NCBI GenBank assembly: GCA_964523015.1 | Contig: CAZFXN010000001.1 | Span: 8,976 to 72,975, forward strand | DNA: 64,000 nucleotides | Direction: 5' to 3' | DNA from: an uncultured Bdellovibrionales bacterium | Lineage (GTDB): Bacteria; Bdellovibrionota_C; UBA2361; J135 | Shown: piece by piece, positions 1 through 64,000 of the stretch | How positions within the stretch are numbered: position 1 is the stretch's first letter | Layout: every line of letters starts with the position of its first letter | Notes under the pieces: generated by a model | Database searches by the model: none | Told to the model about the DNA's origin: nothing | The model's input: only the letters and a program-made list of their open reading frames with translations | Position numbers and translations under genes: made by a program

Positions 1-1
1 C

Positions 2-247
2 GGTATAGCTGATGGTGAAGTTTCAATTGAAGACCTAGCCGAACTTAAATCATCCACTAAGATAACTTTTCCTGTCAGATTTGATCATGAGTTAGCTAAT
101 GCTTTTGAGATCTCTAAACTTCCATCACTCGTTGCCATTGACAATTACGATCCAAAGCCAATTTTTTATCGAGGACCATTAGCAATTGAACAGATCTGGG
201 ATTTTATAGATTTCTCCCTTAAAAAAATGAAGGGGAATAAAAGATGA
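2..247 (+). CDS. C-terminal fragment of a thioredoxin-fold T4SS protein (TraF/TrbB-like), 5' partial
   Basis: Open frame from the window edge ends ...TFPVRFDHELANAFEISKLPSLVAIDNYDPKPIFYRGPLAIEQIWDFI, a thioredoxin-fold C-terminus with cis-Pro-like TFPV and a beta-strand. The stop overlaps the next ATG (ATGA). Context is the F-type tra genes. Confidence 0.35.
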   Translation, partial: GIADGEVSIEDLAELKSSTKITFPVRFDHELANAFEISKLPSLVAIDNYDPKPIFYRGPLAIEQIWDFIDFSLKKMKGNKR

Positions 248-1686
248 AAAATCTTGTACTAGCAATATTTATATTTTTAGGCATAACAGAAAGTGCTAAA
301 GCGCTTCCATATGAGCTAATGCCTCTAGAGCAGGAGATGAAAGACATCACTATCTCTGAGCTAGAGCAGAGCTCAAGTTATTCTAAGGGTAGTACTGTTG
401 GTACGCAAAATCGTGCAATCTCTCCCCGACTAAGACCAACCGAAAGTGCCTCCGGATATCTTCAACATGATGAGACTGATTTCAAATCTGAAACGTATCT
501 TCCATTTGAATACTTTGGACGTATTAACAAGGACAAAGTAGAGGAAGGATATTTAAACAGTATCGCTACACTTCAGGGCAGAACAGAGAATGCCCTTAAT
601 AGTGCTGGGGGCACCTGGTATCAGATGCTTATGTTTCAAGAGCCTACGTTAGCTGTTAGTGGAGCTGCCTTATTAAACATTAGTAGTAGCAAGATAGCTG
701 AGTATCAAAGAGATAGAGCAAACGAAATTACATTTAACGCGGCTCGTCCAGAAATTGCAAAAGAGATCATGGATGATTATGAACACTGCATGGCTTCTAA
801 CATAACGGGAAGTACCGCTAGCTCATTAATAGGTGGTTATCTGTTTGGGGGTGGTGGATTCGGAGGCAGTGTTGAGATGGCCAGAGAGATCTGTGAATCA
901 CAAGTATCAACTATTCAGTTTCTAGCTGCTAGAGGAGCAATGGGAATGAACGGTTGTGAGTGGCTATCAATAGTTATGTGGGGTCATCTCTCAATGGAGA
1001 TTCCGTTTAGAATGAGAGCACAATTTGGAGATGATGAAATCTGTCCAGCTGTTCATGAGACCTCTCCTGGCGGCCAATATATTGCTTATCAATTCTCAGC
1101 TGTTCCGCCGTCTTTTTCAACACGCCAAGTTTGGTACGAAGAGTATTCTAAAAGTGTATTAGATCTGCAGTATATATTGGAGCAAGCTTCAACAGATAAT
1201 GGAGGATACCTTTTAACGCCGTATGACCTGGCGACTATTAATATCCGCCCAGGTTTAAAAGCAACTCAGGCTTTAGTATCTGCAATTGAACAAGGGTTTG
1301 ATCCATTAAGAGATCGTCCAGAATTAGTCAACTGGTGGGCCAAAGAGAAAGCTAATGCACTTATCGATACTACCTGCAGTGAAGCACGAATTGCAGTTGA
1401 TGAATCTGCCTCCAGTCAAGCGACGGAAAGAGAGCGAAGACGATGGAAAGATAGAGTCAATGCTGTTTGTAGTACCTTATCAGAGCTTAAAAAGGAGATG
1501 GCTGAAATTACAAAGAATCAGGTGGTCTTTGAAAAGATCTTAACTGAAGGTGATAAGGCAGCTAAGAAATTCTCTCAAAGTGCTTTGGCGCAGGCCCGAT
1601 CAAATAAGCAAAGAGGAAGCGGTTCGCAAGGTACTTGGGCATTGGATGGTGGAATGTCACCAAAGAATGGAGCAAACGACTTTTAA
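244..1686 (+). CDS. traH: TraH-like F-type T4SS periplasmic protein
   Basis: 480 aa with N-terminal signal peptide (MKNLVLAIFIFLGITESAKA) and Gly-rich loop GGGGFGG. Size and position immediately upstream of a TraG-like gene match the F-plasmid traH-traG pair. Assignment by architecture and synteny, not alignment. Confidence 0.45.
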   Translation: MKNLVLAIFIFLGITESAKALPYELMPLEQEMKDITISELEQSSSYSKGSTVGTQNRAISPRLRPTESASGYLQHDETDFKSETYLPFEYFGRINKDKVEEGYLNSIATLQGRTENALNSAGGTWYQMLMFQEPTLAVSGAALLNISSSKIAEYQRDRANEITFNAARPEIAKEIMDDYEHCMASNITGSTASSLIGGYLFGGGGFGGSVEMAREICESQVSTIQFLAARGAMGMNGCEWLSIVMWGHLSMEIPFRMRAQFGDDEICPAVHETSPGGQYIAYQFSAVPPSFSTRQVWYEEYSKSVLDLQYILEQASTDNGGYLLTPYDLATINIRPGLKATQALVSAIEQGFDPLRDRPELVNWWAKEKANALIDTTCSEARIAVDESASSQATERERRRWKDRVNAVCSTLSELKKEMAEITKNQVVFEKILTEGDKAAKKFSQSALAQARSNKQRGSGSQGTWALDGGMSPKNGANDF

Positions 1687-1705
1687 CGGAATTGGGATTT
1701 AATTT

Positions 1706-3820
1706 ATGGCAACCGGCTCTACTGCGACACTAGTCTCAGCAACCATGCAATTAAGTGGAGAATTCAGCCAAGCCCATATCTTGGATGCGGTGGTTAATTC
1801 TCCAATCGGCAATCTTGCGATCTTTATCTATATAATTTCAGCTATCGGATTTTTTATCAGCGTTGCCTTTTTTCAAAATTATAAAATGGGTATCTGGCTA
1901 GTATTTGGCCCTGCTCTCTGGGATATCTCGGCAAATACAAGAGCAGAACAGGTAAATTTAAATTGGATGTATGCTGGGACGGTAGTACAAGATCAGGATT
2001 GGTTAACTCAATTTAGTAACCAAAGTCTTACTGATGACCTCTCTCTTGATAAGGGTCCTGCAACATTATACGTACTATGGGACTCTGTTGTTAGCGGAAC
2101 TGTACAGAATCTAACCGGTTTACTAGCTAAGATTACAAACGATCCTGCAACCAGGCTTTTTGCCAAAACTAATATTCAGGAGGGAATGCTTGGATCTATG
2201 ATCCAGAGTCCTGAGATAAGAGAGGCTGTACGGATCGCTATGGGCCCAGATTGTACTCCAATGGTCCCTGTTAGTAAGGGAAATGAACCAAAAGAGTGGA
2301 ATTTTTTAGAGATTGATGAACTAGAAACAGCACTTGATAACAGATTAGTTAAGGGAGTTCCAGAATCTGTTGTTCGAAAGTTATGTGAATACTCGATGGT
2401 CTATGAGATCTGGCAGTATGGTTCAAATTTAGAATTTGATCAGATCGATACAGAGCCGTGTGTTGTCAATCCATGGGGAGCTATAGGAACCTTTTCCCTT
2501 GGAAACTCAGAGAAATCAAGTTGTCTAGAATTTTCACGAACTACTTGGCAGGCACTTCAGGTAAGCGCTGAATTAAGATTACGAAATCTATATAAATCGT
2601 CAGGAGCAAACTCTTCAGGTGTTAGCGCACTCGGCAGAGATATCTTACCACAGTGGTCACTTGATATGTTGGCACAAGATGACTCTTCGTTAAAAAAACT
2701 TGTGGCTAGCTACATGCTCAAAAATGAGATGGATGATCTTAATTTTTTAAATCCTTCTCGCTCACTATCTGATGGGGGGAAAACTGAATCAGAGCTGAAT
2801 AAACCAGTGGAAGCAATTGTAGGTTGGCTTGAGAGAGAATCAGCTCAGAGCCAAGCTGTATTTTTTGCAAAATCAGTTCCCTACTTACAAGGGGCACTTC
2901 TTTATACCTTAGCAATTGTATACCCCTTTATCTGCATTATTATGCTGATACCTGGATTTCATACTGCAATGATCACCTGGATGGGTGCTTGGGCTTGGGT
3001 TAAGAGCTGGGATATTATGCTTTACGTCATAAGTCTCCTCTCCGGCATTATGTCAGAAAACATTCTGCATAAAGGGATGCTTCATAATAATATCGTGCAG
3101 AATGAATACGTGGGTACTGATGGAAGTGTCTCAAGCTTTGCAGATAATGTAGTCAGCAGATTGGAGGATATTAATTTTCTACATCTCGCAGTTTATAAAG
3201 CATTTGATGACGTGGATCCAAAGTTCGTTGAAGGTATTATTAACTATATCGTTGCGCTTTCGACAATCTCGATCCCTGCTATTACTGGTATATTCTTTTT
3301 ATGGGGCAGAGCATCCTCTCTCAGCTTATTCACTGATGGCATGAAAAATAAAGCAATGGATGCAACGTCAAGAAGAGCTGCTCAACTTCAAGATCAGTGG
3401 TTAAGAGATATCGAGATCGGACGACAACAAGAAGTTCGAACATCAAGTGCTGTAGGTGCTGCTTGGGGATCAGGTATCGGATTTGCACTAGGAAACTTGC
3501 CTGGCGCAATGGTTGGTACTGCTCTTGGTGCTGTTGCTGGGGAGAAATTTGGTTCTGTTAGTGCCGGATATGACCGTGGGCCAGAAGCAGCTCTATACGG
3601 AGGACGTCCGATGGTTGTCTCCTCTGGTGACTTACTAGATCCGTGGGAGAGCATGACTACTGCAGCAGGAGCCATGGTAATCCAGAAACATTTACTTGAT
3701 GCAACCGGTCAAGCTGAGGCTGATCCAGTATCAACCTATATAAATGGCCCAGATAGGTTAAGGCTAAATCAGAACCTACTCGGAAATAGAAGAAACTTTA
3801 TCTGGGGCGGATCAAGATAG
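1706..3820 (+). CDS. traG: TraG-like polytopic membrane protein (VirB6-like N-domain) of F-type T4SS
   Basis: 704 aa with multiple hydrophobic helices in the first ~550 aa and a Gly-rich C-terminal segment (GAAWGSGIGFALGNLPGAMVGTALGAVAG). It follows the traH-like gene with a 19-nt gap. Confidence 0.45.
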   Translation: MATGSTATLVSATMQLSGEFSQAHILDAVVNSPIGNLAIFIYIISAIGFFISVAFFQNYKMGIWLVFGPALWDISANTRAEQVNLNWMYAGTVVQDQDWLTQFSNQSLTDDLSLDKGPATLYVLWDSVVSGTVQNLTGLLAKITNDPATRLFAKTNIQEGMLGSMIQSPEIREAVRIAMGPDCTPMVPVSKGNEPKEWNFLEIDELETALDNRLVKGVPESVVRKLCEYSMVYEIWQYGSNLEFDQIDTEPCVVNPWGAIGTFSLGNSEKSSCLEFSRTTWQALQVSAELRLRNLYKSSGANSSGVSALGRDILPQWSLDMLAQDDSSLKKLVASYMLKNEMDDLNFLNPSRSLSDGGKTESELNKPVEAIVGWLERESAQSQAVFFAKSVPYLQGALLYTLAIVYPFICIIMLIPGFHTAMITWMGAWAWVKSWDIMLYVISLLSGIMSENILHKGMLHNNIVQNEYVGTDGSVSSFADNVVSRLEDINFLHLAVYKAFDDVDPKFVEGIINYIVALSTISIPAITGIFFLWGRASSLSLFTDGMKNKAMDATSRRAAQLQDQWLRDIEIGRQQEVRTSSAVGAAWGSGIGFALGNLPGAMVGTALGAVAGEKFGSVSAGYDRGPEAALYGGRPMVVSSGDLLDPWESMTTAAGAMVIQKHLLDATGQAEADPVSTYINGPDRLRLNQNLLGNRRNFIWGGSR

Positions 3821-3929
3821 AGTTGCAGTAATCTAACATGCTGATTTTAGGTAATATTTTAAAAACATTGAATGATCAGGGGATCAAACTCACTAATAGT
3901 ACTGATATGGTAAAGAGAAGTGTCAATTT

Positions 3930-4352
3930 GTGCCTATTATTAGATCTATTACATTAATAGAACGAGAGAGGAATGGTATGAGATATCTTTATTGCTTAAT
4001 CGCCCTAGTGTCGTTTTTGTCTATATCTTCTGCAAGTTACGCTGATGCGGATTTTGAAAATAGAACCCCCAAAGCCTCTGCAAAATTAGAAGGCGCCAGT
4101 GGTGAAACACTAGCTTCTGCGGTTGGACATTATGCTAGGTCCCGTTCCTTACTTATTGAAGCTATTAGAGAATTTGATAGGGCCAATAAAATTGCAAGGC
4201 CAGACTCCATATTAGATAGCGAAGAGTGGAGAAGCTCACTTATCTCAAGAGCTGAGGATCTTGAACGGATCCTTTCCCCGCAGCCTAGGGTTACCAAGGG
4301 CGGAGTAAAATTTGAAGCTGATACTAGGCTCTTAAATGTCACCAATAAGTAA
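3930..4352 (+). CDS. secreted hypothetical protein (T4SS locus)
   Basis: ORF with an internal Met at ~3978 giving signal peptide MRYLYCLIALVSFLSISSASYA and a charged soluble domain. It sits between the traG-like and traL-like genes. Confidence 0.4.
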   Translation: MPIIRSITLIERERNGMRYLYCLIALVSFLSISSASYADADFENRTPKASAKLEGASGETLASAVGHYARSRSLLIEAIREFDRANKIARPDSILDSEEWRSSLISRAEDLERILSPQPRVTKGGVKFEADTRLLNVTNK

Positions 4353-4433
4353 AGATCATACATAACTATTTGGAGTCACTCTGAAGTTTTACGAAATTAC
4401 AGGGATGAAATTGAAAGATTAAGTTGAGGGAAG

Positions 4434-4859
4434 ATGGATAACGGAGAGGTAATTGGAGCATTAAATGAAGACTGGAACTTTGCTGGTGCAAATCTGCCTG
4501 AGTGGATGTCTGGCTTTGTTGTTTTTCTCATTGCTTCAGAGATGTTCGACAAGATTAGTCGATCGATGCCGATCCTGCTGATGATGTGGATAGGCACAAC
4601 TTTTCTTTTAGCTGCTGCAAGAAAATCATTTCCTGATGAAGAGCGTGGCTTAAGAAATGCAGTCATGGTTGCACTTGGATTTATTCCAATTGGACTTCCA
4701 GCTCCATCTAAATTTTGTCCGATGTGGAGTGGCGCTCCAGTTAAAGAGTTAGGAGAGGATAGTCATTACCAAACTTTAAGATTAGATGAAGCAATTTTAC
4801 GGATTGATGACGGGGAAGAGCCAAACCCTACATACACTCCAAGAGTAGTGAGACAATAA
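4434..4859 (+). CDS. traL: TraL-like small inner-membrane T4SS protein
   Basis: 141 aa with two hydrophobic helices (FVVFLIASEMF; MMWIGTTFLLAAA). It sits immediately upstream of the traE-like gene, as in the F-type traL-traE-traK-traB order. Confidence 0.35.
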   Translation: MDNGEVIGALNEDWNFAGANLPEWMSGFVVFLIASEMFDKISRSMPILLMMWIGTTFLLAAARKSFPDEERGLRNAVMVALGFIPIGLPAPSKFCPMWSGAPVKELGEDSHYQTLRLDEAILRIDDGEEPNPTYTPRVVRQ

Positions 4860-4880
4860 ACAAGGTTATTATAGGTAAAT

Positions 4881-5525
4881 ATGGGAAAGGTTGCGGAGAT
4901 ATTAAGAGCTAGTGAACTGAGAGCCCCGCTCAGTGATAATGACACCATTCGATTATGGGAGAGTCATCAGGAGCAAGCCACACTCTGGCGCTCATTAACT
5001 TTAATTCAAGTTCCAATTACTTTAATCTCTTTAGTACTAGCTCTGGTTTTATGGAGCACAAGAAGCGTAACGCTGAATGTTCCAGCTAAACCATTGCCTG
5101 GAATTTATGCTGCTCAAGATATTCCCGATAGTGAATTTATTGATTTTTCAACTGACTACATTAATTTAATTGCAACATATCAACCAGCAGTTGCTCGTAG
5201 ACAGTTTGAAGAGGCTAGACGAATGCTTTGGAGCCAGATGATTCAGGCTTTTGATTCCGACATGATGGGAACAGAGCTAAGAGCGATCGAAAACACGAAG
5301 CGTACTCAGATCTATTTTGTTGATCCAACAAAAGTAGGAATTAAACGGGAAGGACGAAACGTAACCGTATCTCTTCTTGGTGATCGTTATAAAATTATTG
5401 CTGGCAAAGAGATGCCTGCAGTTAAAACTGAATTTGTAATTACAATGAATACAATTCCAAAGAATAAGTTTAATCCTTATGGAATTGTTGTGACCAATGT
5501 AGCTCTTAAAAATGTGGAGAAATAG
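4881..5525 (+). CDS. traE: TraE-like (VirB8-type) bitopic T4SS protein
   Basis: 214 aa with a single N-terminal TM helix (LIQVPITLISLVLALVLW) and a ~150 aa periplasmic domain. Position is between the traL-like and traK-like genes. Confidence 0.5.
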   Translation: MGKVAEILRASELRAPLSDNDTIRLWESHQEQATLWRSLTLIQVPITLISLVLALVLWSTRSVTLNVPAKPLPGIYAAQDIPDSEFIDFSTDYINLIATYQPAVARRQFEEARRMLWSQMIQAFDSDMMGTELRAIENTKRTQIYFVDPTKVGIKREGRNVTVSLLGDRYKIIAGKEMPAVKTEFVITMNTIPKNKFNPYGIVVTNVALKNVEK

Positions 5526-6342
5526 GATTTTACAAAAGGCAAGCTGTATGGAAACAAAAGTAAAATTGAAAAGTATTGCTCTCATATTCTTACTAGTTGG
5601 TATTGCGACTACCGCTCTAGCTAGGGATGTTGAGTATAACGAGGGCGATGGGGAAATCTCTATCTGGGTAACACCAGGAGAACCAACAAGAGTAGCATTT
5701 CCCGCTATGATTGCTGGTGGATATAAGCGCAAAGATTCAAGTCTTGTCCTTGATAAAAAGGATCATGATCTCATTTTATTTGGCAACCAAACTATCTCTC
5801 CAAATGGAGAAGCTTTTATTGTTCGACTTGAAGATGGACGCTCTTACTCAATTCGAGCTAAAAGAGCGAGTGCTGATAAACCTCGTGATGATGCGGTAAG
5901 TATTACTGACAGTCGTGGCTCAATAATTCTTTCAAAAGAGGAGGAAGAACCAACTTATAGAGAGAAAAGATTTGAGTATGCCCCGCCTAGTCAGATAAGT
6001 GGCTTAATGCGTGAAATGGTTCTGACATCTGAGTTTGGTAAATCAACGATAGCTGGATATCGAAAAAGTGAAAAGTATAGAGGACAAGTTGTACTTAGTG
6101 ACGGCACAATGTTGGCTACTATTGACACTATCTTTATTGGGCCAAATCTTTGGGGATATGTTTTAGATACAAAGAACTTATTAAATACAACACAGAAAAT
6201 TAATCCAGCATCCTTCAGACTTGATGGCACAAGAGCTGTTTCAGCAAGCAATTGGGAATTAACTCCTAAGCCATTTAATATTGAACAGCAGATTGCTGGA
6301 AAAGATTCAACAAAAATTTATATCGTAACTAAGGCACGCTAG
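5512..6342 (+). CDS. traK: TraK-like (VirB9-type) secreted T4SS protein
   Basis: 276 aa with a signal peptide (LKSIALIFLLVGIATTALARD) and a beta-rich domain. It overlaps the traE-like stop and precedes the traB-like gene. Confidence 0.5.
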   Translation: MWRNRILQKASCMETKVKLKSIALIFLLVGIATTALARDVEYNEGDGEISIWVTPGEPTRVAFPAMIAGGYKRKDSSLVLDKKDHDLILFGNQTISPNGEAFIVRLEDGRSYSIRAKRASADKPRDDAVSITDSRGSIILSKEEEEPTYREKRFEYAPPSQISGLMREMVLTSEFGKSTIAGYRKSEKYRGQVVLSDGTMLATIDTIFIGPNLWGYVLDTKNLLNTTQKINPASFRLDGTRAVSASNWELTPKPFNIEQQIAGKDSTKIYIVTKAR

Positions 6343-6352
6343 AAAAGTAAGG

Positions 6353-7528
6353 TTGCATATGAAACAAAAGATTAAAGATTACTTACTACTGCTACAAAAT
6401 GATCGGAAGACCCAGATCTTAACGGGCATTGTACTGGTTATGTTAGTGGCATTTGTGTTTAATTCTCCACCAACAAGGGCCCCACAAAAAGGACCTAAAG
6501 TAACTCAACTTGGAACTGGCGGAACAGGGACTAAAGAAGCTTATGAGGATCTTTTAAATGCGTTCTCTCGAGATCTACAAGTTACCCAGGATCAACTAAA
6601 AAAAGTACAGCAAGAACTAAAGGATAAAGACAAATCCTTCTCTGATTACGACGCTAAAACAGCAGCTATCTTTACTAAAATTCTTGAAAGAATGAATTCT
6701 GGTGAGATGGGAAGTTCTGGCGGGGTTAGTGGGGCTTATGCTCCAATTGATATAGACGGTAGTTCTAGTGCAATTGGAGCTTCTGGATCATTAGCACCTG
6801 GCTCACAGGAACTTGAGCCGTTTGGATTAGATCAATCAGATCCATTACCTCCTCCACCTCCTCCAAGAAACAGATCAGCTTTCGTAGCAGTTGGTGACTC
6901 AGTAAGAATTAAACTTCTTGCGGGCGTGAATGCTCCAACAGACGGAACTCCTTATCCTGTAGTTTTTAAACTAGATGATGACGTGCTTGGTCCTGATGGA
7001 TCTCGCTTGCCATTAGGAGAAGCAAGACTTATTGCCGCAGCCCAAGGATCGCTTAGTGATTCTAGAGCACTCTTTAGACTTACCGATCTTAGCATTAGAC
7101 TTCCTGATGGCCAAAGACGGACTTATAAAGTTGATGGATGGGTTGTCGGAGAAGATGGCATTCGTGGCATGAGGGGAAGGTTAATCGATTATCTTGGCAA
7201 GGCTCTTGGGGCAGCTGGTGCAATTGGTGCAGCAGAAGGGGCAGCAAATGCTCTTCAGGCTGCAAAAACAACTTCTGTTATCTCAGATGATGGAGGTCTC
7301 TCTAATATCGCCACTGGAGGTACTGCTGAATTTATTACTGCAGGTGCTCTATCCGGAGGATTAGGAGCATGGGGAGATATTATCAAGGATCGAATCGATC
7401 AGTTAGTACCACATGTAGAAGTATTGTCTGGCAGAGGAGCAACAGCAATATTTGCAAAATCTGTAGTTATTGATGGTCTATTTGAAGCTCTTGAGGACGA
7501 TAGCACTGCCTTTGGTTCATTAGATTAG
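6353..7528 (+). CDS. traB: TraB/VirB10-like T4SS envelope-spanning protein
   Basis: 391 aa with an N-terminal TM helix (ILTGIVLVMLVAFVF), a Pro-rich linker (DPLPPPPPPRNR) and a C-terminal beta domain (VRIKLLAGVNAPTDGTPYPVVFKL...DGWVVGEDGIRGMRG) typical of VirB10/TraB. The track start is TTG at 6353; ATG at 6359 has a better RBS. Confidence 0.55.
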   Translation: MHMKQKIKDYLLLLQNDRKTQILTGIVLVMLVAFVFNSPPTRAPQKGPKVTQLGTGGTGTKEAYEDLLNAFSRDLQVTQDQLKKVQQELKDKDKSFSDYDAKTAAIFTKILERMNSGEMGSSGGVSGAYAPIDIDGSSSAIGASGSLAPGSQELEPFGLDQSDPLPPPPPPRNRSAFVAVGDSVRIKLLAGVNAPTDGTPYPVVFKLDDDVLGPDGSRLPLGEARLIAAAQGSLSDSRALFRLTDLSIRLPDGQRRTYKVDGWVVGEDGIRGMRGRLIDYLGKALGAAGAIGAAEGAANALQAAKTTSVISDDGGLSNIATGGTAEFITAGALSGGLGAWGDIIKDRIDQLVPHVEVLSGRGATAIFAKSVVIDGLFEALEDDSTAFGSLD

Positions 7529-7545
7529 TTTTTTGTGGAGTTGTT

Positions 7546-8010
7546 ATGAAAAGTAATAAGAGTGGGCTTTTAAAAATTGTGATGGTTGCTACAGCATTAT
7601 TCATCTCAGGGTGTACAGCTATTGGAGATAGATTAAATCCATTTCAAGAGGAGCCAGATCCAATTGCTTTCTTGGGAGATCGAGATGATCACGCTCTAAA
7701 CGGAACAAAAGCGAAAGAAGAGACCGCCAGAACTGCCCTTGAACAGATGGCTAGCTATAGAAGGACGAACTTCCCAGAACCGGTACATCCAGTTATACAA
7801 CCAGCCGTTGTAAGACTTATGTGGATACCGGATCACTTAAACAAAAGCGGGGATCTAGTTCCAGACCACTACTATTATTTAAAAGTTCTTAGCGATCGCT
7901 GGGCAGTACAGGATGCCTTTGAGCTCGAGTCACAACTTGGTCCAAACAAGGATCCAACAAATTTACCTTACGTATATAGCGATGATCGAAAAACTATAAG
8001 AGGACGGTAA
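7546..8010 (+). CDS. traV: TraV-like outer-membrane lipoprotein
   Basis: Lipobox LFISGC. C-terminal VRLMWIPDHLNKSGDLVPDHYYYLKV resembles the TraV signature (RvWvaPw.D..GdLh...yvY). Confidence 0.55.
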   Translation: MKSNKSGLLKIVMVATALFISGCTAIGDRLNPFQEEPDPIAFLGDRDDHALNGTKAKEETARTALEQMASYRRTNFPEPVHPVIQPAVVRLMWIPDHLNKSGDLVPDHYYYLKVLSDRWAVQDAFELESQLGPNKDPTNLPYVYSDDRKTIRGR

Positions 8011-8026
8011 TATTTATTAAGTTTAG

Positions 8027-8596
8027 TTGAATATGATTACTGAGAACAGAAAAACATATATAGCAGCAATAAAGGTAGTCGTACTCTTGGGATGCATTGT
8101 CTTTCTCGTTAGCTGCTCAAGCCAAAAACCTCCTGTTGCGAAAACACCACCTTTATATGACACGGCAAAAAGACAGTTAGCTCCTGAGCCGGTTTATAAT
8201 AGACTGCGCTGGGTCCATTTACCTGAAGTTATTCCTTACAAGGACAATAACAAGGACAAGAAAAAAATCTCTAAGAGCCAAGACTCACTAGAAGACAGGC
8301 CAATGATTTTTCCAATTATGAATTTTGATCTCAAAGATGGAACATTAGCTGAAGCTGCCCAGATGATTGGGGCTAGTGCCAGTTATCGTAGCTACTGCGA
8401 TCCATCAATCGCAGACAAACGACTATCTTTAAATATGCTTGGCACAATTCATGAGTTAGCCAATAGTATTTCAAGGTTAGTTGATGTTGAGATTATAATT
8501 GATCATTCTGCTAGGGAAGTTAGGTTTATGCCCCTAGGCGTAGAGAATAAATTAAGGTTTTTTGATAATACGGTAAGTGAATATGAGCATAGATAG
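8027..8596 (+). CDS. T4SS-associated lipoprotein with secretin-N/TcpQ-like C-terminal domain
   Basis: Lipobox LVSCSS. The C-terminal segment LAEAAQMIGASASYRSYCDPSIADKRLSLNMLGTIHELANSISRLVDVEIIID has an STN/N0-like pattern. It overlaps the traC start by 20 nt. Confidence 0.4.
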   Translation: MNMITENRKTYIAAIKVVVLLGCIVFLVSCSSQKPPVAKTPPLYDTAKRQLAPEPVYNRLRWVHLPEVIPYKDNNKDKKKISKSQDSLEDRPMIFPIMNFDLKDGTLAEAAQMIGASASYRSYCDPSIADKRLSLNMLGTIHELANSISRLVDVEIIIDHSAREVRFMPLGVENKLRFFDNTVSEYEHR

Positions 8597-11351
8597 GTTA
8601 ACACGGGCTCGACTTTATAAAGATGAAGCTCTGTTTAATAAACTACTCCCTTTTGCCAGATATGATATCGAGCAAGGTGTGTTTGTACACGCCGATGCTT
8701 CATTATGGTTGATGTACGAGTTGGAGCCTCTCCTTATAACTGCCACCTCTGATGCCTCTGCTTATCAAACATGCTCTAGTATTCAAGAGCTCTTAGATTC
8801 ATTAGATGTTAGTATTAGTGTCCAGTTTAATTGGGTGGTAACGTTCGACATTGAAGGTCTACTTCAAAAGGCACTCGAGCAGTACCCAGTATCCGGCGTT
8901 GCTGGTTGGATGGCTCGTCGCTGGAACAGAATGATGAAAAAGGCAGCTCGTAGCTCTTTTATTCATCAACGACCTAGAAAAATGCGACTTATCCTTTCTT
9001 TTAGACATGATCCACCATGGAGCAAGGGAAATATATTTCAAGAGCTTAAGAGAGCTTTTTCTATCCTGATTAAAGGTAATGTTGGATTCTCTGCAGATCA
9101 AAGACGAGCAGAGTATCTAAACTACGCCAACAAATTTAAAGGAGAGATTGAGGGTAAAGTATCTCGACTAAGAGACCTTGGTTTCTATCCAAAAAAAGTT
9201 GATGGGCAAGCTTTAATTGATACACTCTATCCGATACTGAATCGACGAAGCGTTAAAGGTGGTAAGTTTAAAAAAGGGCGCACCTCCTCAATCCCTGTGC
9301 CAGTTTTTGATCCGCTTGATTTATTATCAAATCAACTCTCTGAAACTGCTGTTGAGCATCCGCAAAATGGTATTATCAAAAAAGATGGTAGAGTTTTTAG
9401 AACTGTCTCGATGGTAAAATCTCCTAATCAAGCTTTTCCTCTGATGATTGCTCCGCTTCAATCGGCGCCATATGAAAATATTATAAGTGTTACTTATTCA
9501 AAAGATCCGATGCAAGCTCAGATCAAAAAACTTGATACGCTTGATAGCACCCTTGGTCTTCGTGAATTTACTAGCATGGGTAGAGGTAATCAAAAGATTC
9601 AACATCAGATTAGATCTATTAGGGCCGCAAGAGAGAGCTTATATAATAACTCCACTCAAATTGTCCGATTAGGTATCCATCAAACATTTATCTGTCAAAA
9701 TGAACAGGAAGCTATCAGAGCAACCTCTGAGGCAATGGCAGCTTTTCCTCAATTAAATGGTGCTCGTGGCATGGTTCACGAAATTGCTGACCTTGGTGTA
9801 ATGATCAATTCATTACCGGGATGCTATGAGCCAGCACTTGATGGACGTGGATGGACATCTGTATTGCAATCTTCACGCGCAGTTAGAATGCTTCCTTTAT
9901 GGGGCAATTGGAAGGGCAGTAAAGGCTCACTCTTTCTCCTACCAAATCTTTGGAACCGTGAATTAGTAGGATTCGATCTATTCGACTCTAATATTGCACC
10001 TAACGTATTAATAAGCGGAGTATCTGGTGCTGGTAAGAGTTATCTCCTTAACTTTCTTCTGATAACTCTTAATAGAGGGCACTATTCAACTCTCGCAAAT
10101 GGAATGACTGTTGAACGTCCACCAATTACCTTCGTCTTTGACAAAGGAATGCCTAATCAACCGTGTGGATTTGAAAAGATTGCTCATCTATTTGGTGGAA
10201 GAATATACGAAGCTACCCCTTCTAAAGCACCAGCCATGAACTTCTTGGCTCGCTTAGGAGACTGCCCTCACGATAACACCAACGAAGATTTCAAAGATCT
10301 AGTGGATATCTGCTCTGACATAGTTGCAGATATGGCTTCTGAAAATAATCGTCCGTTATCACGACTTCAGGTAGGTGATATTATCACTGCTCTTTTAGAA
10401 GCCCATAGAATCTATAGAGCTGGTCCAATGAAGAGGCAGTTTATTTTAAGTGATGTTGTCGCAGTTCTCCGTGCTCCAAAGAGAGTCGATGAGGATGAGG
10501 CTACAGCTATGCGTCGTGTCGAGATCGCTCTTTTAATGTCTGAGTACTATGGAGAGGGTACATATGCTAGATTCTTTGATAGACCAGGAGCATTAAGACT
10601 AAAAGAAAGATTTATCGTGTTCGATCTTAAGGGATTAAGTAGAAATCCTGACCTACAAAGGGTATTTTTAAAGATCGCTATGCTCTGGGCTGACGAGGTC
10701 ATGAACGATCCAAAAGAGCTCGACTCGAGAAAGGTTCTTGTGTTCGACGAAGCTCATGATCTTATCGGTAAAACATCTTCAGGTGTTATCGAATCAGCTT
10801 TCAGACTTTATCGTAAGAGAAAAGGTATTGTTATTGCCGCTTCTCAATCTGGTGAAGATTTCTATGTTGGTGCTGGTGGACAGGCTATCGTACAAAACAG
10901 CGCGCATAAGATCTTTTTGAGACAAGATCCAAGTAAGTTTCATTTAACAGCAAAAGCGTTCAATCTAAATGAACAACAGAGTGATGTAATTATGCGTTTA
11001 CGTACTATTAAAGGTGTTGAATCTCAATTTTATCTTCTCTCAGATATCGGAGAAGCCGCCCTTGTTCTACCTCTTGAGCCGGCGTACTACTGGGTTAGTA
11101 CAAATAATGGTGACGACAATCAATTATTTCAATCAGTACTTCAGGAATGTAATGGTGATTTTGCAGCAGCACTTGAGAGAGTAAGTATTATAGCTCCAAG
11201 TGGCGCAAGTGCGTTTGCACAGTACAGAGCTGCTATGCAGCAGGCTCAAGAGCAATCTCGAAATGGCGAAAATTCCGTTTCAAAAACAATTAATACCGCT
11301 TTAGGTCAAAATACAGGTTCAAATTCTATTATAAAGGAGCAGCAAATATGA
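8577..11351 (+). CDS. traC: TraC/VirB4-family T4SS ATPase
   Basis: 924 aa with Walker A GVSGAGKSYLLNFLL and Walker B VLVFDEAHDL. The length fits F-type TraC. Confidence 0.85.
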   Translation: MNMSIDRLTRARLYKDEALFNKLLPFARYDIEQGVFVHADASLWLMYELEPLLITATSDASAYQTCSSIQELLDSLDVSISVQFNWVVTFDIEGLLQKALEQYPVSGVAGWMARRWNRMMKKAARSSFIHQRPRKMRLILSFRHDPPWSKGNIFQELKRAFSILIKGNVGFSADQRRAEYLNYANKFKGEIEGKVSRLRDLGFYPKKVDGQALIDTLYPILNRRSVKGGKFKKGRTSSIPVPVFDPLDLLSNQLSETAVEHPQNGIIKKDGRVFRTVSMVKSPNQAFPLMIAPLQSAPYENIISVTYSKDPMQAQIKKLDTLDSTLGLREFTSMGRGNQKIQHQIRSIRAARESLYNNSTQIVRLGIHQTFICQNEQEAIRATSEAMAAFPQLNGARGMVHEIADLGVMINSLPGCYEPALDGRGWTSVLQSSRAVRMLPLWGNWKGSKGSLFLLPNLWNRELVGFDLFDSNIAPNVLISGVSGAGKSYLLNFLLITLNRGHYSTLANGMTVERPPITFVFDKGMPNQPCGFEKIAHLFGGRIYEATPSKAPAMNFLARLGDCPHDNTNEDFKDLVDICSDIVADMASENNRPLSRLQVGDIITALLEAHRIYRAGPMKRQFILSDVVAVLRAPKRVDEDEATAMRRVEIALLMSEYYGEGTYARFFDRPGALRLKERFIVFDLKGLSRNPDLQRVFLKIAMLWADEVMNDPKELDSRKVLVFDEAHDLIGKTSSGVIESAFRLYRKRKGIVIAASQSGEDFYVGAGGQAIVQNSAHKIFLRQDPSKFHLTAKAFNLNEQQSDVIMRLRTIKGVESQFYLLSDIGEAALVLPLEPAYYWVSTNNGDDNQLFQSVLQECNGDFAAALERVSIIAPSGASAFAQYRAAMQQAQEQSRNGENSVSKTINTALGQNTGSNSIIKEQQI

Positions 11352-11656
11352 AATCTTTAATTTTAACTCGAATCTTTCAATCTTTTTGTGTAGTGTTGAT
11401 AGGAATACTGACTGGTTGTGCAGCAGTTAATCCATTTGTACATACAAAAACTGTTTACCGTGAAGTTCCTATTAGTGGACCAAAGGCTGATGTTCCTCCT
11501 GGAGTAGTTGAATATGTTTGGGAAGAGCCTATGGTCGATGTTGTTGACGTGCCGCCAGGATTAGATCCTGAAGGAAGATATTATAGACCTGGTCATCAAG
11601 CTGTAGTTGAAGTTCGCCAAGGTAGATGGAGACATTACAAACTGGAGAATAACTAA
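11348..11656 (+). CDS. small lipoprotein
   Basis: Lipobox ILTGCAAV. ATGA overlap with the traC stop. Confidence 0.4.
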   Translation: MKSLILTRIFQSFCVVLIGILTGCAAVNPFVHTKTVYREVPISGPKADVPPGVVEYVWEEPMVDVVDVPPGLDPEGRYYRPGHQAVVEVRQGRWRHYKLENN

Positions 11657-12059
11657 GTATAGGAGGTTTATTATGGGAGTTCTCTCAGCACGATCTTTTG
11701 TTGCACCGATACTAGATAAGAAAAATCTAATTGCCATCGTTCTTATTGCTGTATTCTTTGCTGTCTATAGGCTTTCAGGGGGCTCTATTGAAACTGGTTC
11801 AAATCAAAGTCGCTCAAACTTAAAAGTAGCACCAGTAAGTGATTCATTTTTCGATCAGATGACTGAATCAGAGTCAATCTCTCCAATTTCAGATCTTAAA
11901 AAGATTCAAGGGAATGAATCCGCTAGGCCAACCAAAAGGAAAGCTGCCTCAAGTGATCTACTAGATGATATTTTGGTTGATAGGAAACCTAAGGAGGAAG
12001 CCCCTACTGGATCAAACTCCCAGCTTGATGATATCGAAAGGAGTCTTGGATTACGTTAA
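11607..12059 (+). CDS. hypothetical bitopic membrane protein
   Basis: Likely true start is ATG at ~11673, preceded by the strong RBS TAGGAGG. N-terminal TM helix LIAIVLIAVFFAVY. Confidence 0.4.
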   Translation: MKFAKVDGDITNWRITKYRRFIMGVLSARSFVAPILDKKNLIAIVLIAVFFAVYRLSGGSIETGSNQSRSNLKVAPVSDSFFDQMTESESISPISDLKKIQGNESARPTKRKAASSDLLDDILVDRKPKEEAPTGSNSQLDDIERSLGLR

Positions 12060-12073
12060 TTTAAAATTGTTAT

Positions 12074-12604
12074 ATGATAGAGGGACAGATTACATTCAAT
12101 CGAAGTTGGCGCTCTCAATGGCAACGCATGATCGTTTTCTTTGTTCTCTCTGGAATAAGTATTTTTTTGTCCTCATATTTTCCTGAAAGCATCATAAGAG
12201 GTCGCTTATTTACCATCGCTGGCGAAGCATTTTTTTTGAACCTTCCTCTATTTAGTTTTTTACCTTTGTACGGATTAGTTAATTTAATGTTGCCGATATA
12301 CGATGCTAGATTTACGATTGATAATCGTGGTCTTGAATCTCGGATAGGAATATTGTCTCTTAATCAACGAATTGTAAAGGTTCGGTATGAAGACATTCGC
12401 AGCCTTGAGCTCAATCAAACTTTACTAGATCGCGGTATTAACGTCGGTGCTATCTCAATTGGCAGTGCTGCAACAAGTACCATTGAAATTGTCTTTGACG
12501 GACTAGTTGAGCCCGTCGAGATTAAAAATCTTATACAACTAGAAAGAGATTCAAGGTTACGTAAAGCGTCATCTGATGAGAAAAAGATTCAGGCAGCGCT
12601 ATAG
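12074..12604 (+). CDS. membrane protein with bacterial PH (bPH_2/YdbT-like) domain
   Basis: Two N-terminal TM helices followed by a domain matching the bPH_2 pattern (RFTIDNRGLESRIGILSLNQRIVKVRYEDIRSLELNQTLLDRG...IEIVFDG). Confidence 0.5.
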   Translation: MIEGQITFNRSWRSQWQRMIVFFVLSGISIFLSSYFPESIIRGRLFTIAGEAFFLNLPLFSFLPLYGLVNLMLPIYDARFTIDNRGLESRIGILSLNQRIVKVRYEDIRSLELNQTLLDRGINVGAISIGSAATSTIEIVFDGLVEPVEIKNLIQLERDSRLRKASSDEKKIQAAL

Positions 12605-12621
12605 TTTTTTGGAGGTATTTT

Positions 12622-13689
12622 ATGAGGTTTGTTTTTAAATCTGCCATAATGGCAAACTATCTGTCAGTAGTCCTGTTAGCGATCCTGATAAGTACATTAA
12701 TTATTTCCAATTCTGCTAAGGCTGATAAGGTCGTAGAAAATCTTAAAGATAAAATCTCAACTCTTAAAGCTAGCGTAGAGGGATCTGATACGAGCGATCG
12801 TGATTTTAGTGCCGAACAGGAAGAGTTCGACCGCATGAGAGAGCAACTCCTTGCTGCAGAAAATGAAATTATAAAAGGGGAAACCAAGAAATCATTAAAT
12901 CAAGCGACTGTATCTGCTGATTATGAATATAAAAAGGAATATCAAAAGGAAGCAAAACTACCTAAAAACGATGATAGCTTTACGGAAGATCTTGATGATT
13001 CCTTAGAGAAGGATGCTAGAGCTGAGATGGCTAAAAAAGCAATCGACAGTACCTTTCAAGAGAATGAAGAATTAAAAGCAAAGTATCAAACTGCACTTAC
13101 CCAACTAGCTGCTAGAAACAAAGAATTGACAGCTCTAAGATCAGAGAAAACTTCTGTTACATCTGAGTCAAAAGTATCTAGAGATAAAATTGCATCCTTA
13201 CAAAAAGAGCTTCAAGGAGCAAAAAATAAACTCCTGGTTAGTGAAGCAGAGGTGGAAAGATTATCCGCACTAGCTGGATCCGGAGCTAAACATGCTAGAC
13301 TCCCTGCTCCTGCTACTGGACGCTCTTCAGTTTACTCAACTGCTAATAGTAACGTACAGACAACTTCCATTAAGCCTGAAACTTCTGATCTAACTGTTTT
13401 AACAGTGGTTGCTAGCAAAGCATACCTACGAACTGGTCCTGGAAAAGATAATTCTCCACTAATGGAGGTACGAAGCGGTACTAAACTAGCTGTAGAAGAC
13501 AGACAGGGAAATTGGTTTAGAGTGACAACGCCTACTGGCACACGTGCCTGGATCGCTTCCGAAGTAGTTGCATTTGGACCGAGCAGTACTGCTCGTCCAT
13601 CCCAAACTGTAAAAATTAAAGCTTCAAGTGAAAAAAATGATCAGATCGAAGAAAAAGCGTTTGAGCTTATTAATAAGCATTCTCGCTAG
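12622..13689 (+). CDS. secreted coiled-coil protein with C-terminal SH3b domain
   Basis: Signal/TM at the N-terminus, a long heptad-rich region (EEFDRMREQLLAAENEI...LQKELQGAKNKLLVSEAEVERL) and a C-terminal SH3_3-like segment AYLRTGPGKDNSPLMEVRSGTKLAVEDRQGNWFRVTTPTGTRAWIASEVV. Confidence 0.5.
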   Translation: MRFVFKSAIMANYLSVVLLAILISTLIISNSAKADKVVENLKDKISTLKASVEGSDTSDRDFSAEQEEFDRMREQLLAAENEIIKGETKKSLNQATVSADYEYKKEYQKEAKLPKNDDSFTEDLDDSLEKDARAEMAKKAIDSTFQENEELKAKYQTALTQLAARNKELTALRSEKTSVTSESKVSRDKIASLQKELQGAKNKLLVSEAEVERLSALAGSGAKHARLPAPATGRSSVYSTANSNVQTTSIKPETSDLTVLTVVASKAYLRTGPGKDNSPLMEVRSGTKLAVEDRQGNWFRVTTPTGTRAWIASEVVAFGPSSTARPSQTVKIKASSEKNDQIEEKAFELINKHSR

Positions 13690-14173
13690 TCTTTTACTAT
13701 TAACGATTGGGTTTCCTAATTTGCCAATCATTGCAGCCCCTAAATTTCCTGGGGATGCATTGAGTACATTTGTTTTTCCACTTTTTGCACCAAGAAAATC
13801 TAGCCCCTTTGGCGAGCGTAAGCATCCGATACTTCGTAAGGTCCGCCACCATGCTGGAATAGATCTAGCTGCCCCTAAGGGAACCCCTATACGTTCGATT
13901 ATGAGTGGTACTGTAGTGTTTGCTGATGACTATGAGGGGTATGGCAAACTAATTACTATTCGACATAATGATGAGCTTACAAGCCACTATGGGCACTGTG
14001 ATAAGATTAAAGTTGAAGTTGGTAAAAGAATAAAAGCAGGTCAGATTATTGGGACAGTAGGTGAAACAGGGCTTGCTTCTGGACCGCACCTTCATTTTGA
14101 AATACGGATAAAAGGAAAGGCTTACAATCCTGAACTCCTTATCCCAGAGTTAAATTCTGAGGCTAAGGGATAA
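13628..14173 (+). CDS. M23 family (LytM-type) peptidoglycan endopeptidase
   Basis: Signal peptide, HAGIDLAAPKGTPIRS (HxxxD metal site) and GYGKLITIRHNDELTSHYGHCD...GPHLHFEIR (HxH motif). It overlaps the upstream gene by ~55-62 nt (GTG 13628 or ATG 13637). Confidence 0.8.
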   Translation: MKKMIRSKKKRLSLLISILASLLLLTIGFPNLPIIAAPKFPGDALSTFVFPLFAPRKSSPFGERKHPILRKVRHHAGIDLAAPKGTPIRSIMSGTVVFADDYEGYGKLITIRHNDELTSHYGHCDKIKVEVGKRIKAGQIIGTVGETGLASGPHLHFEIRIKGKAYNPELLIPELNSEAKG

Positions 14174-14458
14174 TCCTGATTGGTTTCAACTAGTTAGTAG
14201 CCTACCTAGAACTCTGCTAACATATCACCGTATGCAACTAAGAGGATGATTATCCCCATAACATTAGTAATAAAAATGGGACATCTGCCCAACGTGAGTT
14301 GTCGCCAAATTTTATTTTTTTAGGGTGCTTTTTAATATCCCAAAAGGTTATAACTTTGGTTACCTGCCTAGGATGTAAGATTGCAACCTATTAAAGATAG
14401 TATTTGGGGGCAATTCATAAGTAAGCATCTGTCGAAATAAATTAATATAGAAAATATA

Positions 14459-14902
14459 GTGAAAAAACTAATTGGAGTTACTATGAATGAAGTTAATTCT
14501 CTTTTACAAAAAGTAAAGGGAAGCTTTCTATCTACTGGTCAATATATTGGGGCTGTATTTTATGCACCTACAAGAGGCCAGAGTCAGATTGCTCTTTTCT
14601 TACTTGGAGTTATTATCCTATCAGGCGGTCTTACAATCCATGCAATTGCTCAAGGTGATGTGGGATCAGACCTCGTAGGTGAATACAATGACGAGCGTGT
14701 TTCTGAGGCCGTTAATAGAATCTTCGCTTATATCGAAGGTTCCTTTGGAGCCTTAATCATGGTTGCTGCTGGTTTAGGAGCAATTATGGCGGCTGCGTTC
14801 GGACAATATAGAGCTGCTTTAGGATTACTTGTTGTAGCGGTTGGATCATTTATCCTTCGCTCTCTTGTTGGAACATTCTTTAACACAGAGACAATTCAAT
14901 AA
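14459..14902 (+). CDS. T4SS pilin-like protein, paralog 1 (TrbC/VirB2/TraA-type architecture)
   Basis: Long leader with a TM helix ending AIAQ, then a ~85-aa region with two hydrophobic helices rich in small residues (GSFGALIMVAAGLGAIMAAAFG...GLLVVAVGSFILRSLVGTFFNTETIQ). Likely true start is ATG at 14483. Confidence 0.5.
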   Translation: MKKLIGVTMNEVNSLLQKVKGSFLSTGQYIGAVFYAPTRGQSQIALFLLGVIILSGGLTIHAIAQGDVGSDLVGEYNDERVSEAVNRIFAYIEGSFGALIMVAAGLGAIMAAAFGQYRAALGLLVVAVGSFILRSLVGTFFNTETIQ

Positions 14903-14940
14903 CGACAATCCAGTAATCAAAAGAGCTTGATAAGAGCTCT

Positions 14941-14970
14941 AAAAGGGACCTTTAGGGGTCCCTTTTATTT
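14941..14970 (+). terminator. rho-independent terminator after pilin paralog 1
   Basis: aaaaGGGACCtttagGGGTCCCtttta: 6-10 bp GC stem followed by a T-run. A second hairpin agagct..agctct lies at 14921..14939. Confidence 0.7.
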
Positions 14971-15031
14971 TGTCCCCTTTTTATTTTTTCATTATTGACG
15001 GTCATACAGTGATAGTCGTATGATTGATCTA

Positions 15032-15087
15032 ATGTAGCATTAGCTACATATTTATCTAAGCGTTTATCTAAGCGTTTATCTAAAGCG
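15032..15087. repeat. 7-bp-arm palindrome (atgtagc-atta-gctacat) followed by 3 tandem copies of tttatctaa(a)gcg
   Basis: Direct reading of 15032..15049 (palindrome) and 15051..15087 (12-nt unit x3). It lies ~30 nt upstream of the OMP gene start. Confidence 0.8.
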
Positions 15088-15115
15088 GACCTTATTAAAA
15101 TCAAGCGGAGACCGT

Positions 15116-15943
15116 ATGGCATTCTATAAAAAATTCCCTTTTGTTGTTGCAGTGCCTTTTCTTTATATCTCTCCTATGATTGCCAAGGCTGAGACTGGGC
15201 CATTGGGATTTGGTTCTCCTCAGTTTAGCGAAGATATGGAAACTGACCGTCCTGATTTTTCTGAGGGCACTAAAACTGTTGAAGCTGGACACCTACAGAT
15301 AGAAGCGGGGTATACCTTTACTGATAATAATGACGGTGGAGTGATAACTGAATCACACGCAGTTCCAGGGGTACTGGTCCGTATTGGATTAGCTCCAAAA
15401 TATGAACTCAGAATAGGTTGGCAAGGATTTATAGATTCGGAAACAACATCATCAGGTGACAATGCTCAGTCAGATGGTGTTGGCGATATGTCAATTGGCA
15501 CAAAGTTTAGACTTCAAGAAAACGATGCAGGATGGGATGTAAGTAGTATAATAGAAACCTCCTTACCTGTTGGAGATGATGAGGTTGCATCCGATAAACA
15601 TGAGCCTGCTGTTAAATTACTATTTGCCAAGGACTTATCTAGTGACCTTTCATTTGCAACAAATTTGAATGCTACCTACGTTAGTGGCAGTACAGAAAGG
15701 TATTATGAGCTAGCGGCGTCGGCATCATTTGGCACTGACCTAACTGACACCATCGGGCTATTTTTAGAATACTATGGGCAATTTCCTCTTGAAAATGTCC
15801 CTGAAGAGAATCTTCACACTTTAAATGGTGGTCTAACCCTCGCGCTAGATGAAAACCTACAGCTAGATGCATTTGTTGGAACCGGTCTTAATGCTGAAGC
15901 AGATGATTTCTTTACCGGCTTTGGTGTGAGTTTCCGAATGTAA
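15116..15943 (+). CDS. outer-membrane beta-barrel protein (transporter-type OMP)
   Basis: Signal peptide ending AKAET. Alternating hydrophobic beta-strand pattern, aromatic-rich, C-terminal ...GFGVSFRM. It sits between pilin paralogs 1 and 2. Confidence 0.45.
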   Translation: MAFYKKFPFVVAVPFLYISPMIAKAETGPLGFGSPQFSEDMETDRPDFSEGTKTVEAGHLQIEAGYTFTDNNDGGVITESHAVPGVLVRIGLAPKYELRIGWQGFIDSETTSSGDNAQSDGVGDMSIGTKFRLQENDAGWDVSSIIETSLPVGDDEVASDKHEPAVKLLFAKDLSSDLSFATNLNATYVSGSTERYYELAASASFGTDLTDTIGLFLEYYGQFPLENVPEENLHTLNGGLTLALDENLQLDAFVGTGLNAEADDFFTGFGVSFRM

Positions 15944-16157
15944 ATAGTTCTTGATTTATAACTACCTAATTTGTCAGTTAAATATCATCCCCTAACAGGA
16001 TTGATAAACTAAGTCACATATACCTTAAAACCACACATAACACTGCTCATCAAGGTGATATGTCCAACTCTAGCTAGTTCGTATCGCATCAAGTTCTCAC
16101 CAGGTTTCTTTCTCGGTTTTCAACAAAAAAAACGTTAATTTAAACACGGAGACGACA

Positions 16158-16589
16158 ATGTCTGTCTATACGTCATTGATAACCAAAGTAAGTAACTCGA
16201 CACAAAATGTAAGCCAGTATTTAGGCCAGTATTTAAGCACGATGTTTAATGCTCCAACAAAGAAGCAAACTCAATTTATGCTCTTCTGCCTAGGAATAAC
16301 GCTAGTTGCTTCAGGCATTACCGTTGAATTGCTAGCTCAAGGCGATGTGGGATCTGACCTCGTTGGTGAATATAACGATGAGCGTGTAGGTGAAGCTGTT
16401 AATAGAATCTTTGCCTATATTGAGGGATCTTTTGGAGCTTTAATCATGGTAGCCGCTGGATTAGGAGCAATTATGGCAGCTGCCCTTGGTAGCTACTCAG
16501 CAGCTATTGGACTCTTAGTAGTGGCAGTTGGAGCTTTCGTACTTAGATCTCTAGTTGGAACATTCTTTAATACTGAAAGTATTCAGTAA
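16158..16589 (+). CDS. T4SS pilin-like protein, paralog 2
   Basis: The C-terminal 85 aa are near-identical to paralog 1 (GDVGSDLVGEYNDERVGEAVNRIFAYIEGSFGALIMVAAGLGAIMAAALG...LRSLVGTFFNTESIQ), but the N-terminal leader is unrelated. RBS GGAGA upstream. Confidence 0.5.
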   Translation: MSVYTSLITKVSNSTQNVSQYLGQYLSTMFNAPTKKQTQFMLFCLGITLVASGITVELLAQGDVGSDLVGEYNDERVGEAVNRIFAYIEGSFGALIMVAAGLGAIMAAALGSYSAAIGLLVVAVGAFVLRSLVGTFFNTESIQ

Positions 16590-16616
16590 TAATTGGGTGA
16601 TACTGTGCATAAAAGT

Positions 16617-16653
16617 GAGGTTAGTCTACTGATAAACCTCTCTTTTATATTTT
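16617..16653 (+). terminator. putative terminator after pilin paralog 2
   Basis: gaggtt...aacctc stem followed by tcttttatatttt. The loop is long, so prediction is weaker. Confidence 0.4.
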
Positions 16654-16717
16654 AAATGATCTATTAGCGATATATAACAGTTGAATAATTTCAGCCCTAA
16701 GTTAGAATAGTACTATT

Positions 16718-17068
16718 ATGAACCGCCAGCACATACAAAGCCTACTCATTCTAGTTGCCTATGCTCTTATCTTAAGCATCTCTGTGACTGCTTACTCTAA
16801 TATTAATTTTATTGACCTCTCTGATTTTCCAGGCAATGCCCCTGGTTACTATAACGATTTACGGATCGGAGAAGTTGTGAACCGGATCCTTAACTACCTA
16901 GAAGGAAGCCTTGGTGCGTTGATTATGGTTAGTGCCGGATTGCTTGCAATCCTTAGTGCCGCTTTTGGAAACTATAGAGCTTCTATAGCACTCCTTGTGG
17001 TTGCGATCGGGCCATTCATTCTCCGGTCATTTGTTGGTAGCTTTTTTAATGATGAAAATATTCGGTAG
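16718..17068 (+). CDS. T4SS pilin-like protein, paralog 3 (divergent)
   Basis: 116 aa. Signal peptide, then the same two-helix core with ~50% identity (VVNRILNYLEGSLGALIMVSAGLLAILSAAFGNYRASIALLVVAIGPFILRSFVGSFFNDENIR). Confidence 0.5.
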   Translation: MNRQHIQSLLILVAYALILSISVTAYSNINFIDLSDFPGNAPGYYNDLRIGEVVNRILNYLEGSLGALIMVSAGLLAILSAAFGNYRASIALLVVAIGPFILRSFVGSFFNDENIR

Positions 17069-17103
17069 GTATTTCTTTATCTCGCTATCATGATCTTTCA
17101 AGA

Positions 17104-18381
17104 TCATCTCTCGATCCCTAAGATCTTTTTAGCTTCTTCTGGCAAAACTAACCAAGCTTTTTCAGCTTGTCCTGATTCTCTAGTTAAATAATCCCAAAGT
17201 GGTTCACACTTTCCTAAAGATTCCTTTCTCCCATCATCAAGTAATACTTGCATTGAACTCTTAAGATCACCGGCATGTACATCTTCAGTGGTGATATGGT
17301 GTAAGTAATAAGTGGGATCAAATCCAGCATCGGACACTGCTTGTCTCGCTCGCGCAAACAACTGCTTTGAATCTTCCCCTTTTGGAATACGTATAGTTTT
17401 AAGTAAATTTCTATTTATTAATCGATCTGATAGATCACGTAAAATTGTGTCCTCCTCCTTTGACCACATTAATACGTGATAATTCCACCACGATTCTCTC
17501 ATGGCAAAGATCGTATCAAGAGGTAGCTCTAATGAATTCTTACTATTTAAAACCTGCCTTGAATATTGATCAGTAAATTTAAGATCCTTACCTAGATGCC
17601 GTGCCCGATCAACTATCGCTTTATTAAGAGTTTCAGAGGAAAGGAGTACTCGATGATGATAAACCTGGCGATACATTGAATGTCTAGCAATAGCAAAATG
17701 CACCATCGCATCCAATCTATTCTCCCTTAAAGCTATATGGCCATCAGAGGTAATAACCATTGATTCAATAAGTGCTGGAATATTATAACGACCATAGGTG
17801 ACCCCAGCCATTACACTATCAACGATACACCAATTCCCTCTATCAACATTCCATCCACCACCTGAGATAACCTCCCAAGTCCAAGGAGGAATATCTTCAG
17901 ATTCGGATAGAATTTTGCAAACCTTATCTGATAAATCTTTCCCATATTTATTCAGCACTGCTTGTATCTGAGGATCTTCTTGAATAATTTTAATTGAAAC
18001 TTCTTCGTGGCAATCCGGTGCGCCAGGATACCAAGTCTTATAGGCGGTATGAGATCCTGGAGCAATATGGCCAATATCATGAAGCAGGGCTGCCGCACTA
18101 ACAGCCGTTCTATACTCCTCTATCTCTTTAGCCTCCTTTTCTGAATATTGAGCCAATTGATTCATCAAATGACATGCTAGGTAAGCAACCCCTAATGAAT
18201 GACCAAACCTAGAATGCTCAGAGAACATATAAACTAATTTAGTGTTTCCTGTTTGGGCAATATCACGCAATCTTTGAAACCAATTAGTATCAACTAGATC
18301 TAAAACAATTGCTTCTGACTCTATATTTTTAGAGAAGTACATCGTTTGATGAACGACATCTGCAAAGGAAATTTTTGACAT
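17104..18381 (-). CDS. HD-domain dNTP triphosphohydrolase-like phosphohydrolase
   Basis: HD motif FGHSLGVAYLA...LLHDIGHIAPGSH. Overall pattern of the dGTPase/COG1078 family. Confidence 0.7.
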   Translation of the reverse strand: MSKISFADVVHQTMYFSKNIESEAIVLDLVDTNWFQRLRDIAQTGNTKLVYMFSEHSRFGHSLGVAYLACHLMNQLAQYSEKEAKEIEEYRTAVSAAALLHDIGHIAPGSHTAYKTWYPGAPDCHEEVSIKIIQEDPQIQAVLNKYGKDLSDKVCKILSESEDIPPWTWEVISGGGWNVDRGNWCIVDSVMAGVTYGRYNIPALIESMVITSDGHIALRENRLDAMVHFAIARHSMYRQVYHHRVLLSSETLNKAIVDRARHLGKDLKFTDQYSRQVLNSKNSLELPLDTIFAMRESWWNYHVLMWSKEEDTILRDLSDRLINRNLLKTIRIPKGEDSKQLFARARQAVSDAGFDPTYYLHHITTEDVHAGDLKSSMQVLLDDGRKESLGKCEPLWDYLTRESGQAEKAWLVLPEEAKKILGIER

Positions 18382-18391
18382 GAGACAACTC

Positions 18392-19549
18392 CTAACTAAA
18401 TGAGGCTTGGGTGACAGGGATTGCCTGAGTAGCCACTATTTCAATCCCAAAAGTATTTAAACCGACTAATTTTCTCTTACTATTGGTTAATAGATTAATC
18501 TTTTTTACACCTAAATCTAAAAGTATCTGTGCTCCAATTCCATATTCCTTCATCCGATCTGGGGATAAATTTAACTCATTCCCCACACCACTAATCTCTT
18601 TGGTCAGATGACCCACCTCGATTTTTCTTAGGTATAGCAAAACCCCACTGCCCTCTTTTTGAATTGCCTCAAGGCAACTTGCTATCACATCTCTACTTGA
18701 GGGCTTGAGGCCTCCAAAAACATCAGCAAATGTGTTTTCTGTTTGAACTCTTATCAAGACAGGTTTATTAGAATCTATCTCCCCTTTAACTAAAGCTAAA
18801 TGCTCACCACCATGAAGCTCAGACTCAAAGATATAAGCCTTTAACTCTCCGGCTATGCTACTAGGGATAACAGTTTGAGCGACTCTAGATACGATCCTCT
18901 CTTTCTCTAATTTATACCGGATAATATCACTTAGTTTTATAAGGGGGAGCTCGAGCTTTTTAGAAAGGGTGAGCTGATCGCTCGAATTTAAAAATTCTCC
19001 CTCTTGAGATAAGAGGTCAATCATTACCGCTGCATCACTTACTCCTAGAGATGAAACAACATCAAGTGCTCCTTCAATTAGAGAATTTCTAACTAAAACA
19101 CCTCCTTTTCGAGCCTCAACAGGAAAGATATGTCCAGGGCTAACTAGCTTTCGTTTATCTGGAACCTCTTCTCCTAAAATTCTAATTGTACAGGCTCTAT
19201 CTGCGATGCTTATTCCTGTGCTTACTCCCTCTCGTGCCTCAACAGAGATACAGTGTCCATTAAGATCACTTTCATTATTAGGTGAGATCCTTCTAGCAGA
19301 CTTCATTTTAGTTAACCCAAAATCTGCTACCCGCTGTGGGCCTACTACAACATAAACTAACCCATGGGCAATGCTAATCATCTCATTTAAGACTGATTCT
19401 TTAATATCTTGGGCGAATGAAACTAAGACAGCACGAGGATTCTCGCCACAATCATCTGAAAGAATAAGAATTTTTCGTTCTTTAAAATTTTTGAGGCTTA
19501 TTGCGATATCACCAGACATAGCGGTTTTGTAATAAATTAAGGAGCACAA
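18392..19549 (-). CDS. RibBA-like protein (DHBP synthase + GTP cyclohydrolase II folds) lacking catalytic residues
   Basis: N-half aligns to RibB (SPGHIFPVEARKGGVLVR) but has DDCGENPRAV where RibB has DDEDRENEGD. C-half aligns to RibA (GVLLYLR...GIGAQILLDLGVKKINLLTN) but lacks the three Zn-ligand Cys (LIRVQTENTFADVFGGLKPSSRD vs SECLTGD...RCDCG). Confidence 0.65.
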   Translation of the reverse strand: MCSLIYYKTAMSGDIAISLKNFKERKILILSDDCGENPRAVLVSFAQDIKESVLNEMISIAHGLVYVVVGPQRVADFGLTKMKSARRISPNNESDLNGHCISVEAREGVSTGISIADRACTIRILGEEVPDKRKLVSPGHIFPVEARKGGVLVRNSLIEGALDVVSSLGVSDAAVMIDLLSQEGEFLNSSDQLTLSKKLELPLIKLSDIIRYKLEKERIVSRVAQTVIPSSIAGELKAYIFESELHGGEHLALVKGEIDSNKPVLIRVQTENTFADVFGGLKPSSRDVIASCLEAIQKEGSGVLLYLRKIEVGHLTKEISGVGNELNLSPDRMKEYGIGAQILLDLGVKKINLLTNSKRKLVGLNTFGIEIVATQAIPVTQASFS

Positions 19550-19779
19550 TGATACTTAATCTCCCTAAAAATAGCAAAATTTCTCATTATTATTTAGGTA
19601 ATATTCGCAGAAAAATCGCTCATAAGCATGGTGGCAATCAGATAGAAATAAATGATTATAATTTATCTTAGAAAATTATACTGATCTAAAAAGTGTGGTC
19701 AAGAAACTGCATTCCTCCTCCGATACTAAGATATAAGTTAGCGATCTTTATCTTTAAGCCTCAAGGGTAGTGGGTAGTA

Positions 19780-20223
19780 ATGGAACCATCAGTTGAGTTA
19801 AATAATGTAGCTAATAATGCAAATCTAAAAATTATAGAGGCTCGCCGAACAGCTTTTGTAGCAAGATTTATTGTCCTAAGAGAAGCTAGACGAACACGAG
19901 CTCACAGAAATATCGAAAAAATGGACTGGTATATTCATACCTCAGCTGAAGAGTTAGCTGAGCGGTTTCGTCAAGCTTTTATAGAGAATGGCGACAACAT
20001 GGTGCCAGTGAATCGCGATATCCGACGTGCTTTGGCTCATGCGGAAAGATCAATAAATCATTTCATTGGTGAATACGCATCAAGATCTACTTACAATTTC
20101 ATTGACTCTTTATGTGACTATGAGCGATCTAACAAGCTTCTCTTCGGTGAAGATGAGTCTCCAAAAGCTGGTGGGTGGCGACTTATTCAAGAGTTGCTAA
20201 GAGAAAGAACTCCTAAGAAATAA
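19780..20223 (+). CDS. hypothetical protein
   Basis: 147-aa ORF divergent from the ribBA-like operon. No recognisable motif. Confidence 0.4.
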   Translation: MEPSVELNNVANNANLKIIEARRTAFVARFIVLREARRTRAHRNIEKMDWYIHTSAEELAERFRQAFIENGDNMVPVNRDIRRALAHAERSINHFIGEYASRSTYNFIDSLCDYERSNKLLFGEDESPKAGGWRLIQELLRERTPKK

Positions 20224-20226
20224 AGA

Positions 20227-20565
20227 TTAAGATTTCTTAATCTTTGACTGCTCAGGATCTATTATATCTCCAAGATGATCATGATCATCTCGCCATTCTT
20301 TATCTGTAAAATAGAGAAAGCAGAGAATTTCTGCTACTAATTTAAAACTCTCTTCTGGTATTGTATTGCCCGTTTCTATCTTTGATAAAAGATCTGACAG
20401 GGTGTCATCTTTAGTAACTGGCACGCCATTTGATTTAGCAATCGCTACGATCTGTCGAGCTAACTCCCCATATCCTTTTGCTACGATGGTAGGAATCTCA
20501 CTAGCATCATGATATTTAAGCGCAATAGCACGCTCTCGATCCTTATTGTCTTGTTCATCACTCAT
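20227..20565 (-). CDS. FlhB C-terminal domain-like protein (YlqH/EscU-fragment family)
   Basis: IPTIVAKGYGELARQIVAIAKSNGVPVTKDDTLSDLL...EESFKLVAEILCFLYF matches the FlhB/EscU cytoplasmic-domain pattern. Confidence 0.6.
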   Translation of the reverse strand: MSDEQDNKDRERAIALKYHDASEIPTIVAKGYGELARQIVAIAKSNGVPVTKDDTLSDLLSKIETGNTIPEESFKLVAEILCFLYFTDKEWRDDHDHLGDIIDPEQSKIKKS

Positions 20566-20626
20566 ATCGGATGCACCAAGAAATTAGCAAAAACTTACTG
20601 TAATGAAAGTTTGAGAATAAATAGCT

Positions 20627-21160
20627 TTAAGCAGCCTGCTGCTCAGCTATAACTGTTTGCTCATCGATAATCTTATCGACCTCTTCAATTAATGAGCCGA
20701 TTGCATATGCCCAAACGTATTGACCTGCTTTTCTGCCAGTTAATACCTCGGCAATCTGTCCCTTATCCTGGACACGGTGCTTTAAAAATAGCTGGCGACC
20801 ATCAGTTACTAAGATCACATCTTGAGGGCTTTTATTAATATTAGGCAATTTCTTTCTTAGGTAATCTATACCTCTTCTAAATCTATTAACTGGCAACCCC
20901 TCTCTCTTCATTCTAAAAAGCCAACACAAGAGCACCACATCTGAATAGGTATATTTTTTTCTTCCGCGACAGAGAGTTTTTCCACTGCAAGGGACAAGGT
21001 TTGTTCTAGCATAATAATTAAGAAGTGCTAATCCGACCTTATCGGCATTACCAGAAAGCGCTCGAAGAATGGCTTGCACCTCTTTCGCAGAGAACTCTTT
21101 ATTCTGTAAATGAACTGCCATAGCTAATTTCCCGTCGCTTTTAGAATTGTGCCTCAACAA
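20627..21160 (-). CDS. hypothetical protein
   Basis: ORF with a TTG start in the track. ATG at 21122 is more likely. Basic, with no clear domain. Confidence 0.4.
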   Translation of the reverse strand: MLRHNSKSDGKLAMAVHLQNKEFSAKEVQAILRALSGNADKVGLALLNYYARTNLVPCSGKTLCRGRKKYTYSDVVLLCWLFRMKREGLPVNRFRRGIDYLRKKLPNINKSPQDVILVTDGRQLFLKHRVQDKGQIAEVLTGRKAGQYVWAYAIGSLIEEVDKIIDEQTVIAEQQAA

Positions 21161-21363
21161 CAGAACTAAAAGCTAATCCGCTCTTAAATTTCTGTCAATC
21201 TGAAATCTAACTGCAAAATCCCTTCCTTACGAAGCCCAACGATCAAAATAACATATTTGGCCACAAGAATGGAAAGCATCTCTTAGTTCAAGAATTCTAC
21301 CTCAGGTAAACTAATTAGTCACCTAGGTTTAATACGTTTAAAATTAATAAGTTCCGTAATTCT

Positions 21364-22245
21364 CTACCTAATTTCCTGTAAGATTAACGCTGTAGGGACT
21401 GGATCTCGTCCTGCAATAGATTGCTCATAGACTAAACTATCATTTTGATCCTTGACTGAAATATAAAGTTGGGCAGAGCCTCCGCCATCTAAATTTAAAG
21501 CGTCCACACAATTTATCCTTGAATCAGTTAGGATTCTCTGTAATTCAGACATTGTAACACCTCCAAAGGTAGATCGTGAGCAGAAAAAAATTAATCGATC
21601 CTGCGCGTCAATACAAACTCCTGCACGACGTGAGGCTACCTGACTCTGCTTCAGGCCCTGCACTGGGTTACCTGAGGAGAGTAATCTTGGCCCAGCTTGA
21701 GTTGCCTCTAAAATCCCATCTACTTGAAAAGCTCCGCGATTGATAATTGAAATCCCATTGTTTGTAACTTGAAATATCCCTGTTAAAACTTTTCCACCCT
21801 TATGGATCGGATTAAGAGATATTCCACGACTTACGATAAGACCAAGTGGTTCTCCATTAGGATCAAAAAAATTTGAGTTGATTGCCAAAACAGCACCTGA
21901 GGAATTAGCAATGGATTTTACAGTGCTTCGGTTTGATCCATATTCCTTTGCTCTAACAACTTTGACACGGAATTTATCTAGTTTAGTTCTGGCAAAAAGA
22001 AGGGAGGCTGAAAAAATACCTCCATCCGTAGTAGATAGTTCAACAACTTCGAAATCTGGTGCTATTTCCTTCCAATTTGGCTGGGGATTGATGGATTTTA
22101 CTGCCTGAATATTCTCTTGTCCCTTATCTGGAGCTGTTTCAGCATAACCTAAAGGTATCGATATTCCGAGACAGAAGCTGATGACTACTGAGGATAACAA
22201 CGAGTGAATAGAAACAGACTGTAACATTAGAAAACAGCGTATCAC
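21364..22245 (-). CDS. secreted phosphodiester glycosidase family protein (NAGPA/DUF2233-like)
   Basis: Signal peptide. SGAVLAINSNFFD...GLIVSRG...ATQAGPRLLSSG...CVDALNLDGGGSAQLY matches the phosphodiester glycosidase domain pattern. Confidence 0.6.
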   Translation of the reverse strand: MIRCFLMLQSVSIHSLLSSVVISFCLGISIPLGYAETAPDKGQENIQAVKSINPQPNWKEIAPDFEVVELSTTDGGIFSASLLFARTKLDKFRVKVVRAKEYGSNRSTVKSIANSSGAVLAINSNFFDPNGEPLGLIVSRGISLNPIHKGGKVLTGIFQVTNNGISIINRGAFQVDGILEATQAGPRLLSSGNPVQGLKQSQVASRRAGVCIDAQDRLIFFCSRSTFGGVTMSELQRILTDSRINCVDALNLDGGGSAQLYISVKDQNDSLVYEQSIAGRDPVPTALILQEIR

Positions 22246-22267
22246 TTAATAAATAAATATACTAAGT

Positions 22268-22305
22268 CCAAAAAAAATAAGCCGGTCAAGGGCTATTGAC
22301 CGGCT
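22268..22305 (-). terminator. intrinsic terminator on minus strand (no annotated gene upstream of it)
   Basis: Minus strand reads gccggtcaatagcccttgaccggc followed by tta-TTTTTTTT, a 9-bp GC-rich stem plus a T8 run. Confidence 0.55.
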
Positions 22306-22840
22306 TACAAGACAGACTGTCTATACCTCGCAAGAGTGGTTCTCTTCAATAAGAAAGCATCTAGAATTTTAACTAACACAAAGACAGAAAGACGTGGGCT
22401 GATGTGTGTGGTTCAAGGAGGTGTCTTTCAAATCCTTATATTCTTAAAAAGTAGACGTATATATCCCTCTTAAATTAGTTCTCCACTTTACAATAGAAAG
22501 TAGAGCAAGCCTTGTGCCAACATTAATGGATCCTTCAGTGTACTGAGATCTAGTCTTAAACAAGGTTTTAACGTCCTCCATCTCATCTTAATCACTAGAT
22601 CTATATTAAAAATTTAGATTTACCTTGATTTTATACCTTCCAGGCCATTAAGAGTTTATATGAACGTCTATCTATACAAGGATCAAAGTAGGCAATTTTT
22701 TCCTAAAAATTCTCTTTACCGATAAAACCTGCCGATCGGTTTTCAGTTGAATTTAATAACTAGATCGATTACCCTGCGCCTTCCGAATTAATAGGCCCTG
22801 CAATTTAACACTATAATCTTAATCCACTGTAAAGTAGTTC

Positions 22841-23374
22841 ATGGAAGAGCAAACATTCAGATCGAGACTTGTTGAGTTATTAAGCAAAAGCAGGAAAGCT
22901 GTCCGACTATATAGTGGGATAAGTCGCTCTAAAAGAGGCTCCGCTCTAGCAGAACTACAAGCAAATGAATGGTTAAGTATTAACTCTGAGCTTGTTACCC
23001 TCCTCTCCTCAATGCTTGATGATCTCTCAGTAAAAAATCTTACATCTGAAGCATCAATATTACTTGAGCAATTCTTATCTCGTTATCAGATAACAGTTGA
23101 GGAGATGCATTCAAAAAAGAGAAAGTTGATTGAACACGCAGAAACATCTGACTTTGCTCAATCTGTTGTATTAAGTCGTGAACTTGTCGCTATTAAGGCA
23201 CGCGCACAGGCACTGCAAGCCGTTTACAATGAGATTAAAGCTACTGTTAAAAGATCTCGTCCAAAAGTTGAGCCTGTCACGATCAATGAGGATGAACTAT
23301 TCACTAAGATAGAAACCGAAAAGCCAACTATGGCTAAGATCATCCCTTTGAGACAAAAGATCAGCTTAGGATAG
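22841..23374 (+). CDS. hypothetical coiled-coil protein
   Basis: 177-aa ORF, charged and helical. No motif recognised. Confidence 0.45.
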   Translation: MEEQTFRSRLVELLSKSRKAVRLYSGISRSKRGSALAELQANEWLSINSELVTLLSSMLDDLSVKNLTSEASILLEQFLSRYQITVEEMHSKKRKLIEHAETSDFAQSVVLSRELVAIKARAQALQAVYNEIKATVKRSRPKVEPVTINEDELFTKIETEKPTMAKIIPLRQKISLG

Positions 23375-23918
23375 GAAATTTTCTTTTTTCGATCATTCTA
23401 CCTCTATCATTTTGCAGCTGTTTGACACATCCATACAGTATTTTATTTAACCATTCTGTCTAGGCATTCTGATTAGACTTATATTATTAGTTTTTGTACG
23501 AATTCCTCTTGATCTTTTTAGTTTAAATAGGTTAAACCAACAGAGTCGCAAAGAAGTTTTTAAGGCTACTCCATAAATTTGTAAGAGGTCCAAAGTATTG
23601 TCTGCTCTTCTACAATTAGTTGTTGATAATAGTACCAGCCTAGAGTGTGGTAATGACAACGAGAATAATCAACTTACCCATAATCAGCCAAAGATAAAAC
23701 TAGCTAGAACTCTACTAGAAAGAGCATCAATGCTTCTGTGCGATCTTGGAAGTGGATACTCCTCTGTTTCATCGATCATCGATGAGTGTAAAGAGATGTT
23801 AGGACGTCGGGACTGTGAACCTTTTGCTAACCTAGCTCAAGATCAAAGCCTAGAAGATCTTCCTTAATATCCCCTTAATAAACAGACATCATAAATGGTG
23901 CTGTTTAAATAGTGCTGC

Positions 23919-24458
23919 TTACCCTAAGTGAGTGAGCAACCGAACAGGAGATCCTGTGAATGCAGAAGCAACAGGAACTGGCCCAGGTCCAAAGGTTCGA
24001 TCAATAAGAGCAGCCCAACAAGTAATATTAATTCCTTTCAATGTAGCTTTAGTATGAGCTTCCAGACTTGAGCGCGCTGTTGTGATAACATCAGTGACAA
24101 GAATTGTTCTCGCACCTTTATATCTCTCCCCATGACCATTTGATAGTTTCTTTTCCAGATACTGCTCAAGAGGAACCTCTTTACTATCAGGTCGAAACTC
24201 AGAGAAAACAACGGAGAGTCGTTCAGCAAAGAAGCTATAGCCGCCGGGTAATTTTAAAATTAATTCTGGAAACTGTTGGTTATTAACCTCCAAGATTCTT
24301 TTAGCTACATATCTAGCACAGATATTAAGGTCTTCATCACTGAGATCTTCCACCCGATAATACACACTACTCTCACAACGAGAGCCAATGCTAACAGGTT
24401 CATCAAACTCTTCGGTAATCTTACTAAAAATCTCGCTTACTTCCTCAAAGTCGACCAT
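23919..24458 (-). CDS. type I phosphoribosyltransferase-domain protein
   Basis: PRPP-binding-like motif TILVTDVITTARSSLEA followed by ALIDRT. Confidence 0.5.
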   Translation of the reverse strand: MVDFEEVSEIFSKITEEFDEPVSIGSRCESSVYYRVEDLSDEDLNICARYVAKRILEVNNQQFPELILKLPGGYSFFAERLSVVFSEFRPDSKEVPLEQYLEKKLSNGHGERYKGARTILVTDVITTARSSLEAHTKATLKGINITCWAALIDRTFGPGPVPVASAFTGSPVRLLTHLG

Positions 24459-24582
24459 ATCACCCTCTCTTTATTGAGCGGTAATTCTATCACAAAAGGA
24501 AGAGATCCGTAAGATGAATATAAGCGCTCCCTGTATATGGCTGAGGATATTCATCCATAACAGGTTTTACTCTCAGTATAAC

Positions 24583-24987
24583 TTACTTGATCGTCCTAAC
24601 TTTTCGCTCCGCCGAGCTAACCGCTAACGAAAGCGTAGCTTGCTGATTTTCAATATTTGAATAATAGGAATCAATTTCTGGAACAAGTAATCCTGAACTA
24701 ATATCAGAGATAGAACAGAGCCGTTGAACCTTATCAAGGGTCTGTAAAGCCAGTGTTGGATTCTTTTTAACGTAATCTTTCGCTATTGCGACAACCTCTT
24801 CCGCATCTCTAAGACCGTGCAGATACCCAGACATGTAAAGTTGTTTGCCATTACTATCTAGGTGCTTCCAGGTTGGATAAAATGGGTCAGCGTAAACGGC
24901 ATTAATAGCCAAAAAGCAACTAAGCGTCACTACCAGGGGGAAAAGATATCGTTTCAAATGCCTAAAATGGGTACAGTAATGTTGCAT
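24583..24987 (-). CDS. secreted hypothetical protein
   Basis: Signal peptide YLFPLVVTLSCFLAINAVYA. Confidence 0.4.
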   Translation of the reverse strand: MQHYCTHFRHLKRYLFPLVVTLSCFLAINAVYADPFYPTWKHLDSNGKQLYMSGYLHGLRDAEEVVAIAKDYVKKNPTLALQTLDKVQRLCSISDISSGLLVPEIDSYYSNIENQQATLSLAVSSAERKVRTIK

Positions 24988-25056
24988 AGATACATCAATC
25001 CTTTATAGTATTGGCACCTTGATTAGACATCAATTATCGCTCTTGGGCAAGATTTC

Positions 25057-26217
25057 ATGGCAACCACAAACTCATTAGTTAAACGAAAGACACGGGAAGT
25101 TCCCATTGGAAACATCGCTGTAGGTGGTAATAACCCTATTGCTGTGCAGAGCATGTGCGCTACTAAGACACAAAATATTGAAGCAACGATAAATCAGATT
25201 AAACTACTAGAGGAACACGGGGCTGATATCATTAGAATTGCAATCGATAGTAAGCGTGACGTTGAGGCTTTAAAAGAGATCCGCACCAAGACAAAGGCCA
25301 ATATTGTAATAGATCTTCAGGAAAATTATCGATTGATCGAATTGGTCGCTCCACTTGTTCAAAAGGTGAGATATAATCCAGGCCACCTTCATCATCATGA
25401 AAAGGAAGTTCCAGTTGAAGAGAAAGTTAAATTCCTCGTAACTACTGCTAAAAAATACGGCATCGCTCTTAGGATTGGTGTAAATTTTGGATCCCTTGAT
25501 CCAAATGCAAAAGAGCGCAGTGAAAGTGATATTGATGCCGCCCTTGATTCTGCCAGTAAGCATGTAACACTTGTTGAAGATCTAAATTTTACAAATTTCG
25601 TTGTTTCACTAAAAAGCTCAGATCCAAATGAAGTGATCGAAATTAATAAAAAATTTGCAACTAAGTATCCTGAAATTCCGCTTCACCTAGGTGTTACGGA
25701 GGCTGGTATGTTGCCAATGGGTGAAATCAAAACTCGGGTTGCTTATGAAAATCTAATTCCGCTAGGAATTGGGGATACAATTCGAGTTTCTCTAACACTC
25801 CCTTTTGCTGAAAAATATCAAGAGATCTTAGTTGGTAAAAAGATTCTTTTAGATATCGAAGAGGGTCGCTTTCGTTCAGTTCCTAAGTTTGTTCAAGAGG
25901 GTCTAAATATTATTTCATGTCCAAGCTGCTCCCGGGTTGAAAATGAAGCATTTATTGAACTAGCTCAAAATGTTCGTGAGATGAGCCAATACGCCTCAAA
26001 GTACAATCTTACTATCGCTGTTATGGGTTGCCGGGTTAATGGACCTGGCGAAACTGATGACGCTGACTTAGGTCTTTGGTGTGCACCAAAGCATGTAAAT
26101 TTAAAACGCAAAGGGGAGCTTGTTGGGGCGTTTGGGTATGATGAGATTTTACCAAGGGTAAAGGCGGAGCTTGATGGGTTGATATGCGGCGAGCCTTTGG
26201 TGGCAAACAGATCTTAA
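25057..26217 (+). CDS. ispG: 4-hydroxy-3-methylbut-2-enyl diphosphate synthase (IspG/GcpE)
   Basis: N-terminal [23 protein letters not shown]...IIRIA matches the IspG TIM-barrel. The C-terminal 4Fe-4S motif is IISCPSCSR...GCRVNGPGE. Confidence 0.85.
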
Positions 26218-26232
26218 AGCGAGTCTTCCCTT

Positions 26233-27450
26233 TTAAACTAGAAATTCGCTAATAGGTTGGCTAAAGAATTCTTCGAGTGGAACCCCACCTGAACCAATAA
26301 TGTATACAGAAGATTTTGGATACAATGACTTAAAGACGGAGAGCCCTTTCGGTGTCTTAGGTAACCCGCTCTTAACCTCTAAAGCAAAAATTTGATCTCG
26401 CTGACTAATTACGAAGTCCACCTCATTTTGACTATCTTGCCAGTACGAAAGGTGCCAACTTTTATCTGGAATTGTATTTAAAATATGAGCACCGACAGCG
26501 TTTTCAACAAGACGACCCCATAAGGTTGTATTTTTCCTTGCAGACTCAAAATCATATGTAAGCGAGGAGCTAACAAGCGCATTGTTCCAAGCTATAAGCT
26601 TAGGACTACTGGCTCTTTTTCTTCTCTGTCCTTTAGCAAATTTTTGAATACCTGCAACAAGATATCCACCATTTAAGAGATCAAGATAGTGGGCAAGTGT
26701 TGTAGTATTTCCGGAATCTTGAAGCTGTCCGAGCATCTTATTGTATGACACCACCTGAGCTGGATAAGTACAAACTATTCCAAAAAGCGCACGCAATAAG
26801 GCTGGTTTATGAACCACCGCCCGTTGAAGTACATCGCGAGATATTGCAGGATCAACAAGCGAATCGGATATATATCTCTTCCAAATAGCTTCCTCCGACC
26901 TAAATACTGCAGCACCTGGATATCCACCAAAGTAGATCCACTCATCAAGGGACCAATCAAACGCCTTTTGACACTCTGTAAAACTCCAGTGCGGGAAATA
27001 ATGTAACAAAAATCTCCCAGCTAGGCTTTCGGTTAATCCCTGTTCAAGTAACAATGCCGACGATCCTAAAATTAGAGGCTTAACTATCTCCTTTCTTTTT
27101 TTCTGCCCACTTTTTTTTTGTCCATCCCATAAGCTTTTAATCACCTCACTCCAGCCATGGATTTTTTGTGCTTCATCTAATATGAGGAGGCACTGTCCGC
27201 TCTTCCTTGCGATAAGATTTGCGGTATTCCATTGAGCTTCTATCCACTCTGGAGTGAGAGGTCGTGGTGAATCTGCACTGGAATAGTGAAAAGGCCAATT
27301 TAAAGTTTGTGCAATCTGTTCTGCTGCAGTTGATTTGCCTACTTGCCTTGGGCCAATGATCGCATGAATGATAGGTGGCGATACCTGCAAAAGTTTAATA
27401 ATCTTTTTTGTTTCTTCCCTGATAATCACTTTATTCAAATCGATCTTCAT
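26233..27450 (-). CDS. AAA-type ATPase with DUF4143-like C-terminal domain
   Basis: Walker A IIGPRQVGKST and Walker B LLILDEAQ. Same family as the ORF at 46973..48142 (paralog). Confidence 0.65.
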   Translation of the reverse strand: MKIDLNKVIIREETKKIIKLLQVSPPIIHAIIGPRQVGKSTAAEQIAQTLNWPFHYSSADSPRPLTPEWIEAQWNTANLIARKSGQCLLILDEAQKIHGWSEVIKSLWDGQKKSGQKKRKEIVKPLILGSSALLLEQGLTESLAGRFLLHYFPHWSFTECQKAFDWSLDEWIYFGGYPGAAVFRSEEAIWKRYISDSLVDPAISRDVLQRAVVHKPALLRALFGIVCTYPAQVVSYNKMLGQLQDSGNTTTLAHYLDLLNGGYLVAGIQKFAKGQRRKRASSPKLIAWNNALVSSSLTYDFESARKNTTLWGRLVENAVGAHILNTIPDKSWHLSYWQDSQNEVDFVISQRDQIFALEVKSGLPKTPKGLSVFKSLYPKSSVYIIGSGGVPLEEFFSQPISEFLV

Positions 27451-27462
27451 ATAAATTTAATA

Positions 27463-27480
27463 CTAGCTGATTGAGTAAAA
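27463..27480. promoter_or_regulatory. perfect 8-bp-arm palindrome TTGAGTAAAATTACTCAA in divergent promoter region
   Basis: Read directly. It is followed by a partial third half-site (ctgagtaatttt). It lies between the starts of the 26233..27450 (-) and 27599..28582 (+) genes. Confidence 0.4.
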
Positions 27481-27598
27481 TTACTCAATGGCTGAGTAAT
27501 TTTATAACTACTTGATATGACATATTATTATCGACAACTAATGTATGAGCTTTACATATTAGGAATACGAAAGCCGTATTATCAACATTTGAGCTCTT

Positions 27599-28582
27599 AT
27601 GAAAAATATCAACTATTGTCTGATAATCTTATTTTTACTCACATTATACCCATTGAATTTACTCGCCGACACCAAAATTGGTGTTATTTTACCAATGTCA
27701 GGTGATTTCGCTCGCTATGGAGACAAAATACGTCAGGGCTTAGAAAGTGAACAACTGCCTCCTGGAATTCGCCTTGTCTACGAAGATGAAGGATGTCATC
27801 CAAAAACGGCCACAACTGCCTACAAAAAATTAAACGCGGCTGATGGCATTAACATTTTTCTAGGCCCGTGGTGCGGATCCCCTCAAACTGTTGTCGCAAG
27901 TTTAATGAAGCGAAATAATGCTATCTCCATACTTGGTAGTAGTGCGCCAAGGCGTGTCTTTGAATTATCTGGGGGCAAGATGTTTTCAGTCCAACACTCT
28001 ATCGAAGAGGAATCAAAATTTAATGCTGAAAATGCCTATAAAATAGGTGTCCGAAAGGTTGTCATAATATTTCTTGAAAATGATTTTAGTCGTGCCCATG
28101 AGGCAGCATTTAGGGAAAATTTTAAGGGCCAGGGTTTAGAAACTCTAACTTATTCATCACCCGATGCCTCTGCTCTTAAGCCACTGGTGACGAGAATAAA
28201 ACAATTAGGTCCCGATACTCTCTATGTTCCTGATGCATTTCCTTTAATGCATGGATTAATGAAGGAGTTGGCCGCGATCGCTCTTAATAATCTTCGTGTA
28301 TTTTCAGTCTATTCTGCACAATCCGATGATGTTCTTAGTGCAATAGGGCCTGTAGGTGACGGATTAATCTTCTCATATCCTAAGATAGATAGTGAAGCAC
28401 TTCTTTATTACCCAAAGCTTGCGATGCAGGTATTAACTTTTGGGCTAAATGCTTGTCCAACTCGTGATCCTAATTGCATTTCGAATGCCATCAAAGCTCA
28501 ATATAAATTTGATGAATATGGGGTCCTGCCCGGCGAGCTAGCCTTAAAAATAGTGAAGGGGGGGGGAATTGTATGGTATTAA
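27599..28582 (+). CDS. ABC transporter periplasmic substrate-binding protein (branched-chain amino acid/LivJ-like family)
   Basis: Signal peptide. KIGVILPMSGDFARYGDKIRQGLE is characteristic of the Peripla_BP_6 N-terminus. Confidence 0.65.
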   Translation: MKNINYCLIILFLLTLYPLNLLADTKIGVILPMSGDFARYGDKIRQGLESEQLPPGIRLVYEDEGCHPKTATTAYKKLNAADGINIFLGPWCGSPQTVVASLMKRNNAISILGSSAPRRVFELSGGKMFSVQHSIEEESKFNAENAYKIGVRKVVIIFLENDFSRAHEAAFRENFKGQGLETLTYSSPDASALKPLVTRIKQLGPDTLYVPDAFPLMHGLMKELAAIALNNLRVFSVYSAQSDDVLSAIGPVGDGLIFSYPKIDSEALLYYPKLAMQVLTFGLNACPTRDPNCISNAIKAQYKFDEYGVLPGELALKIVKGGGIVWY

Positions 28583-28731
28583 GCTCTCCCGATTTATAAC
28601 AAAACCTGAAGCAAATTAGCTAATTACACCGACATGAGTGTGAGCAGGAGTGTTCTCCGATCGATAAGCTAATACTATCAAGTAGTTACACATTCCTCTA
28701 AGTCTCAGAGACGTAGAGGTAAGAGGTTTTA

Positions 28732-31353
28732 ATGAAGCAGCGGCAGCATCTATCACTTGTAAATGAAAAGGGGGGTACTCCCAAAACTGTCGTCCGTGAG
28801 GTTGTGGGAGTTGAAAACCTCTCCTCGATCCAAAACGATTTAGTTAAAAAGTATGTAAGCAAAGTTGGTGTTAAGGGAGTTTTAGTTGGTGCCCTTTTAG
28901 GGGAGGAGCCATGGGATCTAAGACCGATTTTAATTCATGAAAGCAAATTATCAATTCTAAGATTTAGTAACCCAGCTTGGGTAATTGATAGAAATAAACT
29001 TAACTCCCTCCGTTCTATTTATGCCCATACAAAAAATAATTCCGATCTAATTAAGTCAATCATAAGTTATAATGAAATTGATGGACAAATTTGGGTCTTA
29101 AGAAGGTTTCATCAAAATACCCTTTCTAATATTACAAAAGCAGCAATTGGAACTGCCTCTCTGCATCCTGTTCAGCAGGCTCAACAATTAATCTCCACAG
29201 TTTATTCTTTACACTCTAGTGGAATTATTCACGGCCATATCAATCTTAACAACGTAGGAGCAGATGAAGACTCTCCTACTCTATTAGACTATGGATTCGG
29301 CGCCCTTCAAAAGGCAGATGATTGCGCTCCCGAGATCAAAGCTGGACTTCCTCCATCTTTAGCCAGCGATATATTTGGTCTTGGTCAAACTCTAGCTCAG
29401 CTATTAACTAATAATCTTAGCGAAGCTCACTCTTTATTTTTAAACCGCATGCTTTCACATGAGCCAAGTGAACGCCCATCTATTAATGAAGTTAAGACAA
29501 CTTTTTTTGTAGAAACAAAGTCAAAAAATAATATTACTTCATTCCCTTCAGTTTCAGGAAAAGTAATTACATCTGGATCTTTTATTAATGCGCCAGCTAT
29601 CAGACCTCCTACTAATCCTCCTATAGAAACAGTTAAACAAAATATCTCTTCAAGCTTTGTCAATGATCTGATCAAAGAAGATCTCCTATCTAGTAAAGCA
29701 TCCACCAAACCTAAAACTCCTATTCGAACAGAAAAACTCACCACTTTTATACAACCCAACATTAGTGTACCTGAAGCTGCTTCAAATATTTCAGCAAATA
29801 CTTCAGCAAATACTTCAGAGCGTCATCTTCAAGCGCGGAAACCAACTGTTGCTCTTAGCCAGGTCGAGTCTTTTAAAATTGATATCATCACTCCAAGAGA
29901 AAAAGTCAGAAGAGCTGAGCAATCAAAAAGGGAGCTCACCCTAAAAGCAAATAAGAAAGATGACCTTTCTAGCACTCGCTTTTTTGTAACAATCGCTATG
30001 TTTACTGCTCTTATCTCTCTATTAGTAGGTGTTGGGGTTTTTCAATTCATGAAACCGGCAATGTCACCTAAAGAAGATTCCGACTTTGAAGCATTCTGGG
30101 TAAGCGGTCAGCCAACTTTACAAGAAAAAGTTGTTGAAGCTGCGGTACTAAATAACGATGTAGAAGCACAACAAGTGATCGTCAACTATTCATTAAAAGA
30201 TAGTAAGATTAAAGGAGTTCGAGAAGGTCTAGTAAAAATAGCATTTAATAAGGCTTGGATTAATCAATTAACAAGGGCAGATAAAGAGATCATATTTTCA
30301 CTAGCCCTAGAAAAGCCGAACGGTAAAGTTTTAAGTACTCTGCCACCAATTGCAAAAGCTTCTCCTGCTGTTATATTTTCAGTGCTCTCTCAACTTGAGG
30401 GAGACGAACCTTCTTTAACATCGTTACCTTTAAGTACATTCACCAAACTACCTCAACCATATGGAAAGCTTTTTGCTGATTTAGAAAAGTTAGGGATAAA
30501 ACAGATTGGAGCACCTGAATCTAGAGGCCTAATACGTCTTATAAATAATGATTTTTCCTCTAATAGTGTTGCTAACTTTTTTGGTTCAAGTGGTAATGGT
30601 AAAATTCCTCTATTGTTACCACTCCTAGAGATCTATGACGGCAAATTCGCATTGTCTCTAGTTTCAACACTACATGACTTACCATCTGGAGTTGTTCCAA
30701 CCTTTGATTGGTTCTTTGAACCATCCGAAGTTGATTGGAAAGAGGTTTCAGCAATAGCCCTCTTAGAACTCTCCGCAGGAAAGCCATCATTTGATTCTCT
30801 TTCTCTTGAACATGAATTAGATCTCCTCTCGTTTCCAAAGGCTCCTATAAGACAGGTCGTTAGTGCTAAACTAGAATCTAGATTTGGAGTAGAGATTAAA
30901 CCGGTACTAAAAGTTATTGAGGAGAGCAACCAAAAACTTACCCGATCACAGATTGTCACACTAGTGTCAGCATTAGCCTATAAAGGTCAATACTCGCGAA
31001 GTTACATATCACTCTGGTTTGCTAGCAATCCTGACCCTCAAGTAACGCTAGATCTCCTTATGGCTAGAAATAGACTTGATACTAATGATTTCTTTAATTT
31101 GGAAGCATCTAGATATTTAGCAGATAAAGATTGGGATGCTAGTTTCAATACTCTGAAACAGATGAGCGTTCACCTAGAGCAGGTAGCTCGTGCTTTAGCA
31201 TACTCAAAAATGGATCCAACAGATAAAGAGCAACTAAAATTCCTAAGAAAAATGTCAAATATTGAGCCAAGTAATACAGTTAGAAAAGGGATTTTAGAAA
31301 AGATTAAACCGTTTGAGCCAAGATCTACCCTTACCTATCAATCAGTTGAATAG
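28732..31353 (+). CDS. membrane-anchored protein with N-terminal Ser/Thr-kinase-like (pseudokinase) domain
   Basis: Kinase-like subdomains are present: HGHINLNN in place of HRDxKxxN (catalytic Asp replaced), DYGFG (DFG), CAPE (APE), DIFGLGQTLAQLL and EPSERPS (subdomain XI). A TM helix FFVTIAMFTALISLLVGVGVF follows at ~aa 400, then a ~450-aa C-terminal domain. Confidence 0.5.
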   Translation: MKQRQHLSLVNEKGGTPKTVVREVVGVENLSSIQNDLVKKYVSKVGVKGVLVGALLGEEPWDLRPILIHESKLSILRFSNPAWVIDRNKLNSLRSIYAHTKNNSDLIKSIISYNEIDGQIWVLRRFHQNTLSNITKAAIGTASLHPVQQAQQLISTVYSLHSSGIIHGHINLNNVGADEDSPTLLDYGFGALQKADDCAPEIKAGLPPSLASDIFGLGQTLAQLLTNNLSEAHSLFLNRMLSHEPSERPSINEVKTTFFVETKSKNNITSFPSVSGKVITSGSFINAPAIRPPTNPPIETVKQNISSSFVNDLIKEDLLSSKASTKPKTPIRTEKLTTFIQPNISVPEAASNISANTSANTSERHLQARKPTVALSQVESFKIDIITPREKVRRAEQSKRELTLKANKKDDLSSTRFFVTIAMFTALISLLVGVGVFQFMKPAMSPKEDSDFEAFWVSGQPTLQEKVVEAAVLNNDVEAQQVIVNYSLKDSKIKGVREGLVKIAFNKAWINQLTRADKEIIFSLALEKPNGKVLSTLPPIAKASPAVIFSVLSQLEGDEPSLTSLPLSTFTKLPQPYGKLFADLEKLGIKQIGAPESRGLIRLINNDFSSNSVANFFGSSGNGKIPLLLPLLEIYDGKFALSLVSTLHDLPSGVVPTFDWFFEPSEVDWKEVSAIALLELSAGKPSFDSLSLEHELDLLSFPKAPIRQVVSAKLESRFGVEIKPVLKVIEESNQKLTRSQIVTLVSALAYKGQYSRSYISLWFASNPDPQVTLDLLMARNRLDTNDFFNLEASRYLADKDWDASFNTLKQMSVHLEQVARALAYSKMDPTDKEQLKFLRKMSNIEPSNTVRKGILEKIKPFEPRSTLTYQSVE

Positions 31354-31374
31354 GATATTCAGCCATAGCAGGTT

Positions 31375-32157
31375 TTGCTATACTATCCGTCAATGAATTC
31401 ACTTTTACTTTTTTCCGATGAAATCCAAAACTCAATCGCCACTATAACTGGGGAACATTTAGCCTATGTTCAAGAGATGCATGATCTGTCAAATGGTCAA
31501 ACAATTCCAGTCGTAGTATGGGGGAAATTTCGCGGCAGGGGAGTAATAACTCAACTTAATAAAGATTCGATCTCTTTAGAAATTGCCCTTGATAGCAGTA
31601 TCATTGAAAGGGAACCTACAACATTAATAGTTGCGATTCCTAGGCCACAAACTCAGAAAAAAATAATTCATCTGGCAACTGTATTGGGAGTTAAGGATCT
31701 GCATTTTATCAGATCAGAGAACACTGAGAAAAGCTACCTAGAATCAAAGTCACTAATTCCTCATGCAATTAAGTATGAGATCGTTAAAGGATTAGAGCAG
31801 TCATACGATTGTATGCCTCCAACAATAACTGTGCATAAACGATTTAGACCTTTTATTGAGGATGTCTTAGTCACTGCTTTAAACAGTACAAAGGAGCCAT
31901 TAAAAGTCCTATGCGATACGGCTGAAGATCCTTTGTTATGTATTAATGAAGATGCCCTTCAAAGCAAAGACTCTCATGCATTTATTGCTATCGGTCCCGA
32001 AGCTGGATGGAATGATTTTGAAAGAGAAGCCTTTAAATCACTAGGATTTAAGTCGGTATCGCTTGGCCCCAGAATCCTGCGGTGCGAAACTGCCACCTCC
32101 GTGATCCTCGCTCAGGTTGCGTTAATTAGAGAACTTTGTAACAAACCCTCGTCTTAA
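31375..32157 (+). CDS. rsmE: 16S rRNA (uracil1498-N3)-methyltransferase RsmE
   Basis: SPOUT C-terminus AIGPEAGW...LGPRILRCETA matches the RsmE signature. Confidence 0.7.
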   Translation: MLYYPSMNSLLLFSDEIQNSIATITGEHLAYVQEMHDLSNGQTIPVVVWGKFRGRGVITQLNKDSISLEIALDSSIIEREPTTLIVAIPRPQTQKKIIHLATVLGVKDLHFIRSENTEKSYLESKSLIPHAIKYEIVKGLEQSYDCMPPTITVHKRFRPFIEDVLVTALNSTKEPLKVLCDTAEDPLLCINEDALQSKDSHAFIAIGPEAGWNDFEREAFKSLGFKSVSLGPRILRCETATSVILAQVALIRELCNKPSS

Positions 32158-32335
32158 CAACTAGTAAACCGATCGGTAACATCTTCCCAGTTGATAACTT
32201 TATCAACCCAGAACGGGGATCTAGACGGATCGTCTTAGCACAAAGCATTAAATTATTCTGGTTTTCGTCCACAATACATACCCTACTCATCCGCCACCTC
32301 CTGCTTGTGTTCAAGTCGTGCTCGGGCGGATTGGA

Positions 32336-32569
32336 TCATGTCGTGGAGTTTCTTTTGTAAAAGATCCATTTGACCTTTATCGGCTGGCTTAAAATTGCGT
32401 CTTCAAGATCATTTTCGCTATAGGCTCCGGCTAAGCCTAAGAAATCTAAAAAATATGGATCGCCGAAGAATAGGTCGGGAGTGAGTGTCCCCTTTTCATG
32501 TAAGATATCCAGTTCAGTGGCTATTAGTGACTCTGGTTTTTTTGAAAGAGCTGTTCGTTCAAAAAGCAT
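32336..32569 (-). pseudogene. remnant of a DUF1016/YhcG-family PD-(D/E)xK nuclease gene
   Basis: The 77-aa ORF MLFERTALSKKPESLIATELDILHEKGTLTPDLFFGDPYFLDFLGLAGAYSENDLEDAIL matches the central region of ~350-aa YhcG proteins. No N-terminal or nuclease-core continuation is found in any frame. Confidence 0.45.
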
Positions 32570-32840
32570 TCCCTACACAGTGGGTATAGAATCTTCTGAT
32601 CAGGAAAAAGTTCATCCAAAGAGATAGGAAGCTCCTGTTAGCTTTGCCGCTAGATATCAATTGCGACACTTAGATATTGTCGATCATTTGTATTTGCGAC
32701 AGTTGCGATTTTAATACTCACAGATCAGGTTAATTATCTGAATTAACTTGAAAAGAATACCTCTCCTCTATTGTAGCAGTCAAGCATAGCAGTCAAGAAA
32801 ACAGGGAACTTTCAGCTAAAATTCCTGAATAATAAATGAG

Positions 32841-33515
32841 ATGAAACGAATATCAGAGATCCCAGAATCAGAACGTCCTCGTGAAAAGTTAGAAGCGCGA
32901 GGTGCAATGGTACTTAGCGACATAGAACTGTTAGCCATCCTGCTTGGATCAGGGAGGAAGGGCAAGAATGTGCTTACTCTTTCAAGCGAGATACTAGGTA
33001 TTATTGATCAGAAAAACGGTTCACTTCATGTTAGGGACCTAATAGAAACACATGGAATAGGTCGGGCCAAGGCGTGTTTGATCACAGCCGCAATGGAGTT
33101 TGCACGACGACGTATTCAATCACATCAAACCAAGATTCGCTCGGCTGAGGATATTATTCCACTACTTCGCCACTTTGCTGAGCGAAAACAGGAACATTTT
33201 ATTTGTATATCTTTAAATGGCGCCCACGAAGTTATCGCCACACGAGTAGTAACAGTTGGTCTAGTAAATAGCACCCAAGTTCATCCTAGAGAGGTTTTTG
33301 CTGAACCGATAGTAGATCGGGCCTGCGCAATTATAGTGGCCCACAATCATCCATCAGGAGACTGCACTCCAAGTCCAGAGGATTTTGAGATTACAAGAAT
33401 TCTTCGAGAAGCCGGACAATTACTAGGAATTAAATTACTGGATCACATTATATTTACTCCCTCAGCATCCTATAGCATTCACGAAAGGAAATTAATTTTG
33501 CCAGCTAAAAGGTAG
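32841..33515 (+). CDS. RadC-like JAB-domain protein (UPF0758)
   Basis: HhH-like N-terminus. JAMM-like motif VAHNHPSGDCTPSPED. Confidence 0.8.
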   Translation: MKRISEIPESERPREKLEARGAMVLSDIELLAILLGSGRKGKNVLTLSSEILGIIDQKNGSLHVRDLIETHGIGRAKACLITAAMEFARRRIQSHQTKIRSAEDIIPLLRHFAERKQEHFICISLNGAHEVIATRVVTVGLVNSTQVHPREVFAEPIVDRACAIIVAHNHPSGDCTPSPEDFEITRILREAGQLLGIKLLDHIIFTPSASYSIHERKLILPAKR

Positions 33516-33553
33516 TTATTGAATCCAATTTAACTGTAAGTTAACATACTCCG

Positions 33554-34609
33554 CATGTCAGAATCAATTAGCAACCTAACCCCTAACAGCTCCTGTCCCT
33601 GTGGGAGTATAGCCGTAAGTTTAAAAAATGTTGTCAGACCACCACCTCTAAAGCTGAGGAGTGCGCTCGTGAGGATATGCTCAGAGCTTTTGTCAGGGAG
33701 GCGGAAGCTGATTTAACACAAAAGTTTATGAGGTTCTTTTTTGAGCGGGTGGGAGATATAGATCTCGCTGAGGATTTAATAATGAGGTATCTTCCCGCAG
33801 AATTCGAATTTGGTAGAGAATTTGGTAGAGAAGGAAAAATTCTAACAAATGATGTTCTCGAGTATGGATTTTTCCCTTGGCTATTTTATACCCGGATATT
33901 TTTAGGCCCCGAGTTCAATCAGGTAGGGCTACCACTTCAACGACCATTTTCAGTGGGTGAATTCTTGATAGAGTTAAGTGGTAAGCAGTTATAACATCGT
34001 CAAAAACTATTAATTAAAGCTGCGGCAGATGCGCGATACCAAATTTATCAAGTAGTAGATGTTGATCCTGGCCGATCAGTTACCTTGCGCGAATTGGAGG
34101 GAGATACTACACATCGGCTAATAGAGTATAGCCTAAGTCAAGAGGTTCCTAAGGGTGTGTTTATCTTAACTAGGTTAGTTAAGATGTGTGGACGATCGTG
34201 GATGCTCGGTACTTATCCGATGGTAATACCGGCAGGATACCACAACACATTGCTAAATGATCTGACTCAAGAACGCCTCGATGATTTGGCTCAGATCGTA
34301 GAAGCAGAATATTCAGAACTGAATCGTGCAGATTCAAATTATGCAAAATTAGAAACAATTTCTGAGGATACAATAGTTCGTTATAGATTCTTCTCCGCTC
34401 TTAACCTCTCATTACAACCTCCTACCCTGACAAATACAGATGGTGAACCCATCGGAGTATTTGTAGATGCTTATACCATTGATCTAGCTCCCAATGGTCT
34501 TGCAAAAATTTTCAGTAAAGTGACACATGGTCTTGATAAACGAAAAACTGGACAAATAATTGAAATAGGCAAAGGTAGAGCTACGAGGAATAAAAACTAC
34601 CTGGTATAA
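33554..34609 (+). pseudogene. SEC-C motif protein gene disrupted by a frameshift and an in-frame TAA
   Basis: ATG at ~33554 gives MSESISNLTPNSSCPCGS. The remainder of the SEC-C motif (RKFKKCC) is in the +1 frame, 8 nt later. That frame continues as ORF 33677..33994. After the TAA at 33992, the same frame is open into ORF 34085..34609 (TTG start in the track). Confidence 0.4.
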
Positions 34610-34643
34610 TTGGATTAGTGCTAAATCAAAAAAGGCAGTTGTT

Positions 34644-35180
34644 TTGGGAGATCCGGTACAAGTCGCTGAGATCGCTGTCCAAGGTGATCAGGTCTTTGTA
34701 AGAGCTAACTCAGATCGACGCGCTGGACTATTTTATAAGCGTATCTTTGAGTTAGTAGGTGGCGATAATATTATCGATTACGAATATCTAGTTTCAACTT
34801 ACGATTTACAAATGGAGATCAGCGATAACGGGTTTCCAACTCCTAAGGATTCTGAAGGAAATTCTCTACGTGTCTTTGCCAAAAATGCGCGAGCAGAGAC
34901 TTCAGACGAGCTCCCAGAAGAGATCATGGCAGAGGTACAAAAGCACTTAGAGCGGTATTTACACGAGTGGCTAGACATCGCTATCCCTGCGCTTAGAAAC
35001 AAGACTCCACGTGAAGCGAGTAAAGACAAGGCTTTAAAACCTCTGCTTGAATCCCTACTTATAGACTACGAGTTCCGAGCTAAAAGCATGGTAGCCAATA
35101 AAAATAAAGGACATATTGCTATTACAAGCAACGACATCGCACGCCTTAGGGCTCAGCGAGGGATGACAACGGGGCAATAA
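34644..35180 (+). CDS. hypothetical protein
   Basis: 178-aa ORF. The track start is not ATG. Acidic, with no motif. Confidence 0.4.
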   Translation: MGDPVQVAEIAVQGDQVFVRANSDRRAGLFYKRIFELVGGDNIIDYEYLVSTYDLQMEISDNGFPTPKDSEGNSLRVFAKNARAETSDELPEEIMAEVQKHLERYLHEWLDIAIPALRNKTPREASKDKALKPLLESLLIDYEFRAKSMVANKNKGHIAITSNDIARLRAQRGMTTGQ

Positions 35181-35194
35181 AATTTTCACCCAAA

Positions 35195-35237
35195 AATTTC
35201 ACTGCCCCAATTTCACTGCTCCAATTTCACTGCCCCC
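35195..35237. repeat. three tandem copies of 14-nt unit AATTTCACTGC(C/T)CC
   Basis: Read directly. A degenerate fourth copy (aattttcaccc) is at 35181..35191. It lies in the convergent intergenic space between the 34644..35180 ORF and the sod gene. Confidence 0.85.
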
Positions 35238-35248
35238 AGGCTTTATCA

Positions 35249-35839
35249 CTAGCAGCTAGTAAATCGATCTGTAACATCATTCCAATTAATAACTTTGGTA
35301 AATGCTTCAAGATACTCAGCACGGCGATTTTGATACTTTAAGTAGTAGGCATGTTCCCAAACATCACATGCCAATAGTGGTACAGTAACCCACTGTCCAA
35401 GATCTTGATGCTTTTCAGCTGTGAGAATCTCTAGGTCCTTAGTCATCAAATTATTGGCTAAGATTACCCAACCTGAGCCTTCAACCTGAGTACCTGCTGC
35501 TTTAAATTGAGCCATAAATTTAGCAAAGCTGCCAAATTTTTTGTTGATGGAGTCCATTAATTTTCCACTCGGCTCACCACCTCCCTTAGGGCTCATGTTC
35601 TGCCAAAAGATACAATGCAAGAAATGGCCTGCTCCATGAAACGCCAACTCTCGCTCCCAATGTTTTGCCAGAGCAAAGTCTCCTGACTCTCTAGCTGCAG
35701 CAAGTTTCTCCTCTGCTGCATTTAATCCTTTGACATACCCAAGATGGTGTAGATCATGATGTAACTTCATAGTCTGAGCATCAATATGAGGCTCTAATGC
35801 TTCATATTCATACGGTAAAGCTGGTAATTCATGTGCCAT
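35249..35839 (-). CDS. Fe/Mn-family superoxide dismutase
   Basis: HHDLHH, FGSGW-type region and DVWEHAYY signature. 196 aa. Confidence 0.9.
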   Translation of the reverse strand: MAHELPALPYEYEALEPHIDAQTMKLHHDLHHLGYVKGLNAAEEKLAAARESGDFALAKHWERELAFHGAGHFLHCIFWQNMSPKGGGEPSGKLMDSINKKFGSFAKFMAQFKAAGTQVEGSGWVILANNLMTKDLEILTAEKHQDLGQWVTVPLLACDVWEHAYYLKYQNRRAEYLEAFTKVINWNDVTDRFTSC

Positions 35840-36094
35840 AAAGAACTCCTTTTAAGAATTTCATGATGTTAATTTAATTCTTTACATAATGTAAAAGCCA
35901 ATCATTAAAATGCTGGCTAATTAAGTGACATTTGATCATACTAAATTAACTGTTAATTTTCAATTAACTCATTACAATCGCTTATAATAAACGAACATTA
36001 TTATTAATTCTCCTTTTGCTGTTGTAGCTAATACAGTAGAGTATGAAACTAATTATAGAGATTCTTATGAATGATTAGAATTAATTGCCGATGA

Positions 36095-37054
36095 ATGCCG
36101 ATGAACAAAGAGATGAGCAATGAGATGAATAAAGCACCGAATAATACAATCTTCTTTCTATCACTATTGTTATTGGCACTTCTTGTCAGTGGGACAAAGG
36201 CCTGTCAAGAGGACTATGATTTAGGATCAAGAACGAGTACTACACCAACATCTGAGAGTACTCCAACACCGACTCCATCTCCTACGCCTACTCCTACTCC
36301 AACACCAGAGGAGACAGTCACACCAACAGATACTCCAACGACAACACCGACTACCACACCAAGTGCAACACCTACTCCGACTCCAACTCCTGATGATGAG
36401 GATGAAGAGGAGGCGCAGGGCCAGGGACAGGCAAATGCTTTACAAAAAAGCTTAGCTGCAATCTCAGGCGGCAAAAAGAATCAAAAGATCGGCAACTGGG
36501 GAGATCAATGGAAGAAAAAAGATCCTGCACTTAATGGTGAGGAGATAGATCTCATCCCAGGCACAGTCTCCGATCCCGATAACGATGGCTATACAGACTG
36601 GCTTGAGAATTTATTTGGAACAGATCCATCAGATTACGGATCGTTCCCAAAAAATATAACAACAACAGCGTTAGCACAGCGACTTGTTGGGTTGGATGAT
36701 GACGGAGATGGATTATCCAATGAGCTTGAAAAGCAGCTCGGAACTCATGAAAACAATGGGGATTCTGATGGTGATGGCTCAAGAGATAATGCCGAAAAAC
36801 TATCCGGCACGGATCCACTAGACAAAGAGAGCAGGCCAAACGATCTAGATGGTGATGGATTAAGTGACAGTTTTGAAAATGCGCAGGGTACTAATCCTAC
36901 TAATCCAGATACAGATGATGATGGACTAAGAGATGATCTTGAATTGGCTTTAGGCACTAATTCATTCGATCCAGATACTGACAAAGATGGTATTTTAGAT
37001 GGTAAAGAAGTGGAATTAGGATCCGACCCTCTAAAACCAGAGCAGTCTCGATAA
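36095..37054 (+). CDS. secreted protein with Pro/Thr linker and thrombospondin type-3-like Ca-binding repeats
   Basis: Signal peptide, then TPTPSPTPTPTPEET...TPTPTPD. Six or more D-x-D-x-D-G repeats follow (DPDNDGYTDW, DDDGDGLSNE, DSDGDGSRDN, DLDGDGLSDS, DTDDDGLRDD, DTDKDGILDG). Confidence 0.6.
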   Translation: MPMNKEMSNEMNKAPNNTIFFLSLLLLALLVSGTKACQEDYDLGSRTSTTPTSESTPTPTPSPTPTPTPTPEETVTPTDTPTTTPTTTPSATPTPTPTPDDEDEEEAQGQGQANALQKSLAAISGGKKNQKIGNWGDQWKKKDPALNGEEIDLIPGTVSDPDNDGYTDWLENLFGTDPSDYGSFPKNITTTALAQRLVGLDDDGDGLSNELEKQLGTHENNGDSDGDGSRDNAEKLSGTDPLDKESRPNDLDGDGLSDSFENAQGTNPTNPDTDDDGLRDDLELALGTNSFDPDTDKDGILDGKEVELGSDPLKPEQSR

Positions 37055-37089
37055 GCACCTAAATAGCATTCAATTTGCTATGACATTTT

Positions 37090-38883
37090 CTAAGACTTTG
37101 ACAGGAACTCTTGTAGTTTTTTAATATCAACTACAGCTGATTGATCATCACGATAGATCAGAAATGGATATCGCTCTAAATCCACCTCCTTAGGAAGTTT
37201 TTTATAGGCGTACTCCTCAGCAGGATGTGAGGCCAACTCTTTAACCAAGGTATCAAAGGGAGAGAAATAGGTAACCTTAGAAAGAGCATCTGGATAAAAA
37301 GCTTTTCGCTTAAAAATAAAATAGGAGATCCCCTCTGGCTCAAGGAGGGTAACGATTTCAGAAAGATCTCTTGAATAGTGAGCCCTAAGAGATATGTCTA
37401 ATCTCCTACTCATCTCCTGATAATACTTATCGTAAAAAGGATGGGCTGTCTCATTAGTAACGTATCCTTGGCGCTTGCCAAAGAGCTGAACTCCATCAAT
37501 ATGTGCTGGATGACCAGCAATTATGGCATCCTGAGGTAGCGTTGCGCTGACCCAATTCCAGAGATCTCCACGTATATATCGGGGCATATTAAAATTTGCA
37601 TCCCCGGTTAGCCCAGATCCACTTCCAGCATAAACAAATAATCCAACAACCAAGAGTCCTAAAACGCCTCGGATAGATCTTTTAAACTTTATATCCTTTG
37701 CATTGACGTGCATTCTCCAAACTAAGATAGGAATAAAAGCGATAAAAAAGATCGCCATCGGAATTTGAATATATCTTTGTGGTACAAATAATTTAAAGGC
37801 AAAAAGTCTTGAGGCTTCATAGGTTAAAAGAATTGCTAAAAGAAAAGTTACGATCTCACTAATCTGAAATTTTTCTTTTTTCCGACGCACAATCGCCAAA
37901 AGAGAAACAAGAAGTAAAATTGCGACATGCGGAGTATACGATTCTACTAATTCAGAACTTTTGGTTAGTGAGGTATTAAAAGCTTGAAATCCAAACTGTG
38001 AAATCTCAGTCCAACGTGGCCATAGCGGGGTCATTTTAAACCGTCCATTTACGGAAGAGAATTCAGGCATATTAGCAGCGACTTCATACGTCACCATATC
38101 GCCCAAATATTCAGGCTTTTTAGTCCCATAAAAAGCGAGCAGAGCAAAGAGTGGACAGAGCAGTAAATAGGTTACAAAGGTTTTACTGAAATCTCTCCGT
38201 GTTTCGAGCTGAATAAATTTCCATAGCAGAAACAGCCCATAACTAGCAGATATTAAAAGAGCTGATGGTGCGTGTAAAAGCCAAGATACGCCGATTAAAA
38301 AATAAATCGCTTTGTGATTTTGCTTGTAAAGAAAATAGATATAAGCAGCAAGTAGTGCTGGGGCCCAACCTCGCTGTAATCCTGCAGTTAAGCGTTGCAT
38401 AATATTACGGGTATGGAGTAACCATATTACACTTGCACAAGCTGGAATAAATCCAGCAGCCTGCTTTACTGCCGCGAACAAAAATCCGACCGCTAAACCT
38501 ACTTGAATCAACATAATCCAATGACCGGTCATCATTGGATCTTGAGTGAAATATGTAATAGCAGTCCCTAACCAAAGATGAATAGGGGATAAATAATTCA
38601 CCATCATGTCAGTGATCATATCGTTTACAAAAACGCCCGGTGCAGTTACCTCGTGAAACATGAATGCTTGCTGTAGGGAGTCATCAGTTGTCCAGCGAGG
38701 ATCAAACCACCTACCCTGAAGGCTCTCAATAAATAGATATCCGTAAAAACAGGTGGCCAGAAAGAAAAGGGTTCTAGTGAGAGTTGAGAGATCTATGGGT
38801 TTTTCGATCAGGGATTGAGGCGTACGGTAGATTTTTTGCTCTTCCTCGTCTTCAGCACTTCTAAATTTTTGAAGAGGTCTCAT
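37090..38883 (-). CDS. polytopic membrane protein, possible GT-C-fold glycosyltransferase
   Basis: 597 aa with ≥10 hydrophobic helices and a C-terminal soluble domain. It is adjacent to the GT2 genes and the TSP3 protein. The GT-C assignment is inference. Confidence 0.4.
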   Translation of the reverse strand: MRPLQKFRSAEDEEEQKIYRTPQSLIEKPIDLSTLTRTLFFLATCFYGYLFIESLQGRWFDPRWTTDDSLQQAFMFHEVTAPGVFVNDMITDMMVNYLSPIHLWLGTAITYFTQDPMMTGHWIMLIQVGLAVGFLFAAVKQAAGFIPACASVIWLLHTRNIMQRLTAGLQRGWAPALLAAYIYFLYKQNHKAIYFLIGVSWLLHAPSALLISASYGLFLLWKFIQLETRRDFSKTFVTYLLLCPLFALLAFYGTKKPEYLGDMVTYEVAANMPEFSSVNGRFKMTPLWPRWTEISQFGFQAFNTSLTKSSELVESYTPHVAILLLVSLLAIVRRKKEKFQISEIVTFLLAILLTYEASRLFAFKLFVPQRYIQIPMAIFFIAFIPILVWRMHVNAKDIKFKRSIRGVLGLLVVGLFVYAGSGSGLTGDANFNMPRYIRGDLWNWVSATLPQDAIIAGHPAHIDGVQLFGKRQGYVTNETAHPFYDKYYQEMSRRLDISLRAHYSRDLSEIVTLLEPEGISYFIFKRKAFYPDALSKVTYFSPFDTLVKELASHPAEEYAYKKLPKEVDLERYPFLIYRDDQSAVVDIKKLQEFLSKS

Positions 38884-39099
38884 TCTAACCCATTGAAATT
38901 ACATGAAATAGAACGGCAATACTACACATATTTGCCCTCATTTACAAATTATAGCTGAACATTTCAAAGCTCTTCAATTAGGTGCGTCATTTGGAGCTCC
39001 AAGTGAATCTAATGGTTTAGCGTGCAGAGCTTAAAAAGGCTCTAAAACAGTTCAGTATATTTTAGTGACAATTTTAACTGATAATTTTAACCAAAAACT

Positions 39100-41196
39100 A
39101 TGAGCTTATCGATATCAGGATACACTACAAGCCTAAACTGTCTCGACATGGAATATCCAATCGAGCAATGTTTACGATCGCTCCTACCTTTCTGTGATGA
39201 AATTATCGTTGTTGATGGTGGCAGTAAAGACGGAACAATTGAATTAATTCAAAGTATCTCTAAAAAAGAGCCCCGAGTTAAGCTTTTCGTAGAGCCGGTT
39301 GATTTTTCTCATCCACGCTGGGCGATTTATCAAGATGGATATCTAAAGCGAAGTGCCAGATCTAAATGTACTGGACAGTATTGCTGGCAAACAGATAGTG
39401 ATGAGATCGTAGACCCATCCTCCTATGATAAGATCCCTCTTTTACCTGAAGTCATTACTAATAGTGGTCATGAGTTAGTTATGCTTCCGATGGTGGAGTT
39501 CTGGGGATCTTACAACAGGATTCGTGGCGATTTTATGTCATGGAAAAATCGCTTCTCTTTGAATAATAAAAATATTACTCATGGCATTCCACAGCAATTT
39601 AAAAACTACGATCAAAACGGTCATGAATATCCAAGGCCATTTGAATCAGATACCTGTAACTATATCTATGCCGACAAACTAGTTGAGGTAGTGCCAATCG
39701 CACCGATCGGTATTACCTCAGAGGAATTTAATAAGCACACCTACGAAGCTAGAAAGCAATGGTTTATGGAGAGTTTAGAAAGGATGCCTCATGTCCTGCA
39801 TGTTTCTTGGCTATCTTTAGAAAGAAAAATCTCTCACTACCAGAAGTTTTGGCAAAACTTTCATGCCTCGATGTACAATTTACAGATCGAGGACAATGCT
39901 CAAACAAATGTAATGTTTGATAAGCCTTGGGCTTCAGTGACTAAAGAGGAGATCAAAGCTAGGGCAACACAACTGATCCAAATTGGCCCAAGATCTTTTC
40001 ACAAAAAAATTGATCCGACTAAGATAGGACCAACATTTGAATATACGCGTCCTGTGCCAAATGACCTAATTGAATGGCAGAAAAATTTAAGTTCTAATAC
40101 TCCTTTAGATGTTCAAACTGAATCTCCTTCTCAAACTCCTACGGTTAAAACAAGTTCTCCACCCTTAATTTCAGTAGTTATTCCAAGTTACAATAAAGGG
40201 AGCTATCTTGCTGAAACAGTTGAGAGTGTTTTAAATCAGGATTATAAAAATACTGAGATCATTATTGTTAATGATGGTAGCACTGACTCAACAGCTGAAG
40301 TTGCTAAAAACTTGATCAATCAGTATCCACATCGCTCTATTAGTTTAGTTGATAAACAGAATGGCGGCGCACCAGAGGCGCGAAATGCCGGCATTGAGCG
40401 CGCCAGAGGCGATCTCTATATGGCCCTTGATGGCGACGATCTCTTACAGCCCTCATTTCTTAGACGAGCCTTACAAGAGATGCATGATCGAAACGCGAAT
40501 GTTGTCTGCTCAGATCTAGAGCTATTTGGAAAAGAGACCGGAGTTTGGCGACCAGCTTTGTATAATGATTACGTCATTCGATACGACAATGTTATTCCGA
40601 TGGGTTCATTAGCAGAGAAGCGATTGTGGCAAGAAGTCGGTGGCTTTAAGCGTGGATTTCCATTTGCTGAAGATTGGGAATTTTGGGTTGCCTGCTCACA
40701 AATTGGGATGAAAGTTTATAAGATCGAAGAACCCCTTTTTAGATACCGAGTTACTGGAGATGGGCTTTCTGAGATATTTAGAAATAGTCATAGCGAAATG
40801 ATGAGTGTTATTATGACCTCTCACCCTCATCTATATCCAGTTGAAGAGGTGATCCTTGCCCATGATCTTTTAATAAAGAATTTTCCAGAACGGTTCGTTA
40901 AGGGCTGGCAAAAACGGGACGCTTTATTTAACAGTGAATGGCACCTTAAGTTTTGGCTTGGCTGCGTTTGTGAGGGTCAAAACGCGCTACAAGAAGCGTT
41001 AAACTTATATACTACGGCAGTGCAATTAACTAATTTCAAAAATTGGCAGCCGCTATACAGGATCGGCAAGATCCTTATGCATGCTAACGAACCTAAACAG
41101 GCTTACGAGTTTCTCTCTGCTGCAAGAAATCTAAGGCCAGACATGAAAAAGCACATTGAGCCACTACTAGCTAAGGTTCAACAGGTGAATGTTTAA
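39100..41196 (+). CDS. two-domain family-2 glycosyltransferase with C-terminal helical repeat region
   Basis: First GT-A-like segment IIVVDGGSKDGT. Second canonical GT2 segment ISVVIPSYNKGSYLAETVESVLNQDYKNTEIIIVNDGSTDST...LDGDD. Confidence 0.65.
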   Translation: MSLSISGYTTSLNCLDMEYPIEQCLRSLLPFCDEIIVVDGGSKDGTIELIQSISKKEPRVKLFVEPVDFSHPRWAIYQDGYLKRSARSKCTGQYCWQTDSDEIVDPSSYDKIPLLPEVITNSGHELVMLPMVEFWGSYNRIRGDFMSWKNRFSLNNKNITHGIPQQFKNYDQNGHEYPRPFESDTCNYIYADKLVEVVPIAPIGITSEEFNKHTYEARKQWFMESLERMPHVLHVSWLSLERKISHYQKFWQNFHASMYNLQIEDNAQTNVMFDKPWASVTKEEIKARATQLIQIGPRSFHKKIDPTKIGPTFEYTRPVPNDLIEWQKNLSSNTPLDVQTESPSQTPTVKTSSPPLISVVIPSYNKGSYLAETVESVLNQDYKNTEIIIVNDGSTDSTAEVAKNLINQYPHRSISLVDKQNGGAPEARNAGIERARGDLYMALDGDDLLQPSFLRRALQEMHDRNANVVCSDLELFGKETGVWRPALYNDYVIRYDNVIPMGSLAEKRLWQEVGGFKRGFPFAEDWEFWVACSQIGMKVYKIEEPLFRYRVTGDGLSEIFRNSHSEMMSVIMTSHPHLYPVEEVILAHDLLIKNFPERFVKGWQKRDALFNSEWHLKFWLGCVCEGQNALQEALNLYTTAVQLTNFKNWQPLYRIGKILMHANEPKQAYEFLSAARNLRPDMKKHIEPLLAKVQQVNV

Positions 41197-41245
41197 GTAT
41201 CTAATTTTACTAGTCCATATACTCGATCAATGGTAGAATAGTTGG

Positions 41246-41473
41246 GTGACAAAGATACCTTCAGATATCGCAAAAAAATACATGACCGCTTGGAAAAAGG
41301 CCTCTGTCCTTTTTGATAATCTTAGAGCAGAAGAATTATCAGCAATAGATACAACTCAGGGGCTGCTTAGTTTGCTTCCTGCTTTTAATGCCTGCGTCAA
41401 AGAGCGAGAACTTTCTCTTACCTCCGGATTAATTGAACAACAGAAAATTTTCTCTCGCGCATATTCTAAATGA
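41246..41473 (+). CDS. small hypothetical protein (possible partner of downstream nucleotidyltransferase-fold protein)
   Basis: 75 aa. Its stop overlaps the next start (ATGA). Confidence 0.3.
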   Translation: MTKIPSDIAKKYMTAWKKASVLFDNLRAEELSAIDTTQGLLSLLPAFNACVKERELSLTSGLIEQQKIFSRAYSK

Positions 41474-42042
41474 AAAATATATTTGAAGAGGCCTATGTTT
41501 TGCAAGAATTTCTTGTAAAGAAGAAATTCGACTTCTGTTTTATAGGAGGACTTGCTCTACAGAGATGGGGAGATCTGCGCACTACAAATGATATCGATCT
41601 GACCTTACTAACAGGATTCAAAAATGAAGAGAGATTCATTGATGCCTTACTTGAGGAATATGAAGGAAGAATTCCATCAGTAAGAGAAACTGCCCTTACA
41701 GCCCGCGTTTTATTACTTAAAACTAAATCAGGGGTTGGCATAGATATAGCTTTAGGTGGTTTGCCGTTTGAGGAATCCAGTATCAAGCGATCTTCTCAAT
41801 CTGAATATTTGCCCGGTATTTTTCTAAGAACGTGTTCAGCTGAGGATCTCATTATTCACAAAGCATTTGCGTCTCGAAGAAAAGATTGGCTTGATATTGA
41901 AGGAATAATTCTACGTCAAAAAAATATAGATTGGGAGTATATAGAAAAACAATTGAAACCTCTGCTAGATCTAAAAGAAGAGCCAGAGAACTGGGATACC
42001 TTACTCCAACTACAAAATTCACTGCTCAAAACAAGTAAGTAG
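41470..42042 (+). CDS. nucleotidyltransferase-fold protein
   Basis: FIGGLALQRWGDLRTTNDIDLTL resembles the minimal NTase G[GS]...D.D motif. Confidence 0.35.
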   Translation: MKNIFEEAYVLQEFLVKKKFDFCFIGGLALQRWGDLRTTNDIDLTLLTGFKNEERFIDALLEEYEGRIPSVRETALTARVLLLKTKSGVGIDIALGGLPFEESSIKRSSQSEYLPGIFLRTCSAEDLIIHKAFASRRKDWLDIEGIILRQKNIDWEYIEKQLKPLLDLKEEPENWDTLLQLQNSLLKTSK

Positions 42043-42123
42043 CGTTAGAATATCGATTTTTGGTAAGCGTTCACGTGGTATCGCGACAAACGCAAACCAG
42101 AAACATTCTCTACCAACCCCTCA

Positions 42124-42184
42124 GTGGGAGGCCCTGTACTAAATATAGGGCCTAACATTGCAATTGCGAGCTGGCGAGCAATTG
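42124..42184 (+). repeat. copy A of a conserved structured element (GTGGGAGG + stem-loop + AACATTGC + stem-loop)
   Basis: gtgggAGGCCCTgtactaaatatAGGGCCTAACATTGCaattgc...gcaattg. A second copy is at 51946..52015 with compensatory changes in the first stem. Confidence 0.6.
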
Positions 42185-42344
42185 ACTCAACAGCCATTTG
42201 CGGAGCAAATCCGGGGTGATAAAGACTAACCGTTCACAAAAACGACAAAAGCGATCAGCTTTTGTCCCCTGGAATTACCACAAACTCACAATCTTAACCA
42301 CTTGATTGCAAGAACTATTTGTTACCCCGTGAACGGTTACGATT

Positions 42345-43853
42345 TTATTGTCGTGATTTTAAAAACGCTCTGGCATCTGCCACAAGTGAATCAGGAAAAT
42401 TTAAAGCGTATCCATGACCGACTCGCATCTTTGTAAATGGATCAGTCTCAATCTCTTCGGCACAATCAGAGATAATTTGTGAAGTAATTAGGTCGCTATT
42501 AGCACTGAGATACTCCTGATCATTTTTTAAATCTCCCTGCCAGGCTACTTCAAGTGAGTTATCGATATTAACAAACCAGCCCTTATGAATAGCTCTTACA
42601 AGTAGCTCTCTAGATGACATTGATAAGGCATCTGTATGTTTAAACCAACCAACATCCTGAAGGGCAACTTTACGAATAGCAAAATTCATCCCAGTAAATG
42701 GAGAAGAAAAAAGTTTATCAACTTGAACATGTCCGTCTGGGCCCTTTAATGATTCTTTAAGGGGACTCATTGAGCCACTTGGAATAATAATCGAAACTCG
42801 ATCTTCACGGAAAATTTTTATCGCTTCTAAAGCAAAATTTGAAGGAACAGTTGCCCCAACATGTAAAAAGGAGAGATAAAGGGAGCAAGAGGACTGTGCG
42901 CCAACATTCAGGGCTGCCCCAAAGGATCGTGTCAAACTTCTTACATACCTAAGTCGAGAACTGATTTTCCCAATCTCACCATCCTTTAAAGAGAGTAATT
43001 TGCGAAGCTCTTTGGCGACTTTTCTATCCTCAGAGTAATCAACAAGTAACACCTCAAAGTTTGTCATTGATTGCTGTGATAAATTCTCCAAAGTTTTCTT
43101 TAAAGCATCATCACAAGCATTAACCGGAACAATATAAGAGAATCCCCTTTCAACTATGTTAGCTGCGTGGGAATACCGATTAAAGATCCGAGACATCTCT
43201 GGCAGAAGCGGATCATTACCCTGACCGGTTTTATTATCTTCATACATTCGGTAATAAGAGAAAACTTTAGGAATCTGCTTTACGGTATGTCGTCCCCAAA
43301 CCCGCATCCATAGATCATAATCCATGCAGTAATAAAGCTCTTCATCAAGAAGCTTACCATCATGTCGACGAACCTCTTCAATTACTGATCTTCTAAAAAA
43401 TATCGAGGGTTGTGTAGGAATTGAGTAAGAGCACCAGTACTTCAGTAGATCATGCCAAGTTCTTGGAACGTTAACGACAGTGTAATCAACTTTTCCCGCG
43501 CGATCAGTAATCTGACACGCGCCAACAATCATCGAATGGATCTTTAGCTCTTCGGCCACCAATGGAAAAATATTCGGCTCATACCAATCATCAGAATTAA
43601 GCCAAGTGACGATATCACCAGTCGACTTTGCAAAACCCTTATTTAAGGCATCGGTTTGGCCGTTATCTGGCTCACTTGTCCAGATCAGATGTTTGTATGA
43701 TTTAAGGATCTCAACGGTATTATCGGTCGATCCTCCATCAACAACTATATGCTCAACATTTGGATAATCTTGGGCCAGGACTGATTCAATCGTATCTCGA
43801 ATAAATTCCCCCTGATTAAATGAGGGAGTGATAATCGAGATCTTCGACATCAT
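42345..43853 (-). CDS. two-domain family-2 glycosyltransferase
   Basis: ISIITPSFNQGEFIRDTIESVLAQDYPNVEHIVVDGGSTDNT. Second GT-like half FEVLLVDYSEDR. Confidence 0.7.
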   Translation of the reverse strand: MMSKISIITPSFNQGEFIRDTIESVLAQDYPNVEHIVVDGGSTDNTVEILKSYKHLIWTSEPDNGQTDALNKGFAKSTGDIVTWLNSDDWYEPNIFPLVAEELKIHSMIVGACQITDRAGKVDYTVVNVPRTWHDLLKYWCSYSIPTQPSIFFRRSVIEEVRRHDGKLLDEELYYCMDYDLWMRVWGRHTVKQIPKVFSYYRMYEDNKTGQGNDPLLPEMSRIFNRYSHAANIVERGFSYIVPVNACDDALKKTLENLSQQSMTNFEVLLVDYSEDRKVAKELRKLLSLKDGEIGKISSRLRYVRSLTRSFGAALNVGAQSSCSLYLSFLHVGATVPSNFALEAIKIFREDRVSIIIPSGSMSPLKESLKGPDGHVQVDKLFSSPFTGMNFAIRKVALQDVGWFKHTDALSMSSRELLVRAIHKGWFVNIDNSLEVAWQGDLKNDQEYLSANSDLITSQIISDCAEEIETDPFTKMRVGHGYALNFPDSLVADARAFLKSRQ

Positions 43854-44626
43854 TACGCTGCAGTCTCCTGAACTACTTCTTCGCTTTCTTCAGAGTTTTC
43901 TTCAGCACCTTCATCATTGGCCATTTCAGACTCAACAACTTCAGGCCACAAACAAACTATCTGCTCATCGGCTTTAAAATAAACCCCTAATTCATCGCCA
44001 TATCGCTGAAATCCGTACCGAACAGCACCGCCGTTATCACGTAGAAGATCTCTACAAGCTTTCTCCTCTCCCTTAAACCAGAGCTCCTGGTATCTTAAAA
44101 GAAGATCGCTATCATCAAGTAACTCTCGATCGATCATAGCTAAGCATCGTGTATCGACAAAGATTGTACCAAGCAACTCAGTACTCTCACGAGTCAACTC
44201 CTGTCCCTCTGTTCTACTTCCCTCAGGATGCACAACGATAGAGAACTCAAAAGGATCCCGTTCGATTCTATAAAGACCTGGTTCTACTTTAACTACACAG
44301 CCACCAAATTCCTGAACCAAGCTATCTCGGTCCTCTGGTGCAGCATCAACACTTTTGATAACAGCATCTACAAACTGTGGGTTGGCCAACATAAATTGGT
44401 CGATAATTATAAGCTGTCCACTCTCAACTGAGATTCTCTCTCGCTTATTACCACTTTGAGAAGCTTCTCTTGGATTACGAGAACGTCCACCACGGTTAGA
44501 CCTACCGTATCCACCAGTGCGACGTCCGCCGCCACCGCTTCTTAATCGATAAGAGGAACCGCCTCTACTACTACTACTACCACCACCACTACGTCCTCCT
44601 CGGCCTCTTGAATTTCGATAATTCAT
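43853..44626 (-). CDS. protein with N-terminal RGG/Gly-Arg-Ser-rich low-complexity region and acidic C-terminal tail
   Basis: The first 65 aa are RGRGGRSGGGSSSSRGGSSYRLRSGGGGRRTGGYGRSNRGGRSRNPRE. The C-terminus is EGAEENSEESEEVVQETAA. The stop overlaps the GT2 start (TAATG). Confidence 0.55.
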   Translation of the reverse strand: MNYRNSRGRGGRSGGGSSSSRGGSSYRLRSGGGGRRTGGYGRSNRGGRSRNPREASQSGNKRERISVESGQLIIIDQFMLANPQFVDAVIKSVDAAPEDRDSLVQEFGGCVVKVEPGLYRIERDPFEFSIVVHPEGSRTEGQELTRESTELLGTIFVDTRCLAMIDRELLDDSDLLLRYQELWFKGEEKACRDLLRDNGGAVRYGFQRYGDELGVYFKADEQIVCLWPEVVESEMANDEGAEENSEESEEVVQETAA

Positions 44627-44834
44627 ACTTCAACTCTATGTAACTAATAACAAAAATAATAAGCACCCTGCTCGGGCACCAAACAAACTCAAAGAAGCCT
44701 TGTATCATAAATTAGTACTAATATGCCAATTAGCCACTATGTAATTGCTTAAGCACTATCAAAGTCAGGTCGATAATTCATTATAGGTTAGATTTATACA
44801 ATCCGTAGTATTTTCAGTAGGTTATTTACAAAAA

Positions 44835-45338
44835 ATGAATCAGACATGTATCATAAATTCTGAAGGGGTCTGCTTTGATCCTGATGATATCACCCTTCTA
44901 GGAGTTTATTCTGATGAGTTATCTCTTTTTAGAGCAAAAAGCGGATGGACCAAGGTTTTAGAGTCCAACTTTATGCTTGAAGATACGCATGACTTTTCAA
45001 TTGAGATAGTAAAAGACTATGAGTCCCTTAGATTTCGACTAGCTTGCAGATTTAACACTGCTTGCGGACGGTATGCATTTTGGCGAATTACTAACTATCA
45101 GGCTCCAGAAGCTCAATATGAGATAGAAACTGCTCATATTCCTAACTCTAGCTCGCGACAACTTGATTTAATTTCAGCACCTGATCTACTTCCGCTTTAT
45201 AGTACACCGTTAGTAGTTACAGGACTCTCTGAGCAGCGTAGTAGTTCAGTACTTGCAAAGGTACTCTCTCAGATCAGTAAATTTCGTAGTAGGCTTCTTA
45301 GTGGGCTTCGTAGAAAGCTTGATAGTAAGTTCTCCTAA
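44835..45338 (+). CDS. hypothetical protein
   Basis: 167-aa ORF. No motif. Confidence 0.4.
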   Translation: MNQTCIINSEGVCFDPDDITLLGVYSDELSLFRAKSGWTKVLESNFMLEDTHDFSIEIVKDYESLRFRLACRFNTACGRYAFWRITNYQAPEAQYEIETAHIPNSSSRQLDLISAPDLLPLYSTPLVVTGLSEQRSSSVLAKVLSQISKFRSRLLSGLRRKLDSKFS

Positions 45339-45478
45339 AAATACCTACATCGTATCTACGGTTCTTTACCATTCTTTATACCACCATTGTATCTTCAATC
45401 TGATTAAGCAACTTGTTGAAGATTCTATCTAATAACAATAGGTGGGTCTGTTGATAACGATCTTTTCATTCGAATAAA

Positions 45479-46408
45479 TTGAGTAAGCTTATGCCACGCC
45501 TAAATAAAGATGGTAAATTTATAATCTCTGCCAGTGAAGTTGGCAGCTATACAGTATGTCCAGAGAGTTGGCGTTTACGCAGCGTGTTAGCTGTGAACAG
45601 AGAAGATACCGATCGCTCAAAAAAAGGGATGGTTAAGCACGATGAATGGACTGTTACCTATGACGAGCATCTCTTTTTAGCTCGTAGTTCTAGAATTGTT
45701 TTAGCCTTACTTATCTTAGCAATTGCTGCATTTCTTTTAATTAGTGAACACTCGATTGTTTTACCTTAGGTTTTTATGAATGAATCCATCAAAGAATTCT
45801 CGATCGAAACTCTAAGTCAGATCGTCCTTCTTGACACTGATTTTATCTTACTCGCAGTTTTAGTGGCTGTAGTTGTTATTCTCTACGATAGTTTTTATTA
45901 CGTTTCCCGAAAGAAGCTAAAAGAGACCGGAATTCAACCAAAAGCTGTTGCGCATTCAATAGACGGCAGTAAGAATCTACCGATTAAAAATTATATCTCA
46001 GAGATTCAAGGTTTAGCTGGACGTCCTGATGCATTAATTATTGAAAATGGGTTTATAATTCCAGTAGAGAGAAAACCATTAGCACGCAAATTACGGGATA
46101 GGTACGTGGCTCAACTCTTAGTCTACATGCGATTAATCGAAGAGTTTGAGGGGAAGAAACCACCGTACGGTTACTTAATCCTTGGCGGTAATTGTCGGCG
46201 AATTAAAATAATGAATACCCCAAAACGTCAAATATGGGTTCAAGGTATTATAGATGAGATGCGTGCTATTTTAGCTGGCCAAGAATCCCGACCAACACCA
46301 GAAGCACGAAAATGCTCAAAGTGCGATGTTAAAAACCACTGCAAATTTGATGCTTCAAAAAGTAGTGATATGGCCGTACAGATAAATGCGCAGATCAATA
46401 AGAGATAG
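45479..46408 (+). pseudogene. Cas4/DUF83-like PD-(D/E)xK nuclease interrupted by in-frame TAG, with internal TM hairpin
   Basis: ORFs 45479..45769 and 45776..46408 are in the same frame, separated by TAG-GTT-TTT. The N-terminal part has a YxxCP-like motif (GSYTVCPESWRLRSV). The C-terminal part has GRPDALI, IPVERKP (ExK), QLLVYMRLIEE (QxxxY) and CSKCDVKNHC. Hydrophobic helices flank the stop. Confidence 0.4.
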
Positions 46409-46474
46409 ATAGTGTTGTGGTAGGTGGAAATCCCTTGCGGTGAACTCTCAGGGCTCTCTTTCAAAATCACAGAA

Positions 46475-46939
46475 TCATAGCTCTTTCTCTAAGATAATTC
46501 CATGGTGCTTCTCTCTAATTTTTTTGTAAACGCCCGTAATATCAAACCCTTCACGGATGTTCAGAAGTAACATGCCACGATACTTGTTCTTGGTTTGGGT
46601 TCTAATAAATTTAAATCCTTTCGCCTTAGCAATCTCGTGTTGTCTTTTCAAAAGGGATCGAGCAATGCCTTTTCTGCGAAACCCCTCCATGACTCCACCG
46701 TTCCAACTGTAGAAATACTCATTGTCCGAGTGATACTCAAAGCCAATCTTATAGGCGCATGGTTTGCCCTCGAAATATCCGACCAATATGGTCAGATTGG
46801 GGCGAGTTTCAAGCTCTCTCTTTAGAATTTCTCGACTGAGAGGCTCTTCGAAGATCTTAGCCTCAAGTTCAATGAGCAGGTTCAGGACCGACTCGGTCAA
46901 TTCAGTAAACTCTTTAATTTCAAATTTATCCATAAGCAA
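46475..46939 (-). CDS. GNAT family N-acetyltransferase
   Basis: Motif A FRRKGIARSLLKRQHEIAKAKGFKFI. Confidence 0.7.
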   Translation of the reverse strand: MLMDKFEIKEFTELTESVLNLLIELEAKIFEEPLSREILKRELETRPNLTILVGYFEGKPCAYKIGFEYHSDNEYFYSWNGGVMEGFRRKGIARSLLKRQHEIAKAKGFKFIRTQTKNKYRGMLLLNIREGFDITGVYKKIREKHHGIILEKEL

Positions 46940-46972
46940 TAACTCTCAGGCTGACAATATCAAGGTTAGCAG

Positions 46973-48142
46973 TCAAATAGTCGAACTAACTCCTAATATT
47001 TTCAATATTCCTTTATCCCACGACATACTTGTAATTGGACCAATCTCTTTTTCGAATGAATCACGACTAAGGCAGTATGCTCCAGAGTGTTTCATATCAG
47101 CAGCCAAAGTTTTAAATGATCCTAGGTCCTCTGGGTAAATTGTTCTAGCAGATTTAATTTCGACAAGAATCGGATCTTTGTTAGGCAACTCAACTATAAG
47201 ATCTATCTCAGCTCCATCTTTAGTTCGTAGATATGAGAATTTAGCTCTTTTCTTAAAATAACTGTTTAGTCGAATGAACTCAAGTATTACATGTTGCTCA
47301 AAAGTATCTCCATATAATGAAGTACTTTCATTTAGAGCTGATTCATTTGTTCTTAAAATTGCACGTGGCACACCGCAATCAAAAAAGTAAAACTTTGGTG
47401 CTTGAGTTTGCTGTTTTCTTATCGACCGACTATATGCTGGTAATATCACACCAATATACGTCTCTTCTAATATTGCAAAATACTCCTTTATGGTGTCAGG
47501 AGTAACACCAACATCCCGTCCAATACTAGAATAGTTCAATATCTTAGTATTCATTTGTGCGGCAACATCAAGAAATCTCCTAAATGGTGGCAACTGTCTT
47601 ATAAGTTGCTCAGCAACAATCTCTTCCTTTAAATAAGTATCTACGTAGGAATGAAGATACTCAATCTTTAACTCCCGACTAGTTAGCTTAGTAAGACTGG
47701 GGAGCGTTCCCCAATCTAGTGCTGACTGAAGATCAAAATCCTCTTTAAGCTCAAGATATGTTAGCGGATACAGTTCGTATAATAGCGCTCTGCCTGCAAG
47801 TAGGTTTGCATTCCCACGTTTTAATTTTCTAGAGCTAGACCCACTAAGGATAAAGATTAAATCATTCTCTTCAATGAGCAGATGCACAACATTAAGTAAG
47901 TTAGGAACTCTTTGAACTTCATCAATAATAATCAGTGATTTAGGAGGCGCTTTTCTGACTCTTTCAACTATCGAATCCGGTCTCTGGCTCAACGAATAAT
48001 ATTCATCATCATTAAGGAGATTTACGGAGAGGTAGGCCTGCGATGCAAATCTCTCCCTTAATATCGTAGATTTTCCTACGGCACGTGCTCCAAACAGGAA
48101 AAAACTACTGTCTTTTAAGGGGGTTATTAATCTATCTATCAT
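46973..48142 (-). CDS. AAA-type ATPase with DUF4143-like domain (paralog of 26233..27450)
   Basis: Walker A LFGARAVGKST and Walker B LIIIDEVQ. Confidence 0.65.
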   Translation of the reverse strand: MIDRLITPLKDSSFFLFGARAVGKSTILRERFASQAYLSVNLLNDDEYYSLSQRPDSIVERVRKAPPKSLIIIDEVQRVPNLLNVVHLLIEENDLIFILSGSSSRKLKRGNANLLAGRALLYELYPLTYLELKEDFDLQSALDWGTLPSLTKLTSRELKIEYLHSYVDTYLKEEIVAEQLIRQLPPFRRFLDVAAQMNTKILNYSSIGRDVGVTPDTIKEYFAILEETYIGVILPAYSRSIRKQQTQAPKFYFFDCGVPRAILRTNESALNESTSLYGDTFEQHVILEFIRLNSYFKKRAKFSYLRTKDGAEIDLIVELPNKDPILVEIKSARTIYPEDLGSFKTLAADMKHSGAYCLSRDSFEKEIGPITSMSWDKGILKILGVSSTI

Positions 48143-48231
48143 ACTCGTTATTTATCGCATAAATCACGAGTGTTGTCTACATAAATTCATTCAGGATTCC
48201 ATGGATGGAAAGAAGTCAACGAACTCTAAGG

Positions 48232-49533
48232 CTAAGTCCCATCATCCTCCAACACCTTATCCCCTTCTGAAACTGCAATGATAGCTGAGCCGACACTATC
48301 GCCCCAGACATTGACAGAGGTACGAACCATATCAAGCACACGATCGACGACGACAATTAGTTGGATTCCTTCTAGTGGTAAATTAACGACTCCTAAAACC
48401 ATGGTCATCATCACTAGACCTGCGCCTGGAATTCCTGCTGCGCCAATAGCTGAAAAGGTGGCGGTTATAAAGATAGCAAACTGTTGTGGGAATGTAAGAT
48501 CAACTCCATACATATTAGCGATAAAGATGGCCGCGATAGCTTCATAGATAGCTGTACCATCCATATTAGCAGTAGCGCCAAGAGGGGCTACGAATCCAGC
48601 TACCTTATTTGACACTCCTGCTCTCTTCTCTAAACAGTCAATCGTTATCGGTAAAGTCATTGAGGAGGACGCAGTCGAAAATGATGTAGATATAGCTGGG
48701 AAAAGAGCCTTAAAAAGCTTCAATGGATTAACTTTAAATACTAATGCTAGGAGTGATAAGCTGATAACACCATGAAAAAACAACCCGCATAGTACAGTTA
48801 CTGTGTAAGATCCGATATGAGTGCCTAATTCTACTAACCGGTCGTCATTGTAAAACTCTAAGGTCAGATTTGCTACTAAGGAAAAAATTCCAAATGGCGC
48901 AACATACATCACCTTATCAACCATCCAAATAATCGCCCCAAAGAGACAATCAACTAACTCTCTAACTGTATGAGTAACCTTATGTTGGGTATTTAAAATT
49001 GCTAATCCCAAAAAGATGGAGAAAAATATAAGTCCTAATATATTTCCTTTAGAAGCTGCTTCGAAGATATTTTTAGGAAAGATTCCTTTTATAACTTCAG
49101 TTAATCCTCCATGTCCCGCTACCTGCGCTACCTGCCCTACTTCTGGTATAATATTAACAGCTGCAACTAGACCCCCAGATTTTCCTGGCTCTATGATATT
49201 CACTAATATGAGTCCAGTTAGTACTGCTATGGCAGTTGTAGCAGTATAATAAACGATCGCTTTTAATCCTAACCTGCCTAAGCTTTCAGTATCTCCTAGA
49301 TTTAAGATTCCAGAGATCATTGAAACTACAACCACCGGCACAATTAGCATCATGAGAAGTCGTAAAAAGATCTCTCCTAGGATTTTTATCGAAGGAACTA
49401 GCTCTGGTAGAAAAACTCCGCCCAATGCTCCAAACAGAATTGAAAGCATCATTAGGGTGTTAAGATGTCCTTTGTAAAAGGTAAATATCTTTTGAATAAA
49501 AGATTTATGCAAAATTCCCCTGATTCGCAGCAA
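48232..49533 (-). CDS. dicarboxylate/amino acid:cation symporter (DAACS/GltP family)
   Basis: 8-10 TM helices with characteristic reentrant-loop-like motifs (SSS..TLP, AxxxxGxPGAG). Confidence 0.75.
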   Translation of the reverse strand: MLRIRGILHKSFIQKIFTFYKGHLNTLMMLSILFGALGGVFLPELVPSIKILGEIFLRLLMMLIVPVVVVSMISGILNLGDTESLGRLGLKAIVYYTATTAIAVLTGLILVNIIEPGKSGGLVAAVNIIPEVGQVAQVAGHGGLTEVIKGIFPKNIFEAASKGNILGLIFFSIFLGLAILNTQHKVTHTVRELVDCLFGAIIWMVDKVMYVAPFGIFSLVANLTLEFYNDDRLVELGTHIGSYTVTVLCGLFFHGVISLSLLALVFKVNPLKLFKALFPAISTSFSTASSSMTLPITIDCLEKRAGVSNKVAGFVAPLGATANMDGTAIYEAIAAIFIANMYGVDLTFPQQFAIFITATFSAIGAAGIPGAGLVMMTMVLGVVNLPLEGIQLIVVVDRVLDMVRTSVNVWGDSVGSAIIAVSEGDKVLEDDGT

Positions 49534-50314
49534 AGAGCGAAAGCTGTGAAGATGGAATTCCTAAGAAAAGCATAATTTCCTTTATTACCTCATGCACTTC
49601 ATCAGGCCAACTTTGCGGATCAAGGATATCAAGGTTTACGCTTAGCGGTGCAATATCTAAAGAGAGAACTTCATTTCTCTCTGGATGAGCCACATTTAAA
49701 AGTTTTGTTTTGGGCTCCCAGGCAAATCGAGCAACAGTACCAGATGACTTCTTTACCCCTGTCTCAAAGCTTTCTGCTAAAAAATCCCTGCCACTGATTA
49801 TAGTTAAATCAGGATTTGCTTGTTTTGCAAAAGTTTCTCCTACTTTGATCATTCTAGCGGCTGATAAAAATAGATTTCTTAAATTCTGCTCATTTCCAGG
49901 TAACCGAAGCCCCCCTTCAACAGTACCGTATCTATTTTTAAGAGAGCTTCGACACAGCCAAAGAATATTTTCCCCCTCAAATGTAACATCGGAGATATTT
50001 CTAAGCTCAAAACCCTGGGCCCACCTAAATGTGGAATCTAAATCTTTAGAGGTAACATATGATGAAATGTAGTTGATCGATATCTCAGTATTCTCTGACA
50101 AATCTTCTGCTTCTTTTTTACAACCAAAGCACTCTCCAAATCTCCTCTTTAATCCACTTTCTGGAACAACTCGTCGATCACAAACTGTAAAACAACCATT
50201 GCAGGAGAGCGAAGTGACAACATGGCCAAAATCAGAGACATAACTAGCTAGCAGAGATATCAGTGGTGTTTCAGGAGAGGCCAAACTATACGGATTAAAT
50301 AATGCTATCTTCAT
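49505..50314 (-). CDS. hypothetical Cys-rich protein
   Basis: CNGCFTVCDRR...FGECFGCKK paired CxxC motifs (Zn-ribbon-like). Overlaps the transporter gene by 29 nt. Confidence 0.45.
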   Translation of the reverse strand: MKIALFNPYSLASPETPLISLLASYVSDFGHVVTSLSCNGCFTVCDRRVVPESGLKRRFGECFGCKKEAEDLSENTEISINYISSYVTSKDLDSTFRWAQGFELRNISDVTFEGENILWLCRSSLKNRYGTVEGGLRLPGNEQNLRNLFLSAARMIKVGETFAKQANPDLTIISGRDFLAESFETGVKKSSGTVARFAWEPKTKLLNVAHPERNEVLSLDIAPLSVNLDILDPQSWPDEVHEVIKEIMLFLGIPSSQLSLFAANQGNFA

Positions 50315-51057
50315 ATTGCCTGCACTGAGGTAATTTTTGACGTGTTAGTATCCCTATAAATTAAATAATACGATATTGAGTCTGTCGGGAGATAATCTGT
50401 TGTGACAGAGAGAGATTTCATAAGGCCCCAGCTCATCTCTTGAGGGTATAGGTTTGTAAAAGTGGCTCCTTCTAATTTTCGCTCAACTACAGAGGCTGGT
50501 GGAACCTGTCCAAGAGGCACAATTGATTTTACCACCTCTCCGCCTTTACTCTCTTTTATATAGATACCGGGACGAAGCTCAGACTGAGTTCCATTCACTA
50601 TAACTATTGATGGAGTCACTGAAGCATCTTTCATCAGTAAATGAGGAGTCGGTGTTGTTAATGGTGGAGTTACGTTCCCTTGTACCTCATCTTGCATGAT
50701 CATTTTGCGAGGTGCAAATTTTAAAGGTCTTTCAATATTAGAAAACTCAATTACACATTGAGAGGCTGAAACATCAGACCGTGTTTGACTTGAGTAGACA
50801 TCTACCTCAAGAGCAACCATATTTGTAGGATCAGCTGATTCTAACGGGAAAAGTGATGCTATTCTGACACCATCTGGATGAAATAATCGGGCCCCATCAA
50901 TCGCAAGACGAGATCTTTCAACGCCACGTCCATATACAGTAAATGCCATTTCAACTGGATATGGTGTTGCTGCTCCTGGGGTAGCTGGCAGGAAATGTAC
51001 TGTGGTCTCAGCCGCACTCTCAGGATTTGCAAAAACTAGCCAACGAACAGCCTTCAT
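50311..51057 (-). CDS. hypothetical protein
   Basis: 248-aa ORF. ATGA overlap with the downstream gene. Confidence 0.45.
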   Translation of the reverse strand: MKAVRWLVFANPESAAETTVHFLPATPGAATPYPVEMAFTVYGRGVERSRLAIDGARLFHPDGVRIASLFPLESADPTNMVALEVDVYSSQTRSDVSASQCVIEFSNIERPLKFAPRKMIMQDEVQGNVTPPLTTPTPHLLMKDASVTPSIVIVNGTQSELRPGIYIKESKGGEVVKSIVPLGQVPPASVVERKLEGATFTNLYPQEMSWGLMKSLSVTTDYLPTDSISYYLIYRDTNTSKITSVQAI

Positions 51058-51070
51058 TAAGATATCCTAT

Positions 51071-51733
51071 TTAATTCACCATAATATAATTACACCCATT
51101 TTCTGTCGCATATTGTTCAAACATGCCAACTGCCAAAGCGTTCTCCGTTTTACAACGTGTCCTTACATATGAAGAGATTCTCTGCTTCATACTCAAATCT
51201 GTAATTTCATCAAATTCAGCTTCAACGCTTATCAGTTTTGTAGTGTAAGGTTTCAGCTCATAGTTATTTTCCGGAGCTCTATTTGGAGCAATCAGTCTTA
51301 CAATCGCTTCAATGGGATTTTCTGTTGGATTTGAAAGAATGAGATATGAGCTAATAGATCTTGAAAACAACTTTGGAAAGAATGCTGGCTCTAATGTTGA
51401 CACCTTTCTAAGTGGTCCAGCAAAAAAAGTATTAAAGGCCGATTTAAGGCGAACACCAACCGCACATGAGTCAGGCATGGTTAACGACATTAACGAATGC
51501 CTAAATCCTAAATCAGGTAAAAGCTCCCCTATTAAATTATCAAGCTCAACTGAGAGCGCCTTGCCTGGATCGATTCCAATAGAGAGCTCCTTAAAGAGCT
51601 CTCCCTTAGGAGAATACAACTTTAAAAGGTACTCAGCTGCGCTACCTTGCTTAATGCCATCCTCATTTCCAGAGAGATGCAGTGTAGAGCTTAGGTCTCC
51701 ACCACAGGGCCCCCAATAATTAAGTGTCTTCAC
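51071..51733 (-). CDS. hypothetical protein
   Basis: 220-aa ORF, first gene of a 4-gene minus-strand operon. Confidence 0.45.
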   Translation of the reverse strand: MKTLNYWGPCGGDLSSTLHLSGNEDGIKQGSAAEYLLKLYSPKGELFKELSIGIDPGKALSVELDNLIGELLPDLGFRHSLMSLTMPDSCAVGVRLKSAFNTFFAGPLRKVSTLEPAFFPKLFSRSISSYLILSNPTENPIEAIVRLIAPNRAPENNYELKPYTTKLISVEAEFDEITDLSMKQRISSYVRTRCKTENALAVGMFEQYATENGCNYIMVN

Positions 51734-51945
51734 TTAACAGTTCCATATTACTAAAAAATGTTTAAAAAAATGGTAACAGAATAACCGCGTTTGGCCTAGA
51801 GTATATTTAAGTTAGTTAAACTACTCTTATCCCCTACTACTAATTCAGAGAAATTTCATACTCTTGGAAGATCCGATATCAGTTGTAAAATGTTTGAGAC
51901 AAGTACTGTATATGCCCCTTTAAGGGGCCCCCAAGCGAAGCTTGG

Positions 51946-52015
51946 GTGGGGAGGCTCTTTAGCACGAAGTGCAATAAGAGCCTAACATTGCTGACGCTAG
52001 CTAGCGTAGCGTCAG
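51946..52015 (+). repeat. copy B of the conserved structured element
   Basis: gtggggAGGCTCTTtagcacgaagtgcaatAAGAGCCTAACATTGCtgacgcta..tagcgtcag. Preceded by two more hairpins (gcccctttaaggggc; cccaagcGAAgcttggg). Confidence 0.6.
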
Positions 52016-52213
52016 ATTCAACATTAAGATAAACAGCAGTTGTCATAAGTAAAAAAGTAAAGCCGGTAGGCTTTTCAAGAAAGCTTTACAACAAATTCTA
52101 CTTACCAAACCCACATATTTTCATCTCAATCTCTATGACAACTGATATAACTCTTTAATCAAATCGGCAACTTGCCGATAAACATAATAACGACAAGCCA
52201 TTAGAAAGGTAAA

Positions 52214-52528
52214 ATGGTAACGATTAGTGAACCAGTAATGAAGCGGATCTATCTCACCGCTGGTGTTGCAGCGATTATTGCGCTTACTGGGATTGTGCTA
52301 TTGATCACTTTGGCAGCGATATTTCCTGATAAGTTTGAGTCTTTAGGTATTACCATCTTTCATAATCGACAGACTGGCGTATTTGCTGACTGCTTCTCTG
52401 CGGCCGGCGAACATGTCCCTGCATGTAAGCTAGAGAAACAAAAAGCAAGCCAAAAGCGGAGCCTTGATGCCGCTCCAGACCCAAAAAGTATAAGAAAACC
52501 AAGGTTTACACCCTTCACATTTGATTAG
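52214..52528 (+). CDS. small membrane protein
   Basis: N-terminal TM helix LTAGVAAIIALTGIVLLITLAAIF. Confidence 0.35.
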   Translation: MVTISEPVMKRIYLTAGVAAIIALTGIVLLITLAAIFPDKFESLGITIFHNRQTGVFADCFSAAGEHVPACKLEKQKASQKRSLDAAPDPKSIRKPRFTPFTFD

Positions 52529-52695
52529 CCATTATCTCCGCTTAGTGATCAGATCATAAATTTTTTCTATACATTTTTGCTATCCATTTTTTCTATGCAT
52601 TTTTTCTTTGATAATGGTTTCTCTTCTTGATACTCTTTCATTTCACTAAAGAATTAAGCTAAAAAATCAAGATTGAACAATTCGAAAGAGGAATC

Positions 52696-53055
52696 ATGTT
52701 AAATTCGACGCATAAGCAATCTCTTAGATCTCTTGGAAGTCTAAGCGAGAGAATAGACCATGAGATATTAAGCCTACTCGGTGTGCGTAGAGAGGTGACA
52801 GCTCTAATTGGCGTTGTAAAAGCTGACTCTGGCCTTCCAATAAAAAACAAAAAGAGTGAAACTCAAATCTTAAGCCGTGCCACTAAAATTGCTAAGAAAC
52901 ACGGACTTGATCCAAAAACGATTTCATCAATCTATCAATCAGTTCTTAAAGATGCCTTCTTTTTACAGAAAGGGATTAAGAAAACATTAGATAGTCTTAG
53001 GACAAGCTCAGTAAAAACCCCTCGAAAAACTACCAAGAGATCTCGTCGCAGATAG
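52696..53055 (+). CDS. chorismate mutase-like (AroQ class) protein
   Basis: LRSLGSLSERIDHEILSLLGVRREVTALIGVVK...KHGLDPKTISSIYQSVL fits the AroQ helical pattern (R..ID.iD..ll.LL..R..l...vg.K). Confidence 0.45.
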   Translation: MLNSTHKQSLRSLGSLSERIDHEILSLLGVRREVTALIGVVKADSGLPIKNKKSETQILSRATKIAKKHGLDPKTISSIYQSVLKDAFFLQKGIKKTLDSLRTSSVKTPRKTTKRSRRR

Positions 53056-53068
53056 ATCAGGTTATCCT

Positions 53069-53914
53069 TTATTTTAGTGCGACAGGTGGCTCAACTTTTG
53101 TTGAAGCATCACTGCTTACGTGACCATGTTTTTTACTCTTACTAATATCCCAGTTATCAATAATTTTTGGCTGAACATGTGGTCGATTGGATACATATCC
53201 CTGATCATCATCTTGCGAAGATGCAAATCTAGTTTGAAACATAGTTAAAGGAACTGAGTATTGAGCTAAATGTTTAACAGGAATCCGCTCAAGACTTGAT
53301 GGCATACTGCCACCACGTAAAAGCTTTGCTACTTCATAGTTCTTAGAAACTTCAACTGACCCGCTTGAAAGAATCATTGATGAAGCTGGATCAATTAACC
53401 TGACATTTACATACACAGTCTCAGGTGAAGCGATGTAAGTCCCAGCTAAGATAGCTGCTAAGTCATGTGATTTTCGTATAGATCCAACATCTCTTGATAG
53501 AGAAAATTCTCCAGCATCTGATAAGAACCTTAGAGCGTCCCCTTGACGCAACTCAATTACATCATATCCGCGCATTACTAATTCACTGATCAACTGTTCA
53601 GCGAATATACGTCCAAATGCAGATGTAGAATATAAATCGTTAAGGTTAACCATTGTGGTTACGCCAATTGGCCCTGAGGATGTTCCACGATAGTAGTAAT
53701 CAATCTGGTCAGCTATGTAAGAGGTCTTAAAGCTCCCCACTCCAAAGTTGTGTGGATTCCCCATATTAACTGGCATATAGGAGGGAACATCGTGATATCG
53801 CTTGCTGCACCCTGACATTGAGACGATAGCCCAAATAAGGATTGTAAGACTTATCGATTGGCCCAATAATTGTATCCAATCTACTTTAGATTTAGCTTTA
53901 TTTTTATCTTCCAT
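53069..53914 (-). CDS. CsgG/LpoB-fold-like lipoprotein
   Basis: Lipobox VSMSGC. Alternating pattern similar to CsgG (IGVTTMVNLND; ILAGTYIASPETVYVNVRLIDPASSMILSS). Confidence 0.4.
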   Translation of the reverse strand: MEDKNKAKSKVDWIQLLGQSISLTILIWAIVSMSGCSKRYHDVPSYMPVNMGNPHNFGVGSFKTSYIADQIDYYYRGTSSGPIGVTTMVNLNDLYSTSAFGRIFAEQLISELVMRGYDVIELRQGDALRFLSDAGEFSLSRDVGSIRKSHDLAAILAGTYIASPETVYVNVRLIDPASSMILSSGSVEVSKNYEVAKLLRGGSMPSSLERIPVKHLAQYSVPLTMFQTRFASSQDDDQGYVSNRPHVQPKIIDNWDISKSKKHGHVSSDASTKVEPPVALK

Positions 53915-53944
53915 GACTAACCCTGTGATTTAATGAGGTGTTAA

Positions 53945-54658
53945 ATGAGGCATCCGTTCAAAATACTTACTTTGTCTGTCAATCTCTTGACACTTACCGC
54001 TACTCTCGTATTAGCAAGTGGATGCACCACAACACTGAAACATAAGGAGTCGTGCAATTTGCGTGCTTACTTGAATAATGATCTTGAGGAATACATAACT
54101 ACCCGATTTGATTCAAAAGCACCGGTTCGTATGGCCATAGTCCCATTTTCCACACCGGCAAATCTTTCCTGGACCAGTGGAGAGAATCAAGGATTAGGGA
54201 GAGAACTTGCCTGGCGAATTCATAGTGAATTTTTGACGAATTCTACTTTGCCGATCGTGGAAGTTTTTAATCGTGAGGACTGGCCTGGTAAGAAAGAGGA
54301 GTTTTTTGGTGGCAATTTTGGTGCAATAGCTCAAGCACGTGAAGCTGGGTATGACTTTATAATGGTTGGGTTAGTTGAGCCAATGAAGGGCATGGGCACT
54401 CTTACTATGCATTCTAAAATAATCGATGCCGATGCCGGCATTACAGTTTGGTATGGCACAACCAATGTAAAATCAGAAAAATCAAAGATTGATAAAAGTC
54501 CGCTTTACCGTTTTGGTCCTGAAATCAGGCCCGATCTACTTTACTTTGATGAGATGGTCTCAATGGCCGCAAGCTGCACCGTTGATAAGATTACTCAGAT
54601 TGAATACGTTAAGACCCCACCTGCTATGACTCCGCAACGGGCGCAGTTTGGGAAGTGA
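53945..54658 (+). CDS. CsgG/LpoB-fold-like lipoprotein (divergent paralog)
   Basis: Lipobox LASGC. VRMAIVPFSTP...IMVGLVE...TLTMHSKIIDADAGITVWYG. Confidence 0.4.
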   Translation: MRHPFKILTLSVNLLTLTATLVLASGCTTTLKHKESCNLRAYLNNDLEEYITTRFDSKAPVRMAIVPFSTPANLSWTSGENQGLGRELAWRIHSEFLTNSTLPIVEVFNREDWPGKKEEFFGGNFGAIAQAREAGYDFIMVGLVEPMKGMGTLTMHSKIIDADAGITVWYGTTNVKSEKSKIDKSPLYRFGPEIRPDLLYFDEMVSMAASCTVDKITQIEYVKTPPAMTPQRAQFGK

Positions 54659-54777
54659 CCTAATCCAGAATCCTGCTTAAAGGCGAGCATACTATTTCTA
54701 CTTTCAACGTTGAAAGTAAAAGATTGGAAATTTTGTTAGTGTCGCTATTTCCGGACAACTACCAATCAAAAGTCGAA

Positions 54778-55176
54778 CTACAAAGCTTTTAGTAACTTTT
54801 CTATATCTTTTAGTCCAGTATTCAAAACTTGAATGACCTTTGAATAATCGATTTTTGAGTAACCGTGAGTTAAAACATTTCTAAAGCCGACCATCTTTAG
54901 TAAATTATCACAAAGCTTGTCATCAATAACTTTATTATCACGAAGGATAACGATAGCTTCATGCATAGATGCTGGGCGCTGAAATTCTTTCAGATGACAA
55001 TATGATTCGGCAAGATCAATTGCAGCTTGGGTAACCAAAAAAAGAGAACGCTCAACTGCCAGTCGCTTTTCATCATTAGCAAGTAAAAGCTTTTCAGTGA
55101 TACTTGAATACCGCCGTGCCTGCTTAAGAAACTTCTTAACAAGTTGAATTTTTGATTCTAAGTCTCTCTTAGTCAT
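54778..55176 (-). CDS. hepT: HepT-like HEPN toxin (DUF86)
   Basis: C-terminal R-x4-H motif FRNVLTHGY. Immediately downstream of an MntA-like gene. Confidence 0.75.
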   Translation of the reverse strand: MTKRDLESKIQLVKKFLKQARRYSSITEKLLLANDEKRLAVERSLFLVTQAAIDLAESYCHLKEFQRPASMHEAIVILRDNKVIDDKLCDNLLKMVGFRNVLTHGYSKIDYSKVIQVLNTGLKDIEKLLKAL

Positions 55177-55180
55177 AGAA

Positions 55181-55582
55181 CTAATCTTTATAATACTGAC
55201 TCTCTAGTATCCGAAAATCTCGATATTCTCCGATGATAGCTAATTCAACGTCAAGTCTTACCTTTGAAACTTCGTATATAACCACTCCGTCTCGAACGAT
55301 ATTGTACTTTAAGATGATGCTATCTAAATGGTTTAAAATAACGACATCCACTTTGTCGGTATTTAAAATAACCGGTATCTGTCCCATTAAAGTAAGCAAC
55401 AAATCAAAGGCTGCGTCTCTTTTTTTAGGATCAATATAAACAGCAAAGTCATAGTCACTATTCTTTCCCGATTTGCCGGTTGCGCGGGAGCCAAAAAGAT
55501 AAACGAGCTTGATTGCTTTATATTTCTGAAAGAGGGCATTCAGTTTGGTTTTGGTGCTTTTATTAAATTTTTTAGTGCTCAT
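55181..55582 (-). CDS. mntA: MntA-like minimal nucleotidyltransferase antitoxin
   Basis: GSRATG...DYDFAVYI (GS-x9-13-DxD). Confidence 0.75.
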   Translation of the reverse strand: MSTKKFNKSTKTKLNALFQKYKAIKLVYLFGSRATGKSGKNSDYDFAVYIDPKKRDAAFDLLLTLMGQIPVILNTDKVDVVILNHLDSIILKYNIVRDGVVIYEVSKVRLDVELAIIGEYRDFRILESQYYKD

Positions 55583-55656
55583 ATTAATTACTTTGCTACA
55601 TTACTCAACTACACTACCCTACTACATTACCCTACTACATTACTCCACCATCCAAA

Positions 55657-56694
55657 TTACTCCACCATCCAACTCCAGGCGTGACCTCTGCGAGTTACCT
55701 GGCGAATTTCAGCGCGAGCTGTGCGAATCTGTTCAATGCTTGAGTAACCCAGATCTTCCCAAAGCTGATCTGGAATATCAGATAAATTACCACCTCGGAT
55801 CTGCTCTAACATAAGCAATGCGGTACGCCAGCGTTTCTGATCATCAGTTAACTCATCAACTGAGATAAGATCCTCTCCTGCTACGGCCATAATTCCATAA
55901 GCGCCATCTCTCCCGCATCCACTAGCGATAAGCATCATGGCACTAACTTGAAGAGGCTCTGAACGATAAACTTCCCGACCAATTCTTTGTATTGATCCAC
56001 CTTCAGCAATTTTATCAATCGTATCTTTTGCTTGTTCAAGGGTACCGGTCGCTATTTGAATTGCTAATCCTACACGCCCAGCAAAGCCAGCTAACATACC
56101 TCTCCCTGGTCCAAACCCTTTTAAGTGTCTCCCTAATGAGTACCCTATTCGGGTCCTTAAAAGAGCCTCTTCCAAAATTGGGTGCCAAATTCTCTCAAAC
56201 TGTTTAGTTTTTAACTTTCGACCAATGGCATGAATAATTGCACAGGCACAAAATACATCTGGGGGTAATACTCTAACAGCCTCTTGTGGGTCAGTGATCT
56301 CTGCCCCTCTCTCAATAATATCTGGATCCTGCGCAGTAAGTATTAATAACTTTCTAAGCGCAAAAACCATCCCAAGATCAAATGATTTAATTTTACCTGC
56401 CCTACCAAGGGTGTGATTTACAATTCGCCAGATATACCAAGGAACTGGCTTAAACTGCTCAACAGTTAATCTTGAATTCTTCCAATTCTGTTTATGATCA
56501 TGACTTGAGATATAACTAGCAGCTTTCTCTTCAGCTTCTTCAAGTTCCTTTCTAATATTCTTTTCAATCTCTGTTTCTTCATCGATTGGGCTAACAGAGG
56601 AGGTATAAGTCACTTCAAACGCAGTTTTTTTAGGCCTCTCCTTTTTCGGATCTTTTTTTGGATTTTTTGATTGGGATTTTGTCTGCTCTACCAT
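55657..56694 (-). CDS. hypothetical protein (weak HDOD-like pattern)
   Basis: 345-aa ORF with a Lys-rich N-terminus. CACAIIHAIGRKL weakly resembles the HDOD core. Confidence 0.35.
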   Translation of the reverse strand: MVEQTKSQSKNPKKDPKKERPKKTAFEVTYTSSVSPIDEETEIEKNIRKELEEAEEKAASYISSHDHKQNWKNSRLTVEQFKPVPWYIWRIVNHTLGRAGKIKSFDLGMVFALRKLLILTAQDPDIIERGAEITDPQEAVRVLPPDVFCACAIIHAIGRKLKTKQFERIWHPILEEALLRTRIGYSLGRHLKGFGPGRGMLAGFAGRVGLAIQIATGTLEQAKDTIDKIAEGGSIQRIGREVYRSEPLQVSAMMLIASGCGRDGAYGIMAVAGEDLISVDELTDDQKRWRTALLMLEQIRGGNLSDIPDQLWEDLGYSSIEQIRTARAEIRQVTRRGHAWSWMVE

Positions 56695-56709
56695 AAGTTT
56701 TTGATACCT

Positions 56710-57576
56710 TTAAGACTGATTCATCCTAGAAGTAATTAGCGTGCTGCTCGGGATCCGGCGTTGAGTTTTCTCCTCTATCAAGCAAAGCTGGCTCACCGTC
56801 ACATTATCTGGGGAAAATTGCATTTTATCTAGTATGAGATTTCTGATTATCTCTCCATTTAATTCTGAGCCATGAAAAGTAAAAAAAAGAGCTCCATTGA
56901 CTGGGTCAATTACTTGATGACAAAGGCTTATAACCTCTAAAACAACTTCTGAAATATTCCAACTCCCCTCTTTAAACCGACTAAAGCCAGGGGGATCTAA
57001 GACAATGACCTGATATTTTTTCCCCCGCTTTGACTCCTTTTTAATAAAGGATACTGCATCCTCTTTTATAAGACGGATATTTGATAGATTATTTAATTCA
57101 AAGTTCTGCTTAGCCCAATCAAGTGAAGCTTTTGACGAATCAACGTGACAAACTTCAGCACCTTCCTTAGCGGCAACAATTGAGCACATTCCAGTGTAAG
57201 CAAAGAGATTTAAAACTTGCGGCGGTGTAATAGATGCGCTTACATCATTTTTTATACTAGATAGGTGCGCTGTTACTTTATCCAGATAACTAGCATGTTC
57301 TGGAAAAAGACCAATTTGACCATTCTCTTGTAATCGTAAAATGAGTGAAAAGCCTTTCTCTTTCATCTCCCAGTTTTCAAATTGCCCTGCCTGATGTTTC
57401 CATCCGCTGTGTTCATTAACTTGTTCAGTAAATTCTGCACTGATTTCTTTCCAAAGTTCAGGAAATCGTCTAGCAGAGAAGGCCTGGCTGCTCGGACGAA
57501 CTACTGTTTTGCTGCCAAATTGCTCAAGCTTCTGCCCATCACCAAAGTCTAACAGTTTATAACTATTTAATTTCAT
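56710..57576 (-). CDS. class I SAM-dependent RNA methyltransferase (RlmI/YccW-like catalytic domain)
   Basis: LNLFAYTGMCSIVAAKEGA (motif I) and VIVLDPPGFS (motif IV, DPP). Confidence 0.6.
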   Translation of the reverse strand: MKLNSYKLLDFGDGQKLEQFGSKTVVRPSSQAFSARRFPELWKEISAEFTEQVNEHSGWKHQAGQFENWEMKEKGFSLILRLQENGQIGLFPEHASYLDKVTAHLSSIKNDVSASITPPQVLNLFAYTGMCSIVAAKEGAEVCHVDSSKASLDWAKQNFELNNLSNIRLIKEDAVSFIKKESKRGKKYQVIVLDPPGFSRFKEGSWNISEVVLEVISLCHQVIDPVNGALFFTFHGSELNGEIIRNLILDKMQFSPDNVTVSQLCLIEEKTQRRIPSSTLITSRMNQS

Positions 57577-57822
57577 TGAACTATCTATAACTACCTAGAA
57601 TTACTTATCGAAAATTATCACAGTTCTATGATTCATGCGACAATTTGTGGATCCATCAAGGTACATTTATCGTCTTATCCAGTAGAGATATACCTGATAT
57701 CATTCTAATTTCTTGTCTTTAACCAAAAACTAGGTTAGGAATTAGAGGGTTCCAGGTTCTTTTTCTAGTATCTAGTTTGGTTAGTGCTTATTACATGATT
57801 TCATATATTTAGAGAGCTAAAC

Positions 57823-58155
57823 ATGAACAATAATCGTCATTGCGTTACTAAGGCTGAATTGGCAGAGGCAATTTATGAGAAACTGCCTGTTGATAAGCAG
57901 AAAGCAGCCCAGATCGTTGAAGATTATATTGAGCTGATTAAAGAGGGGCTAGATAAAGATAGCAAAGTCATGCTTTCAGGATTCGGATCTTTTGAGGTCA
58001 AATCAAAACCAGCACGTCGGGGCAGAAACCCACAAACTGGAGCAACAATAACATTACGAGCCAGAAAGGTAGTAAAATTTAAACCTAGTCAGCTTCTTAG
58101 AAAAGCTATTAATGATGGTGTTAATCCATCATCTGATGAAAAAGACGATATCTAG
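57823..58155 (+). CDS. HU/IHF family DNA-binding protein
   Basis: GFGSFEVKSKPARRGRNPQTGATI and the beta-arm RNPQTG. Confidence 0.85.
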   Translation: MNNNRHCVTKAELAEAIYEKLPVDKQKAAQIVEDYIELIKEGLDKDSKVMLSGFGSFEVKSKPARRGRNPQTGATITLRARKVVKFKPSQLLRKAINDGVNPSSDEKDDI

Positions 58156-58189
58156 CTAAAAATAAATTTCGAATTGTTATTTAAAAAAA

Positions 58190-58214
58190 GACCGGCTATT
58201 TGCCGGTCTTTTTT
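58190..58214. terminator. bidirectional rho-independent terminator
   Basis: aaaaaaaGACCGGCtatttGCCGGTCtttttt, with an A-run 5' and a T-run 3'. It lies between convergent genes. Confidence 0.75.
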
Positions 58215-58245
58215 ATTTTGTGTCTTTCACTGAAGAATCAGTTTC

Positions 58246-58581
58246 TCAAACAAGCTCTTCAAACAACATTGGCGGAGATTTAATATGAAATCCTGCCTGT
58301 TTTAATCTTAGCCATATATCACGGGCTATTTCTCGATTATCATCAGTCATAGTCTGATATACGTTAGGCAATGTAAGAACATGCGATAACGCACTTAGCG
58401 CATAAGATGCAGGACAACTCCCATCTGACATTCTATCCCTTATCATAGATAGGAACTTTTTAAGATCTTCAGGGGTCAATATATCAGTGCCTAATGATAC
58501 CTGCTCAAGAGTCTGGAGATTATCATCCTTACCATCAGTCTCTTTATCTTTCTTTGCTTTTGGGCTCTTCTCTTTTGTCAT
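58246..58581 (-). CDS. hypothetical protein
   Basis: 111-aa ORF. Confidence 0.4.
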   Translation of the reverse strand: MTKEKSPKAKKDKETDGKDDNLQTLEQVSLGTDILTPEDLKKFLSMIRDRMSDGSCPASYALSALSHVLTLPNVYQTMTDDNREIARDIWLRLKQAGFHIKSPPMLFEELV

Positions 58582-58658
58582 TTATTTACTCCAGTATTTA
58601 TCCTGTAATTCCAGTATTTATCCTGTAATTTAGATGTCGAACATTTCTCAAAGTTTCA

Positions 58659-59366
58659 TTAACGATCAATTGGGGTTATCTCTACAGCTTGATTATAACG
58701 CAATGGGTCATCTTTAGGATCAAGTAGTATCGGGGCTTCTATTATCATAGCCCTAGCTTCAATACGACGTGGCTCAAGACCACTATGAATCAACCTATTG
58801 GCAATAGCTTTAGAGCGTTCCTCAGCCAAATGGTAAGCATAGTCCTGTCCCGAGCTAATTCCCTCCTTAGCCTTACTTCGTGAATATGTTGTTATAACTA
58901 GCCTAGACCAAGGAAGTCGCTCCTTATTAAGACGGGCGATCTCATCGATTAGTGAAACTGCAGTTTTGGTAAGAGTGACTTCATCACCATAGAAAAAGTA
59001 ATCGGCTGGATAAATATCCCTAGTTGGATGTAGCTCTAGGCGTCTCTGATAATGTTCAGCCAAGATCGTATGAGCATTTGCTTGAGCACGTTCACTAGCG
59101 ATTTGCCTACTTAATCGAATCTGCGCTTCTTCGGTAGCATCAGCCATCGCTCCTTGCAATGCTCCAGCAACTGCACCAACACCTGCGCCAACTACGACAG
59201 CAGGGCCAGTAGGGGAAGTAACTTGTATGCCCGTAACAGCACCTGTGCCTGCTCCAGTGATCGCGCCCTGTAACATTCCACCACCCTGCTTATCAGGCCC
59301 TGGAGAATACTGGCATGCACTAAAAGAAATTGTACAAAAAATAAATACTATTGTGCTTAATTTCAT
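58659..59366 (-). CDS. lipoprotein with glycine-zipper segment and OmpA-like C-terminal domain
   Basis: Lipobox SFSAC. GAITGAGTGAVTGIQ...VVGAGVGAVAGALQGA. The C-terminus resembles the OmpA_C pattern. Confidence 0.45.
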   Translation of the reverse strand: MKLSTIVFIFCTISFSACQYSPGPDKQGGGMLQGAITGAGTGAVTGIQVTSPTGPAVVVGAGVGAVAGALQGAMADATEEAQIRLSRQIASERAQANAHTILAEHYQRRLELHPTRDIYPADYFFYGDEVTLTKTAVSLIDEIARLNKERLPWSRLVITTYSRSKAKEGISSGQDYAYHLAEERSKAIANRLIHSGLEPRRIEARAMIIEAPILLDPKDDPLRYNQAVEITPIDR

Positions 59367-59368
59367 AC

Positions 59369-60853
59369 TTATTGAATTAGCTTCTGATCAAATTTAACTT
59401 TCTGTAGGGACAGCCCTGCCAATGGCCCTGGGTCATCTCTAAGTCTTACTGACAGCCGATCATACGCATCTTCATTTCCTACGACAACTACAACAAATTT
59501 TGAAAGATCCCAACGACGTACGGCAACGCTCTGGACATCCCCGACGGTAACCTCTCTTAATTTTGGTAGATACGTTTCATCAAAATCATCAGGAAAACCA
59601 AGAAGCTTGATTGAAGCTCTTCGACTAAGGATCTCACTTGGGGAATCAAAGTTAAAAACAAAGGAGTTCTCAACTGAACGTCTTACTTCATCTAACTCAG
59701 TTGGTGGAACAGTTTCCTTCTGTAATGTAGTCAGGACATTTATAGATTCAATTATTGCAACATCGGTTGACTGGGATTTGGTTTGAACCATAATAATATT
59801 AGTTCCTTTTACCAATCCAGTTCTAATAGCTCCGTAGACTGAATAGGCCAAGCCAAGATCTGTTCTTATTCTATTAAAGAGTCTCGACAATCCAAATCCA
59901 GAACTTCCAAAAATTTCATTAAATGCATCAATAGCCGGATAGTCTGGTGTTAATCTTGGTACGCCAAGATGTCCAATTAGAATATTTGATTGAGTAACTG
60001 GAAGCGAAACAAAATATATGCCTGGCTTAGGATCCTGCAGAGTTTTAGATATAGGAGGTAGTTCAGGCTCTCCATTCCATTTATTTAAGTGCTTGGCCAA
60101 AAGTTCATTCAATTTTTCTTCAGATATCTTCCCTCCAATTGTTAGGAGTGCTTTTCCGGGCTTAACAAACTTTGAATACATCTTTAAGAGATCTGCACGT
60201 GAAATTTTCTCTATATCTTTAGCTGTAGAGACTCTACCAAAAACTGAATCGCCAAAACTAAGCTGTAAGTATGCAATCTGGGCAACTTCATCTGGATTCT
60301 CGATTCGACGTTTAATCGAATCTATTGTGTTTCCCTTCCAAATATCCAGCCTCTCTTTTTGAAATTTAGGACGTAGGACAACGTCAGCAAACATTGAGAA
60401 CACCTGATCCAGATCTCTATCTAATGAGGAAAAACTAACAGATCCAGATTCCTGTGAAAATGAACTAGAGATCCCTGCTGCTAACTTATCAAGCTGCATA
60501 TCAAGCTCTGAAGGAGAATAATTCCCGGCTCCTCCATCACGCATCTGTGAACCCATTGCTGAAGCCATTCCCATTTCATCTTGGCTCTGCCAGTAAGTTC
60601 CTCCAGGGAGATATAAGGTTCCATAAACTATAGGTAATTCATTGTCCTCAAGATAGAGAACGGTCAATCCGTTTTTAAGTCGCCATTCTTTCGGCTTTGG
60701 AGCATCAAAAAAAACTTCACCCTCTTTAAAATCAGCTGGTGAGATCCTACTACCAGAACTACATCCTAAAAAAATTCCTGAGCAGGCAGCAACAACCATC
60801 AACAACAAGATCTTGATGTTACAAACTACGATTTTTGTGGGAATCATCCTCAT
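59369..60853 (-). CDS. M16 family peptidase-like protein, non-catalytic subunit
   Basis: M16 fold pattern with a signal peptide but no HxxEH. ATGA overlap with the upstream active paralog. Confidence 0.65.
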   Translation of the reverse strand: MRMIPTKIVVCNIKILLLMVVAACSGIFLGCSSGSRISPADFKEGEVFFDAPKPKEWRLKNGLTVLYLEDNELPIVYGTLYLPGGTYWQSQDEMGMASAMGSQMRDGGAGNYSPSELDMQLDKLAAGISSSFSQESGSVSFSSLDRDLDQVFSMFADVVLRPKFQKERLDIWKGNTIDSIKRRIENPDEVAQIAYLQLSFGDSVFGRVSTAKDIEKISRADLLKMYSKFVKPGKALLTIGGKISEEKLNELLAKHLNKWNGEPELPPISKTLQDPKPGIYFVSLPVTQSNILIGHLGVPRLTPDYPAIDAFNEIFGSSGFGLSRLFNRIRTDLGLAYSVYGAIRTGLVKGTNIIMVQTKSQSTDVAIIESINVLTTLQKETVPPTELDEVRRSVENSFVFNFDSPSEILSRRASIKLLGFPDDFDETYLPKLREVTVGDVQSVAVRRWDLSKFVVVVVGNEDAYDRLSVRLRDDPGPLAGLSLQKVKFDQKLIQ

Positions 60854-62352
60854 GGAGTCCTCTCAGATTCAATCCTAGCTATAGTTCTTGTTTTGCCTGT
60901 TAAGTATGTATTAGCGACTCGCTTAACATCATCAGCAGTTACAGCCATCGCTTGATCGTACCAATCAATTGAAGATTCCCAGCCACCATGCAGTAATTCA
61001 GATGAGCCAAAATCTCGTGCCAGTGAGAGATTAGATTTAAGGTGTCCTAAGTACGACATTGCCAGACTTCTTTTTGCAATTTCGAGCAGCTCTTCATCAA
61101 CCTTACTTTTCTTAAACATCGTAACTACTTCATCAAATGAACGAATGAAATCATCATTACTATGTGGTGCCCTTACCACGCCGGAAAAAAGTAAAAGATT
61201 CGGATACGCGGTGCCGGGGGTTTCATCGTAGTCAATACTTGTTACAACTTTTCTCTTTCTAACAAGCTCAGTAAACAAAGGTGACGATCTTGTCCCAGCC
61301 AACATCTCAGCCATAACTCCAATTGGAGCATCATCAGGATGAGGATAGTTTGGTTTTTTAAATGCAAGGAAGGCTTGAGGAGCAGCACGAGTATTAAACC
61401 GAACCTCTCTTTGTCCGTCCTGTACAGGTTCAACTATACTGATTCTTTTTGGCTCGGGACCTTTTGGAAGTCTTCCAAAGTATTTCTCTAAGATTGCAAT
61501 ATCTTCTTTAGGATCCACATCTCCAACAATACTCACAACTATATTACTTGGTACGTAATAATGTTTTCGAAAAGCTTCTGTTTCCGTAGCTGTTAGGCTC
61601 ATTATATCTTGTGGGTGGCCAATGACAGGATTTCTATAGGGATGAATTGTAAATGCTGTAGAGAGTAAAAGTTCATATAGTTTACCAGGAGGACTGTCGT
61701 CATAACGCATTCTGCGTTCTTCCATAACAACATCACGCTCTTGATAGAACTGCCTTAATACTGGGTTTAGTAGTCGCTCTGACTCAATCCAACACCAAAA
61801 CTCAAATGCTGAGCTTGGTAAACTAATCATATAGTTGGTTAATTCTTTTGCAGTGGTCGCGTTTAACTCCTGTCCTCCTTTTATTCTAAAGGATTTTACA
61901 AGATCATCAGCACGCCATATCTTATTTAGTTCAGTCGTTAACTCCGCCCATCTATCTTGATCCTCCTTCGAGAGCTCTTTTCCTGCTGGATATCGAAGTG
62001 CTATCTCCTCAATCTGTTCTAGGAGTTTTTTCTCCTTAGAATAATCTAACGTGCCAATAGTAGAAGTTCCTTTAAAGGCCATATGTTCAAACATGTGGGA
62101 GATCCCTGTTTGACCTTCTTGCTCATCAACTCCGCCAACTCTTACAGTTATCACTCCTGAAAAAACAGGAGCGAATCCCCGCCGATACATTATGACTCGT
62201 AGACCATTACTGAGTGTATATTTTTTTGTTTTTTCCTTAAGCGTAGCCAAGGCACTGCTTGACTCAGACGTCTGAGCCGACACAGAAGCCAGCACGTTAG
62301 TGGTTATAAAAAAGAGAATAAGTATTAGACGTATCATGGTGCTCAAGATCAA
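60850..62352 (-). CDS. M16 family zinc metallopeptidase (pitrilysin-type)
   Basis: Signal peptide. Inverted zinc motif HMFEHMAFKGT (HxxEH). Confidence 0.8.
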   Translation of the reverse strand: MILSTMIRLILILFFITTNVLASVSAQTSESSSALATLKEKTKKYTLSNGLRVIMYRRGFAPVFSGVITVRVGGVDEQEGQTGISHMFEHMAFKGTSTIGTLDYSKEKKLLEQIEEIALRYPAGKELSKEDQDRWAELTTELNKIWRADDLVKSFRIKGGQELNATTAKELTNYMISLPSSAFEFWCWIESERLLNPVLRQFYQERDVVMEERRMRYDDSPPGKLYELLLSTAFTIHPYRNPVIGHPQDIMSLTATETEAFRKHYYVPSNIVVSIVGDVDPKEDIAILEKYFGRLPKGPEPKRISIVEPVQDGQREVRFNTRAAPQAFLAFKKPNYPHPDDAPIGVMAEMLAGTRSSPLFTELVRKRKVVTSIDYDETPGTAYPNLLLFSGVVRAPHSNDDFIRSFDEVVTMFKKSKVDEELLEIAKRSLAMSYLGHLKSNLSLARDFGSSELLHGGWESSIDWYDQAMAVTADDVKRVANTYLTGKTRTIARIESERTP

Positions 62353-62408
62353 ATGCGTTCTAACTTTAGATAAGACTATCTAATTAAGAGAGTTATAGCA
62401 ATCGTTCC

Positions 62409-63551
62409 TTAGTTTGGACAATGGGCTAATGGAATATGCAAGCTTACAACAGCTCCGCCCTGCTCTCGCTTGAGAAACTCCAACTGAGATTTATTAATTT
62501 CAGCATATCGATGAGCAATAGCCAGGCCTAGCCCACTTCCCTGCTGTTCAAATTTATCTCGATCCACTTGTGTAAAAGCACCGATCGAATTTTTAATTTT
62601 TGAAGGATCCATTCCGATTCCACTATCGGCGATAGATATTATAACCTCTTCAGTCGTGCAATACGCGGCAACTTCTATCATCTTATTTGCACCTGAAAAC
62701 TTTACCGCATTATCTGCTATTCTTTTTAGTGCTTCAACAACTTGTGGTTCATAGATATTAATTTTTTTATCAGGACACAGAATTGATGTCTGCACACGAA
62801 ATCCATTTTCCGAGACAAGACTTTCAATTGAAGAGAGAAAAGTGCTTACCACAGTATTAACACTACAAGGTTGTGATTTCTTCTCGAATAATCCATGAGC
62901 AATCCCAGCTTCAATCTGCTGTAGTAGCATAAAGTCATTTACTAACCTTTCGAGACGCAGACCGCCTCGATGGATTGCTTCAAGCAATCTCTTCGACTTA
63001 GAATTCTCATCTTCTCCGTTTAACTGAATATCATCTAACAGAATTTCTGTGCCTGTATTAATTGCAACTAATGGAGTTCGAAATTCGTGAGATAAAGTAT
63101 GTAAAACTCTCTTTCTAAATCTGTCCTGATTATCATCAACCGATTTTTTAATATTGCGAGATCTAGAAACTTTTCCTTTAACCGTTGATATTAACAGCTC
63201 AGGATCAAATGGTTTTGTAAAGTATCCATCACACCCAGATTGCCAACCTTTTTTCAGTTCATCATGCGAATCAAGTGCAGTTAGAAAAACAAATGGGATG
63301 TGGGCATGGAGATCATTATTGCGAACAGAATTAAAAAATTCGTATCCATCCATTTCAGGCATCATCACATCACAGATGATCACATCAAAGGAATCATGTT
63401 CAAGTACACTAAGAGCTTCAACACCATTGGTTGCCGTTTGAACATCAAAATGTTCACACTGAAATAATTTTTGGATAACACTTCTGATTAGATGATTATC
63501 ATCAACAATGAGAACTGACGCCCGATCAGAGGATTTTACTACTACTTCCAC
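62409..63551 (-). CDS. hybrid response-regulator receiver / histidine kinase
   Basis: REC N-terminus (LIVDDNHLIR...DVIICDVMMPEMDGY...K), HisKA H-box LSHEFRTPLVAI and a HATPase_c tail (ADSGIGMD, GSGLGLAI). Confidence 0.75.
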   Translation of the reverse strand: MEVVVKSSDRASVLIVDDNHLIRSVIQKLFQCEHFDVQTATNGVEALSVLEHDSFDVIICDVMMPEMDGYEFFNSVRNNDLHAHIPFVFLTALDSHDELKKGWQSGCDGYFTKPFDPELLISTVKGKVSRSRNIKKSVDDNQDRFRKRVLHTLSHEFRTPLVAINTGTEILLDDIQLNGEDENSKSKRLLEAIHRGGLRLERLVNDFMLLQQIEAGIAHGLFEKKSQPCSVNTVVSTFLSSIESLVSENGFRVQTSILCPDKKINIYEPQVVEALKRIADNAVKFSGANKMIEVAAYCTTEEVIISIADSGIGMDPSKIKNSIGAFTQVDRDKFEQQGSGLGLAIAHRYAEINKSQLEFLKREQGGAVVSLHIPLAHCPN

Positions 63552-63783
63552 AACTCTATACCCTACGACTATTTAGAACCTATAAACCTAGCTTGCCTTC
63601 TATATGGGCGACAGAATTAGCATGCACTTCAACCTATACCTTAAGACATCGACTTTAAGGAGAGTCTCCTAAAGCTTATATTCATATTCAAGGTCTGGAT
63701 TTTCTTACGAATTCTTCCTAAGCTGGAAAATTACTTAGCTCATTGATAAAAGTGAGCTTTCTTGAATTTAATAAGGAATAGTT

Positions 63784-64000
63784 ATGTCTGACTCCAAAAT
63801 AATCTTAGGCTTATTTCCCGGACAAGGCTCACAAAAAGTGGGGATGGGTGCACTTTTACATGCACAATCTGATCTTTCGCGTAGCTATTTTGCTGAAGCA
63901 GACAAAGTCCTAGGGTTTAGCCTCTCAGGTATCTGCTTTAACGGGCCAGGAGAAAAGTTAACCAATACTGCAATTGCGCAGCCAGCAATTTTAACGGTCA
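63784..64000 (+). CDS. fabD: malonyl CoA-ACP transacylase FabD, N-terminal part (runs off window)
   Basis: LFPGQGSQKVGMG and AQPAIL. RBS aagga upstream. Confidence 0.85.
   Translation, partial: MSDSKIILGLFPGQGSQKVGMGALLHAQSDLSRSYFAEADKVLGFSLSGICFNGPGEKLTNTAIAQPAILTV

Follow-up and report, generated by a model that had tools for sequence, protein, structure and literature searches.

A bacterial core-family protein with a basic RG-rich tail on an unnamed acidic domain, and its conserved neighbours

The RG-tailed gene and its product

The window analysed here is a 64-kb stretch of bacterial DNA. On its minus strand, at 43853..44626 (TAA stop at 43853-43855 included), lies a complete open reading frame for a 257-aa protein in three parts: an RG-rich N-terminal tail, an acidic folded domain and an acidic C-terminal tail. 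A glycosyltransferase gene follows it, and a gene of an unnamed family and a split Cas4-like nuclease are encoded divergently on the plus strand. An identical copy of the RG-tailed protein, P0001, is found on public contigs, and 552 homologous protein clusters were found.

The original prediction had considered that the RG-rich tract might be a frame artefact of a GC-skewed region. A comparison of 75 unique related loci found no stop within the tail in the gene's frame at any of them. The two other sense frames contain a mean of 2.5 stops across it, and the GC content at codon positions 1/2/3 is 0.66/0.74/0.38, a coding-like pattern which means that Arg and Gly are selected at positions 1-2 despite an AT-rich third position. 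The start MNYRN(S/T)RG is common to close homologues. No sigma-70-like promoter was found on the minus strand of the 208-bp region upstream (44627..44834), which would suit a non-coding composition artefact or a wrong start, but the homologous clusters, the open tract with its closed alternative frames and coding-like GC, and the kept MNYRN N-terminus leave that explanation with a negligible probability. The codon pattern and homology show a genuine gene, with selection acting on its protein.

The tail comprises residues 1-57 (44456..44626, minus strand), which read MNYRNSRGRGGRSGGGSSSSRGGSSYRLRSGGGGRRTGGYGRSNRGGRSRNPREASQ, and was delimited by its RG/Ser-rich basic composition, low pLDDT and open frame. 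It is 25% R and 30% G with a net charge of +13, and it is the sole RG-rich tract in a six-frame scan of the window. It is encoded by mixed Arg and Gly codons, and Tandem Repeats Finder (TRF) reported in its DNA only a 28-nt (GGT/AGT)n trinucleotide run at 44565..44592 (minus strand), which encodes GGGSSSS; a microsatellite origin of the whole tract was ruled out by the mixed codons and the shortness of this run. The Ser run is missing from the closest homologues. AlphaFold2 gave residues 1-50 a pLDDT of 41-59 and no secondary structure, which points to disorder as far as low pLDDT serves as a proxy for it.

Across homologues the composition of the tail is kept while its sequence and length drift. 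In the 120 homologues listed, the tract before SGNxRERI has a mean length of 51 aa (range 2-116) with 27% R and 34% G, and pooling the tails of 112 aligned sequences gave 36% G and 27% R. The RG-rich low-complexity tract first noticed at this locus is thus translated, predicted to be disordered, and compositionally conserved across the whole clade.

How far the tail deserves the name of an RGG box depends on the definition. The strict spacing rules for RGG boxes are reportedly those of Thandapani et al. in 2013. The window tail has 3 RGG and 4 RG in 57 aa, but by strict spacing it holds one Di-RG (RGRG) and its RGGs are isolated. Strictly spaced motifs are common in the family: among 112 homologues, Tri-RGG is found in 41, Di-RGG in 68, Tri-RG in 78 and Di-RG in 98. 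By motif count, then, the window copy is an RGG/RG protein in the broad sense, most of its relatives are so in the strict sense as well, and its tail is a degenerate, Ser-rich version of the family tail. In AT-rich relatives the tail is N/K/R-rich, which suggests that what is conserved is the basic, disordered character of the tail and not the RGG box as such.

The tail is a hallmark of this family: related loci totalling 0.87 Mb contain 79 RG-rich ORFs, and 77 of these belong to it. One of the other two, at L022:453-917, is a bacterial RRM protein of the ordinary kind whose tail is GR-rich, and it provides a bacterial precedent for such tails within the same lineage. Together with the N/K/R-rich tails of the AT-rich relatives, this protein speaks against calling the tract eukaryote-style, as had been proposed. 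No methyltransferase family was matched in 17 selected ORFs between 36.1 and 53.9 kb (Pfam, NCBIfam, PHROGs, PADLOC).

Behind the tail lies a conserved acidic globular domain, residues 58-232 (43931..44455, minus strand; net -14), delimited from the AlphaFold2 model and alignments. The model has a pLDDT of 85-98 over residues 51-200, lower values near 201-210, and about 55 in the C-terminal tail. Its secondary-structure elements follow the order [bb-aaa-bbb] twice. Half 1 spans residues 62-135 (44222..44443, minus strand; RISVESGQLIIIDQFML...GGCVV...PGLYRIERDP) and half 2 residues 148-229 (43940..44185, minus strand; TIFVDTRCLAMIDRELL...GGAVRYGF...GDELGVY), and hhalign aligned them in register with E = 0.013. 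Secondary structure and alignment together point to a putative internal duplication. Eight residues are invariant in alignments of the wider family: D76, G108, R123, K189, R192, D193, R196 and F206. The acidic C-terminal tail, residues 233-257 (EVVESEMANDEGAEENSEESEEVVQETAA; 43853..43930 on the minus strand, stop codon included), has low pLDDT, a net charge of -11 and 41% D+E.

The original prediction of a domain of about 170 aa followed by an acidic tail therefore holds, and the domain is predicted to be genuinely globular. The homology search suggested with it led to a large unnamed family. The RG-tailed protein had no match in Pfam (E <= 0.1, RRM_1 included), NCBIfam, PHROGs or PADLOC, and a Pfam scan of 25 homologues at E <= 10 returned scattered single weak matches, none of them to ComJ. 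Searches of PDB sequences with domain profiles A1 and A7 gave nothing meaningful and did not retrieve 4mqd, and no Foldseek match of the domain model in the PDB fell below E = 0.36; an RNA-binding fold was not seen in the domain.

Neighbouring genes and flanking repeats

Directly downstream lies a gene for a 502-aa GT2 glycosyltransferase (42345..43853, minus strand; Pfam PF00535 at 6e-37, in two matching stretches). The two genes overlap in the sequence TAATG at 43851..43855 on the minus strand (TAA 43855-43853, ATG 43853-43851), and in this genome the overlap is as originally described. A functional coupling of the two genes finds no support. A GT2 homologue is directly downstream in just 3 of 71 related loci, those of the closest relatives L004, L008 and L012, and other relatives have an epimerase, histidine kinase, CN-hydrolase or pterin dehydratase gene in that place. 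In L004 and L008 about 50 nt separate the tblastn matches, and the called genes of L004 are 20 nt apart. The GT2 gene of the window has an AGGAG at 43865-43869 (minus strand), 11 nt upstream of its ATG. The adjacency is local, and a conserved GT2 operon was rejected on the count of 3/71.

The gene on the other side is far more constant. N167, a 167-aa protein of an unnamed family defined by synteny and alignments (44835..45338, plus strand), is encoded divergently upstream of the RG-tailed gene in 70 of 71 loci. It carries the motif ACGRYAFWRLTNxQAPEAQYxIETAHIP and has 95 homologues, all annotated as hypothetical. Its AlphaFold2 model has a pLDDT of 90 and matches only generic folds, and its profile A5 found nothing meaningful among PDB sequences. 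N167 is also paired with the domain gene in a sister group that has no RG tail.

In the usual order in relatives, N167 is followed by a Cas4-family nuclease that is divided between two ORFs, both membrane-anchored. In the window these are N96 (45479..45769, plus strand), the N-terminal piece, with a single cysteine, Cys27, and a transmembrane-like stretch at its C-terminus (residues 71-89), and a 210-aa Cas4-like PD-(D/E)XK nuclease core (45776..46408, plus strand; Pfam Cas_Cas4 3e-8, PADLOC Cas4 4e-15), with a transmembrane-like segment at its N-terminus and a C-terminal CxxCx5C (C180, C183, C189). A Cas4-like nuclease lies within 3 kb of the RG-tailed gene in 53 of 64 loci and is missing nearby in the other 11. 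Judged by synteny, N167 and the membrane nuclease, not GT2, are the conserved partners of the RG-tailed gene.

The divergent intergenic region (44627..44834) between the RG-tailed gene and N167 has a terminator-like hairpin and T-run at 44680-44662 (minus strand), in the leader of the RG-tailed gene. No regulatory motif common to the intergenic regions of all relatives was found; YHGGGC is enriched in them (24/75, against 5.9 in shuffles) and belongs to sub-clade-specific leaders. Rfam gave no match, either in the whole window at the gathering score or in 41.9-52.3 kb at E <= 1.

A two-hairpin element flanks the block around the RG-tailed gene on both sides, with copies at about 42118-42200 and 51947-52025, as had been reported for structured repeats here. 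The repeat core, GCCTAACATTGC, is absent from all 91 related loci compared, and the backbone genes between the copies keep the same order in relatives without it. The repeats are present, then, but they do not delimit a mobile block, and a mobile island bounded by them was ruled out by the kept gene order.

Distribution, charge and comparison with known proteins

The RG-tailed family was found in 87 GTDB species, all of them MAGs labelled Bdellovibrionota, Oligoflexia or 'Deltaproteobacteria', with 55-80% identity and fixed synteny in one bacterial lineage. This lineage is known only from environmental metagenome assemblies. The viral contigs scanned held no relative of the protein. By hydropathy the protein has no transmembrane or signal-like segment; its highest Kyte-Doolittle 19-residue window is 1.37 and lies inside the fold. 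The distribution indicates that the RG-tailed gene is a vertically inherited, lineage-specific chromosomal core gene.

A neighbour-joining tree built on the domain unites the basic-tailed proteins, and the sister group has the same domain with short neutral N-termini. On this tree the RG tail is the mark of a single clade, and the rest of the wider family is without it. Mean charges are +12.6 (tail), -12.4 (domain) and -4.7 (C-tail) in tailed proteins, and +0.4 (N-terminus), -7.8 (domain) and -2.6 (C-tail) in untailed ones. N-terminal charge correlates with that of the rest of the protein at r = -0.69 (n = 202), a value that ignores kinship and is largely a two-clade effect; inside the tailed clade alone r = -0.26.

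RG/RGG disordered regions are among the commonest eukaryotic RNA-binding modules. In bacteria, to our knowledge, they have rarely been described except as tails on RRM proteins, helicases and RNase E. The glycine-rich RNA-binding proteins of RRM type in bacteria are of the cyanobacterial Rbp type. Like these, of which the protein at L022:453-917 is an example, the RG-tailed protein is small and joins a folded module to a Gly/Arg-rich disordered tail, but in the RRM proteins the tail is C-terminal and the RRM carries RNP-1 and RNP-2, whereas here no RRM is present and the tail lies at the N-terminus. HMGB1, and Hfq with its acidic C-terminal tip, combine a basic nucleic-acid-binding region with an autoinhibitory acidic tail. 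The RG-tailed protein resembles them in carrying its charge in blocks, with a basic region and an acidic tail, and adds an acidic body; this is a likeness without homology, and autoinhibition of the RG-tailed protein is purely inferred.

With eukaryotic RGG/RG proteins such as hnRNP U, FUS, nucleolin, Npl3 and Scd6 (PMC9718894) the family shares a disordered tract of closely spaced RG/RGG on a folded domain, a composition that is kept while sequence and length drift, and, in many members, canonical Tri-RGG or Di-RGG motifs. It differs in that the gene is bacterial and vertically inherited, and that the domain to which the tail is attached is acidic and unnamed, and not an RRM, KH or helicase domain. 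The isolated RGG triplets of the window copy and the N/K/R-rich tails of AT-rich relatives are further differences.

Possible roles of the RG-tailed protein

The protein may be a soluble cytoplasmic member of a core family whose tail binds nucleic acids or other polyanions, and which acts with N167 and, in the majority of genomes, also with the split, membrane-anchored nuclease of Cas4 type. This is the reading we tentatively favour, with rather less than even confidence. The disordered basic tail (about +12) would bind RNA, DNA or another polyanion non-specifically and multivalently, and would tether the conserved, internally duplicated alpha/beta domain (about -13), which would bear the specific function. 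The invariant cluster R123, K189, R192, D193 and R196 would fit a defined ligand or partner site. The opposite and roughly equal charges of tail and body suggest that the tail is probably folded onto the acidic body and C-tail, as in autoinhibition, or bridges molecules in self-association or condensates, and this contact would last until nucleic acid competes for the tail.

That RGG/RG regions are RNA-binding disordered modules is established (PMC9718894), and the GR-tailed RRM protein shows that the lineage uses such tails on a bona fide RNA binder. Since the tract is translated, predicted to be disordered, compositionally kept and attached to a globular domain, nucleic-acid binding by the tail is a reasonable inference. 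The partners N167 and Cas4-type nuclease point to a role in nucleic-acid handling rather than glycosylation. Cooperation with these neighbours is suggested by their conserved positions, though adjacency and divergent transcription are no proof of a shared function.

A role as an RNA chaperone or ribosome- or RNP-associated factor, whose tail would work as basic extensions do in ribosomal proteins or GR tails in bacterial RRM proteins, has several points in its favour. RG regions bind RNA (PMC9718894), the lineage has its GR-tailed RRM protein, and the domain is 55-80% identical over 87 species, a level typical of core machinery that docking on a conserved RNP would explain. It is nevertheless unlikely, as the neighbourhoods show no tie to genes for translation or RNA processing, the sister group keeps the domain without the tail, and no RNA-binding fold was detected. 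The tail might instead be a localisation or scaffolding device, acting on polyphosphate or by self-coacervation with the acidic body, with a domain that binds a small molecule and nucleic acids uninvolved. The fold matches are at noise level and no ligand can be named from them, and the conserved nuclease neighbourhood points to nucleic acids, so this too seems improbable.

The presence of a nuclease next door raises another alternative. In B. subtilis the DNA-entry nuclease NucA, a membrane enzyme, is restrained by Nin/ComJ, and by analogy the acidic domain could restrain or target the adjacent Cas4-like nuclease while the basic tail holds substrate DNA. The domain shows no sequence similarity, and no significant Foldseek match, to ComJ/Nin (PDB 4mqd) or CgnJ (PDB 6i86). 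It is about 175 aa and internally duplicated, unlike ComJ/Nin, and the nuclease here is a Cas4 of the PD-(D/E)XK superfamily, on the opposite strand, in 53/64 loci. Literature searches on CgnJ/ComJ and on bacterial RG-rich proteins yielded nothing relevant to the RG-tailed family. A regulator of this type is similarly improbable. The suggestion of a eukaryote-mimicking secreted effector, or of a protein functionally coupled to GT2 through translational coupling, can draw on the RGG-like look of the tract, on the TAATG overlap, which is real in this genome, and on the GT2 gene that also follows in L004, L008 and L012. It is very hard to reconcile with the other 68 of 71 loci, the gap of about 50 nt in L004 and L008, and the GT2 gene's own AGGAG, and a secreted effector mimic is disfavoured by core-gene conservation with fixed synteny in a lineage from environmental metagenome assemblies, by the lack of a signal-like segment and by the absence from viral contigs. 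We regard it as a slight possibility.

A bolder form of the favoured nucleic-acid-binding reading is that a whole clade of uncultured Bdellovibrionota has in this protein a dedicated RGG-type scaffold, self-neutralised by its acidic body, which condenses on nucleic acids. It would form a module with N167 and the membrane Cas4, split in such a way that the Fe-S cluster of the nuclease bridges two polypeptides, and the module would capture DNA or RNA at the inner membrane, hold it and process it. This is a long shot; if true, bacteria would have their own counterpart to the RGG scaffolds of eukaryotic granules, linked to a new nuclease system. More generally, should the tail drive condensation or serve to capture nucleic acids, the family would offer a tractable bacterial model for RGG-mediated assembly.

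A basic RG tail is kept here by selection, in composition and not in sequence, across an entire bacterial clade and on a domain that no database names. Nature provides a 'with and without' experiment on the contribution of the tail in the tail-less sister group, which has the same domain. The family also marks a conserved neighbourhood of three or four genes, comprising the RG-tailed protein, N167 and the split membrane Cas4-like nuclease, in a phylum of ecological interest.

Reading frame and composition of the RG tail

The RG-tail gene occupies 43853-44626 on the minus strand, starts with ATG and has 257 codons. Residues 1-57 of its product are MNYRNSRGRGGRSGGGSSSSRGGSSYRLRSGGGGRRTGGYGRSNRGGRSRNPREASQ, with 25% Arg, 30% Gly and a net charge of +13, which bears out the original prediction of an RG-rich N-terminal tract. 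A six-frame scan of the whole 64 kb found no second one. The original prediction had itself named a frame artefact as the reading that would undo it. In 75 of 75 unique related loci the annotated frame runs through the tail-coding stretch without a stop, while the other two sense frames contain a mean of 2.5 stops and are stop-free in only 18%, which argues against an artefact and makes the chance of one negligible. GC content by codon position in the tails of related loci is 0.66/0.74/0.38, which means that Arg and Gly are maintained at positions 1 and 2 and that the third position tracks the AT-rich background. Close homologues share the N-terminus MNYRN(S/T)RG. Judged by these coding signatures, the ORF is real and the tract is very probably translated.

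A DNA microsatellite origin of the tract was considered and rejected, because Arg and Gly codons are mixed and Tandem Repeats Finder gives only one 28-nt run. This is a (GGT/AGT)n trinucleotide run at 44565-44592 on the minus strand, encoding GGGSSSS within the tail; the Ser run is missing in the nearest homologues, which suggests that slippage expanded it recently in the window organism. At 44662-44680 (minus strand), 36-54 nt 5' of the start codon, is a terminator-like hairpin, GGTGCCCGAGCAGGGTGCT, with TATTATTTTT after it. There is no gene 5' of it on that strand, and it is not conserved across the RG-tail family; a leader or attenuator role is possible.

Among the 120 homologues listed, the tract before the conserved SGNxRERI motif has a mean length of 51 aa (range 2-116) with 27% R and 34% G; pooled over 112 aligned sequences, the tail is 36% G, 27% R, 7% N and 6% S. 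The strict RGG spacing rules are reportedly those of Thandapani et al. 2013. By these rules, Tri-RGG is present in 41 of the 112 homologues, Di-RGG in 68 and Di-RG in 98. The window protein is unusually Ser-rich and has just one Di-RG and three isolated RGGs. The family fits the broad definition of the RGG/RG-motif class, but the window copy fails the strict rule. In AT-rich relatives the tail is rich in N, K and R (e.g. MRRNNNKNYKSKYNNKRGYKRNNYSRNPR). The conserved feature is thus a long, disordered, strongly basic tail, for which RG is the usual spelling.

Such tails are not a general habit of these genomes: 77 of the 79 RG-rich ORFs in 0.87 Mb of related loci belong to the RG-tail family. 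The remaining two include a standard RRM protein (LYVGNL / KGFGFVEM) whose C-terminus extends into a long Gly/Arg-rich tail. It is encoded about 5 kb from a family gene in one relative (L022:453-917, minus strand) and shows that, in this bacterial lineage, a bona fide RNA binder can also carry such a tail. The RG-tail protein is not itself an RRM protein. For a bacterial protein, an RG tail whose composition is conserved throughout a clade is unusual, yet it has bacterial precedent.

The acidic domain and its family

The original prediction described an unfamiliar domain and an acidic tail after the RG tract, and this description stands: the protein has no match in Pfam, NCBIfam, PHROGs or PADLOC. 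The AlphaFold2 model, built with 112 homologues, has a mean pLDDT of 80.5 and a pTM of 0.71. By 10-residue blocks, pLDDT is 41-59 over residues 1-50, 85-98 over 51-200, 78-95 over 201-230 and about 55 in the C-terminal tail. The order strand-strand, three helices, three strands occurs twice in the model (residues 64-134 and 150-228), and profile-profile alignment places the two halves in register (RISVESGQLIIIDQFMLANPQF... versus TIFVDTRCLAMIDRELLDDSDL..., E = 0.013), so the domain probably arose long ago by internal duplication. Comparison with known structures was uninformative: Foldseek gave nothing significant, and PDB sequence profiles gave no match.

The homology search of the central domain proposed earlier was run with the globular part alone and returned 552 protein clusters; the 120 matches listed are all named 'hypothetical' and share 60-82% identity across the domain. 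With one genome scanned per GTDB species, the gene turned up in 87 species, all metagenome-assembled genomes (MAGs) under various labels (Bdellovibrionota, Bdellovibrionales, Oligoflexia, 'Deltaproteobacteria' and a few more). A viral contig collection held zero relatives. When 1.84 billion representatives were searched exhaustively with an HMM, 133 clusters at 50% identity emerged, in two tiers: the RG-tailed proteins, and about 100 more divergent clusters, likewise from Oligoflexia/'Deltaproteobacteria' MAGs, in which the same domain follows a short N-terminus that is neutral or slightly acidic. Proteins with strongly basic tails group together in a neighbour-joining tree built from the domain, so the tail looks like a single acquisition that was kept thereafter.

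D76, G108, R123, K189, R192, D193, R196 and F206 are invariant across both tiers, and E63, S69, G70, Q77, M79, N82, G109, G117, T159, R160, C161, D166, G199, V202, R203, Y204, G205, D211 and L213 are nearly so. Conserved residues of both charges cluster here in an otherwise very acidic body and suggest a putative defined binding site. Charge is separated into blocks: tailed proteins carry +12.6 in the tail, -12.4 in the domain and -4.7 in the C-tail, whereas untailed ones carry +0.4 at the N-terminus, -7.8 and -2.6. The overall charge correlation (r = -0.69, n = 202, not corrected for phylogeny) is mostly a two-clade contrast, with r = -0.26 inside the tailed clade.

Conserved neighbours and possible function

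Divergent from the RG-tail gene is N167 (44835-45338, plus strand), which encodes a protein of about 160 aa with the motif ACGRYAFWRLTNxQAPEAQYxIETAHIP. In 70 of 71 loci it is found in divergent orientation no more than 1.5 kb away, and it is paired with the domain gene in two of the three tail-less loci examined. All 95 homologues are 'hypothetical', and the confident model (pLDDT 90) has only generic alpha/beta-sandwich fold matches; both the domain family and this partner are unnamed in all libraries searched. After N167, in 53 of 64 loci, comes a Cas4-family PD-(D/E)XK nuclease split in two ORFs, an arrangement that recurs in most related loci. The first piece, N96 (45479-45769, plus strand, 96 aa), has a single N-terminal cysteine, C27, and a transmembrane-like C-terminal span at residues 71-89; the second (45776-46408, plus strand, 210 aa) has an N-terminal hydrophobic span (hydrophobicity over 19 residues peaks at 17-35), the nuclease core and CxxCx5C (C180, C183, C189). 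With C27 on one ORF and CxxCx5C on the other, an Fe-S cluster of the usual Cas4 kind would need to span two chains, each anchored in the membrane. These ORFs showed no CRISPR context. The RG-tail gene is thus genetically tied to N167 and usually to the membrane nuclease too.

The glycosyltransferase gene on the other side (GT2; 42345-43853, minus strand; 502 aa with two GT2-like stretches) is a different case. The original prediction of translational coupling holds for the overlap in the window, where the TAA stop (43855-43853) shares its last base with the GT2 ATG (43853-43851) as TAATG; the adjacency is not conserved among relatives. GT2 has its own AGGAG 11 nt 5' of its ATG, and a homologue is directly downstream in only 3 of 71 loci, a count that leaves out contigs from the same organism. 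These three (L004, L008, L012) are the closest relatives, and two of them have a spacer instead of the overlap. In the other loci, what follows is a gene for an epimerase, sensor kinase, CN-hydrolase, pterin dehydratase or PMT-type transferase, and a conserved GT2 operon partnership was rejected. The protein does not behave like an effector either, and by hydropathy it has no hydrophobic segment fit for a signal peptide or membrane span; the original view of an effector or GT2-coupled protein is very improbable.

What the evidence shows is a genuine cytoplasmic protein, a core component specific to this lineage, made up of a disordered basic tail, a duplicated acidic domain and an acidic C-tail. 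RG regions in eukaryotic proteins bind nucleic acid non-specifically and multivalently (PMC9718894). By analogy, the tail may bind nucleic acid or another polyanion in this way, the domain would supply the specific activity, the opposite charges could allow fold-back autoinhibition or self-association, and the protein would work with its conserved neighbours in nucleic-acid handling. This proposal as a whole is tentative, somewhat short of an even chance. RGG/RG-motif proteins are the most similar in working, with RNA binding and methylation only putative here; a role as an RNP- or ribosome-associated chaperone is unlikely. A ComJ-like regulator of the adjoining nuclease is another candidate. 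The possible resemblance of the modelled fold to ComJ is a lead only, ComJ family membership fails by sequence, and such a role is rather improbable. We give similarly poor odds to a scaffold or small-molecule-binding protein acting without nucleic acid. Tailed and untailed proteins provide a natural contrast, and the gene module is unexplored.

Chromosomal backbone and flanking repeats

Beside the Cas4-like, N167 and RG-tail genes lie three consecutive proteins of 269, 248 and 220 aa, none with a significant Pfam match, and a protein with a FlgO domain (49505-51733 and 53069-53914, minus strand). At least 10-13 relatives have them in the same order, which suggests a larger conserved neighbourhood. 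Insertions into this otherwise syntenic backbone are a GNAT acetyltransferase and a DUF4143/PDC-S01-type ATPase (PADLOC, 1e-61), to which an AbiEii/DUF6036 nucleotidyltransferase with a small upstream ORF can probably be added (46475-48142, minus strand, and 41246-42042, plus strand). The GNAT and ATPase genes were compared with the related loci and had no counterpart there; these two and a symporter are insertions peculiar to the window genome.

The structured repeats said to flank this block do exist, as two copies of a two-hairpin element of about 80 nt (~42118-42200 and 51947-52025, plus strand). Their stems differ yet stay self-complementary, the single-stranded core GCCTAACATTGC and A(C/T)TCAACA are common to both, and their plus-strand folding z-scores are -3.7 and -2.8. 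The element has no Rfam match and could be a lineage-specific small RNA or REP-like element. A mobile unit between the copies was rejected: the core is absent from all 91 fetched loci, and the kept backbone order with local insertions points to an old chromosomal backbone. Elsewhere in the window, a 255-nt direct repeat, 78% identical, has its copies 1687 nt apart at 14648-14902 and 16335-16589.

Follow-up and report, generated by a model that had tools for sequence, protein, structure and literature searches.

A conserved split solo Cas4-family gene pair and its probable two-chain, membrane-anchored nuclease

The stretch of DNA analysed here (the window, 64,000 nucleotides in full) contains a Cas4-family nuclease gene interrupted by a single stop codon. 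Comparison with orthologous loci provides strong evidence that the two open reading frames flanking this stop, ORF1 and ORF2, are two real and separately translated genes, and that they represent the halves of a membrane-anchored, CRISPR-independent Cas4-family Fe-S nuclease broken in the loop of a membrane hairpin. The puzzling stop codon has an ordinary explanation, which is gene fission. Taken as a whole, the locus is probably a conserved split solo Cas4-family gene whose two membrane chains rebuild one nuclease.

A single reading frame extends over positions 45479-46408 of the forward strand, with the TAG at 45767-45769 as its one interruption. ORF1 (45491..45769, forward strand) starts with the ATG at 45491 and encodes 92 amino acids followed by this TAG, comprising a predicted cytoplasmic N-terminal Cas4 segment, a first transmembrane helix (TM1), and a 7-residue tail. 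ORF2 (45776..46408, forward strand) starts with the ATG at 45776 and encodes 210 amino acids followed by a TAG (46406-46408). It displays a short acidic N-terminal tail, a second transmembrane helix (TM2), a basic linker, the Cas4 catalytic core, and three C-terminal cysteines. The junction (45767..45778) thereby consists of the ORF1 stop, the 6-nt spacer GTTTTT (45770-45775), and the ORF2 ATG. An alternative upstream start for ORF1, the TTG at 45479, is probably not the true one. All orthologs begin at the methionine equivalent to the ATG at 45491 (MPR/MAR), and hence ORF1 was taken as 92 amino acids long.

Both the layout of two adjacent ORFs in one frame, separated by TAG and 6 nt, and the Cas4-family markers quoted in the preliminary description (a cysteine in a YxxCP-like context, GRPD, ExK, QxxxY, and CxxCx5C) were recovered, with every marker located in one of the two ORFs. 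ORF1 encoded the motif YTVC23PESW, in which Cys23 (codon 45557..45559) is the predicted first ligand of the Fe-S cluster, and a G..xH motif, in which His50 (codon 45638..45640) is a predicted active-site metal ligand. TM1 is encoded at 45686..45745 (residues ~66-85 of ORF1) and TM2 at 45821..45886 (residues ~16-37 of ORF2). The catalytic motifs GRPD85, VE98RK100, and Q113LLVY117 follow at 46028..46126, and the predicted C-terminal Fe-S ligands, within C180SKC183DVKNHC189, at 46313..46342, all of them on the forward strand of ORF2.

The underlying data are metagenome assemblies, so that a sequencing or assembly error might have produced a false stop. However, the segment 45491-46408 was found exactly in contigs of three other samples, namely SRR6448219 and SRR6448210, assembled by Logan, and the JGI metagenome 3300020186. 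Two of these contigs match the window over their full length. The junction, including 45767..45775, is identical base for base in these three independent assemblies, gene callers independently called the 92-aa and 210-aa genes on all three contigs, and orthologs carry stops at the same site. We give virtually no credence to an artefact. TAG also terminates 18 of the 51 window ORFs of at least 150 aa, in agreement with the earlier view that it is an ordinary stop here and that recoding is unlikely.

A search of the concatenated ORF1 and ORF2 product against a collection of 5.8 billion proteins returned 549 matches, which fell into two length classes. Among the best 120 of these, 88 were ORF2-only proteins of ~213 aa, 55-72% identical to the query, while 32 were single-chain proteins of ~284 aa, 42-46% identical, which covered 89-96% of the concatenation and included both hydrophobic helices. 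The first three ORF2-type loci that we retrieved all displayed an ORF1 homolog directly upstream, in one case in a different frame. A scan of one genome per GTDB species yielded 72 loci, nearly all of them from MAGs labelled Bdellovibrionota, Bdellovibrionales, Oligoflexia, or 'Deltaproteobacteria'. Loci were classified with HMMs of the N-part and the C-part, which replaced a regular-expression classification that proved too strict. The two parts occurred side by side in 78 of 78 loci, with N-part E-values between 1e-11 and 1e-43. After removal of redundancy, and including the window and locus L001, 74 loci remained, of which 42 are split and 32 are fused into an uninterrupted gene with both helices in a single chain. 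At 2683..2874 of L001, the gene caller missed the 90-aa N-part gene and called instead a 63-aa ORF on the opposite strand.

The 42 split junctions differed in stop codon, frame, and spacing. The N-part ended with TAA in 15, TAG in 14, and TGA in 13 loci, and the C-part started at a frame offset of 0 in nine, +1 in ten, and +2 in 23. The two genes overlapped at 13 junctions (seven of the ATGA type) and were separated by 0-12 nt at 22 and by 13-26 nt at five, the two outliers being gaps of 52 and 152 nt. This spacing matches the geometry of translationally coupled neighbouring genes rather than that of a readthrough site or of a decaying gene. The in-frame layout of the window genes just happens to be one of three possible frames.

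The preliminary description had left open whether the locus is a fresh pseudogene, a programmed readthrough, or a pair of proteins derived from one ancestor. The first reading holds that a recent nonsense mutation struck a single 309-codon gene, and that the locus is now decaying. The ORFs of the window, in frame and only TAG and 6 nt apart, and the existence of single-chain homologs would agree with it. Nevertheless, the same break site is conserved in 42 non-redundant loci, 45-70% identical and with saturated synonymous sites, every functional residue is retained in both halves, and ORF2 has its own ATG, as its orthologs do. Furthermore, a point nonsense mutation cannot account for the out-of-frame or overlapping arrangement at 33 of the 42 junctions. 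Neither lost constraint nor a lesion absent from orthologs was found, making a pseudogene extremely improbable. The orthologs are two separate conserved genes with their own starts, which refutes, on terms set in advance, the view of a single gene with a lesion, and leaves the PD-(D/E)xK fold untouched.

Programmed readthrough or recoding of the TAG, with a single fused protein as the functional product, would suit the in-frame arrangement of the window with its 2-codon linker. It would also suit the natural fused variants, among them one (P0216) that groups within the split forms and looks like the product of a lost stop. This reading is nonetheless very improbable, as in-frame junctions are not enriched (nine were observed among 42, where chance would give 14), stop codons of all three kinds occur, 13 junctions overlap, and TAG is a common terminator among the long ORFs of the window. 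No conserved sequence around the junction was seen by eye in the split-locus junction sequences examined. Low-level readthrough of the in-frame TAG may still occur, in which case the fused product would be functional. The split and fused loci (42 and 32, respectively) bear out the third possibility, that of two proteins derived from one ancestor.

Both halves of the split gene displayed strong conservation. The equivalent of Cys23 was present in 44 of 44 split and 32 of 32 fused loci and was invariant also in a broad N-part alignment, and Trp27 was invariant together with it in an alignment of 76 N-parts. The equivalent of His50 was retained by 42 of the 44 split loci and by all 32 fused ones. 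In the C-part, D85, E98, K100, C180, C183, and C189 showed 100% conservation across 71 loci, whether split or fused, while Q113 was conserved in 69 and Y117 in 68 of these 71. Between orthologs, ORF1 displayed a pN of 0.25-0.46 and a pS saturated at ~0.8 (pN/pS 0.33-0.58), and ORF2 a pN of 0.22-0.36. The low pN of ORF1 against its saturated pS indicates that the small gene is under purifying selection. In the preliminary description, a membrane anchor plus a nuclease had been considered as the identity of the two proteins. That there are two proteins holds, but ORF1 is not a mere anchor, since it carries the first Fe-S cysteine and a conserved histidine, which lines up with the metal-ligand histidine of Cas4. 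For the same reason, the nuclease is most likely a two-chain enzyme.

The Cas4/DUF83-like assignment proposed earlier was confirmed by profile searches. ORF2 matched Pfam Cas_Cas4 with an E-value of 3.4e-8 and 34.2 bits, above the curated cut-off of 22.7, and the PADLOC Cas4 models with an E-value of 4.2e-15. The Pfam match covered profile positions 49-159 of 160, so that the N-terminal third of the Cas4 profile was absent from it. ORF1 alone gave marginal matches to the N-terminus of PDDEXK_1 (E 0.13) and to PADLOC Cas4 (E 0.049). Meanwhile, comparison of the ORF1 profile with the fused homolog P0030 by hhalign placed residues 1-89 on residues 1-90 with a probability of 99.9% (E 4.7e-31). The profile of the whole family matched 8d3l_I, the Cas4 of a type I-C adaptation complex, in two pieces: the N-part aligned with residues 13-53, Cys on Cys and G..LH on GQHLH, and the core with residues 103-207. 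This same Cas4 was the best PDB match of the N-part profile by itself. The ligand roles of Cys23 and His50 are thus predicted by homology, through alignments that are weak (E 0.11 with the N-part profile by itself, 5.9e-4 with the full profile).

Several lines of background inform this prediction. Four cysteines hold an Fe-S cluster in most Cas4 proteins (PMC13621843), and all family members in a survey of solo-Cas4 genes have four cysteines (PMC5704561). In the Cas4 protein SSO0001, according to PMC13621843, His62 and the acidic residues of the D/ExK motifs jointly hold the metal ion. The four cysteines by which the survey characterizes the Fe-S module are present in our locus but divided between two polypeptides. 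By homology, then, ORF1 would contribute one ligand each to the cluster and to the metal, and ORF2 the remainder.

Considering the PD-(D/E)xK motifs with QxxxY, the four cysteines, the score above the curated Pfam threshold, and the three-dimensional fold, the locus belongs to the Cas4 family, as a 'solo-Cas4'. It does not count as a CRISPR-adaptation Cas4, since it scored 50.5 bits against the CRISPR-associated Cas4 equivalog TIGR00372, below the cut-off of 65, and lacks a cas context. No CRISPR array was found in the 64,000-nt window, nor any cas gene among the neighbours of the locus. Intergenic tandem repeats at 52556..52607 and 55587..55672 consist of AT-rich units of 13-17 nt in 4-4.5 copies and are not CRISPR-like. 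Pfam identified a GT2 glycosyltransferase, a GNAT acetyltransferase, and an AAA/DUF4143 ATPase among the flanking genes of the window, while in the fused clade the genes downstream look, by eye, like fmt and def. A search of PHROG gave only one weak match, to a Cas4-like phage family. As expected of a solo-Cas4, the genes lie outside CRISPR-cas and mobile-element contexts, with chromosomal synteny conserved in at least 60 loci.

The hydrophobic hairpin noticed around the stop is real in sequence terms, with one helix on each side of it. The maximum Kyte-Doolittle hydropathy over 19 residues was 2.57 in ORF1 (residues 67-85) and 2.73 in ORF2 (residues 17-35), and TM1 displayed a median KD(17) of 2.71 across 40 split loci. 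We modelled the fused homolog P0030 with AF2 from an alignment of 54 sequences (mean pLDDT 84.7, pTM 0.72). The model displayed a short N-terminal strand and helices, followed by a long helix (41-85), a loop (86-91), a second long helix (92-132), and an alpha/beta core (147-263). An insert of ~70 residues, forming two membrane helices, is placed between the His motif and the core. Structural comparison with Cas4 aligned 178 residues of the model, more than the 143 (147-289) that follow the hairpin, indicating that part of the N-terminal segment or of the hairpin was aligned as well. Since ORF1 aligns to residues 1-90 of the fused protein, the break between the genes lies within the loop that joins the two hairpin helices at their tip.

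Charge distribution gives some indication of topology. In the window, the N-terminal tail of ORF2 has a net charge of -4, and the 18 residues scored after TM2 (41-58) have a net charge of +4. Across loci, the net charge of the 12 residues after TM2 averaged +2.2 for split and +3.5 for fused forms. The loop between the helices was acidic in split forms (mean -1.2), and the segment before TM1 had a charge of about zero. Mainly from the charge after TM2, and from the requirement that an Fe-S cluster be loaded on the cytoplasmic side, we infer that the soluble pieces are cytoplasmic and the loop is outside, with ORF1 oriented N-in/C-out and ORF2 N-out/C-in.

Based on these findings, we postulate the following assembly. 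ORF1 would insert into the membrane through TM1, leaving its N-terminus cytoplasmic and its C-terminus on the outer side, and ORF2 through TM2 in the opposite orientation, their translation being coupled through the close spacing or overlap of the genes. TM1 would then pack on TM2, and the cytoplasmic pieces would reconstitute one Cas4 domain. By analogy with single-chain Cas4 proteins, to which both are homologous, the two chains would share an Fe-S cluster held by Cys23 of ORF1 and Cys180, Cys183, and Cys189 of ORF2. They would likewise share a composite active site, in which His50 of ORF1 and Asp85 and Glu98 of ORF2 bind the metal, with Lys100 of the same motif. As cluster and metal site would both be shared, neither half is expected to be active alone.

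It is conceivable that ORF2 is instead a self-sufficient, N-terminally anchored nuclease, and that ORF1 is an unrelated or vestigial small membrane protein with no share in catalysis. The D/ExK and QxxxY motifs and three of the four cysteines do sit on ORF2, and many family members are C-only in protein catalogues. A cluster-free solo-Cas4 mutant has also been reported as active, in work cited in PMC13621843, so that ORF2 alone might keep some activity. Yet an N-part gene adjoins the C-part in every one of the 46 split loci, as it does in the two distant lineages that were checked. The near-universal retention of the ORF1 cysteine and histidine, the evidence for purifying selection on ORF1, and a spacing of the two genes like that of translationally coupled subunits also argue against independence of ORF2, which we regard as doubtful.

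The split and fused loci belong to a much wider family. When 1.84 billion cluster representatives (clusters at 50% identity) were searched exhaustively with the profile, 914 matched at E<=1e-3, 305 at <=1e-10, and 70 at <=1e-30. The best 150 representatives included 82 fused, 49 C-part-only (mostly with one helix), and four N-part-only proteins. Among these 82 fused proteins, two hydrophobic helices lay between the N-terminal Cys/His segment and the core in 54, four in 12, and seven to nine in eight. Distant members with four or seven to nine helices instead of two include P0298, P0301, P0335, P0345, and P0352, and a 243-aa fused member of the wider family derives from a Euryarchaeota MAG (P0356). 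Two distant C-only members of ~175 aa displayed a gene of 87-88 aa directly upstream, with the Cys and His motifs, and one of these two upstream genes ends in a clear membrane helix.

A neighbour-joining tree of the loci alone, which is crude and carries no support values, displayed one transition between fused and split forms, with 31 fused Bdellovibrionota loci forming one clade among split lineages. When representatives of the family were added, fused and split forms interleaved, so the gene appears to have been broken and re-joined in the hairpin loop several times. The single-chain protein P0216 lies inside an otherwise split clade and has a longer loop, '...LQDK-MTQEV...', which resembles a stop/start junction turned sense. 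A catalogue protein of 246 aa, P0224, joins the Arg/Gly-rich N-terminus of a neighbouring gene to the C-terminal half of the nuclease. It is probably a chimeric assembly, as its two source genes are normally divergent.

Two conserved genes accompany the nuclease. The first, which we call UP, encodes 167 aa just upstream of the nuclease genes (44835..45338, forward strand). In 66 of the 76 loci, from split and fused lineages alike, a homolog lay just upstream in the same orientation, with a median gap of 105 nt, and UP is possibly in the same operon as ORF1 and ORF2. Searches of Pfam and NCBIfam with UP gave only a sub-threshold match to YidD (E 0.03, judged to be chance), and the PDB profile search gave nothing. 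The second gene is divergent and encodes 257 aa (43853..44626, reverse strand). It was found upstream of UP in 61 of the 76 loci, in 59 of them on the opposite strand, again in split and fused lineages. Its product begins with an Arg/Gly-rich region of ~55 residues and continues with a highly conserved globular part, SGNxRERI..ESG.LV.IDQFMLANPQF ... DTRCLAM.DRELLDD ... CRDLLRDNGGAVRYGF. No match to it was found in Pfam, NCBIfam, PADLOC, or PHROG, and the PDB gave only low-complexity matches to ribosomal protein L15. Over 44500-46600, a scan for promoters and terminators yielded fewer promoter-like sites than shuffled sequences did. In one distant locus (L081), a dprA gene (DNA_processg_A, 1149..1862, reverse strand) lies ~360 nt upstream of the split pair (2223..3040), on the other strand. 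This single instance is a weak hint of a link to DNA uptake.

We can only speculate on the function of these proteins. The nuclease could act on DNA ends or single strands, held on the inner side of the cytoplasmic membrane. Given that its context is chromosomal and inherited vertically, it may serve in housekeeping, repair, or the processing of DNA on entry rather than as a mobile defence gene. A bolder possibility, which we consider unlikely, is that the pair, UP, and the Arg/Gly-rich neighbour make up an unrecognised membrane DNA-processing module, built around an obligate two-chain nuclease and acting on DNA at or crossing the membrane. If this were true, nuclease activity could hinge on membrane assembly, and DNA uptake, conjugative or phage entry, or membrane-attached chromosome ends could be its sites of action.

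Comparison with known systems places the locus close to, but apart from, several characterized nucleases. The CRISPR-associated Cas4 proteins (PF01930/COG1468; 8D3L, 7MI4, 4IC1, 4R5Q) share with it the D/ExK and QxxxY motifs, the N-terminal cysteine with three C-terminal cysteines, and the histidine of the G..xH motif. They differ from our locus, which has no cas1, cas2, or CRISPR array nearby, in lacking its ~70-residue two-helix insert and its encoding by two genes. Solo-Cas4 genes are found outside CRISPR loci, as is the case here, and evolve mainly vertically (Hudaiberdiev et al. 2017, PMC5704561). The conservation of neighbouring genes across our loci is consistent with such vertical inheritance. 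The membrane hairpin and the gene fission are features additional to the solo-Cas4 genes of that survey (PMC5704561), in which the words 'transmembrane' and 'split' are absent and 'membrane' appears once, in a gene-name legend. A search of the available literature for Cas4-family proteins with inserted membrane helices or two-gene encoding found no description of either. The iron-staple nuclease domains of AddB, Dna2, AdnAB, and Exo5 are soluble, and those of AddB, Dna2, and AdnAB are fused to helicase-like domains, whereas the staple here would link two separate membrane-anchored chains. Among the DNA-entry nucleases of competent bacteria, EndA and NucA are anchored in the cytoplasmic membrane; their folds are unrelated, and they are oriented outward. 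The membrane tether is common to these enzymes and to ours, but for the nuclease described here a cytoplasmic orientation is predicted.

Cas4-family nucleases are known as soluble CRISPR-adaptation enzymes or as 'solo' genes. The family to which our locus belongs is a large uncharacterised Cas4 branch, comprising 305 clusters (50% identity, E<=1e-10), and the members examined carry two to nine membrane helices. As these helices interrupt the nuclease fold, the enzyme would be fixed to the membrane. These findings also bear on annotation. Members are labelled in NCBI and JGI as 'Dna2/Cas4 domain-containing protein', 'Cas4', or 'hypothetical protein'. The 92-aa partner is not always called, as L001 illustrates, the 210-aa gene carries the label of a complete Cas4, and a pair in one frame, such as that of the window, can be mistaken for a pseudogene. 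The split loci would represent a natural split enzyme, with Fe-S and metal ligands on different polypeptides, and would offer a system in which to study the assembly of a cross-subunit Fe-S 'staple'. The family, together with the cross-subunit Fe-S and active-site arrangement that it implies, is worth experimental study.
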